From a virus, in the UHGV virus genome UHGV-1376076: a stretch of DNA of 36,108 nucleotides. One strand, given 5' to 3'. This document shows positions 1-36,108 of the stretch, one piece after another (the stretch's first letter is position 1; every line of letters begins with the position of its first letter). The notes under the pieces are model-generated. The model ran no database searches and was not told the DNA's origin. It worked only from the letters and a program-made list of their open reading frames with translations. A program made the position numbers and the translations under genes.

Positions 1-375
1 GTTTTTTTTGTTCAAAATTTTCAATTTCCATTATTATCACCTCGATTTAATTTACAAGTAAAATACCTTGTGAAGATATTATATCAAATAAAAAAGCTGA
101 TTTAGGGGGTCTTACAAAAATACTAAAATTTTTTCAAAGAGATGATTCAAAGCGAACAATAAAATTTGGCCATCTCTTGTTAAACAGTAAAAATCGAACG
201 ATATATATTCCAGAAAGGATGTTTGTATGGGAAAAACAAAATCGAAAATCAAGAAGAAAAAACGTCGTTTGGAACAAAAGGCAATCCAGAATGGAACGGC
301 TAAGAAAAAATAAAAAAAGCCACCTCTTTCGAGATAGCAGCGCAATACTATTTTATCATATAAGGGGTGGCGTTT

Positions 376-852
376 GTGAGATTTCAGTGGTTAAAAGATT
401 ACCAAGAACTTGATGAGCAGATTCTTTACTTAAAGTGGAATCTTAATAAAAGTAAGCTTGAATTGAATCGATGGGTCAATGGAGATTTAGCAGACGTCCG
501 AATCGAAAAGAATTCGAGAACTTCTTCTTTAGAAGAGAATATTCAAAAGATAGAAAATGAATTGGAATTGTTGATCGAGCAAAAAGAAGAAATGTTATTG
601 CTGATAGATAGCTTTTCTGGTATTGATAATCAAATTGTTAAGATGAAATATGTTGATCAAATGAGCTTAGAAGATATTGCTGAATTCGTTGGATACAGCT
701 CATCGTATATCAGACAGCGACATGCAGAAATCAGAAAGACATTGAACTTTTTAGATGAGTACGAACACAGACAAGCTGACCGATTGAAAAAAGAAAACGA
801 AATTGATTTTTACAATAGCGAGAAGTACAAAGAACAACTCTCTTTATTCTAA
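376..852 (+). CDS. ArpU-family phage late-gene transcriptional activator (sigma-70 region-4-like HTH)
   Basis: About 158 aa. The C-terminal helix-turn-helix 'MSLEDIAEFVGYSSSYIRQRHAEIRKTL' resembles sigma region 4 / ArpU-RinA regulators. It sits immediately upstream of the packaging module. An AAGGGG RBS lies 8 nt before GTG 376; the ORF could also start at GTG 367. Confidence 0.55.
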   Translation: MRFQWLKDYQELDEQILYLKWNLNKSKLELNRWVNGDLADVRIEKNSRTSSLEENIQKIENELELLIEQKEEMLLLIDSFSGIDNQIVKMKYVDQMSLEDIAEFVGYSSSYIRQRHAEIRKTLNFLDEYEHRQADRLKKENEIDFYNSEKYKEQLSLF

Positions 853-1090
853 AATTACAATGTTCACTAAATGTTAGGTCATTGTAGCTATGTAAACATT
901 GTTAGCAGCATGATATTCTATTAGTGTCAAAAAAATATGAAAGAGCCAAGATATCCCAACCGTTTTATTAATTGGTATCTGTGGCTCTTTTCTATTGCCT
1001 TTGATTAGACAGCAGCGCACAAAAAGCTAAACACGTTCTTGTCGTCTTTCAACTGCTGCTGTCTATTAAATTATTTAAGGAGGGGATTGT

Positions 1091-1210
1091 ATGCATCATT
1101 ATATTACGAAGTATAGAAACGAGCATAATGAACGAAAAGCGGTTGCGTGGATTCAGTTAAATCTTTTTGGTAAAGCATATTGCTTATTCAAAAGAGAAAT
1201 CGCAATTTAA
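1091..1210 (+). CDS. small hypothetical protein (39 aa)
   Basis: Strong RBS AAGGAGG 7 nt upstream of the ATG. It is preceded by a promoter-like motif that is duplicated upstream of the next small ORF, and followed by a hairpin terminator. Confidence 0.35.
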   Translation: MHHYITKYRNEHNERKAVAWIQLNLFGKAYCLFKREIAI

Positions 1211-1213
1211 AAA

Positions 1214-1245
1214 AGAGACCGGTGAGCGGTCTCTTTACGGTTTTA
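1214..1245. terminator. bidirectional intrinsic terminator (stronger on the minus strand)
   Basis: Hairpin agagaccg-gtga-cggtctct. On the minus strand it is followed by UUUUUAAAU. On the plus strand it is followed by an interrupted U tract. Confidence 0.5.
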
Positions 1246-1325
1246 ACCTTTTCTAAAGGTTGTGTACTCCTCCTAAATTCTTCATCCGTTGTTGTCTATT
1301 AATTTATGTATTGGAGGAAAAACGA

Positions 1326-1463
1326 ATGGATAAAGAAATCAAAGCAACTTTCAAATTAGATTTGACTGAACTAAAAGAACTGCTCAACAAGGCTAGTGAC
1401 CAAGTCGAACAGTTACAAGAAACTTTAGATGAAATTGCTAATTTTAAAATCCAAGTTTCTTAG
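1326..1463 (+). CDS. small coiled-coil hypothetical protein (45 aa)
   Basis: RBS GGAGG 8 nt before the ATG. The sequence is a charged heptad-like 'LKELLNKASDQVEQLQETLDEIANF'. Its 3' end overlaps the convergent gene at 1444..1758. Confidence 0.4.
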   Translation: MDKEIKATFKLDLTELKELLNKASDQVEQLQETLDEIANFKIQVS

Positions 1464-1758
1464 CAGTATATTTTTTAGCAGCTGCACTCATGAAATCAGA
1501 CCAAGTATCAAAATTTGTATTATCAGATACGAATGCATCCATTTGATCATCAGGAATCGCGGCAAACGATTCTTCAGAGCTGCAGTCAAATCCGCTAACC
1601 TCAAAGAATTCCTCAATGGAGTTAAATTTGGTATTAGCTGAAACAAAATCATTTGTAAATAACTCGGACATTGGAACGCTATGTTCACCGTCCATTTCTT
1701 GGGCAGCTTTTGCCATTTTGTTAAGTTTTTTACTTAAATTATCAAACCCGTTACTCAT
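1444..1758 (-). CDS. hypothetical acidic protein (104 aa), leftward moron
   Basis: GGTGG RBS before the ATG on the minus strand. The ORF is clean and coding-like. It is convergent with the 45-aa ORF, and its 3' UTR would be antisense to that ORF. Confidence 0.55.
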   Translation of the reverse strand: MSNGFDNLSKKLNKMAKAAQEMDGEHSVPMSELFTNDFVSANTKFNSIEEFFEVSGFDCSSEESFAAIPDDQMDAFVSDNTNFDTWSDFMSAAAKKYTAKKLGF

Positions 1759-1834
1759 ATATTCACCACCTATAATTTATTTCAGTAGACCACTTACCGA
1801 TAAGAAAATTATACCAAAGAAAGGAATGTAAAAA

Positions 1835-2026
1835 ATGAACACGGAAAGAATTGTTTTAGAAGCAGAAGAAAAAGAATTTATTGAAACGGTTATTAGTTTT
1901 GTAATTGAGAAAGGCTGGACGATTTCTAATTTGCAAAATGCTGTATCAAAAGCGGAAGATTATATGAAAAAAAATGCCACATTAACAGAGCTGACAATTG
2001 GTATGCCAGCTCAAATTAAAGATTAA
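1835..2026 (+). CDS. hypothetical protein (63 aa)
   Basis: RBS AAAGGAA before the ATG. It is convergent with 2023..2263 and overlaps it by 4 nt. Confidence 0.45.
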   Translation: MNTERIVLEAEEKEFIETVISFVIEKGWTISNLQNAVSKAEDYMKKNATLTELTIGMPAQIKD

Positions 2027-2263
2027 TAGAATCTATATTTGTATTGCCCACCACCACGAACAATCAAATACCATCTACCAGGACCACTGACTGTGATATT
2101 TACCGGTGTTCTAGTGCAATGTCCGCCGTAGTACTTAAATTTTTGACCAGAGTTCATTTTTCTGTAGTTCGTAGAATCGACCAAAAATACATCTGCGGTA
2201 TGTTGAAGTTCTACTCTTACAGATAATGAACCGCTGGATTCAGCATAAGGAACCTGCACCATG
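2023..2263 (-). CDS. conserved small hypothetical protein (79 aa, Gly/Tyr-rich C-terminus)
   Basis: Perfect RBS AAGGAGGTG 6 nt upstream of ATG 2263 on the minus strand. The first M in the ORF track lies inside the RBS and is really GTG. Confidence 0.55.
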
Positions 2264-2404
2264 TTTTTCACCTCCTTATCGGCTATTTCAGCGGACCACT
2301 CGCTGATAACTAAAATTATACACTTAGGTCATTGGAAAAAGCTGATAGTGAATTTGCAGAAAAATACAATTTAACTAAATAATTAAAAAGGTGGGTGAAG
2401 AGAA

Positions 2405-2488
2405 ATGATGGCGTTAATAATTTCAATTTTTGCGCTCTGTCTTAATGTCTATATGATTGGATTTAAAAATGGGCAAAATAAAAAATAG
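2405..2488 (+). CDS. 27-aa hydrophobic peptide with one TM helix and a basic tail; possible type-I-toxin-like peptide
   Basis: Sequence MMALIISIFALCLNVYMIGFKNGQNKK, with RBS AAAAGGTGGG upstream. This architecture resembles Fst/TxpA-type toxins. It lies immediately upstream of the GC-rich structured region. Confidence 0.3.
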   Translation: MMALIISIFALCLNVYMIGFKNGQNKK

Positions 2489-2504
2489 TAGCAGCCAAGA
2501 ATAA

Positions 2505-2735
2505 TTTTATAGTGTCACTGTGGCGGAAGTAGAAGACGCAACGGTAAATGGCGAGTAGCCTCGTGAGAGCCTAGTAAGTTCTCGTGTGTGGTGCGATTCC
2601 ACTCCAGTGACTTTAGCAACTGAGGGGGGTATGAACTCGTGTGGTGCGAGCCCTAGGGAGGAACAGGATAACCGCCTGTGTGTAGGTTGCTATTACATAT
2701 TAGATCACTCTTTGAGTGGTCTTTTTATTTTGAAA
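2505..2735 (+). ncRNA. candidate structured non-coding RNA (GC-rich island ending in an intrinsic terminator)
   Basis: By my count the stretch is about 55% GC, against roughly 36-38% in the flanks. The motif CTCGTG(T)GTGGTGCGA recurs at 2581-2597 and 2636-2650. Complementary segments are present: gtcactg 2514-2520 with cagtgac 2605-2611, and ggcgg 2522-2526 with ccgcc 2672-2676. Read in the frame of the downstream gene (start of ORF 2586..3134), the stretch is Trp/Cys-rich nonsense. It ends in the terminator at 2703-2733. Confidence 0.3.
2703..2733 (+). terminator. rho-independent terminator
   Basis: Hairpin gatcactc-ttt-gagtggtc followed by TTTTTATTTT. It is oriented for the plus strand only. 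Confidence 0.6.
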
Positions 2736-2748
2736 GGAGTTTTATCTA

Positions 2749-3134
2749 TGAATGATTTTCATGAAGCAGTACTTAGCATCGAGGTAGAACCAAGTCTGGC
2801 CACTGCATATAAAAAAGCGATTGAAGATGACAACAGTAGACATTGGATTAAAAATGAAATAAAAAATGCCGATGAAAATATTGTGATTAGCGATATCAAG
2901 CCAAGCTGGAATGGCAACCACTGTAGTGTCAGTATTGATAATAGCTTGACTATTGAAAAATATTCCGGAGCAATAATTGATAGAACAGAACGCAAAACTC
3001 ACCTAACCATAGCATTGATTTCTAGGACCTTACCGAATTTAAAAGAACAGGTTGAATGGTATGAGCGGATGGGCGCAAAAGTAATCAGTACAAATTACAA
3101 AGGAGAGAATCAAAATGGCAATGATCAAAATTAG
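2749..3134 (+). CDS. hypothetical protein (128 aa)
   Basis: RBS GAAAGGAG 8 nt before the ATG, directly after the terminator. I reject the upstream in-frame extension of ORF 2586..3134 as non-coding. Confidence 0.6.
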
Positions 3135-3516
3135 AACAACCATCACAGGAACAGAGTATTGGGATTCAGAAAAGAAAAAGACTGTTGTAGTTCCGAAAGG
3201 TCAAGAACCTAAATTTGATATAAGTGAACAGACTGATATGACTGTAGTTGCCAAGACAATTGTTGGTGATGACGTCTTGTTTAAGAGTGGTGAAGAAATT
3301 CATTTATCAGGAGAAGAATTAGATAGCGATGGAAACTCCGCTGCTGACTTTGATGGAGAAAAACTTACCGATGATCAGTCCGATGGAGACACAGATGAGT
3401 TAGAAGATATGACTGCAAAAGAATTACGTGCATATGCTAAGAAACATGGCATTGATATTCCTGGTGCTGTCCGTGCAAAAGGAGACATCATCCATCTTAT
3501 TCGTGAAGCAGAATGA
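3115..3516 (+). CDS. phage protein with a C-terminal Rho-N/SAP-like DNA-binding motif and an acidic linker
   Basis: RBS AAAGGAGAG. The C-terminus 'AKELRAYAKKHGIDIPGAVRAKGDIIHLI' resembles a Rho N-terminal / HeH motif. The middle is a D/E-rich low-complexity segment. Confidence 0.55.
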   Translation: MAMIKIRTTITGTEYWDSEKKKTVVVPKGQEPKFDISEQTDMTVVAKTIVGDDVLFKSGEEIHLSGEELDSDGNSAADFDGEKLTDDQSDGDTDELEDMTAKELRAYAKKHGIDIPGAVRAKGDIIHLIREAE

Positions 3517-3893
3517 AGTACTGTCAGTTTGACGGATGCACGAACAAGATAGCAAAGGGTATCTACTGTACTGAACACAAGAGATCAAGCAGATCACGCA
3601 AGAAGAAGCAGCAAGCAAAGTCTGTTTATCATCATGAGAACAAACCATTCTATCGAACGCAAGCATGGAAAGATATGCGCCAATTTATTTACGAAAGAGA
3701 AGGTGGCCACTGTCAGCGATGTGGTCAGTTCATCTTTGGAAAGAGGGCACACGTCCATCACATCGTGCCAATCAAAGACAATGAATTGCTTAAGCTTGAT
3801 CAAAACAATCTCATGCTTTTATGTTCAAAATGTCATCCAATTGTTGAAAACGAAACAGAAGACAAAAAAGTTTTTCCTTCGTATTTTAATTAA
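3513..3893 (+). CDS. HNH endonuclease (packaging-associated)
   Basis: Cys/His motifs 'CQRCG...HVHHIVP...CSKCH' match the HNH fold. Its position immediately upstream of the terminase small subunit is typical of cos-type siphoviruses. Confidence 0.85.
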   Translation: MKYCQFDGCTNKIAKGIYCTEHKRSSRSRKKKQQAKSVYHHENKPFYRTQAWKDMRQFIYEREGGHCQRCGQFIFGKRAHVHHIVPIKDNELLKLDQNNLMLLCSKCHPIVENETEDKKVFPSYFN

Positions 3894-3990
3894 CCCCCCC
3901 TATCCATTTTCAAAATTTTTTCGCGTGGGGAGATAGGGTAGCGGGGAGTCACGCGCATCGTTAGGTCAAATTTTTCAAAAAACAAAGGGG
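3894..3990. other. candidate cos site / packaging initiation region
   Basis: An intergenic GC-rich block between HNH and terS contains a C7 tract, a G6 tract and the inverted repeat ccctatc / gataggg. This placement is typical for cos sites. Confidence 0.3.
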
Positions 3991-4003
3991 GGTGTATACA
4001 AGT

Positions 4004-4456
4004 ATGACGACTAAAGCGCAACGTAAAGCGATTGTTGATGAAAAAGTAAGTGCTGAAAAAGCTCGTATTTTAAAAATAATGAATTTGTCTGATTTGTACA
4101 CCATCACTCTTGATCCATTAATCGAATCATATTTGGATATTTTTGAAATTTACCAACACAAATATCTTTTGTGGAAGGAAAAAGGCTTTCCGGAGACGCA
4201 AAAATTCACGAATAAATCAGGTGCCACTAATCAATCGAAGCATCCATTGGCGCAGCAAGTAGAAACTTGGGCAGATAAAAAAATGAAAGCTCTAGATTTG
4301 TTGGGGCTAACGAATAAGGCTAAAACTGGTAGACAAATAACTGGCGGATCGACTGCAAGAAAAGATGAAGAAATTACACGTCCAGAAGAAAAGCCAGTAG
4401 ATGAACTAGCAGCGCACAGAAACAAATGGCGTAAGAAGGCAGGTACTGAAAAATGA
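4004..4456 (+). CDS. terS: terminase small subunit (P27-like)
   Basis: Its position, about 150 aa size and N-terminal DNA-binding-like region fit terS. The stop overlaps the terL start in an ATGA junction. A GTG at 3992 is an alternative start. Confidence 0.75.
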   Translation: MTTKAQRKAIVDEKVSAEKARILKIMNLSDLYTITLDPLIESYLDIFEIYQHKYLLWKEKGFPETQKFTNKSGATNQSKHPLAQQVETWADKKMKALDLLGLTNKAKTGRQITGGSTARKDEEITRPEEKPVDELAAHRNKWRKKAGTEK

Positions 4457-6180
4457 TCGAACCTGGTGTAAATTATGCCGATTTATTTGCAAAAGAAGTA
4501 AGAAAGAAACCTGGGAAATATCCTAAAACTGTTCGTTTGGCAGTGGATCGTTTGTATCGGTGGAAAAAACGTAAAGATATTTGGTTTGATGTAGATCGTG
4601 CGAATGAAATGATGGACTGGGTTGAGTCGTTTATTGTTCACACAAAAGGTGAGATGGTTGGAAAGCCATTCATTTTAGAACCTTGGGAAAAATTTATTTA
4701 CTCGTGGATGTATGGATGGGTTAAAGAAAATGAAAAAGGGCAAATTGTCCGTGTTACTCGTGAAGCGTATGTCCAAATCCCTAAAAAGAACGGTAAAACA
4801 TTGATCGCTGTCGGTTCATTAGGCTATGCAATGTATGGAGAAGGTGCTTTGTCAGTCGATTGTTATGCGTGCGCTTCTGACTTTGCTCAAGCTCAATATG
4901 CTGCCAAACCTTTTGCAACTACAATCTTAAATAATCCAATTCTACTTGAAGGAACTAAAATATTTAAAGGACCAAAGGGGACTGTTTCTAGTATTACTTA
5001 TGATTATATTCATGAAGATATGGCTTATTCGAATAAATTTATTGTTCAAACGAAGAATATTGATAATATCGAGGGATCCAATCCATATTTTGTGTTGAAT
5101 GATGAATTGCATAAGCAAGAGAAAATGGAACAGTATGACAATTTTAAGTCTGCTCAAATATCTTTACCACAGCCATTGATGTTTAATATCTCAACTGCTG
5201 GGAAAGGTTCATCGTCTGTTGGAATGCGCGTATATCGCGAAGCAAAAGAAGTGTTGAAACGCGATGATAATGATTCAAACTTTGTTCTAATCTATGAGCC
5301 AAATAAAAATTATGATTGGACGGATAGAAAAGTCTGGGAAATGTGCAATCCTAACTGGGGAATATCAGTCGATCTTTCCGCTTTAGAGTCCGCATTTAAA
5401 ACAGCACAACGGTCAGCCCATTCAAAAGCCGAATTTCTAACGAAGCACTTGGATGTATTTGTAAACGGCGCGGATAATTTCTTTGAACGGGATCAAGTAG
5501 AGCCATGTTTAGTTACCACACAAGAACTTGGTGATTTAAGTGGCGAACCATGTTATATCGGTTTAGATTTATCACGTACACGAGATTTGACCTGTGTATC
5601 TTTAAACTTCCCAACATGGGATGAAGATGGTAAAGCGGTTCTTAAAGTAAAGCAACTCTATTTTATTCCAAATGAAAATTTAGAGTTTCGAGAAAAAGAA
5701 GATAACGTGCCTTACAGCGATTTGGCTGAACAAGGTTTCGTTGAATTTTGCGACGGAAAGATGATTGATCAAGATCAGATTCTGCAGTACATAGAGGACT
5801 GCATGGATTTATATGATATTCAGCAAGTGAATTATGATCCAGCAATGAGTGATAAACTTGTTGAGAAATTAGAGAACTTAGGATTGGAATGCGTTGAGGT
5901 TGACCAATATCCTAAAGTATTGAACGCTCCTTTTGACGATGTCGAACGGTTGTTTTATGAGCAACGAATTCAATTTGATAATCCATTATTCCTGTATTGC
6001 ACATTGAATGTTGTAGCAATTACTAACATCAATGGACAAAAAGCGCCAAGTAAACGCCAATCAAAGAAAAAGATTGATGGTTTCGTGGCGTTTTTGTGTG
6101 GTCATAAGGAAACGATGAATCAGATGACAGATATTGATTCGGATGAATTAGATGATTACCTTAGTTCCATCTATAGATAA
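4453..6180 (+). CDS. terL: terminase large subunit
   Basis: 575 aa. There is an ATPase region with a 'VQIPKKNGKT' P-loop-like motif, and a C-terminal nuclease domain. It sits in the canonical position. Confidence 0.92.
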   Translation: MIEPGVNYADLFAKEVRKKPGKYPKTVRLAVDRLYRWKKRKDIWFDVDRANEMMDWVESFIVHTKGEMVGKPFILEPWEKFIYSWMYGWVKENEKGQIVRVTREAYVQIPKKNGKTLIAVGSLGYAMYGEGALSVDCYACASDFAQAQYAAKPFATTILNNPILLEGTKIFKGPKGTVSSITYDYIHEDMAYSNKFIVQTKNIDNIEGSNPYFVLNDELHKQEKMEQYDNFKSAQISLPQPLMFNISTAGKGSSSVGMRVYREAKEVLKRDDNDSNFVLIYEPNKNYDWTDRKVWEMCNPNWGISVDLSALESAFKTAQRSAHSKAEFLTKHLDVFVNGADNFFERDQVEPCLVTTQELGDLSGEPCYIGLDLSRTRDLTCVSLNFPTWDEDGKAVLKVKQLYFIPNENLEFREKEDNVPYSDLAEQGFVEFCDGKMIDQDQILQYIEDCMDLYDIQQVNYDPAMSDKLVEKLENLGLECVEVDQYPKVLNAPFDDVERLFYEQRIQFDNPLFLYCTLNVVAITNINGQKAPSKRQSKKKIDGFVAFLCGHKETMNQMTDIDSDELDDYLSSIYR

Positions 6181-6201
6181 ATAGAAAGGCGGTGAGAAAT
6201 A

Positions 6202-7431
6202 TTGAAATTACGTGATCGGTTATCGAATGCAGTCTATTCCTTTATGGAAAAGCGTGGGTACATCGAGGATATGTTTGGCCACTATACGCGTTACGGTCAA
6301 AGATATGTAACAGATTCCTCTATCATGGAATCTTCTGATGTTTATGAATTGGTCCAGGATATCTCAAACCAGGTAGCGTTGTCCTCACCTGTTGTCATAG
6401 GTCCAGACGGTAATGAAGTGAAGGACCACCACTTGCTAAAAATTTTGAAGAATCCCAATGATTATTTGACCGGATTCGAATTTACCAAATTGGAAACAAA
6501 TACCCTACTGATCAATGGTGAGACATTCCCATTAACAGATCGGGACCAGCTTCATTTGGCATACGGTGTAACCACTAAAATCAATGAACGACTTCAAGAA
6601 GAATTTGAAATGAATGGACAAAAAATACCTGGTCAAATGATTCGACATATTAAGAACATCGGAACTGATTCATTAAAAGGTGCTGGAATAATTGACCTTG
6701 CAAGAAACACTCTGGAAGGCGTTCTGAGCGCTGAAAAAGTTTTGACGGACAAATATACTAAAGGTGGTTTACTCGCGTTCATGCTTAAACTGGACGCCCA
6801 CATCAATCCAAATAATAGCGCCCAAACGAAAATTGTCAAAGCTATATTGGATCAACTGGAAGGAACGCAAAATGACAGTGATCATTCTGTTAAGATGATT
6901 CCTCTGGGAAAAGGATATTCCATCGAGACGTTAAAAAGTCCTGTTGATGACGCGGCTATTTTGAACTATTTAGGTGTTTATAAAAAAGACTTAGGTAAAT
7001 TTTTAGGAATCAATGTTGATACGTATCAATCGTTGATGAAAACAGACATTGAAAAAGCGATGATGTATCTGCATAACAAAGCAATCAAACCAATATTGAA
7101 GAACAAGAGCGAACATTACACCGCTCTTTTTTTTATGCCAAATTCTGGCTATCGGGTGGAATGGAAAATCAACATCTTGGATTTTGTTCCTTACTCAACA
7201 AAAACAAATATTGGCTACAACATCGTACGTACTGGGATTACAAGTCCAGATAATGTGGCAGAAATGCTTGGTTTCCCTAAACAGAACACTCCAGAAACAC
7301 AAGCTATCTATATTTCAAATGACTTATCTAGGATTGGCCAGAAAAATGCAACAGATGATTCCTTACCAACGAATGATCAAAACGTGAAAGGGGGTGATGG
7401 AAATGAAAAAGAAGGAAATTCGGACATTTGA
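6202..7431 (+). CDS. portal protein (HK97-family)
   Basis: 409 aa, directly after terL. TTG start with an AAAGGCGGTGAG RBS. The composition is typical of a portal protein. Confidence 0.85.
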   Translation: MKLRDRLSNAVYSFMEKRGYIEDMFGHYTRYGQRYVTDSSIMESSDVYELVQDISNQVALSSPVVIGPDGNEVKDHHLLKILKNPNDYLTGFEFTKLETNTLLINGETFPLTDRDQLHLAYGVTTKINERLQEEFEMNGQKIPGQMIRHIKNIGTDSLKGAGIIDLARNTLEGVLSAEKVLTDKYTKGGLLAFMLKLDAHINPNNSAQTKIVKAILDQLEGTQNDSDHSVKMIPLGKGYSIETLKSPVDDAAILNYLGVYKKDLGKFLGINVDTYQSLMKTDIEKAMMYLHNKAIKPILKNKSEHYTALFFMPNSGYRVEWKINILDFVPYSTKTNIGYNIVRTGITSPDNVAEMLGFPKQNTPETQAIYISNDLSRIGQKNATDDSLPTNDQNVKGGDGNEKEGNSDI

Positions 7432-7975
7432 TATCACCAACTTGAGTACTAGAGATGTTACAGAAAATAATAGTCGAATCATAACTGGGTATGCTGCTGT
7501 GTTCAACAGTCGAACGTTACTTTGGGAAGGCTTAGAAGAAGTAATTTCTCCTGGTGCATTTTCGAAGGCATTATCAAATTCGGACGTCCGATGTCTATTT
7601 GATCATGACTGGGGGAAAGTTCTAGGACGAACAAAAAGTGGAACACTTCGGCTTGAAGAAGACGAACGTGGGTTGAAATTTGAAGTTGAGTTACCCAACA
7701 CAACCGATGCTAATAACCTTATCGAATCTATGAGTCGTGGAGATATTGATCAATGTAGCTTCGGTTTTATTCCAACAGAAGAAACGTGGGATTACAACAC
7801 CGATCCTGTTTTGCGTACGGTGAATGAAGTGGAATTATTCGAAGTATCAATCGTTTCTCTTCCTGCCTATCAGGATACAGAAGCAGCACTTGCTAGAAGC
7901 AAACAGGAAGTCCAGCAAGACATTGCAACACGTAAAAAAATGATTCAAAAAATTAACGGGGCGCTTAACGCATAG
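7403..7975 (+). CDS. prohead maturation protease (HK97-family)
   Basis: About 190 aa, between the portal and capsid genes. RBS AAAGGGGG 8 nt before ATG 7403. Confidence 0.8.
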   Translation: MKKKEIRTFDITNLSTRDVTENNSRIITGYAAVFNSRTLLWEGLEEVISPGAFSKALSNSDVRCLFDHDWGKVLGRTKSGTLRLEEDERGLKFEVELPNTTDANNLIESMSRGDIDQCSFGFIPTEETWDYNTDPVLRTVNEVELFEVSIVSLPAYQDTEAALARSKQEVQQDIATRKKMIQKINGALNA

Positions 7976-7986
7976 GAGGATACACC

Positions 7987-9351
7987 ATGAACAAAAAATT
8001 ATTGAAAAAATTACAAGCTCGTCATGAGCAACGCTTAACGGAATTACGCGGACGAATCGAATCTGGTGAAGTACGTGAAGCAGATTTAGAAGCCGTGAAA
8101 GAAGAAATTGACAGTGTTATTGATGAATTGAACGGAATTAAAGACGAATTAGGCGCAGATTCTGGAACTGATGAAACAGACGACAATACAGATGATCAAT
8201 CGAATAGTACGGATTCAGACGAAAGCCGTTCTGGTGAAGACAACGATCAAGAAGAAGATTCAGACAGTGAAGATAGTTCAGAAAATCGTTCTGGAATGAT
8301 TACTCAACAGCAACGAGATGGATTACTTGGATCAATTAAGAACGGATTGGAGGCACGTGCAAAAATGAACAATAAACAAAAAGATCAACAACTACGAAAA
8401 GCATTTGCTAATTTTGTAGTTGGAAATATTTCTGAAGCAGAAGCTCGAGCTTTAGGGATTGAAGCTGGCAACGGTTCAGTTACTGTCCCAGAAGTAATTG
8501 CATCTGAAGTTATTACTTATGCTCAAGAAGAAAATTTACTTCGTAAATACGGAACAGTGGTGCGAACATCAGGAGATGTCAAATATCCAATTCTTGTGAA
8601 GAAAGCAGATGCGAATGTAAATAAGAAAGAGCGTTCAACTGATATTGCTGAAACAGTTATTCAGTTTGATGAAATTTTGCTTAATCCTGCCGAATTCGAT
8701 GCTTTGGCAACAGTAACTAAAAAATTATTAAAAATGTCTGGTGTTCCAGTTGAAGATATTGTTGTGGAAGAATTGAAAAAAGCTTATGTGCGTAAAGAAA
8801 TCAATTATATGTTCAATGGTGATGACGCTGGAAATGAAAATCCTGGTGCATTAGCCAAAAAGGCTGTAGCATTTAAAAAACCTTTAGATCTAACTGCTTC
8901 AGGTGCTGGGCAAAAATTATATGATGCATTAATCGAATTTAAAAATACACCAGTGACAGAAGTGATGAAAAAGGGACGCTTTATTATTAATCGAGCTGCT
9001 TTGACTGCCATTGAAAAAATGAAAACAGATGATGGATTTCCTTTGTTGCGGCCATTCACACAAGCAGAAGGTGGAATTGGTTACCAATTAGTTGGCTATC
9101 CTGTGGATTGGACAGATGCAGCAGATAAAAAGGGTGAACCAGACACACCAGTTTTATATTTTGGCGATTTTTCTGCATTTAAAATTCAAGAAGTTATTGG
9201 TGCCTTGGAAATTCAAAAACTTGTTGAAAAATTCTCTGGTAAAAATCAAATTGGATTCCAAATTTACAACTTGCTAGATGGTCAATTGGTTTATTCTCCA
9301 TTTGAACCGGCAGTATATCGCTACGAAATTACAAAACCAGTTGGTGGTTAA
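7987..9351 (+). CDS. major capsid protein with an N-terminal scaffold-like delta domain (coiled coil plus D/E/S-rich linker)
   Basis: RBS AGGAGG. The N-terminal roughly 120 aa form a coiled coil followed by an acidic low-complexity stretch (about 8150-8300). The C-terminal part has an HK97-like capsid composition. Confidence 0.85.
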   Translation: MNKKLLKKLQARHEQRLTELRGRIESGEVREADLEAVKEEIDSVIDELNGIKDELGADSGTDETDDNTDDQSNSTDSDESRSGEDNDQEEDSDSEDSSENRSGMITQQQRDGLLGSIKNGLEARAKMNNKQKDQQLRKAFANFVVGNISEAEARALGIEAGNGSVTVPEVIASEVITYAQEENLLRKYGTVVRTSGDVKYPILVKKADANVNKKERSTDIAETVIQFDEILLNPAEFDALATVTKKLLKMSGVPVEDIVVEELKKAYVRKEINYMFNGDDAGNENPGALAKKAVAFKKPLDLTASGAGQKLYDALIEFKNTPVTEVMKKGRFIINRAALTAIEKMKTDDGFPLLRPFTQAEGGIGYQLVGYPVDWTDAADKKGEPDTPVLYFGDFSAFKIQEVIGALEIQKLVEKFSGKNQIGFQIYNLLDGQLVYSPFEPAVYRYEITKPVGG

Positions 9352-9352
9352 G

Positions 9353-9631
9353 ATGGAAGAGCAAACTAAAGAATTGTCTTTAGAGGAAAAATTCAAATCA
9401 CATATTCATTTTGAAGAGGGCATGGATGATTCTTTGCTCTCTTTTTATTTAAATATGGCAAAAGATTATGTCAAAACAGCAACTGGTGGCCAACAAGAAT
9501 ATCTTATTTTGATGGTTGCCGGCATTGCCTATGAATATAGAGTTTCAGAGGATGAACTCGACAAAGCTATGAATGCCATAACGCCATTTATCGTGCAAGG
9601 AGCGATTCAAAATGCCGAAGAGACAGACTAA
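9353..9631 (+). CDS. head-tail connector (gp6-like)
   Basis: Small gene directly after the capsid gene. Its ATG overlaps the capsid stop. Confidence 0.65.
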   Translation: MEEQTKELSLEEKFKSHIHFEEGMDDSLLSFYLNMAKDYVKTATGGQQEYLILMVAGIAYEYRVSEDELDKAMNAITPFIVQGAIQNAEETD

Positions 9632-9938
9632 TAATCTCAGATGGAAAGCCGAATTGCTAGACATCAAAACAGGAACAGATGGAAACGATCGTCCAACTAC
9701 AGTTTACGAATTTAAGCGTCCAATATTTTATGAGGAACTCGGTGTGACTTCTCAAGAAAAATATTTATCACAGCAAGCCAAGACAGACGTTGTCAGACGA
9801 ATTAAAGTCAGATGGGATAAATCCATCACAGAGAAATTAAGTGCACTCAAAATTGATTCTGTGACGTATAACATTACTCGCATTTATACGAATCCCGATA
9901 CAAGAGAAATGGAGCTGAGTTTAGCTTATGTCTATTAG
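9612..9938 (+). CDS. head closure / head-tail adaptor protein
   Basis: Its position and roughly 108 aa size fit. RBS AAGGAG. Confidence 0.65.
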   Translation: MPKRQTNNLRWKAELLDIKTGTDGNDRPTTVYEFKRPIFYEELGVTSQEKYLSQQAKTDVVRRIKVRWDKSITEKLSALKIDSVTYNITRIYTNPDTREMELSLAYVY

Positions 9939-10266
9939 CTTTGATGAATTGAAAACAGCGCTGAAATCAACGAAGTTACCAGTGTTCAGAGACAAAGCCA
10001 GATTAGGAACGATGTATCCATACATTGTGTACTCAAATGTGAGTAACAGCAAAAAAATGGCATCCGGTAAAGTCTATAAAAAATTACCTTATTACCAAGT
10101 CTCTTTTTTTACACTTGGAACAGAACAGGATTTAGTTGTTATTGAACAAGCGCTGCAAAATGCTGGCATTCCATATTCAGACTTTACAGGTATACAAGGT
10201 GATGAGAATGACGATACCGTGACCAACTATTACACATATGTGAGGTGTGTGGAAAATGCCAAGTAA
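9928..10266 (+). CDS. tail component (tail-completion-like)
   Basis: Gene order within the head-tail joining block. Confidence 0.45.
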   Translation: MSISFDELKTALKSTKLPVFRDKARLGTMYPYIVYSNVSNSKKMASGKVYKKLPYYQVSFFTLGTEQDLVVIEQALQNAGIPYSDFTGIQGDENDDTVTNYYTYVRCVENAK

Positions 10267-10621
10267 TAAGAATGGTTTTTCTGAAATATCGGATTATTTA
10301 GGGAATCTTTCTAGAGTTGATCCAAAAAAATTATCATTGGAATCTTTAGAAGAAGCTGCAAAGTTTTACCTAGAGCAGTTGCTTCCTAATATTCCTAAGT
10401 CCCTGCTTAAAAAGAAGCATATGAGCGAACAAATAAAAGTTGTTGTTGAAGAAGACCGAGTGAAAGTCCAGTTTGAAGAGACTGCTTTTTACTGGCGCTT
10501 TACCGAAAATGGTACGACAAAACAAAAAGCACAACACTTTGCAAGCGGTACGTATGAACAAAATAAAGAAAAAATCGAAGAGATCATGACGAAGAAAATA
10601 CTTGATTTATGGGAAGGATGA
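10256..10621 (+). CDS. HK97 gp10-family tail component
   Basis: GAGGTG RBS before ATG 10256. It sits in the head-tail joining block. Confidence 0.55.
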   Translation: MPSNKNGFSEISDYLGNLSRVDPKKLSLESLEEAAKFYLEQLLPNIPKSLLKKKHMSEQIKVVVEEDRVKVQFEETAFYWRFTENGTTKQKAQHFASGTYEQNKEKIEEIMTKKILDLWEG

Positions 10622-10627
10622 TTTTAA

Positions 10628-11254
10628 TTGGGAAAGCAAGATACTTTTTATTTTGAAGGATTGGACGACATTTTAATCGCGATGATGGCAACGCCAGATT
10701 CTGTTGGAACTGCTCCGACTTATAGTGAAGTTGTCCGGTTGCCTATCGCTACAAAAATTGGAGTCAAAGGCAATGGTACAGCATTGGAAAAATGGGCATC
10801 AAGCAAAATGTTCCGACGCGTGTCCCGAGAAACAAAACATGAAATTGCGTTGGATCATGTAGGTATTCCAATTGCGGTAATGGATGAAATCAAAGGGATG
10901 ATTGCAAAAAGCGGAGTAACATTTAGTAAAAATACCGCACGAGAATTTCCTTACCTTGCATTTGGATTCATTGGAAATATTGAAGGCGGAGGTAAAAAAG
11001 CTGTATGGTATCCTAATACACAACTATCCAATGTGATTGACGAAGAGTATGCCACTGCAGAGGAAGAAACAAAAATTGACGATGTAACTGCAAATCTGGT
11101 TTCCATCGGACTGAAATACAATAATGTGATGTATGCAAGTTTTGATTCGAATAGAGACGGAGCTTCTCTCGAATTATTTAATAAATTCATTGCTCAACCT
11201 GTATACGATGAAGAACAGTGGAAAACATTGGCTAAAGTTGGAGGTGGCAAATAA
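10628..11254 (+). CDS. major tail protein
   Basis: 208 aa, immediately upstream of the chaperone and tape measure genes. TTG start with a GGAAGGA RBS. Confidence 0.8.
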   Translation: MGKQDTFYFEGLDDILIAMMATPDSVGTAPTYSEVVRLPIATKIGVKGNGTALEKWASSKMFRRVSRETKHEIALDHVGIPIAVMDEIKGMIAKSGVTFSKNTAREFPYLAFGFIGNIEGGGKKAVWYPNTQLSNVIDEEYATAEEETKIDDVTANLVSIGLKYNNVMYASFDSNRDGASLELFNKFIAQPVYDEEQWKTLAKVGGGK

Positions 11255-11718
11255 TGGCCAGACTTGCCGATTATGGGATTCATGTTGATGATTTAAAGAA
11301 TTCTGCTGTTGTCATTATTCAAGGCGCAGAATTCCCTATTTCATTTACTATGCAAACGATGGAATTTATAGCAGATGTGTATGGTGGAGATTATTCGCAA
11401 TTTGAATCTGATATGAACGCCATGTTATCTAAAAAAGAAGGGCAAATTTCTTCTGCTAACTTATCGCCTAGTGACCTAAAAATCATGCGTGCCTTGATTT
11501 ATGCGATGCTGCGCACTGGTGGTTTAGAGGAAGATCCAGAAACTATTTTCAAATTTTTAGGAATGAGTGGAGAGGTGTTGTCTGCTTATAGTACCTGTAT
11601 GGAAATTTTTGCTAGCCAGACATTTCAGGTGGAAGACCTAAAAAAATCCAAGAAGCCACAAGACTTTCAAAAAACACAAGCAAAAAGAAAGGTAAACAAA
11701 AAGAATCGGAAGAGATAG
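11254..11718 (+). CDS. tail assembly chaperone (gpG-like)
   Basis: Its position before the tape measure gene. It contains the slippery heptamer A_AAA_AAA at 11640-11646. Confidence 0.75.
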   Translation: MARLADYGIHVDDLKNSAVVIIQGAEFPISFTMQTMEFIADVYGGDYSQFESDMNAMLSKKEGQISSANLSPSDLKIMRALIYAMLRTGGLEEDPETIFKFLGMSGEVLSAYSTCMEIFASQTFQVEDLKKSKKPQDFQKTQAKRKVNKKNRKR

Positions 11719-11894
11719 GAACTCCTTGGAGTTTTTATATTTACGTTGCTCTCACTCTATTGAATTGGAGTGAGAGTTTCTTTTTGAAGTCTACACCTAA
11801 CTTGTGGCTCAAATCTTATTTACAGTGGTTACAACAAAACACCGATTTTGAACCACCTCAATCTGTAACTATGGATAAATCGCCTTGGTGGTAG
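11640..11894 (+). CDS. -1 frameshift extension of the tail assembly chaperone (gpGT-like product)
   Basis: From the slippery site, the -1 frame is open for about 84 codons (KKIQEATRLSKNTSKKKGKQKESEEIGTPWSFYIYVALTLLNWSESFFLKSTPNLWLKSYLQWLQQNTDFEPPQSVTMDKSPWW). It stops at 11892-11894, just before the tape measure RBS. Confidence 0.5.
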   Translation, partial: KKIQEATRLSKNTSKKKGKQKESEEIGTPWSFYIYVALTLLNWSESFFLKSTPNLWLKSYLQWLQQNTDFEPPQSVTMDKSPWW

Positions 11895-11912
11895 AAAGGA
11901 GCGCTAAGATAA

Positions 11913-14216
11913 ATGGCTGGTAAAGAATCTGATGTCGTTCTTAATTTTAAAACGAATGGCGAAGTCAGTTATTCGAAAACAATCAAAGAAATCAACAAAG
12001 AAATGAACTTAGCCGCTGCCGAGTACAAAAACCAAGTGTCTGCGATGGACAAGGATGCAACTCAAACAGAAAAATTGCGAGCGGCTAAACAAAAGTTAGA
12101 AAAACAATTAGGATTGGCTGAACAACGATCTCAAATGCTGAGAGAGGAATATGAAAAATCTGTCAAAGAAACCGGTGAATATTCTGCTGAATCAGAAAAA
12201 CTTTATAAACAATTACTCAATTCTGAAACCGGAGAAAATAAACTTCGTACAGCATTAGAACAGACGAACGATGCACTTAAAGAACAAGGTGACGTTTCTG
12301 TTGATACAGCAAAAAAACTCCAGAAAATCGAAGAAACAGGTGAGAAAGTAAAAGGCGTTGGTGAAAAAATGTCTGTTGGAGTAACCGCGCCTATTGTAGC
12401 GGCAGGAGCAGCAGGACTTGCAGCATTTGGTGAAGTTGACGAGGCACTTGATACCATCATTACAAAAACCGGAGCAACAGGTGATCAAGCTGATAGACTT
12501 TCACAGTCTTTCAAAAACGTTGGTTCAAATACTCATTTATCTTTACAAACGGTTGGGGAAGCTATTGGTGAGGTAAATACACAATTTGGATTCATGGATA
12601 AAAAACTGGAAGATTCAACCAATTATCTCCTACAGTACGCTGAAATCAATGATACAGATGTTTCGCAATCAGCAATATCTGCTCGACAAGCCATTGATGC
12701 TTATGGACTAGAATATGATGATTTGAATTCTGTCCTTGATGTAACAACGAAAACATCGCAGAATACTGGTCAATCTGTAGACGACTTGATGCAAAAAGCA
12801 ATTGATGGCGCACCACAAATTAAACAATTAGGGTTGAGCTTTGGTGAAGGGGTCACTTTACTTGGACAATTTGAGCAATCTGGTGTTGATTCAAGCGCAG
12901 CTTTAAGTAGTTTATCTAAAGCAACAGTGGCTTATGCGAAAGACGGAAAATCTTTAAGTCAAGGACTAGAAGAACTACAAGACAAGGTAAAAAATGCAGG
13001 TTCTGAAACAGAAGCCATCAATGCAGCAGCAGAAGTATTCGGGACTAAAGGCGGTCCTAGAATGGCCGATGCAATTCGTAGAGGTACTTTGAACCTGGAA
13101 GATTTAGCAAAAACTGCTGGAGAAAGTGGGGGAGCTGTAGGAGACACATTCGATGCTACTCTCGACCCAATTGATCAAGCCGATCAAGCTATGAACAATG
13201 CAAAATTAGCAATGGCTGACGTAGGTGAAGCAGTCCAAGTAAGCCTTTTGCCTTTTTTTGAAAAAGCAACTTCCTTATTACAGGAATTCTCTAAATGGTG
13301 GGGGTCTCTAGATCAAGATACAAAGAATTGGATCATAACAATTGCTGGGATAGCGGCAGCAGTTGGACCAGTACTAATCGTTCTTGGTTCGCTTATGGGA
13401 TCTGTTACAAAAATTGTCGGTGGTATCAACAGTTTCATAGGAATTTGGCAAAAGATGTCTGTGTTTCTCGCTGCAAATCCGTTTGTCTTAGTGATTGCTG
13501 GTATAGCATTATTGATTGCTGGATTTGTTTTGGCTTATAACAAAGTCAAATGGTTTCGAGATGGTGTCAACGCATTCTTTCAAGGCATATCAGATATAGC
13601 TGTTCAAGTATTCAATTTTCTAGGTGGCTTTATCGGTGGTGTATTCGGTGGAATCATAGCAAACTTCAATAACTACTTTAATGCTGGCAAAAGAATATTT
13701 AACGGATTTCTAGATTTTATTACAGGAGTATTCACTGGTAACTGGTCGAAAGCATGGGAAGGTGTCGTGAATATTTTTGGAGGTATATTTGATGGGATTG
13801 TGGCAATTGCAAAAGCACCAATTAACGGTCTGATTGGATTGATCAATGATTTTATTGATCTAGCAAACAAAATTAAAGTGCCAAAAGGAGTTCCAGTCGT
13901 CGGAGGAAAAGGAATTCATTTTGATAAAATTCCTTATCTGGCTAAAGGCGGTCACTTAATCAATGGGCAAGCAATTGTTGGTGAAGCTGGACCTGAGTTA
14001 CTGACTGCCAAGAATGGTAAAACCACAGTTACTCCATTATCAGACGAAGAAAAACGCAAAGGGATCAGTGGAAGAGTTTCCGGAGGTAGCATTGAACAGC
14101 ATATACACATTGGCAAAGTCGATGCAAACAATCCATCTGAGTTAGATCGTATGAATCGTAAATTTGCTAAAGCAAACAAACAGGCTATTCGTGATTTGGG
14201 AGGTGTTCCTATTTGA
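11913..14216 (+). CDS. tail tape measure protein
   Basis: 767 aa with an N-terminal coiled coil, central Gly-rich TM segments and a canonical position. RBS AAAGGAG. Confidence 0.9.
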   Translation: MAGKESDVVLNFKTNGEVSYSKTIKEINKEMNLAAAEYKNQVSAMDKDATQTEKLRAAKQKLEKQLGLAEQRSQMLREEYEKSVKETGEYSAESEKLYKQLLNSETGENKLRTALEQTNDALKEQGDVSVDTAKKLQKIEETGEKVKGVGEKMSVGVTAPIVAAGAAGLAAFGEVDEALDTIITKTGATGDQADRLSQSFKNVGSNTHLSLQTVGEAIGEVNTQFGFMDKKLEDSTNYLLQYAEINDTDVSQSAISARQAIDAYGLEYDDLNSVLDVTTKTSQNTGQSVDDLMQKAIDGAPQIKQLGLSFGEGVTLLGQFEQSGVDSSAALSSLSKATVAYAKDGKSLSQGLEELQDKVKNAGSETEAINAAAEVFGTKGGPRMADAIRRGTLNLEDLAKTAGESGGAVGDTFDATLDPIDQADQAMNNAKLAMADVGEAVQVSLLPFFEKATSLLQEFSKWWGSLDQDTKNWIITIAGIAAAVGPVLIVLGSLMGSVTKIVGGINSFIGIWQKMSVFLAANPFVLVIAGIALLIAGFVLAYNKVKWFRDGVNAFFQGISDIAVQVFNFLGGFIGGVFGGIIANFNNYFNAGKRIFNGFLDFITGVFTGNWSKAWEGVVNIFGGIFDGIVAIAKAPINGLIGLINDFIDLANKIKVPKGVPVVGGKGIHFDKIPYLAKGGHLINGQAIVGEAGPELLTAKNGKTTVTPLSDEEKRKGISGRVSGGSIEQHIHIGKVDANNPSELDRMNRKFAKANKQAIRDLGGVPI

Positions 14217-14932
14217 GTCGACAATTTATGAATCCAGATGAACCAAATTTTATTTGGAAAAATCGGAATGCAGTAATTGATATGAATTGCATCATTGAGG
14301 CAGAGCTTCCAGATATTATGCCGAACAAGCGATACGAAACTTACACGATTCAGGGCCGAAGCGGAGAATTGACGGAGACGTTTGATGACTATGAACCTTT
14401 TGATTTGGAAATAGAAGGGATCACTATTCCACATTCGAAACTGAGAGAAGTCAAACGATGGCTCACTGGTAAAAGCCAATTAATCACACATAATGATCCA
14501 GACAAGTATCTAGAGGCTATCTGCAGCATGGATAAAGAAGTCCCTTTCGAAAACGAGTGGGGCTTCTTTTATACATTCGATGTTACTTTTCGTTGTCAGC
14601 CACTCAAAAGAAAAATCGGTGAAGCGCCTAAAATTTTTCATTCTAGTGTTATGGATATTTTTGATCATGGTGACGAAATTGCACATCCCTATCTGGAAAT
14701 AGAATCGAACGGAGGAGATATAACGATCGCTGTCGGTGATAAAAGCCTAACAATACTTAATACGTTAGCTGCAACAATCGTGGTTGATACTCAGCTTGGA
14801 AAAGCAATACAAGAAGGTTTGAATTTATTTACGCGTGGTGATTGGCCAGTATTGCAGCCTGAATGGAATCAGGTAAAAATATCCGGAAAATTTAAAGAAG
14901 TGCGGTTTTGGAATAGGAGTGTATATCTGTGA
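14213..14932 (+). CDS. distal tail protein (Dit)
   Basis: 239 aa, directly after the tape measure gene. Overlapping start. Confidence 0.75.
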   Translation: MSRQFMNPDEPNFIWKNRNAVIDMNCIIEAELPDIMPNKRYETYTIQGRSGELTETFDDYEPFDLEIEGITIPHSKLREVKRWLTGKSQLITHNDPDKYLEAICSMDKEVPFENEWGFFYTFDVTFRCQPLKRKIGEAPKIFHSSVMDIFDHGDEIAHPYLEIESNGGDITIAVGDKSLTILNTLAATIVVDTQLGKAIQEGLNLFTRGDWPVLQPEWNQVKISGKFKEVRFWNRSVYL

Positions 14933-17715
14933 CGCAAGAATTTATTTATGCTTACAAAAAAATGCCAGATGATTTGAGTGTTAACGGAGCGTCGTTAGTT
15001 GATTGGGAAGATTTGCCAGAAATCAATCGTGTGTTGAATGGCCAATATCGTTTTTATGGTAACTATTCAAGAAGCGGACAGTATCGGTCTTACTTAAAAA
15101 AAGGAAATTTCATAAAAGCGAAGGTGCCAGATGGTTCGTGGCAATATTTTGAAATTTATAATGTCAAAAAGAATTTGACCTCCGTTTCTGTAACAGCTCG
15201 GCATATTGGTTTTATGGCCAATAAGAACTTTATTGTCAAGTCGTTTACGGATAACGGCAATGGGTCTCAGATCATGACCAATCTTAAAAACAGTTTGGCA
15301 TTTGATCAAAAATTTAACTATCTTTCGAATGTAGGGACAACGCACCAATTTACAGCAAGACAAGTCGCGCCAGTTGAAGCAATCATTGGTTCAAACAACG
15401 GTAATCAAAATTTGACTGGCGTGACTAGCGCGGAACTTGATATGGATAACTATGATTTGAAACTGGTAAAACAGATTGGATCAGATAATGGTTTCCGAAT
15501 CGATTTTGGTATCAATTTAGAAGCAATCGAAGAAGAAATAGATGAAGAATCCATCGTAAATAGCCTGTATTTGATTGGCGGGGTTCCTGATAACGATTAT
15601 GATGAAGACAAAGAACCTATTGAATATGGATATTTAGAAATTGATGGAGTGACCAACGAGAATCGACGTATCGCCAAACGTGAAAATGGTGATTGTAAAA
15701 CCGTTGATGAATTGATCAAATGGGGTAAAACCTTATTTGACAATGATCGTATCCACGAGCCAAAAGCTACTCATACAGTCAGTATGGTGGCGTTGGAACA
15801 CACACTCGAATACGATGACATGTATCAAGAGCTAGCGTCTTTACACTTTGGTGATGTCGCTCATGTTAGGGCGAAAGAGCTAGATATCGAGATAAAAGAG
15901 CGCATGGTCGAATACACTTATTTCCCAACGCTTGGGAAATATAAGGATATTGTTTTAGGTAATGATTTATCACTGTACACTTCGGCAGTAAATACTCAAG
16001 CACAAGAATTGAAAAAGAAAATCGACAATCGAACAGAAACGTTAGTTCAAAATATGTTGAATGCGACGGCATGGATCACTGGTAATTCTGGTGGGCATGT
16101 CGTTTTTCGTCCAGAAAAAGCTCCATCAGAGATTCTTATCATGGATACTCCAAATGTAGCGAATGCGAAACGTGTGTGGCGTTGGAATTTAAATGGCTTA
16201 GGTTATTCAGACAACGGAGTAAATGGCCCGTTTGGTATCGCAATGACGTCGAAAGGTGAAATCGTAGCTAACTTCATTAAAGTTGGGATTATTAATGCCG
16301 AAGTTCTTGAAAGCTCAATTAATGATCTAGGCGATGTGTTAAAAATTGTCAAAGGTACATTACAAATTTGGAATGATAATAAAAAAATCATGGAAATGAC
16401 CAAAAAAGGGATGGAGTTTTGGAATACGAGAGAATCCATTGGAACGATTGGAACAACTGATTCTGTCGGTAATCCATTTCCTGAAGCAAGCACGCCTGTT
16501 CCATTAGAAAACAACTCTTTAGTAATCAAAGCTAATGGGACAGCAAATGCACCTAAATACATTTTACTTTCCTCAAAAGAAGGCAAAGGGATAGTTTTAG
16601 CTGGCGATTATGGATTTCATAAGGGTGATTTTAGCATTTACGGTAAAGCGCTCGTAGGTGGAAGTTTGAGTGTTGCTACAGATACAACAATCGCTGGTCG
16701 CTTAGATGTAAAAGAGTTGTATGTAAATGGTTTAAAAATCGATACAAATGGCGGTGGTAATTCAGGTGGAAATGACAACGGTTGGAATGGGCAATATCCA
16801 CCAGAAGTGACCAGTGATCGTGACAAACGTTATTGGCAAATTTGGGCGATGGCTTTAGGTGCTGGCTTTAGTAAGCAAGCAGCTGCCGCTTTACTAGGGA
16901 ATGCACAAGGTGAATCAGATGCAAACCCAACCGCAGATGAAGGTAATGGCGCACCAGGGTTCGGTTATGGTGTATGGCAATGGACCGATTCTTCTGGCGC
17001 AACTAGCGGACGTGTCTACATGATCAATTTAATGACAAAGGCTGGCATTAGTGATGATCCAGACACAATCACGGCACAGTTCAAATTGTTGATGTGGCAT
17101 GCACCGAATGGTCAATGGATCGCAACTAGCGCTTATCCTTACACATGGACACAATTCATGAATCTGACCGATATCAACACCGCAGCGCAAGCATTCGTGG
17201 CTAACTTTGAACGTCCACGTGATCCACATCCAGAACGGACGACATGGGCACAAGAATGGTATGACAAATTCAAAGATTTGGAAATTCCTGCATCAAAAGG
17301 GTATATAAAACCAATTGCGGATCCGATCACGGTGACAAGTGAATTTGGCTGGCGCACTTCTCCAATCACAGGAGCACAGGAATTTCACAATGCTATGGAC
17401 TTGGTTAATGGCAATCCAACAACTCCAATCTTAGCTTCAGGCGATGGTCAAGTGGTCCAAGCGGGAAGTAATTATTATGACTGGTATGGAAATTACACGG
17501 TCATCAAGCATGCGGATGGACTTTATACAGGGTACGCACATCAAAGCAGAATTGATGTTTCTGTGGGTCAAAATGTTAAAAAGGGCCAACAAATTGGACT
17601 TATGGGAGCAACTGGCCCTGTCACCGGTCCACATTTACATTTCCAATTTATGGATGAGTTTTATCCATCATCTGCAGCGCATTTTCATAATGCAAGAGAC
17701 TATATCAATTTTTAA
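14929..17715 (+). CDS. tail-associated lysin (Tal): N-terminal tail-tip domain, lysozyme-like domain and C-terminal M23 peptidase
   Basis: 928 aa. A motif 'GNAQGESDANPTADEGNGAPGFGYGVWQWT' resembles a phage tail lysozyme domain. The C-terminal 'HNAMDLV...GPHLHFQFM' motif resembles M23. Confidence 0.85.
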   Translation: MTQEFIYAYKKMPDDLSVNGASLVDWEDLPEINRVLNGQYRFYGNYSRSGQYRSYLKKGNFIKAKVPDGSWQYFEIYNVKKNLTSVSVTARHIGFMANKNFIVKSFTDNGNGSQIMTNLKNSLAFDQKFNYLSNVGTTHQFTARQVAPVEAIIGSNNGNQNLTGVTSAELDMDNYDLKLVKQIGSDNGFRIDFGINLEAIEEEIDEESIVNSLYLIGGVPDNDYDEDKEPIEYGYLEIDGVTNENRRIAKRENGDCKTVDELIKWGKTLFDNDRIHEPKATHTVSMVALEHTLEYDDMYQELASLHFGDVAHVRAKELDIEIKERMVEYTYFPTLGKYKDIVLGNDLSLYTSAVNTQAQELKKKIDNRTETLVQNMLNATAWITGNSGGHVVFRPEKAPSEILIMDTPNVANAKRVWRWNLNGLGYSDNGVNGPFGIAMTSKGEIVANFIKVGIINAEVLESSINDLGDVLKIVKGTLQIWNDNKKIMEMTKKGMEFWNTRESIGTIGTTDSVGNPFPEASTPVPLENNSLVIKANGTANAPKYILLSSKEGKGIVLAGDYGFHKGDFSIYGKALVGGSLSVATDTTIAGRLDVKELYVNGLKIDTNGGGNSGGNDNGWNGQYPPEVTSDRDKRYWQIWAMALGAGFSKQAAAALLGNAQGESDANPTADEGNGAPGFGYGVWQWTDSSGATSGRVYMINLMTKAGISDDPDTITAQFKLLMWHAPNGQWIATSAYPYTWTQFMNLTDINTAAQAFVANFERPRDPHPERTTWAQEWYDKFKDLEIPASKGYIKPIADPITVTSEFGWRTSPITGAQEFHNAMDLVNGNPTTPILASGDGQVVQAGSNYYDWYGNYTVIKHADGLYTGYAHQSRIDVSVGQNVKKGQQIGLMGATGPVTGPHLHFQFMDEFYPSSAAHFHNARDYINF

Positions 17716-17733
17716 AGAAAGGAGCTTAAACAG

Positions 17734-18807
17734 ATGACAAAATGGAATGTCACACTAAGTACTACAGAGCCCTTCAATTACATTGGCATGATCCAAGTTA
17801 GACAAGGCAATAAGAATTCCGAAGTTATGGAAGCAACCATCACTGAAAATGGAATGCCTTATGATCTAACTGGTTGTAAAGTCTATTTTGAATCAGTTGT
17901 CGGTGACAAATATCCAGTCCAGCTAGGAACTAAAATTGTTGATGCGAAAAAAGGGAAAATTCAGTACACATTTGATCAGTATTCGATGCAGATGTTGCAT
18001 CGACAAACAGCAGATTTTATCATTTATAAAGATGATGAATTAATCGCTACGACGCAAGATTTCTCTTATTTTGTGATTAAAGCTGTCTCAAAAACAGAGG
18101 GTGAAATGGGTTCTTACTGGCAATCTGTAGAAGATTTGATTGTAGATATGACAAACTTCATCAACGAAAATAAAGGCGACTTCACAGCATGGATGAATGC
18201 ACGCAAGGATGAGTTTGATCAGTGGCGGAAAAATCAGCAAGATACTTTTGAAGCGTGGCGGAAAGGACAAGAATCAGATTATTTAAGTTGGTTCGGATCC
18301 ATCAAAGATATTCTAGCGTCGATTGATCCTGGTGGAACCATGTTAGCTGAATTGATGGATGCGAGAGTAGATATTCAAGGAGTACGGCATGAGTCAATCT
18401 CCGAACGTTTACTTGCAGATTTGAATTTTATTTATGAAAAGATAAAATCTCAGCTAGATTTGATTGTTCATGACTATATTCCTGTAGGCAATAAAATCAC
18501 CATCGAACATGATTCTGAATATCAACCTGATGTTAAAGTAACTTATTATCAAAATGCAATAGGAACTGAAATTGAAGGTCTAGACACTACAGACAGTTTT
18601 GGTGGAGGTACCATTTATAATGTATTAACACAATTGAGCTTTGATCGAAAAAAAGTACATGTAGAAATGCCCCAAAAATACACAATTAGTGCAAATGATT
18701 ACATCATAAAAGACAAAAACACTTTAGTTATTATCGATGGGAATGAAACATTATGCTTCACGATGCCATCTGCTACTATCCTTAAAGCGTATGTTGACGG
18801 ACAATAG
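17734..18807 (+). CDS. BppU-family baseplate upper protein
   Basis: Its N-terminal domain resembles BppU. It lies after Tal. RBS AAAGGAG. Confidence 0.65.
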   Translation: MTKWNVTLSTTEPFNYIGMIQVRQGNKNSEVMEATITENGMPYDLTGCKVYFESVVGDKYPVQLGTKIVDAKKGKIQYTFDQYSMQMLHRQTADFIIYKDDELIATTQDFSYFVIKAVSKTEGEMGSYWQSVEDLIVDMTNFINENKGDFTAWMNARKDEFDQWRKNQQDTFEAWRKGQESDYLSWFGSIKDILASIDPGGTMLAELMDARVDIQGVRHESISERLLADLNFIYEKIKSQLDLIVHDYIPVGNKITIEHDSEYQPDVKVTYYQNAIGTEIEGLDTTDSFGGGTIYNVLTQLSFDRKKVHVEMPQKYTISANDYIIKDKNTLVIIDGNETLCFTMPSATILKAYVDGQ

Positions 18808-18848
18808 CAGGCAACTAAGAAGTTATATCTGAAAGAGGTGGGAATAAA

Positions 18849-19244
18849 ATGGCATTAAAACAGATTTACAGAGGAATGCAGAATGGTGCAGAAACAATTC
18901 AAGAGAACTTTGCAGATTTAGATAGTCGCAACGCTTCATTAAATGTAGGGTTAAGTGTCACTAATGGTAACACTGGCACAGCAAAGCTTTATCGTGAAGG
19001 AAAAACCGTCACTATTTATTTTGTTGCGTTGAATGGGAAAAGTAGCGGTGGAAATGATTCAACGATACTAACAATTCCAGAAGAATATCGGCCACCAATT
19101 AGTTTTGAACAACTGGTAGGGTCGATAGATCGTTCTACCTTGAACAGTGCTCAATTATCCATTGGCGCAGATGGAGCAATTAAATGGCGAAGAAACTCAA
19201 GTTATGCATCTGATTATACCTTTGCAATTACTTACACGATTTAG
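18849..19244 (+). CDS. hypothetical baseplate / receptor-binding-associated protein (131 aa)
   Basis: Its position in the distal tail block. RBS GAGGTGGG. Confidence 0.45.
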   Translation: MALKQIYRGMQNGAETIQENFADLDSRNASLNVGLSVTNGNTGTAKLYREGKTVTIYFVALNGKSSGGNDSTILTIPEEYRPPISFEQLVGSIDRSTLNSAQLSIGADGAIKWRRNSSYASDYTFAITYTI

Positions 19245-19260
19245 AAAGGCGTGAATCGAT

Positions 19261-19692
19261 ATGAAGGCAGCATATAGACCAATTGAACCTTATGGCTTTG
19301 AACAAATCATTATTGACGATCATGAAAACATACCAGAAGGTTGCACAGAAATCGTTCCACCAGTGCCCAATTGGAAACCGAAATTTGATTTTGAGAAAAA
19401 TCAATGGAGTGAGTTGGCGACTGAGGAAGAGAAGAAAGGTAGCGCTGTTGATAGCGTAGATGAATCGGCTAATATTAAGGCATTATACGAAACGCTGAAG
19501 GCAGAAAATGATGAATTGAAACAGCTAAATTCTAAAGCAATGCTAAACAATGTAGCAATCAAGCAAGAAAATGTCTTATTGAAAGAAAAGTCAGAAAGTT
19601 TAGCGCAGTTTAATTCAAAAACGATGCTTGCTTCTGTACAAAATACCAAGGAAATCGAAGAAATCAAAAAACAATTACAAGGTGGGAAGTAA
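19261..19692 (+). CDS. hypothetical coiled-coil tail-associated protein
   Basis: Its position between the baseplate genes and XkdX. The C-terminal half is a coiled coil. Confidence 0.45.
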   Translation: MKAAYRPIEPYGFEQIIIDDHENIPEGCTEIVPPVPNWKPKFDFEKNQWSELATEEEKKGSAVDSVDESANIKALYETLKAENDELKQLNSKAMLNNVAIKQENVLLKEKSESLAQFNSKTMLASVQNTKEIEEIKKQLQGGK

Positions 19693-19693
19693 C

Positions 19694-19831
19694 ATGTATT
19701 CATATGAAGATATCAAACTAATGTATGACTGGGGCTGTTTCACTAACGAACAAGTAATGGTTTTCGTTCCGTTGTGCATTACTGAAGAAGAAGCAAACAA
19801 AATCACCAATAAACAAGAGAGCGCATCTTAA
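19694..19831 (+). CDS. XkdX-family small phage protein
   Basis: 45 aa, 'MYSYEDIKLMYDWGCFTNEQVMVFVP', which matches XkdX-family proteins. It lies just before the lysis module. Confidence 0.55.
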   Translation: MYSYEDIKLMYDWGCFTNEQVMVFVPLCITEEEANKITNKQESAS

Positions 19832-19864
19832 CGGTGCGTTTTTTTGTTGGAAAGTTGGTGGAAC

Positions 19865-20107
19865 ATGAAAGAAGAAGCACTTCAAGACGTTGTAGAAAGG
19901 CTAGTAAGAATTGAAACAAAATTAGACAACTACGAATCACTTAGAGAAAAAGCTGATAGTGCAAAAGATTTGGCAGACAAAGCCTACTCAGTAGCGCTAA
20001 ACAACGCAGAAGATATCAAAGAAATGAAAAACAATAATAAATGGGCTTGGGGCTATATGATTGGCTTAGGCATTACAATCATTGGCTATTTCCTAACTAA
20101 ACTATAA
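19865..20107 (+). CDS. XhlA-family hemolysin-like membrane protein (lysis cassette)
   Basis: An N-terminal coiled coil plus a C-terminal TM helix, typical of XhlA. It lies upstream of the holin. Confidence 0.7.
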   Translation: MKEEALQDVVERLVRIETKLDNYESLREKADSAKDLADKAYSVALNNAEDIKEMKNNNKWAWGYMIGLGITIIGYFLTKL

Positions 20108-20120
20108 AGGAAGCGAAAAA

Positions 20121-20321
20121 ATGATTTTACCAGACAAATACTATCAAATCATCAAATGGGCAGTATTGACGGTATTGCCAGCTGTTTCTGTGTTGGTTGC
20201 GACACTTGGAAAGGCATATGGTTGGCAAGAAACAGACACCGTTGTTCTAACGATTAATGCGGTAACAACATTCTTAGGTGTTATCACTGGCGTTTCAGCG
20301 TATAACAACTCAAAAAAATAG
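20121..20321 (+). CDS. holin
   Basis: 66 aa with two TM helices and a charged C-terminus. RBS AAGGAAG. Immediately upstream of the endolysin. Confidence 0.75.
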   Translation: MILPDKYYQIIKWAVLTVLPAVSVLVATLGKAYGWQETDTVVLTINAVTTFLGVITGVSAYNNSKK

Positions 20322-20330
20322 GAGGAGCAT

Positions 20331-21341
20331 ATGAAAAAGAAAATTTTCGTAGGAGCCATTGTGGCTCTTTTTTTATTGCCAATTAACGGGTTCGCTTATA
20401 CGATCAACAATAAATTTAATTTAGGTGCAAATGAAGGTAGTTCTCAAGTAGCAAATAATCAGTATATTTTACTGCATGAAACGGCTAATGAAACAGCAAC
20501 AGGACGCAATGAAGCGCAATATATGCAACGTTCATGGACTAGTGCTTACACTGCTTACATTGTGGGAGACGGCGGAATTGTTTATCAAGTCGGTCAATCT
20601 GGTTATGTGCAGTATGGTGCTGGTTCGTATGCTAATGCCAACAGTCCTGTGCAAATCGAGTTACAACACACACATGATAAAGCAACGTTTGAGAAAAACT
20701 ACAAGGCATACGTTGAATTAGCTAGAGATTCAGCAATGAAATATGGTATTCCATTAACATTAGACACGCCGTATAATCAACCAGGGATCAAATCGCATTT
20801 ATGGGTAACTCAAAATATTTGGGGCGATCATACAGATCCTTACGGTTATCTTTCTGAAATGGGCGTAAGTAAAGAAAAATTAGCATATGATTTAGCTCAT
20901 GGATTTACCGATGAAAATCCAACAACTTCTGAAAACAAGCCTGTCATTGATCCAACTAGAGCAGGTGCTGCAAATCCTACGCTGACAGATGGAACAAATT
21001 ACGCCCACATTGATCAGTTCGGAGAAATCGAAAACGCAAACTTGCATGTGGCTGGATGGCACATTGCTAACTATCAATACGAGTACATTTTTATCATGGA
21101 CTATAATACTGGCAAAGAGTTAGCACGAGTAAATGCTAATGGCGTTTCACGTCCAGATGTAAACCAACCCTACGGCACTTATGGTAATGTTGGCTATCAT
21201 GTTTCTTTCAATATGCGTAATTTTCCTAATAAGAAAGTCTATGTCATGATGCGTGCAACGAATGATCCAGAAGGGAACACTAAAGGCGGAGCGCAAGATT
21301 TTCATGACAAGCGTTGGTATTTAAATATTCCACAACGATAA
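20331..21341 (+). CDS. endolysin: N-acetylmuramoyl-L-alanine amidase domain plus C-terminal cell-wall-binding domain, with an N-terminal Sec-type signal peptide
   Basis: RBS AGGAGG. The N-terminus MKKKIFVGAIVALFLLPINGFA is signal-peptide-like. The amidase region 'YILLHETANE...AYIVGDGG' has an Amidase_5-like signature. The gene sits at the end of the lysis module. Confidence 0.8.
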   Translation: MKKKIFVGAIVALFLLPINGFAYTINNKFNLGANEGSSQVANNQYILLHETANETATGRNEAQYMQRSWTSAYTAYIVGDGGIVYQVGQSGYVQYGAGSYANANSPVQIELQHTHDKATFEKNYKAYVELARDSAMKYGIPLTLDTPYNQPGIKSHLWVTQNIWGDHTDPYGYLSEMGVSKEKLAYDLAHGFTDENPTTSENKPVIDPTRAGAANPTLTDGTNYAHIDQFGEIENANLHVAGWHIANYQYEYIFIMDYNTGKELARVNANGVSRPDVNQPYGTYGNVGYHVSFNMRNFPNKKVYVMMRATNDPEGNTKGGAQDFHDKRWYLNIPQR

Positions 21342-21342
21342 A

Positions 21343-21368
21343 AAAAGCCCCTCGATGAGGGGCGGTAC
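21343..21368 (-). terminator. intrinsic terminator oriented for the minus strand
   Basis: Hairpin gcccctc-gat-gaggggc preceded by A7 on the plus strand, which reads as U7 after the hairpin on the minus strand. There is no U tract for the plus strand. Confidence 0.5.
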
Positions 21369-21485
21369 ATAAAATTATACTTGAATTATTTATTTTCTAA
21401 GAAAAAATCGAAATATTTATTGTTTTTAGGAATTACTTTTGGTTTAATTGTAGATGAAGAAAATAAGCGGAAAAGGTTGTTTATA

Positions 21486-22820
21486 ATGGATTCAGAAAAA
21501 GAAATTATTAAGATAGTAGAAAACTTTGTTTATGGAATTATAAGCATACAACGTTTTAATATTGAAACAGCGGAAAATTCGAAATCACATTTTGAAATAA
21601 GATATAAAAGAGATCCATCATTGTATGCTTTGGATATTGCATTGAGAAGAAAAATTGCTGGGCAGGAATTAACAGAGGCTGATAAAAAGCATAAAAATTT
21701 TTCTAAAATAAAATTATGTTTTGATAATATCGAAGTAAAAGAAGAAGAAGGAAGCTATCTAATAAGAAGTAAACATGGCCTAGTTAACAGCTTAATAAAA
21801 AAACAAAATAAGCAAAGAGAATTAATTTATAGATCAAAAGTACAAAGCCAAAGGCTAGTGGTTGCTAACTTAGTTTCTAGTTTAGAAACTTTACTTACCA
21901 GTTTGACTGAATACGTGTTATTGAATGTATATCGTAACCTTTCTTCTATAAAAGGAGTAACCCTAGATTTAAATGAAATTGATTCTTTTGAAAACATAAT
22001 AGACATAAAAAAATATGCAATTCATAAGTACCTGAACGGGAAAAAGTATGAAAGCTTCAAAAAATGGTTTAAGGATTTTGTTGAGATATGTATAGCTAAA
22101 GATTTTTTAGATAAAGATAACGGAAAAGAGTTAAATGGCTATGCGGAGACTATTTTTGAAATTTTTCTAAGAAGAAATTTGATTACTCATAATGATGGTG
22201 TAGTAAATGAAATTTATTTAGAAAAAGTGAGTAAAAAATATATTGTAGGAATAAAAAAAGGCGATGCTATTTCAGTTAATGATGATTATTTAAAAGAATC
22301 AGCTCGTAACATTTTGCAATTTGGTATTTTATTTATCAGTTATACCCTTTTCAAAAAAGGATTATATAAGAATAATAAAATCATTGAAATTATAGAAGAT
22401 TTAGGTATTGAGCTCTATCAAATTGGAGAATATAAAGCCGGTCAATATTTATTTCAAAGTTTAGACTTGTTTTATTCAAAAAGAGGAAACTATGAAGATA
22501 ATCCATTTACGTTTCTTGCCAAATATAATTACTGGCTTGGGGATAAACTATCTAATAGTAATGTACCTTTTAAATATAATTTAGAAGTTGAAAGTTACTA
22601 TGAGAGCACCAAAAATTCAGATTGGTTTGAAGAACAATTTGAAATAGCAATCTTGTCTTTGAAAGAAGACAAAGAAAAATTTATTGCTAAGTCTTTAGAG
22701 TATTTAGAGTTTATAAAAGAAGAAAAGTATATATTCAACGTGTTGAATTGGCCTGTATTTGATCTTATTAGAGAAGAAGAGTCTTTCATTGAATTTGAAA
22801 AGACTTTATATTATACTTAG
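21486..22820 (+). CDS. large AT-rich moron protein (~444 aa) with a HEPN-like Rx4H motif; candidate abortive-infection/defense protein
   Basis: Its GC content is far below that of the surrounding phage genes. It lies between the endolysin and the att region. The motif 'FLRRNLITHNDG' at about 22170-22190 fits the HEPN Rx4-6H pattern seen in AbiD/AbiF-like proteins. The start ATG at 21486 is uncertain: the ORF is open from 21381 but has no RBS there. Confidence 0.5.
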   Translation: MDSEKEIIKIVENFVYGIISIQRFNIETAENSKSHFEIRYKRDPSLYALDIALRRKIAGQELTEADKKHKNFSKIKLCFDNIEVKEEEGSYLIRSKHGLVNSLIKKQNKQRELIYRSKVQSQRLVVANLVSSLETLLTSLTEYVLLNVYRNLSSIKGVTLDLNEIDSFENIIDIKKYAIHKYLNGKKYESFKKWFKDFVEICIAKDFLDKDNGKELNGYAETIFEIFLRRNLITHNDGVVNEIYLEKVSKKYIVGIKKGDAISVNDDYLKESARNILQFGILFISYTLFKKGLYKNNKIIEIIEDLGIELYQIGEYKAGQYLFQSLDLFYSKRGNYEDNPFTFLAKYNYWLGDKLSNSNVPFKYNLEVESYYESTKNSDWFEEQFEIAILSLKEDKEKFIAKSLEYLEFIKEEKYIFNVLNWPVFDLIREEESFIEFEKTLYYT

Positions 22821-22927
22821 TTTAGTATTGACAGGAGAAATATAGGAGGAGTTGTAAATGCTATCTACTAAAAAAGAATCAAATGAAACAGGGAATGATA
22901 CAATTCTTATAAAAAAATAAGTAAGTC

Positions 22928-22975
22928 GAAGAGAAAAAAAGACCTCGCTCAATCCCGGACGAGGTCTTTTTTTCG
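22928..22975. terminator. bidirectional intrinsic terminator
   Basis: Hairpin gacctcg-ctcaatcccgga-cgaggtc flanked by A7 upstream and T7 downstream. Confidence 0.7.
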
Positions 22976-23127
22976 TTCTTCTATTAGTTTTTCTAACTCT
23001 TGTAAATCTTCAGCGGTAGCCTGTTTCCGAATAAATGATCGAGCAGTGCTGCGATTCCGTAAATAACGAGCATGTTCACGATTTTTTTCTTGCCATTTTT
23101 TGTTTGCAGTAGTTGTGATGGCTTTCC
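22958..23127 (-). pseudogene. C-terminal gene fragment with no start codon
   Basis: The minus-strand frame reads ...AKYGKPSQLLQTKKWQEKNREHARYLRNRSTARSFIRKQATAEDLQELEKLIEERKKDLVRD*. It ends inside the bidirectional terminator. Upstream there is an in-frame stop and no ATG/GTG/TTG start. It abuts the pseudo-tRNA. Confidence 0.35.
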
Positions 23128-23200
23128 GTACTTAGCTCAGTTGGTCAGAGCAAACGGCTCATAACCGTCCGGTCGTAGGTTCGAGTCCTAAAGGGTACAT
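23128..23200 (+). pseudogene. degenerate tRNA(CAT)-like sequence (pseudo-tRNA)
   Basis: It aligns over about 70 nt to the intact tRNA at 24355-24428. It has a 3-nt deletion in the acceptor stem and 4 substitutions, including one that breaks the T-stem. Confidence 0.5.
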
Positions 23201-23713
23201 TAACGTAGCCATTTGAATCGTTGTGTGTTAGAATTTTTTGAAGAGTATTATACAAGCTAAAGCTTTTCTCCATTGCCACTCAAATGAGTGGCTTTTTTAT
23301 GTATTCTTTTATGGATTAATGAAAGGATGTTTCACATAGTTATACTTCTGTATATTTGAAAAGTTTTACTTTGACTTTTAAAATAGAAAGACATTTGGGT
23401 TAAATTGTGAGATAATAATAAAGAAGAGTTTAAAGCGTTCCCCAAAACCACTCCCCCATAAGTGTGTTAAGCTTTAAACTCTTTTATATTTGAAGCTATT
23501 AAACAGCATACCATATAACTGTAAAAAATAATGGGAAAAAGGCTTACAATTGGAGTGATAGTTAATTAGTGACCTATTTTTGATTTTATAGCACTGATAC
23601 TATAAAATATAGATATCATCATATTACACAATCTTAATACTAACTTAAAAATATCTCCTTTTATAAGTATGGTGATAAAATCCGTTCTGGGCTACCTTTT
23701 TAGGTAGCCTACT

Positions 23714-24028
23714 TTAATCTTTATACCTTTCTGGATCAATAAAAGTATACTTTACATAGTCAAATCGTTTATGTTTTGCTCTAACATCTGGGACATTGGT
23801 TACTACATCAAACAAAAAGTATACATCCTTCTTCATTCTCGTTTTCGCAGCAGGAATTTTAAAGTAGTTCTTATTAGAATAATGGAGATTGACTAGCAGG
23901 CTAGTTTCAATTGCTAAAAAGACTACTTCAGTATCCCAGACTTTATATAAATCTTTGACAAATTTTTCTGATGGATCGTATTTAAACCAAAGCAGATGTT
24001 CCTCTAGCTCGATTGTCATGTTTTTCAC
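23714..24028 (-). CDS. hypothetical protein (104 aa) in an AT-rich islet
   Basis: RBS GAGGTG 6 nt before the ATG on the minus strand. A downstream hairpin (gggctacc/ggtagcc) is followed by a T-rich tract. No family recognised. Confidence 0.5.
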   Translation of the reverse strand: MKNMTIELEEHLLWFKYDPSEKFVKDLYKVWDTEVVFLAIETSLLVNLHYSNKNYFKIPAAKTRMKKDVYFLFDVVTNVPDVRAKHKRFDYVKYTFIDPERYKD

Positions 24029-24354
24029 CTCAACAAAAGTATACGAACTAATGTTTGTTTTGTAAAGGATAAAAAATAGGGTAGCAACCGGTACCCAAAC
24101 TAGTACCCATTTATCAAAAACGACGAAATTTATGTAAATAGAAAAATAAGAATAAACATTGATGTATCAACATTTATATATCTTTAGAACAAATGAAAAG
24201 GGTGGTTCTCATAAGAAAAAGATTTGTGTAGATAAATCTAGTTTTTCACTGGCGATTGTGCAATAATAAATTAGCCATCACAACAAAGAATGAAACCCAT
24301 TATTATCTAGTCTATCTCCATTCTTTTTGTTAGCAGGAGTTGTGGTGGCTTCTC

Positions 24355-24428
24355 GTACCCTTAGCTCAGTTGGTTAGAGCAGACGGCTCATAACCGTCCG
24401 GTCGTAGGTTCGATTCCTACAGGGTACA
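24355..24428 (+). tRNA. tRNA with anticodon CAT (elongator Met or Ile2-lysidine type)
   Basis: Cloverleaf: acceptor gtaccct/agggtac, D-arm gctc-agttggtta-gagc, anticodon stem gacgg/ccgtc with loop ctCATaa, T-arm gtagg-ttcgatt-cctac, discriminator A. No CCA is encoded. Confidence 0.8.
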
Positions 24429-24466
24429 TACTCTAAGTGATTTAAAATGCGAATAAAATATAAAAA

Positions 24467-24488
24467 TGACTCCCCTTTTGACTCCCCC
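24467..24488. repeat. 22-bp direct repeat copy 1 (tgactccccttttgactccccc); candidate att core or Int arm site
   Basis: It is identical to 24710-24731, which lies in the last 13 codons of the integrase gene. The sequence is itself an internal tandem duplication of gactcccc. Confidence 0.5.
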
Positions 24489-24595
24489 AAGCAGTATATG
24501 GATGTCTCTAAAAGTTGTTTTTTTAGATAATAAAAAGCTGATAATAAGCGAAAAACACTTAAAATCAGCTTTAAACCCTATTCTCGAAATCCGGC

Positions 24596-24640
24596 GAACC
24601 GGCTAATACCGGCGCGCAGGTTCAAATCCTGTACCTTCCT
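24596..24640 (+). other. 3' fragment of a tRNA gene (T-arm GGTTCAAATCC plus acceptor 3' strand) with no 5' half
   Basis: Sequence gcagg-ttcaaat-cctgt followed by accttcc. There is no complementary ggaaggt upstream. It is followed by its own plus-oriented terminator and lies immediately next to the integrase. Confidence 0.45.
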
Positions 24641-24651
24641 TATATATCAAC

Positions 24652-24686
24652 GATTAGACACGATTTCGATCGTGTCTTTTTTGTTG
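24652..24686 (+). terminator. rho-independent terminator (plus-oriented)
   Basis: Hairpin gacacgat-ttcg-atcgtgtc followed by TTTTTTGTTG. Confidence 0.65.
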
Positions 24687-24691
24687 TATAT

Positions 24692-25897
24692 TTAGCCTAA
24701 AATGTTTTTTGACTCCCCTTTTGACTCCCCCTGAGTACTGTTCTTCATAAATGCTACAAAATTATTGATGACTTTTTTGTTTTGAGTTTCAGTTACGTGA
24801 GTGTAAATATTTGAAGTAGTTTGAATGTCTGCATGCCCTAAACGTTCCTGAACATCTTTTAAAGAAGCTCCTGATTCAAAAAGGAGAGAGGCATGAGTAT
24901 GTCGAAAACCATGAGTAGTGATTCTTTTAGTCAATTCTGGATGATGCTTATATATGACATTAAGCCACGAACGTGAAACTGTAGGGTTATAGAGAAGACC
25001 ATCATGGTGAAAAATTAAGTTTTCGCTTTGGATTGTAACGATCGTTTTGTTTTTTGTATAATACTTTCTCAATAAACTGATCAAATCATTGTCCAGATAA
25101 ATTTTTCTTTTTCCAGATTTTGATTTAGGAGTATTTACGATCAATCTCCCTTGATAACCTCTTGTTACAGTTTTATTAATATTGAGTGTTTTGCTCTTAA
25201 AATCAATATCCGACCAGGTCAGTGCAAAAGCTTCTCCTTTTCTTATACCTGTAAAAGCCAATAGGGAAAAGAATAAATATCTTTCATCATCATCGTTTCT
25301 TATTGCTTCTAAAAATTCGATTAATTCTTCTTTAGTATAAAATTCGATATTTTTATCTTCGATATCTAGAGCTTCTCCACGTGGAATAGAAACTAATTTC
25401 ATAGGATTACTAGTTATAATTTGTAAAGAAGCAGCGTAATCAAAAACATTAGATGTGTAATTTTTTATTTTCTTAAAAATTTTAGGATGGCTATCGGACC
25501 AAGTGTTTACTGCTTCTTGACAGAAAAAAACGTCTATTTTGTCAATGAACTTATCTCCAAACACTTTTAAGATGTGTGTGTCAAAAATTTGTTTGGTGGA
25601 GGACCAAGTGCTTTCTTTAACTGTCTTTTTATAATTTTCAAACCATAAGCCGTAAACATATTCGAATTTCTTGCTCTTTTGAGCTGTAGAAGCTTGCAGT
25701 CCTTTTTCTTGTATATCTGCCTCCAATCTTTTTAAAGCTCTCTCAGCGGCTAATGGGGTACTAAAACCTCGTCTTGTCGTTTTTCTTTTTTTTCCTGTTA
25801 GCGGATCAACTCCTAAGTACAGACTAAACTGATATTTTTCTTCGCCTTTTTTTGTTAAATACTTTTTAATTCGTTTATCAATTTCTTTTTTTGCCAT
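24692..25897 (-). CDS. int: tyrosine site-specific integrase
   Basis: Catalytic residues in 'RHTHASLL...GHADIQTTSNIYTHV' (R, H-x-x-R, Y). RBS AAAGGAAAG before ATG 25897. The ORF is open further upstream to 26005, but that extension has no RBS. The 3' end contains the 22-bp repeat. Confidence 0.9.
   Translation of the reverse strand: MAKKEIDKRIKKYLTKKGEEKYQFSLYLGVDPLTGKKRKTTRRGFSTPLAAERALKRLEADIQEKGLQASTAQKSKKFEYVYGLWFENYKKTVKESTWSSTKQIFDTHILKVFGDKFIDKIDVFFCQEAVNTWSDSHPKIFKKIKNYTSNVFDYAASLQIITSNPMKLVSIPRGEALDIEDKNIEFYTKEELIEFLEAIRNDDDERYLFFSLLAFTGIRKGEAFALTWSDIDFKSKTLNINKTVTRGYQGRLIVNTPKSKSGKRKIYLDNDLISLLRKYYTKNKTIVTIQSENLIFHHDGLLYNPTVSRSWLNVIYKHHPELTKRITTHGFRHTHASLLFESGASLKDVQERLGHADIQTTSNIYTHVTETQNKKVINNFVAFMKNSTQGESKGESKNILG
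24710..24731. repeat. 22-bp direct repeat copy 2 (inside the integrase 3' end)
   Basis: Identical to 24467-24488. It encodes the GESKGES portion of the integrase C-terminus. Confidence 0.5.
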
Positions 25898-26032
25898 CTT
25901 TATCTTTCCTTTCGTACGTTTGTTCGGTTGTACAGCGGATTTCGAGATGGTAAAATAGGGTACAACAAATAGACCTACTTTACCGTAGTTCTTGGACTTA
26001 AACACGCTCGCTTTGGTCGGTGGGGCGTGTTT

Positions 26033-26338
26033 TTATTTTACAGCTTTGATGTACTGCTTATATTGTTCTTTTGAAATATAAAATTTATGTTCACAGTCCT
26101 TACATGTTACCCCGTATTTTTTTTGGAAGAGTGGAAATATGAAAGAACTAAGTGCTATCAAAGCCCCTATTGGAACAATGACAAACCAACCAATTACTGG
26201 AATCCAAACACCAATACAAATAAGTAAAAACCCTACGCCAAAGGCCGCACAACCATTTGCTCCTGGAGTTGTGACATTCACTTTATTGCTGCCACAATTT
26301 TTACATATAACAATATTTTGCCCTACATTATTTTTCAT
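26033..26338 (-). CDS. small membrane protein with N- and C-terminal zinc-ribbon-like CxxC pairs flanking two TM helices
   Basis: CKNCG ... CKDCEH with a hydrophobic core. It lies in the integrase-repressor accessory slot. Confidence 0.55.
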   Translation of the reverse strand: MKNNVGQNIVICKNCGSNKVNVTTPGANGCAAFGVGFLLICIGVWIPVIGWFVIVPIGALIALSSFIFPLFQKKYGVTCKDCEHKFYISKEQYKQYIKAVK

Positions 26339-26401
26339 TTTTAATTCCTCACTTCTGTGATATGATTTTTATTGTAGAATCTTAGAAGAAGTAAGGTTCC
26401 T

Positions 26402-26432
26402 AGCCTGTGTTGCAGCACAGGCTTTTTTATTT
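26402..26432 (+). terminator. strong plus-oriented intrinsic terminator embedded in the leftward lysogeny operon
   Basis: Hairpin agcctgtg-ttgc-agcacaggct followed by TTTTTTATTT. Confidence 0.5.
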
Positions 26433-26627
26433 AAATAAATCCCAAAAACTGAATGTAGTTTTCTTGTATACTTTGTTGTAAGCAGCCTTTTTTGGGTCTT
26501 TAATCCAGCCGCTACCTTTTTTCCCATAACCAGGAATAACTGCTTTTTTTACTTTTCTTTTTGCTTTTCCAGTGGTTCTAGCGCTTATGGATTTTTTTAT
26601 ACTCGGTTTTCTCATTCCTATTTTCAT
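26427..26627 (-). CDS. very basic small protein (66 aa, Lys-rich)
   Basis: Perfect RBS AAGGAGGA before the ATG on the minus strand. It lies directly downstream of immA. Confidence 0.5.
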   Translation of the reverse strand: MKIGMRKPSIKKSISARTTGKAKRKVKKAVIPGYGKKGSGWIKDPKKAAYNKVYKKTTFSFWDLFK

Positions 26628-26655
26628 CTATATCCTCCTTATGTTGTATTATAAT

Positions 26656-27078
26656 TCACAAGAAACGAACGAATTCATCTGGCAATCCAAAGCAGACGAG
26701 CTTTTCATATTTTGTCATATGATCAAAGCCGTCTAAAGCTGGATCAACAGTCAGATGAGTTGCGAAATAGTTTGCTTCTTTTTCAATTTTTAATTCAGAT
26801 ACTAGCGTTTTTTTAGACAACATAGGTGTATTTTCATTTGGATGTAAAATACAGTGTCCTAATTCATGACTACAAGTCACCATTTTTCCTGGCTCATCTA
26901 AACTAGAATTTATGTGGATCATTTTTATCTGTTTGAATTTACTATAGTAACCATAAATTTCTCCCAAATCTTCTTCTAAAACTAGTATCTTTAATTCTCG
27001 TGCAATTCTAAAAGGATTGCGTGTTTGATATAGTTTTACCAGCTTATTAATTTTGTTATCAATTTGAGGTAAATACAT
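26656..27078 (-). CDS. immA: ImmA/IrrE-family zinc metallopeptidase (anti-repressor protease)
   Basis: HEXXH motif 'HELGHCILH'. It lies immediately downstream of the XRE repressor in the same operon. Confidence 0.75.
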   Translation of the reverse strand: MYLPQIDNKINKLVKLYQTRNPFRIARELKILVLEEDLGEIYGYYSKFKQIKMIHINSSLDEPGKMVTCSHELGHCILHPNENTPMLSKKTLVSELKIEKEANYFATHLTVDPALDGFDHMTKYEKLVCFGLPDEFVRFL

Positions 27079-27094
27079 AAACAACGTACTCCTT

Positions 27095-27517
27095 TTAATC
27101 GCGATATTTTTTAGGTGTATATTTTTTCTTGGCTTCTATCTTAGCTATTCGCAACGCATTCTCTAAAGAGATAATGAGAGCTTCACGTGTTGCTTCACTC
27201 ATTTCACCATCTTTCTTTGAAAAGGCCATTCCGTCAGCATTAGATAAATCGTCGATTAATGACTGTAATTCTTGTTGAATATCACGCTCGTCTTTTTCTG
27301 TTAAATCATAGTATCTTTTTTTCTCAGTACGTCCTAGTAAGTAATCTACAGATACGTCGAAGTAGTCAGCAATTTCTTGTAACTTTTCGGCAGTTGGCTG
27401 TTTTCCTGCATTTAAACTATAAAAGTAATTCTCTCCGTACTTCAAATCTTTAGCGACTTGTTGAAGGTTTTTATTCTTGTTTTTCGCTAGTTCTTTTATT
27501 CTTTCAAATGTTGTCAT
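27095..27517 (-). CDS. immR: XRE-family HTH repressor (ImmR/cI-like)
   Basis: N-terminal HTH 'IKELAKNKNKNLQQVAKDLKYGENYFYSL'. It is divergent from the rightward early operon. Confidence 0.8.
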   Translation of the reverse strand: MTTFERIKELAKNKNKNLQQVAKDLKYGENYFYSLNAGKQPTAEKLQEIADYFDVSVDYLLGRTEKKRYYDLTEKDERDIQQELQSLIDDLSNADGMAFSKKDGEMSEATREALIISLENALRIAKIEAKKKYTPKKYRD

Positions 27518-27539
27518 TCCAACGTTCCTTTCCAACACG

Positions 27540-27806
27540 AAAAAATAATTTACGAAAAAGAGTAAAAATAGCTTTACAATTTTACGATATAGAGTTATTA
27601 TTTATCCGTAAGTTAATTTGATAGAAAAAAGCAAACTAAAAACACACCTTATAGCATAAAGTTTGGCGACCAAGTGCAAATAAAAGGCTTTGTTATAGGC
27701 TTATTTCTCTATGTATTCATTTTACTCTATAGTGTAAAAATGTCAATGGAAATTATATTTTTTCTATCATTTTAACTTACAAATTTATAAAAAAGGAAGT
27801 GGGTTA
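27540..27806. promoter_or_regulatory. divergent early promoter/operator region
   Basis: A 267-bp AT-rich intergenic region between the repressor and the first rightward gene. It contains the repeated motifs atatagagt (about 27585) and actctatagtg (about 27728). Confidence 0.45.
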
Positions 27807-27998
27807 ATGTCAAACTTGGATAACGGTCGTGCGGCGATCAAAGAGTTTATGAAAGAGAATGGAATAACTATGGATGATTTGGCTACTGCTTATGGTCACA
27901 CGCGTGTACGAATGCAACAAATTCTTGATGGACACTGGAGTGGACCAAAGGCAAACAGAACTATTCTAGAGATCATCCGTGATTACAGAATTCGATAG
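27807..27998 (+). CDS. first rightward early gene (Cro-like small regulator?)
   Basis: RBS AAGGAAGTGGG. 63 aa, in the position of cro. Confidence 0.45.
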   Translation: MSNLDNGRAAIKEFMKENGITMDDLATAYGHTRVRMQQILDGHWSGPKANRTILEIIRDYRIR

Positions 27999-28008
27999 GA
28001 GGCAAGTC

Positions 28009-28275
28009 ATGAATATTCTAAGCGAAGAGTTTTTGACTCGTTTAAGAATTGCAATTGTTGAAGTTGTAAAGGACGCACTTAGTCAACTTTCAAAAAAGAA
28101 TTTGTCAGAAACACGATACTTGAAAAAAATCGAAGCTAGAAAATATGTGGGAGGTGTAAATGATCAAGGATTTGAGAAGCTAGTAGCTCATGGGTTAAAA
28201 GAAATTCGTATAGATGGCTTTTTAAGGTATGACAAAAAAGACATCGATGAACTGATGGCTAAATACAAAATCTAA
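28009..28275 (+). CDS. excisionase-like MerR-type HTH protein
   Basis: RBS AGGAGG. The C-terminal 'RYLKKIEARKYVGGVNDQGFEKLVAHGLKEIRIDGFLRYDKKDIDELM' fits the HTH_17/Xis pattern. Confidence 0.45.
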   Translation: MNILSEEFLTRLRIAIVEVVKDALSQLSKKNLSETRYLKKIEARKYVGGVNDQGFEKLVAHGLKEIRIDGFLRYDKKDIDELMAKYKI

Positions 28276-28393
28276 AAGGAGGACATACATGACAGAGATC
28301 ACCATCACAGACGGACATATGTCTCATACCGTGAAAACAAAATAAGAGGCACAACGTATTATTGATCGATATTTTCCGGAAGGGGAGTCAACT

Positions 28394-28561
28394 ATGCAAA
28401 TAAGAAAACCAATCGTTGAGCGTTCGAGTAGCAAAATGCTACTGGCATCAATTGCCGAAGACAAAGAACCCGTGTACAAAGTTCGTCAGTTACAAGCACT
28501 TTGCTATATCAGCTTAGTTCTAAACGTCATTTTATTGTCTGTTGTCTTTGCCGTTTTATAA
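28394..28561 (+). CDS. small membrane protein (55 aa)
   Basis: RBS GGAAGGGGAG. It has a C-terminal TM helix. An 18-aa ORF with a strong RBS precedes it at 28290-28346. Confidence 0.3.
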   Translation: MQIRKPIVERSSSKMLLASIAEDKEPVYKVRQLQALCYISLVLNVILLSVVFAVL

Positions 28562-28579
28562 AAAAAGGAGGTTAGAAAA

Positions 28580-29248
28580 TTGTCGTACAACAAATGGACA
28601 AGAGAAGAGGAGCAACTTCTTATTCAAAATGTCAGATACGACCATCGCGGATTTGTTTGTAATTGTAATGAATTAGCTGAGTTACTTGGGATAGATAAAA
28701 AGCGTATTTGGCCCAAAATCCATCAAATGCGTAAAAAAGATTTGATCGATGAAGTTTATTGGGATGATCCAATCGAACCGCCTAACAAACGTTACAGTCA
28801 GCAAGAAGATAAAAAAATAATTTCTATGTATCAGTCAGGTTGTCCAGTAACAATAATAGCGCAGGAATTGAATAGAACTGAGAACGCGATTCGCTGTCGT
28901 CTTAATATCATGAAGAAAAATGGACAATTAGAAAGCAATCGAAAACGCAGGTACACAAAAAGAGAAGTTGAGTTATTAATATCAGAAATTAAATTCGATA
29001 AAAATGGTTACGTATTAAATATTGATTATTTAACTAGACTACTGCATAGACCAAAGCACGAGCTTTTCAGAAAAATTTGTCTATTAAGGAAACAAGGAGA
29101 AATAACTATAAAACCCGATCGTACAAAGGCTAGTCAGAACTGGTATGACGTAATGAAAAAACAAATTGATAATCATCACAAACTGATAGCTGCTCGATAT
29201 AGCTATCAAAAAAAGACACGAACGCCGGCAAGCAGAATCGTGTCCTGA
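28580..29248 (+). CDS. protein with three Myb/SANT-like HTH repeats; putative early regulator
   Basis: TTG start after AAAGGAGG. There are three repeats of a roughly 50-aa 'W/RY..E...L......' module. Confidence 0.45.
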   Translation: MSYNKWTREEEQLLIQNVRYDHRGFVCNCNELAELLGIDKKRIWPKIHQMRKKDLIDEVYWDDPIEPPNKRYSQQEDKKIISMYQSGCPVTIIAQELNRTENAIRCRLNIMKKNGQLESNRKRRYTKREVELLISEIKFDKNGYVLNIDYLTRLLHRPKHELFRKICLLRKQGEITIKPDRTKASQNWYDVMKKQIDNHHKLIAARYSYQKKTRTPASRIVS

Positions 29249-29279
29249 AAAATACTAATTACAAGGAGAGTTTATCACA

Positions 29280-29609
29280 ATGAATGAAAAAATCCAAAAT
29301 TTAATTAAAGAGTTAGCAGCTGAATGTGCGAATGATGATCTAGGAATGTCAGTTAGTGTAGTCGATGAAAAAGGGGAAGTCGTTCTTGGACAAGCTGGAA
29401 ACGATAGCTTGGTTGCGTGGAGTGTTTACCGACAGTATGAGAAAACAAAACGTGATTTGCAGAATAATAATTGCAATTGTGAAACTCATGGTACTTTAAA
29501 ACAATTGTTTGGTATTGAATATGAAGATCCAGAGTTTGAGGAATGGTATCAGGACTTTCTACGGTTTGCCGAAAAAATGGATCGAAAGAAAGGTGGTATC
29601 AAATTCTGA
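29280..29609 (+). CDS. hypothetical early protein (109 aa)
   Basis: RBS AAGGAGAG. Confidence 0.45.
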   Translation: MNEKIQNLIKELAAECANDDLGMSVSVVDEKGEVVLGQAGNDSLVAWSVYRQYEKTKRDLQNNNCNCETHGTLKQLFGIEYEDPEFEEWYQDFLRFAEKMDRKKGGIKF

Positions 29610-29833
29610 TGATCTCAGTTAAAGGGCTAGGCGATGAAATATTCGAAGCAATGATGCAAAAAGCACAACAAGATGTACAAGACAAAATCTTAACTGCAGC
29701 AAAGTATGGACAAACAAGTTGCACTGTTCGTTCAAAAGGTCTGACACCATCATTTCTAGCAGCATTAGAAAGCGAAGGTATTTCAAACATCCAACGTGAA
29801 GAAGGAAGTGTCAAATTATTTTGGGAATTTTAG
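29609..29833 (+). CDS. hypothetical early protein (~74 aa)
   Basis: Its ATG overlaps the upstream stop in an ATGA junction. Confidence 0.4.
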   Translation: MISVKGLGDEIFEAMMQKAQQDVQDKILTAAKYGQTSCTVRSKGLTPSFLAALESEGISNIQREEGSVKLFWEF

Positions 29834-29840
29834 GAGGCAA

Positions 29841-30194
29841 ATGATGAGTGTAAAGGATGTAGCTAAAAAGCAAATTTTAAAAATGGAACATATCATTGAT
29901 CAAATCAACGAGGCGGAAGATTTACTTATCAGCTTGAAATCACCAGCACTGAATAATCTTAATGAGCTTATGACTGATATTTCCATCGGTGTGCCTACTC
30001 AATTTTTAGGGAGAGATTTTTTTCAAGAAGAACAAAGCAGGTGGCATAAGGTCCAACTTGAACGTGATCTTGGTATCACAGAGATTCAAGAAGAAATTCG
30101 TAATCTTGTTTCCAAATCAGTTCAAAAAAGGATTGAAGCACTTGAAAGCGAGTTGAGAGCAATGATTTATTATCGCGGTGATCACGATGAATGA
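29841..30194 (+). CDS. hypothetical early protein (~117 aa)
   Basis: RBS TAGGAGG. Confidence 0.45.
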   Translation: MMSVKDVAKKQILKMEHIIDQINEAEDLLISLKSPALNNLNELMTDISIGVPTQFLGRDFFQEEQSRWHKVQLERDLGITEIQEEIRNLVSKSVQKRIEALESELRAMIYYRGDHDE

Positions 30195-30380
30195 TTTTGA
30201 TTCTTTAGGCGCCAGACAGCAACCACCAAATGAAGCTAGTCCTGTTGGAGTTGATTGGCAAGAAAATCCGTTATATCCAGGTGATACTTGCTATCTAACA
30301 AAGAAGGTTATGTACCAGTAGACGCAATTCTAGAGTACGTCCAGCAACATTATCCAAAGATTGAATTAGGAGGAATTTAA

Positions 30381-31382
30381 ATGAACGAAATTATCATCCA
30401 AAAGGATATTACAGACCAAGTCTCAAATCGTATTAAAGGATTGGAAGAAGAAGGGCTTAAATTACCAGTAAATTACAATGCTGCAAATGCTTTGAAGTCA
30501 GCATGGTTTGCCATTCAAAAAGCACAAGACAGGAATAGAAAACCAGCTTTGGAAGTGGCAACGAAAGAATCTATTGCGAACGCATTGCTAGACATGGTAG
30601 TGCAAGGGTTAAGCCCGGCGAAAACACAGTGTTATTTCGTGGTTTTCGGAAAAGAGTTGCAGTTGCAGCGTTCTTATTTTGGAACACAAGCTGTCTTGAA
30701 GCGATTGAATAATGTAAAAGACATTTGGGCGGAAGTCGTCCACAAAGACGATGTTTTCAAGATTGGCAGTAATCAAGGGAGAACAATTGTAAAAGAATTC
30801 GAACCAGATTTTGCTAACCAAGATAAAGATATTGTCGGTGCCTTTGCAGTTATTGAAAAAACAGATGGCGAGCGCGTTTATACAGTAATGACTAAAAAAG
30901 AAATCAATCAATCTTGGAGCAAAGCCAAAATAAAAAATGTTCAAAATGATTTTCCGCAAGAAATGGCAAAACGCACAGTCATCAATCGTGCGGCAAAAAG
31001 TTTCATCAATACAAGCGACGATAGTGATTTGCTGACAGAATCTATCAAGCGAACGACAGAAAACGAATTTGACAATGATCGGAAAGATGTAACACCACAA
31101 ACAGAAAAAGTGGCTACTCTCGAACAAAAATTCTTTTCAAACAAAAAGATTACTGAACCAATACAAAAAGAACCAGATCCGATTGTGATTCCAGATGATA
31201 TCCAAGATGAAGTAACTCGAGTTGCTGACGTACCTGGCCATTCAGAAATAGAACAAGCACATTTAATCGAAAATGAGGATACCGATCCGATTCAAGAAGA
31301 ATTATTAGATATTCCGGACTTTGGACGTGAGGAAGGTGTAGACGATGTCTCAGAATTTGAAGACGATGAGTACCCTTTCTGA
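30381..31382 (+). CDS. recT: RecT-family single-strand annealing recombinase
   Basis: 333 aa with an acidic C-terminal tail. RBS TTAGGAGG. It is paired with a downstream nuclease. Confidence 0.75.
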   Translation: MNEIIIQKDITDQVSNRIKGLEEEGLKLPVNYNAANALKSAWFAIQKAQDRNRKPALEVATKESIANALLDMVVQGLSPAKTQCYFVVFGKELQLQRSYFGTQAVLKRLNNVKDIWAEVVHKDDVFKIGSNQGRTIVKEFEPDFANQDKDIVGAFAVIEKTDGERVYTVMTKKEINQSWSKAKIKNVQNDFPQEMAKRTVINRAAKSFINTSDDSDLLTESIKRTTENEFDNDRKDVTPQTEKVATLEQKFFSNKKITEPIQKEPDPIVIPDDIQDEVTRVADVPGHSEIEQAHLIENEDTDPIQEELLDIPDFGREEGVDDVSEFEDDEYPF

Positions 31383-32160
31383 TGAAAATTATTACTCCAA
31401 TGAAGCTGACTGGCAGTACATGTCGACATCACAATATAAGTCCTTTTTAAAATGTGAAGCCGCAGCCTTAGCAAAGTTGAAAGGCGATTGGTCACCGACG
31501 TCGGATCCCAAAGCCTTACTCGTCGGAAACTACGTACATTCTTATTTTGAATCAAAAGAAGTACATGAAGCGTTCAAAGAAGAAAATAAATCCAGAATGT
31601 TTTCTAGTCGGAAGCCGTATGGATTGTTGAAAGATTTCCAAATTGCTGAACAAATGATTGAACGACTTAAACAAGAAGAAGTGTTCATGAACATCTATCA
31701 AGGTGAGAAAGAAATGATTGTGACTGGGGAACTATTTGGAACGACATGGAAAGGCAAGATTGATTGCTTGAATGTTGAGGATGAGTATTTTGTTGATATC
31801 AAAACAACAAAAGACATGCATGAACGGAAATGGAACGAAAACTATGGATCAAGAGAAACGTTCATTGTCAATTTTGGTTACGTGCTTCAAATGGCGATTT
31901 ATCAGGAATTACTTTTCCAACAATATGGAAAAAGTTTTATGCCGATCATCGCCGCAGTGTCCAAGCAGACACCAAGCGAAGCAAGACTGATCACGATTGA
32001 TCAGGACAATATGGATTATGAGCTGGTTATGTTAAAAGAAAAAATTGAAAGAATTGTCAGAGTGAAGAACGGCGAAGAGAAGCCGAACCATTGCGGTTTG
32101 TGCGAGTACTGTAGAGGTAATCTTCCAATTACTGGATTCACTAGCATGGACGATTTGTAG
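31345..32160 (+). CDS. PD-(D/E)XK nuclease with C-terminal Cys cluster (Cas4/RecB-like exonuclease partner of RecT)
   Basis: The motif 'GKIDCLNVEDEYFVDIKTTKD' contains D...E-x-K. The C-terminus 'HCGLCEYCRG' is a Cys cluster. Confidence 0.65.
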   Translation: MSQNLKTMSTLSDENYYSNEADWQYMSTSQYKSFLKCEAAALAKLKGDWSPTSDPKALLVGNYVHSYFESKEVHEAFKEENKSRMFSSRKPYGLLKDFQIAEQMIERLKQEEVFMNIYQGEKEMIVTGELFGTTWKGKIDCLNVEDEYFVDIKTTKDMHERKWNENYGSRETFIVNFGYVLQMAIYQELLFQQYGKSFMPIIAAVSKQTPSEARLITIDQDNMDYELVMLKEKIERIVRVKNGEEKPNHCGLCEYCRGNLPITGFTSMDDL

Positions 32161-32175
32161 AGTGGTGGTGATGAA

Positions 32176-32958
32176 ATGACCGGAGGATGGATAAAGCTTT
32201 ATCGCCAATTACTCGAGAAACCTATTTGGCAAGAATCTACACCAGAGCAAAAAGTTATCTTAATTACCCTTCTTTCAATGGCGAATCATGAAGAAAGAGA
32301 GTGGGAATGGCAAGGCGAACCGTACAAAGCAAGTCCAGGTCAATTCGTTACTTCTCTCGATAGTATTAGAAAAAAATGTGGTAAAGGTATCTCATTGCAA
32401 AATGTTAGAACTGCTCTAAAGAGGTTTGAAAAATATGAATTTTTAACAAACCAACCAACAAACAAAAATAGGCTTATAACCATTGTCAACTGGGAGGTTT
32501 ACCAATCAAAAGACAACGATCTAACAAAGGAACTCACAAGCAACCAACAAGCAACTAACAAGCAACTAACAACTAACAAGAATGAAAAGAATGATAAGAA
32601 TGATAAGAATAATAATCCTCGCAACTCTCGAAAAACACGAGAGTATGCAGATGACGATCCAAATAAAAAATTGGCCATTCTTTTATTAAAACTCATTCGA
32701 AAAAATCAAAACATCAAAGAACCTGATTTGGATAAATGGGCGAATACGATTCGTTTAACAATTGAATCTGACAAGCGAACTGGTAGAGAAGTTCAAGACA
32801 TGATCGTTTGGGCTACTAGTAATGACTTCTGGTCAGGTGTGATCTTATCTCCAACGAGTTTGAGAAAACATTTTGATAAGATGGCTGTCCAAAAAAACAA
32901 AAGAAAACAACAAAATATTTCTAATGATGAGTTACCAGAAACAGGTGAGGATTGGTAA
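32176..32958 (+). CDS. phage replisome organizer (N-terminal DNA-binding domain) with internal iteron-like repeats
   Basis: The N-terminus 'GWIKLYRQLLEKPIW...' matches the replisome-organizer family. The middle of the gene carries tandem DNA repeats. Confidence 0.7.
   Translation: MTGGWIKLYRQLLEKPIWQESTPEQKVILITLLSMANHEEREWEWQGEPYKASPGQFVTSLDSIRKKCGKGISLQNVRTALKRFEKYEFLTNQPTNKNRLITIVNWEVYQSKDNDLTKELTSNQQATNKQLTTNKNEKNDKNDKNNNPRNSRKTREYADDDPNKKLAILLLKLIRKNQNIKEPDLDKWANTIRLTIESDKRTGREVQDMIVWATSNDFWSGVILSPTSLRKHFDKMAVQKNKRKQQNISNDELPETGEDW
32536..32615. repeat. iteron-like tandem repeats (caagcaac(c/t)aa units, then aatgataag units) inside the replisome-organizer gene; candidate ori
   Basis: The direct repeats are visible in the sequence. 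The origin is embedded in this gene in lactococcal-type phages. Confidence 0.5.
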
Positions 32959-33806
32959 TGGATAAAAAACTAAGTGCAATGGCTGCACCTTACGGCGGTT
33001 TAAAAACAGCAGATCATAATTGCCCAAAATGCGGTGATCCATTGTATATCTGGAAAACAAAAAATAAAGATGGTACTGATCGTTGCGGTCCTACATGTAT
33101 CAATAAGATTTGTGGTTATCGAGAAATGGTAACTAAAAATCAAAAAGAAGCTATCCAAAAAGCAAATGAAGCAATGAAAAAGGATGCTATCAATCGAATG
33201 CTTAACAGTTCAATGATTACAGATGATGCCATATGGACCTTCGATTTTGATGGATACAAAGTAGTTGATCAGGAAACAGCACAAATAAAAGCGATGGCTC
33301 AAGAATGGGCTAAAAAAATCGTAAGTGGTAGCACGATTCACGCAGTTATTACTGGTAGAACAGGGGCCGGAAAAACTCATCTAGGTGCTGCAGTGATCAA
33401 AGAAGTGATGAGGGCATCTAATTATAAAATTGCCTGTTCATTTATAAGTTACCGAGAATTATTAGAGCAATTGAAGTTTGCAATGAATGATCCAGAAGCA
33501 AGAAAAGCTGTGACAGGATCGTTGATGGCTGAAATAAAAAAGACAGATTTTGTGGTGATTGATGATTTAGGTGCGGAGCTAGGTCGAATGGAAGAAAACA
33601 ATCAAGCAACACCATACGATGTCGATGTTCTCACATCACTCACAGAAGCTCGTCTAAACAAAGCTACGATATTCACAACCAATTTATCATCGAAGCAATT
33701 AAAACACGCATACGGCGAGCGAGTGTTCTCTCGTGTAATGAACGGGACAAAAGGAAACACAGCCGTATTCAAAACAACAACAGACAAGAGGAGGAATCCA
33801 GTTTGA
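32958..33806 (+). CDS. DnaC/IstB-like AAA+ helicase loader with N-terminal zinc-finger
   Basis: Walker A 'GRTGAGKTHLGAAV' and Walker B 'FVVIDDLG'. The N-terminus has CPKCG...C..C. Confidence 0.75.
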   Translation: MDKKLSAMAAPYGGLKTADHNCPKCGDPLYIWKTKNKDGTDRCGPTCINKICGYREMVTKNQKEAIQKANEAMKKDAINRMLNSSMITDDAIWTFDFDGYKVVDQETAQIKAMAQEWAKKIVSGSTIHAVITGRTGAGKTHLGAAVIKEVMRASNYKIACSFISYRELLEQLKFAMNDPEARKAVTGSLMAEIKKTDFVVIDDLGAELGRMEENNQATPYDVDVLTSLTEARLNKATIFTTNLSSKQLKHAYGERVFSRVMNGTKGNTAVFKTTTDKRRNPV

Positions 33807-34045
33807 CCTTTGTAGTGAAAAAAATGTGCTACTTAGATAGCCGAGGACGAGGAGAAGCCAGTGTCGAGTTTGCGAAACACCACACGACAAAAGAAGAGGC
33901 TGACCTTGTTGCAAGTGTTTGTGGCGGTGAAGTAGTCGAAGTTATTAAGCCTGAAAGACGATTTTCAAAACCTAAGATAAAGCCAGTGAAAAAAGAAAAT
34001 TGTTGTCCGAAAAGTAACCAAGCATGGATGAGAGGTGCAAAATGA
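33803..34045 (+). CDS. hypothetical protein (80 aa)
   Basis: TTG start 8 nt after AGGAGG. Confidence 0.35.
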   Translation: MTFVVKKMCYLDSRGRGEASVEFAKHHTTKEEADLVASVCGGEVVEVIKPERRFSKPKIKPVKKENCCPKSNQAWMRGAK

Positions 34046-34230
34046 CTTGTTTAAAATGCAACGATGAAACGGTTATTTGGTATAAGACATCGCTTGGATG
34101 GTCAACTTGTGAACCTTGTCCACTCTGTAATGAAAATGGACGACGTTCTAAAGAGCGACTCGAAAGACTAAAGAAGGAGCATAGCAAATGGCAACCAGAA
34201 ACAAATACGGAAACAAAAAGCACGAAGTAG
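34042..34230 (+). CDS. zinc-ribbon small protein
   Basis: CLKC...CEPCPLC. RBS GAGGTG. Confidence 0.45.
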   Translation: MTCLKCNDETVIWYKTSLGWSTCEPCPLCNENGRRSKERLERLKKEHSKWQPETNTETKSTK

Positions 34231-34643
34231 ACGGCATCACTTTTGATTCTAAAGCAGAAGCTCGTTATTACATGAAGTTAAAACGAAACGGTATGAGTTT
34301 TATGCCTTTATCTGAAACCTACTGTGCCATGCAAGAAAATGTTCTGCTGCAAGAAGGGTATCTATGCAACGATCGTAAGATTGCACCGATTTATTACCGA
34401 GCTGATTTTGTGATTTATGAGAATGGCCAAGTGAAAAAAGTGATTGATGTCAAAGGTTATCAAGATGCTATCTCTATGCTGAAAATGAAAATGTTTGCTC
34501 ATCGATACGGCTTTCCAGTGACATTTGCTAAGTTCGATTCAAAAATCAATAAATTCATTGAAATGGATTGTTTTGAATCAGCAAGACAGCAGCGGAAAAG
34601 ACAAACGGAACGAAGAAAAAAGAAATTAATGGAGGGAAAATAA
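34188..34643 (+). CDS. DUF1064-family protein
   Basis: The N-terminus 'KYGNKKHEVDGITFDSKAEARYY' matches the DUF1064 signature. RBS AAGGAG. Confidence 0.6.
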   Translation: MATRNKYGNKKHEVDGITFDSKAEARYYMKLKRNGMSFMPLSETYCAMQENVLLQEGYLCNDRKIAPIYYRADFVIYENGQVKKVIDVKGYQDAISMLKMKMFAHRYGFPVTFAKFDSKINKFIEMDCFESARQQRKRQTERRKKKLMEGK

Positions 34644-34644
34644 A

Positions 34645-35220
34645 ATGACAAAACAAGTGAATTTCAGACCAAAAGTAAAATCAATTAATATCGCAAATGA
34701 GGAATTAACGAAAATTACTCTTGAAGTTAAAAATAATAGCTTAGACGGAAAATTAGATGAGTTAAGGAAATTTTCTAACAAAGTTGTGACAGTAATTATA
34801 AGTGAAGAAACAATCGGTTATACGTTGCCGATAAATAAACAAACGAAAAAACCAAATATTGAATACGTAGTGAATTCTGACGGAACAATTGAGATGCTAA
34901 AAGAAGAGCAAACTTCTTTGGATATTGGAGATGGAGTGGAAGAAGTTGAAAATATTGAATTCCTTGTATCAAAAGAAACCGTTGATGAATTTATTAAAAC
35001 AGCAACGACATTGCAACTACCAGAAAACGTAACTGTAAATATTCGAGACGTTCTTATCCGTTTAGCAGAAGGCGATAGTATGAGTGAAATTGCTGCAGAT
35101 CATGAATTATCAGAGATTGCTTTAATAGATCAAATCGAATTAGCTAGACATTACTTTGCTCCATATGCAGATAGCTGGTCCAAACATAAGGACGACATCA
35201 TTTTTCCAGAGGAACAATGA
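34645..35220 (+). CDS. hypothetical protein with possible C-terminal HTH
   Basis: RBS GGAGGG. The C-terminal 'IRDVLIRLAEGDSMSEIAADHELSEIALIDQIELARHY' resembles sigma region 4 / LuxR. Confidence 0.45.
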   Translation: MTKQVNFRPKVKSINIANEELTKITLEVKNNSLDGKLDELRKFSNKVVTVIISEETIGYTLPINKQTKKPNIEYVVNSDGTIEMLKEEQTSLDIGDGVEEVENIEFLVSKETVDEFIKTATTLQLPENVTVNIRDVLIRLAEGDSMSEIAADHELSEIALIDQIELARHYFAPYADSWSKHKDDIIFPEEQ

Positions 35221-35405
35221 GAGCAACTGATCCAGTAATTATCCTTGAGGAAGCCAAATTTATTTGGACTCACGAAGAGATAGAGCAAGCACGCTTGCTC
35301 TTTTCTCAAGGAGTTAAGCCGAGCAAAGTAGCTGAAATAATGGATCAAAAGATTCTTGATGTCGGATTACTTTTGCTCCATTTAGCAGAAAAAAATCTAA
35401 TTTGA
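35217..35405 (+). CDS. hypothetical protein (62 aa)
   Basis: ORF with an overlapping start. Confidence 0.35.
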   Translation: MRATDPVIILEEAKFIWTHEEIEQARLLFSQGVKPSKVAEIMDQKILDVGLLLLHLAEKNLI

Positions 35406-35406
35406 G

Positions 35407-35604
35407 GTGGAAATGATGATTCAACTTGCAGGCATCCAAACAGGGAAAATTTATTTTTCCGGTGAAAGCAAAAGTGAAGCAAGTCAATGGTTGCTTAAAA
35501 CATATACGAATAATAAGAAGCTAAGAAAAAAATATCCTGATGCGTTGCTAAAGGATGATCAGATTATGCCGGAACCAATGATTTTTACCAAGTGGGATAA
35601 ATAA
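35407..35604 (+). CDS. hypothetical protein (65 aa)
   Basis: RBS GAGGTGG. Confidence 0.4.
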   Translation: MEMMIQLAGIQTGKIYFSGESKSEASQWLLKTYTNNKKLRKKYPDALLKDDQIMPEPMIFTKWDK

Positions 35605-35667
35605 AAAAAGAATATCGCGTAACGAATAATAGTTGCTCGGCTAAATAGTTAGAAATGTTAAAAAAAG

Positions 35668-35702
35668 CAAAAAAGCCGACGTGTAAGGTCGGCTGGGAAA
35701 CA
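35668..35702 (-). terminator. intrinsic terminator for the leftward gene
   Basis: Hairpin agccgac-gtgtaag-gtcggct preceded on the plus strand by an A-rich tract, which becomes a U tract on the minus strand. Confidence 0.55.
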
Positions 35703-35710
35703 ATTATTGT

Positions 35711-36108
35711 CTATTTTCTAGCCTCATTAATCAGACCTTGAATTCTTTCGTGGCCATTTAATAAACCGCTTGCTGCTTCAAAGAAATCTACTAAACGGTT
35801 AAATTCTATATCACTCCATTGATGGCTGTGGTTGGTTCGTACATTATTTAAGAATTCTGTATTAAATACAGTGAACTGATGTAATATGTTGTCAAATTCT
35901 TGACGACCACCAAGAAGTTCATCGTTAAGAGCAATAAAGGTGTAGGCATTTGTGAAGCTGGCGTGAGCCTGATTTAAATACGTTAAGGCGCACATTAAGT
36001 CTTTTTGCTTATCAAATTCTTTTTCATCATCTAGCTCGCTTTTAAATAAAAGTTTATGTGAATAGTTTGCGTTATCAAAACCATCAATTAATAAATTTGA
36101 TAAAATCT
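35711..36108 (-). CDS. leftward gene truncated by the window edge; C-terminal region contains an Rx4H (HEPN-like) motif
   Basis: The minus-strand frame stays open to the window end. The motif 'VRTNHSHQW' is present. It lies between the replication module and, in circular order, the late regulator. Confidence 0.45.
   Translation of the reverse strand, partial: ILSNLLIDGFDNANYSHKLLFKSELDDEKEFDKQKDLMCALTYLNQAHASFTNAYTFIALNDELLGGRQEFDNILHQFTVFNTEFLNNVRTNHSHQWSDIEFNRLVDFFEAASGLLNGHERIQGLINEARK

What the first reader, a model, noticed from the sequence alone, without database searches (positions are those of the whole stretch)
2505..2735. GC-rich, terminator-capped structured RNA candidate in the regulator-terminase hotspot
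The block is about 55% GC, against roughly 36-38% in the flanks. It carries a repeated CTCGTG(T)GTGGTGCGA motif and several complementary segments (gtcactg/cagtgac, ggcgg/ccgcc, palindromic ccctaggg). It ends in a clean plus-strand terminator, and its translation in the downstream gene's frame is Trp/Cys-rich nonsense. It sits between a hydrophobic mini-peptide gene and a 128-aa unknown gene. It does not match the RNA classes I checked (tRNA, tmRNA, SRP, a type III ToxI repeat array, retron, group II intron domain V), so it may be an undescribed phage RNA, for example a regulatory or defense/anti-defense RNA.
Basis: seen in the sequence. Interest (0 to 1): 0.7.

Follow-up and report, generated by a model that had tools for sequence, protein, structure and literature searches.

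The report
Anticodon-less tRNA-like RNA cassette in phage
The GC-rich block is real and consists of two conserved non-coding RNA modules plus a terminator; the first is a tRNA(Leu)-shaped RNA with no anticodon arm, from a family found in many phages, absent from Rfam 15 and unannotated in every GenBank phage record matched.

Summary
Window 2514-2701 is the GC maximum of the whole 36-kb window (52% against 36%). It is followed by a strong plus-strand terminator (2702-2732). The downstream gene starts at ATG 2748, not at the upstream GTG.

It is not one RNA of unknown type. Positions 2514-2611 are a tRNA-like element built on a class-II tRNA(Leu) chassis: a 7-bp acceptor stem, a GCGG..CGC D-arm and a T-arm. 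Two unrelated hairpins replace the anticodon arm. ARAGORN and Rfam do not call it. A covariance model built only from 11 non-Enterococcus viral examples hits the window exactly there and nowhere else (48.7 bits, E about 1e-12).

Positions 2615-2691 are a second stem-closed module. It has constant ends and an exchangeable interior.

Related Enterococcus prophages carry interchangeable cassettes at this position. These include at least seven tRNA-like insert types, genuine tRNA-Lys(UUU) genes and other modules. All lie upstream of the same terminator and the late genes. The same chassis occurs in Lactobacillus and Lacticaseibacillus phages and in metagenomic phage tRNA clusters.

Most likely it is an accessory, trans-acting tRNA mimic processed like a tRNA. 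Its target is unknown. I found no prior description.

The parts
2286..2327 (+). Conserved upstream block TTTCAGCGGACCACTCGCTGATAACTAAAATTATACACTTAG. It has an inverted repeat CAGCG-N7-CGCTG (2289-2305), a -10-like TAAAAT (2311-2316) and a poor -35. It is probably an activator-dependent (late) promoter or operator for the RNA cassette transcript.
   Evidence: The same block lies about 35-40 nt upstream of the tRNA-like element in many related prophage loci and in phage EH-TP1. The promoter role is inferred. The consensus scan did not call this block; it called a weaker site at 2342-2370 instead.
2405..2488 (+). Mini-ORF of 27 aa (MMALIISIFALCLNVYMIGFKNGQNKK) with a strong RBS. It is an optional cassette upstream of the tRNA-like element.
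   Evidence: Read from the sequence. An identical or near-identical peptide gene lies directly upstream of tRNA-like elements in about 45 related loci, but is absent in others. No PHROG match.
2514..2611 (+). tRNA-like RNA, type 'T1', 98 nt. Acceptor stem 2514-2520 with 2605-2611. D-arm 2523-2539. Insert arm 1 at 2541-2564. Insert arm 2 at 2565-2583, with 7-nt loop CUAGUAA. T-arm 2586-2604, with a 6-bp stem and loop UGCGAUU. There is no anticodon arm at the canonical position.
   Evidence: Covariance model R1, built from 11 non-Enterococcus relatives, gives its only window hit here: 48.7 bits, E = 1.7e-12, full length. ARAGORN and Rfam tRNA models do not call it. The cloverleaf-type fold is -31.3 kcal/mol against an MFE of -33.6. 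94.5% of cells are paired across 17 variants, against 33-45% for slid controls. G-U wobble pairs fix the plus strand as the RNA strand.
2612..2614 (+). Discriminator-position U plus a UU trailer. No CCA is encoded.
   Evidence: Read from the sequence. The same TTT follows the element in most related loci. That this is an RNase Z cleavage site is an inference.
2615..2691 (+). Second RNA module, insert variant 'A'. A 7-bp closing stem AGCAACU/GGUUGCU (2615-2621 with 2685-2691) and constant junctions GAGG...GUGUA enclose an exchangeable interior. The interior contains hairpin CUCGU-GUGGU-GCGAG.
   Evidence: The constant ends AGCAACCGAGG and GTGTAGGTTGCT enclose at least 6 unrelated interiors (A-F) in related loci. 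The closing stem shows a compensatory C-G to U-A change in EH-TP1 and U-G intermediates. On its own the module does not fold better than shuffles (z = +0.35).
2692..2701 (+). Conserved cassette junction ATTACATATT.
   Evidence: The same junction precedes either the terminator or a further inserted module, which in turn ends in ...(T)TACATATT.
2702..2732 (+). Intrinsic terminator: 9-bp stem, UUU loop, then UUUUUAUUUU. It lies about 15 nt before the start codon of the next gene.
   Evidence: It is conserved in nearly all related loci. It also occurs in phages that lack the RNA modules, for example vB_ElaS_B1578.
2748..3134 (+). First gene after the terminator: 128 aa, phrog_5859, function unknown. 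Its true start is ATG 2748.
   Evidence: PHROG profile 1-106 aligns to residues 1-118, E = 2e-45. The RBS and ATG context is conserved independently of the upstream RNA variant.

Best explanation
Window 2514-2732 encodes a short non-coding transcript segment on the plus strand. It sits between a conserved upstream promoter-like block and an intrinsic terminator, at the head of the packaging and late genes of an Enterococcus-type temperate phage.

It contains two RNA modules. Module 1 (2514-2611) is a tRNA mimic derived from a class-II tRNA(Leu). It keeps the parts that make the L-shape and are read by tRNA-processing enzymes: the 7-bp acceptor stem, the D-arm and the T-arm with an intact T-loop. 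Two other hairpins replace the anticodon arm, so it cannot decode. Module 2 (2615-2691) is a stem-closed RNA with constant ends and an exchangeable interior. Together with the terminator hairpin it would form a typical small-RNA 3' end.

The inferred mechanism is as follows. The precursor is cut by RNase P at the 5' side of module 1 and by RNase Z after the discriminator U. This releases a stable tRNA-like RNA of about 98 nt, and releases module 2 plus the terminator as a second RNA. Both then act in trans as accessory ('moron') RNAs, not as cis-regulators. The tRNA chassis provides processing and stability, and the variable insert provides specificity. The most plausible role is as a decoy or competitor for a host tRNA-binding factor, for example a tRNA-targeting defence nuclease or a tRNA enzyme.

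Shown: the anatomy, the strand, the conservation, family membership and the cassette behaviour. Inferred: transcription from the upstream block, RNase P/Z processing, action in trans, and the decoy role.
For: (1) Family membership. A scan for the D-arm motif found elements with the same acceptor, D-arm and T-arm geometry in very diverse viral contigs. Their centres are 24-170 nt and unalike. 61 unique elements are not callable as tRNA, and 26 are genuine tRNAs, mostly Leu. In 11 non-Enterococcus examples, 98.9% of stem cells pair, 10 of 16 pairs show compensatory change, and 0 of 500 shuffles reach this. Note that the acceptor and T-stem pairing was a selection criterion. The model built from these 11 hits the window only at 2514-2611 (E = 1.7e-12) and does not hit the two tRNA-Met genes.

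(2) It is not a decoding tRNA. ARAGORN and Rfam give nothing, even at E up to 10. The 7-nt loop of insert arm 2 varies among close relatives: CUAGUAA, CUGGUAA, UUAGUAA, CUAGGAA, CUGGCAA.

(3) RNA-level constraint. The sister type T2 folds into the cloverleaf-like shape both as a single-sequence MFE and by RNAalifold, with 3 compensatory pairs. In T1, every substitution in insert arm 2 and all but one in the outer arm-1 stem preserve pairing, many through G-U, which fixes the plus strand.

(4) Cassette behaviour. At the same place, related prophages carry tRNA-like types T1-T6 and a seventh 222-nt type, real tRNA-Lys(UUU) genes, or other modules. Module 2 has at least 6 interiors. All precede the same terminator. 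24 loci have two tRNA-likes in tandem. One metagenomic phage tRNA cluster (L163) has six with one identical chassis and different inserts.

(5) Some insert classes recur on different chassis subtypes, for example L146 and L157. This argues that the inserts are functional.

(6) The terminator also occurs without the RNA modules (B1578). The modules are therefore not needed for whatever happens at the terminator.

(7) The family is present but unannotated in isolated Lactobacillus and Lacticaseibacillus phages. There it lies inside noncoding stretches of about 0.8 kb (JNU_P9) and 1.1 kb (R29.1). In R29.1 the stretch holds further T-arm motifs and ends in a terminator before the next gene.

(8) Precedents. 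A defence nuclease that cuts the variable loop of a class-II tRNA is countered by phage tRNA supply (PMC13096335). Large phage RNAs (GOLLD, ROOL) cluster with tRNAs in prophages (PMC5737381).
Against: There are no expression, processing or binding data of any kind.

Within the T1 subtype the sequences are 95% identical, and covariation is not above shuffled controls.

Many T1 copies carry an acceptor-stem mismatch: A4-C95 in 5 of the 17 distinct variants, including the commonest one (18 loci). The window copy has a U-U mismatch in its 6-bp T-stem and lacks the usual GG in its D-loop. This subtype may be partly degenerate.

The discriminator is U, not the A73 of tRNA(Leu), so leucylation is doubtful.

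Module 2 on its own folds no better than shuffles. Its commonest variant in other loci (D) has a degraded closing stem.

No complementary target beyond chance exists in the window.

The terminator lies only about 15 nt before the first late gene. Some link to late-gene read-through therefore cannot be excluded.

The family was fished out with the window's own D-arm motif, so the model test is partly circular. The model also scores genuine tRNA(Leu) genes.
Confidence: 0.55

Rival explanations
1. Cis-acting leader of the late operon. The structured RNA between the late promoter and the terminator would control read-through into the packaging genes. This is analogous to the lambda pR'-6S RNA-tR' arrangement or to HK022 put RNA.
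For: The terminator sits about 15 nt before the first late ORF, leaving no room for a promoter. Transcripts of that gene must therefore pass through it. The upstream block looks like an activator-dependent promoter. A sigma-like or ArpU-like regulator is encoded at 367-852. The ends of module 2 and the ATTACATA junction are nearly constant.
Against: The RNA content between promoter and terminator is highly variable among phages that share the same terminator and the same downstream genes. The terminator occurs with no RNA cassette at all in phage B1578. Genuine tRNA-Lys genes occupy the same slot. The tRNA-like chassis occurs in unrelated genomic contexts elsewhere, including upstream of recT-like, antirepressor and sigma-like genes and inside tRNA clusters.
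Confidence: 0.15
2. Decaying tRNA pseudogenes and recombination debris with no RNA function. The region would be a tolerated junk or mosaic hotspot next to the genome end, and the conservation would reflect recent common ancestry.
For: T1 variants are 95% identical, without significant covariation. Many copies have acceptor mismatches that look like recombinant halves. L463 has a degraded D-arm. L044 shows a deletion between the two GTGTGGTGCGA repeats. Variant D of module 2 has a broken closing stem.
Against: The same anticodon-less chassis is kept in hosts as distant as Enterococcus, Lacticaseibacillus and uncultured marine or freshwater-type phages, with fully compensated acceptor and T stems. 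Arrays of six copies share an identical chassis but carry different inserts (L163). Insert stems change by pair-preserving substitutions. An insert class is shared across chassis subtypes.
Confidence: 0.15
3. Type I toxin-antitoxin-like pair. The hydrophobic 27-aa peptide would be a membrane toxin, and the GC-rich block would be its structured 3' UTR or would encode an antisense antitoxin.
For: The mini-ORF has a strong RBS, has a hydrophobic-then-basic sequence, and is conserved next to tRNA-like elements in about 45 loci. The minus strand of the block folds somewhat better than its shuffles (z = -2.53).
Against: No minus-strand promoter-like or terminator-like site lies in 2490-2740. The wobble pairs only work on the plus strand. 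The tRNA-like elements occur without the mini-ORF in many loci, and with four different tRNA-like types behind the same ORF. The peptide has no PHROG match (it was not among the Pfam queries).
Confidence: 0.05
4. A functional but non-canonical tRNA that reads codons with the CUAGUAA loop of arm 2 (anticodon AGU or GGU), for example a class-II-like tRNA with an extra arm.
For: Arm 2 is a 6-bp stem with a 7-nt loop of the form C-U-NNN-A-A, the consensus shape of an anticodon loop. ARAGORN forces anticodons onto a few family members.
Against: The would-be anticodon changes between near-identical relatives: AGU, GGU, AGG, GGC. The arm sits at the variable-arm position with no variable loop after it. 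The acceptor/T stack is 7/6. tRNA models reject it. Other family members have only 3-5-nt loops at the anticodon-arm position.
Confidence: 0.05

Closest known systems
Class-II tRNA(Leu) (Rfam RF00005 tRNA)
   Same: 7-bp acceptor stem. U8-G9. A 3-bp D-stem, GCGG..(A)CGC, with a G13-A mismatch. A T-arm with the U54/C56/A58 T-loop pattern. An extra arm between the D-arm and T-arm. A scaffold-only model scores the window element (48.7 bits) in the same range as real phage tRNA(Leu) genes (28-52 bits).
   Different: No 5-bp stem with 7-nt-loop anticodon arm after the D-arm. The T-stem is 6 bp with one mismatch. The T-loop has G at position 55. The D-loop lacks GG. The discriminator is U rather than A73. 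It is not detected by ARAGORN or by Rfam tRNA at E up to 10.
tRNA-like non-coding RNAs that are processed like tRNAs but do not decode: the tmRNA tRNA-like domain, mascRNA, bacterial YrlA, and the small stable RNAs C and D of the phage T4 tRNA cluster (recalled from my own knowledge, not tested)
   Same: These keep the acceptor/T-arm 'top half' of tRNA, lack a working anticodon, and use the tRNA processing machinery. The T4 RNAs are also encoded among phage tRNA genes.
   Different: No sequence or covariance-model match to tmRNA, the Y RNA-like family or mascRNA. Here a full D-arm of tRNA(Leu) type is kept, and the centre is a hypervariable, exchangeable insert.
GOLLD and ROOL RNAs
   Same: Large structured RNAs of unknown function, found in prophages of Lactobacillales and others and often next to tRNAs (PMC5737381).
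   Different: No Rfam match. The modules here are about 90-130 nt, not 580-800 nt, and are themselves tRNA-derived.
Lambda-type late leader (pR' - 6S RNA - tR')
   Same: A short terminated transcript lies between a late promoter and the late genes. The terminator must be read through for late expression (inference).
   Different: The leader content is exchangeable and can be missing. No Q-like antiterminator was identified.
Engineered 'tRNA scaffold' for expressing recombinant RNA (PMC3753655)
   Same: A tRNA body whose anticodon region is replaced by an arbitrary structured RNA. The chassis gives correct processing and nuclease resistance.
   Different: That scaffold is a laboratory design. 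Here the arrangement is natural, uses a class-II chassis, and its benefit is only inferred.

Membership tests
tRNA (RF00005; ARAGORN) | 7-bp acceptor stem closing the molecule | tested here: met
   GUCACUG (2514-2520) pairs with CAGUGAC (2605-2611), 7 of 7.
tRNA (RF00005; ARAGORN) | D-arm and T-arm with a T-loop | tested here: met
   The D-arm GCGG-AAGUAGAAGA-CGC is of tRNA(Leu) type. The T-arm is GUGUGG-UGCGAUU-CCACUC. It deviates by a 6-bp stem with a U-U mismatch, G at position 55, and no GG in the D-loop.
tRNA (RF00005; ARAGORN) | Anticodon arm (5-bp stem, 7-nt loop) directly after the D-arm, with a stable anticodon | tested here: not met
   An irregular 24-nt hairpin occupies that position. 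The only 7-nt loop is at the variable-arm position, and its central triplet varies among near-identical relatives.
tRNA (RF00005; ARAGORN) | Recognised by tRNA covariance or heuristic models | tested here: not met
   ARAGORN finds only the two tRNA-Met genes. Rfam gives no tRNA hit in 2300-2900 at E up to 10.
tRNA (RF00005; ARAGORN) | Aminoacylation and CCA end | not testable with these tools
   No CCA is encoded; the trailer is UUU. The discriminator is U.
   R1 gives 48.7 bits, E = 1.7e-12, model positions 1-110, and is the only hit in 36 kb. Caveat: the members were found with the window's D-arm motif, and the model also scores true tRNA(Leu) genes.
   At least seven insert types sit on the same Enterococcus chassis (T1-T6 and a 222-nt type), and dozens elsewhere.
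tmRNA | tRNA-like domain plus a tag reading frame and pseudoknots | tested here: not met
   ARAGORN finds no tmRNA. Rfam gives no hit in the window region.
Type III toxin-antitoxin RNA (ToxI-like) | Tandem array of direct repeats next to a toxin gene | tested here: not met
   Only one 11-nt two-copy repeat, spaced 53 nt apart, and no tandem array. It maps to T-arm-like segments of the two modules.
Type I toxin-antitoxin | Antisense RNA gene overlapping the toxin mRNA | tested here: inconclusive
   No minus-strand promoter-like or terminator-like site in the block. The structure is plus-strand specific. There are no transcript data.
Processive antitermination or late-leader RNA (lambda 6S/tR', HK022 put) | Terminator that must be read through, placed directly before the late genes | tested here: met
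   The terminator (2702-2732) is followed by the RBS within a few nucleotides and by ATG 2748.
Processive antitermination or late-leader RNA (lambda 6S/tR', HK022 put) | A cis RNA element conserved wherever the terminator is conserved | tested here: not met
   The cassette content varies freely and is absent in phage B1578, which has the same terminator.
GOLLD / ROOL / HEARO / Y RNA-like / riboswitch classes in Rfam 15 | Covariance-model match | tested here: not met
   No hit at gathering score in the window or in 13 related loci. No hit at E up to 10 in 2300-2900.

The most novel reading that the evidence does not exclude
Phages of Lactobacillales, and many uncultured phages, may use a natural 'tRNA scaffold' system. 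An anticodon-less class-II tRNA(Leu) chassis would be cut out by RNase P/Z and would carry exchangeable structured RNA inserts. These would be arranged as cassettes or arrays next to real tRNA genes at the head of the late operon. The inserts would be the effectors, for example aptamer-like decoys against tRNA-directed or other host defences. That would make this an RNA-based accessory or anti-defence gene class that current annotation misses entirely.
Probability: 0.3. Interest if true: 0.85.

Novelty: new variant of a known kind. Interest (0 to 1): 0.62.

Why it matters
Phage genomes are annotated almost only for proteins and canonical tRNAs. This locus shows a recurrent, modular class of tRNA-derived non-coding RNAs. 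It is invisible to ARAGORN and Rfam and unannotated in every GenBank phage record matched. It occupies the kind of variable hotspot where accessory and counter-defence genes sit.

If the chassis-plus-insert reading is right, three things follow. It would add an RNA layer to phage-host conflict alongside phage tRNAs that counter tRNA-cleaving defences. It would explain long 'empty' noncoding stretches upstream of the late or packaging genes in Lactobacillales phages. It would also provide a natural counterpart of the engineered tRNA scaffold.

The question is directly testable in Enterococcus faecalis lysogens.

Tried and rejected
- Rfam 15 at gathering score on the whole window and on 13 related loci, and at E up to 10 on 2300-2900, gave only chance hits or canonical tRNAs.
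- BLAST of the block against 50,697 phage records matched only the terminator and junction in 4 records.
- The pattern CGAGG-N35-65-CTGTGTGTAG in viral contigs was too loose. After filtering for a closing stem it added no new distant members of module 2.
It returned only random matches in unrelated MAGs and none with the module's 5' end. I therefore have no species-level host distribution.
- A search for antisense targets of either insert within the 36-kb window found matches of 9-10 nt at most, equal to shuffled expectation.
- I searched for the T1 insert on other chassis. It occurs only with this Enterococcus chassis (52 loci).
- I considered ribozyme readings of module 2 (HDV-like, hatchet, hammerhead 3'-processing ribozymes next to tRNAs). 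The topology does not fit, because the long-range stem joins the two ends, and Rfam shows nothing.
- The AGCAACCGA start of module 2 resembles a tRNA-like module of Lacticaseibacillus phage R29.1, which Rfam weakly aligns to the tmRNA tRNA-like domain. This 9-nt identity is only a lead, because the 8-mer is common by chance.
- Six full-text literature searches found no description of such elements.
Full report
**Setting.** The window is an Enterococcus-type temperate phage. An ArpU/sigma-like regulator lies at 367-852. An HNH endonuclease lies at 3513-3893. The small and large terminase genes lie at 3992-4456 and 4453-6180. The finding lies between a 27-aa hydrophobic mini-ORF (2405-2488) and a 128-aa phrog_5859 gene (2748-3134).

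**Checking the observation.** The stated interval 2505-2735 is 47% GC. The core 2514-2701 is 52%, against 36% in the flanks. It is the GC maximum of the entire 36-kb window.
- The terminator is solid: a 9-bp stem at 2702-2722, then a T-run, with z = -3.8.
- The 11-nt repeat GTGTGGTGCGA (2586 and 2639) and the inverted repeat GTCACTG/CAGTGAC are present.
- The repeat by itself is not beyond chance.
- The whole block does not fold better than shuffles.
- The reading frame from GTG 2586 is not used. The PHROG profile aligns from Met 2748. The terminator-RBS-ATG junction is conserved while both the upstream RNA and the downstream protein vary.

**No known family.** Rfam 15 gives nothing at gathering score. 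It gives nothing meaningful at E up to 10. ARAGORN finds only two tRNA-Met genes far away. BLAST against 50,697 phage records matches only the terminator and junction.

**The key lead.** In Enterococcus phage EH-TP1, the homologous unannotated gap of about 830 nt contains three things:
- an element starting GTCGCTGTGGCGGAAAGGGTAGACGC and ending CAAGGTTCGATTCCTTGCCAGCGAC;
- a genuine tRNA-Lys(UUU);
- the same 3' sequence and terminator as in the window.

The ends of that first element are a tRNA(Leu)-type acceptor stem, D-arm and T-arm. The window element 2514-2611 has the same ends: GUCACUG-UG-GCGG..CGC ... GUGG-UGCGAUU-CCAC-UC-CAGUGAC.

**Related loci.** Pattern scans of IMG/VR returned 57 loci with the 3' module, 70 with the window-type T-arm and 52 with the window-type insert. 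The region is modular. On one chassis (acceptor GTCACTG/CAGTGAC or compensated variants such as GTCGCTG/CAGCGAC and ATCGCTG/CAGCGAT) there are at least seven unrelated centres, giving elements of 88-222 nt (T1-T6 and a 222-nt type). The window carries the 98-nt type T1.
- In other loci a real tRNA-Lys(UUU) or other structured modules occupy the same slot.
- 24 loci carry two tRNA-likes in tandem.
- Downstream, a second module has constant ends (AGCAACCGAGG ... GTGTAGGTTGCT-ATTACATA) and at least six unrelated interiors. Further modules can be inserted before the invariant terminator.
- Upstream, a conserved block is the likely promoter. It has the inverted repeat CAGCG-N7-CGCTG, a TAAAAT -10 and a poor -35. 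In the window the mini-ORF cassette sits between this block and the tRNA-like element.

**A wider family.** Scanning viral contigs for the D-arm motif (GTGGCGGAA-N4-12-GACGC) returned true tRNA(Leu) genes and random coding hits. It also returned dozens of elements with a matching 7-bp acceptor stem and a T-arm at the right place, but centres of 24-170 nt that no tRNA finder accepts. By my estimate, chance would give about 5e-5 such arrangements per match.
- Many have a short hairpin with a 3-5-nt loop where the anticodon arm should be (for example CUUA-nnnn-UAAG), followed by a long variable arm.
- One metagenomic tRNA cluster (L163) holds six copies with an identical chassis and different inserts.
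- One subfamily, like the window element, has a 7/6 acceptor/T stack and G at T-loop position 55 (UGCAAAU, UGCGAUU).
- Eleven such non-Enterococcus members show 98.9% pairing and compensatory change at 10 of 16 pairs. Pairing of these stems was part of how I selected them.
- A covariance model built from those eleven finds exactly one hit in the window: 2514-2611, plus strand, 48.7 bits, E = 1.7e-12, full length. It ignores the two tRNA-Met genes.
- The same model scores real tRNA(Leu) genes in the same range. The chassis is therefore tRNA(Leu)-like.
- The family also occurs, unannotated, in Lactobacillus and Lacticaseibacillus phages (Lb338-1, JNU_P9, R29.1 and others).
- In R29.1 it lies in a 1.1-kb noncoding stretch. 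That stretch has several further T-arm motifs and ends in a terminator just before the next gene.

**Structure of the window element.** The cloverleaf-type fold is -31.3 kcal/mol, 2.3 kcal/mol above the MFE. It consists of the acceptor stem, the D-arm, insert arm 1 (ACGG..[GGC-GAGUA-GCC]..UCGU), insert arm 2 (GAGAGC-CUAGUAA-GUUCUC) and the T-arm.
- Across 17 distinct T1 variants, 94.5% of cells pair, against 33-45% for slid controls.
- Every change in insert arm 2 and all but one in the outer arm-1 stem keep the pair, often through G-U. This fixes the plus strand.
- At 95% identity, covariation is not above shuffles.
- The sister type T2 shares both ends with T1. It folds to the cloverleaf as its own MFE, and RNAalifold recovers it with three compensatory pairs.
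- Weak points remain. Many T1 copies have an A-C mismatch in the acceptor stem, which look like recombinant halves. The window copy has a U-U mismatch in the T-stem and no GG in the D-loop.
- The 7-nt loop of arm 2 has anticodon-loop shape. Its central triplet differs among near-identical relatives (AGU, GGU, AGG, GGC), so it is not an anticodon.

**Structure of module 2.** The closing stem AGCAACU/GGUUGCU is supported by a compensatory C-G to U-A change in EH-TP1 and by U-G intermediates. The interior has no support beyond a plausible fold (z = +0.35). The variable nucleotide in the G-run falls on a predicted bulge. The shared GTGTGGTGCGA segment links it to the T-arm of module 1. It has mediated a deletion in L044.

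**Interpretation.** The cassettes are exchangeable in front of the same terminator and the same late genes. The terminator also exists without them. Real tRNA genes occupy the same slot. The chassis appears in unrelated contexts elsewhere. I therefore favour trans-acting accessory RNAs over a cis-regulatory leader.
- The conserved parts are those read by RNase P, RNase Z and the CCA-adding enzyme, and those that make the tRNA elbow.
- The decoding part is gone, and a variable structured insert has replaced it.
- At least one insert class recurs on different chassis subtypes, with compensatory changes. This suggests that the insert carries the function.
- The most plausible role is a tRNA mimic or decoy, or more generally a tRNA-scaffolded effector RNA.
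- Phage tRNA supply is known to counter a defence nuclease that cuts the variable loop of a class-II tRNA (PMC13096335). Other large phage RNAs cluster with tRNAs in prophages (PMC5737381).
- None of this is demonstrated here. Transcription, processing, stability and target are all inferred.

**Rivals.** They are, in order:
- a late-operon leader or antitermination element, supported by the terminator sitting about 15 nt before the first late gene;
- decaying tRNA pseudogenes;
- a type I toxin-antitoxin partner of the mini-ORF;
- an odd decoding tRNA.

**Verdict.** The finding is a real, conserved, plus-strand structured RNA locus with two modules and a terminator. Its first module belongs to a widespread family of anticodon-less tRNA(Leu)-like RNAs in phages. 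This family is absent from Rfam 15 and unannotated in the matched GenBank phage records. Six full-text searches found no description of it. I rate it a new variant of a known kind (tRNA-like non-coding RNA). Interest is moderate to high, and the function is open.

Noticed in passing
window 2405-2488: A conserved 27-aa hydrophobic-then-basic peptide gene (MMALIISIFALCLNVYMIGFKNGQNKK; variant MIPLIIS...) with a strong RBS. It lies directly upstream of tRNA-like elements of four different types in about 45 related prophage loci. It has no family match. It could be a small membrane protein or toxin-like moron.
   Followed up: partly
window 23127-23199 and 24355-24428: Two tRNA-Met(CAU) copies 1.2 kb apart. 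The first is a lower-scoring copy with a 2-nt deletion in the acceptor stem. A 437-aa minus-strand ORF follows at 24692-26005. This looks like the prophage end or att duplication at a tRNA-Met gene, followed by a second integrated element.
   Followed up: no
L005 597-670; also L006, L019, L028, L043: The phage tRNA-Lys(UUU) genes that occupy the same cassette slot have an aberrant D-arm (AGTATCTGTGGTGATAC). EH-TP1 carries a canonical one. tRNA-Lys(UUU) is a known target of anticodon nucleases, so these may be nuclease-evading variants.
   Followed up: no
L163 (IMGVR_UViG_3300...; whole 4957-nt locus): A metagenomic phage tRNA cluster holds six not-callable tRNA-like elements. All have the chassis AGTCAGGTGGCGGAATGGTAGACGC...ACAGGTTCGAATCCTGTCCTGACT, with different 30-115-nt inserts, interleaved with ordinary tRNAs. 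ARAGORN forces odd anticodons on some of them.
   Followed up: partly
L462 (Lacticaseibacillus phage R29.1) 2020-3100: A 1.1-kb unannotated, GC-rich noncoding stretch contains one family member (2496-2592, 75 bits) and at least two more T-arm-bearing modules. One of them (2737-2816) starts AGCAACCGA, like the window's module 2, and aligns weakly to the tmRNA tRNA-like domain. The stretch ends in a terminator right before the next gene.
   Followed up: partly
L146 and L157 inserts: Two tRNA-like elements with different chassis subtypes (7/6 UGCAAAU against 7/5 UUCGAAU) share an insert motif: GAURGUGGUCGGG-[hairpin with compensatory changes]-CGGAGGACGC...GGAAWGCA. L072 and L094 share another (GGAACC-GUUAA-GGG...CCCGUUGUGG). 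Both are possible recurrent aptamer-like insert classes.
   Followed up: partly
L044 1048 region; L050 and L058: L044 carries a deletion that fuses the T-arm start of a T2 element to the CTCGTGTGGTGCGAG hairpin of module 2, through the shared GTGTGGTGCGA repeat. L050 and L058 show duplicated copies joined by an N, which are probably assembly artefacts at the same repeat.
   Followed up: no
L014, L015, L020 etc. (module 'M_A') and L023, L031, L037 etc. (module 'M_B'): Two further conserved modules of about 130-200 nt occupy the same leader. They have long-range complementary segments and no Rfam match: M_A is CTGGTGCATAGCAACTGCTGACAGGAAAGTTG...CTGATGCACCTGTCA, and M_B is GCGCAGACGTGCGCCACTCTCAGGTGTAGGTTAGGAGAG.... 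Small hairpin modules and a module of about 120 nt between module 2 and the terminator also occur.
   Followed up: no
window 2023-2271 (minus strand) and 1444-1758 (minus strand): Two minus-strand genes lie between the regulator and the RNA cassette: one DUF1883 (phrog_9211) and one phrog_2211. They are typical moron-like insertions. The DUF1883 gene starts about 15 nt from the conserved promoter-like block, which implies a divergent promoter region.
   Followed up: no
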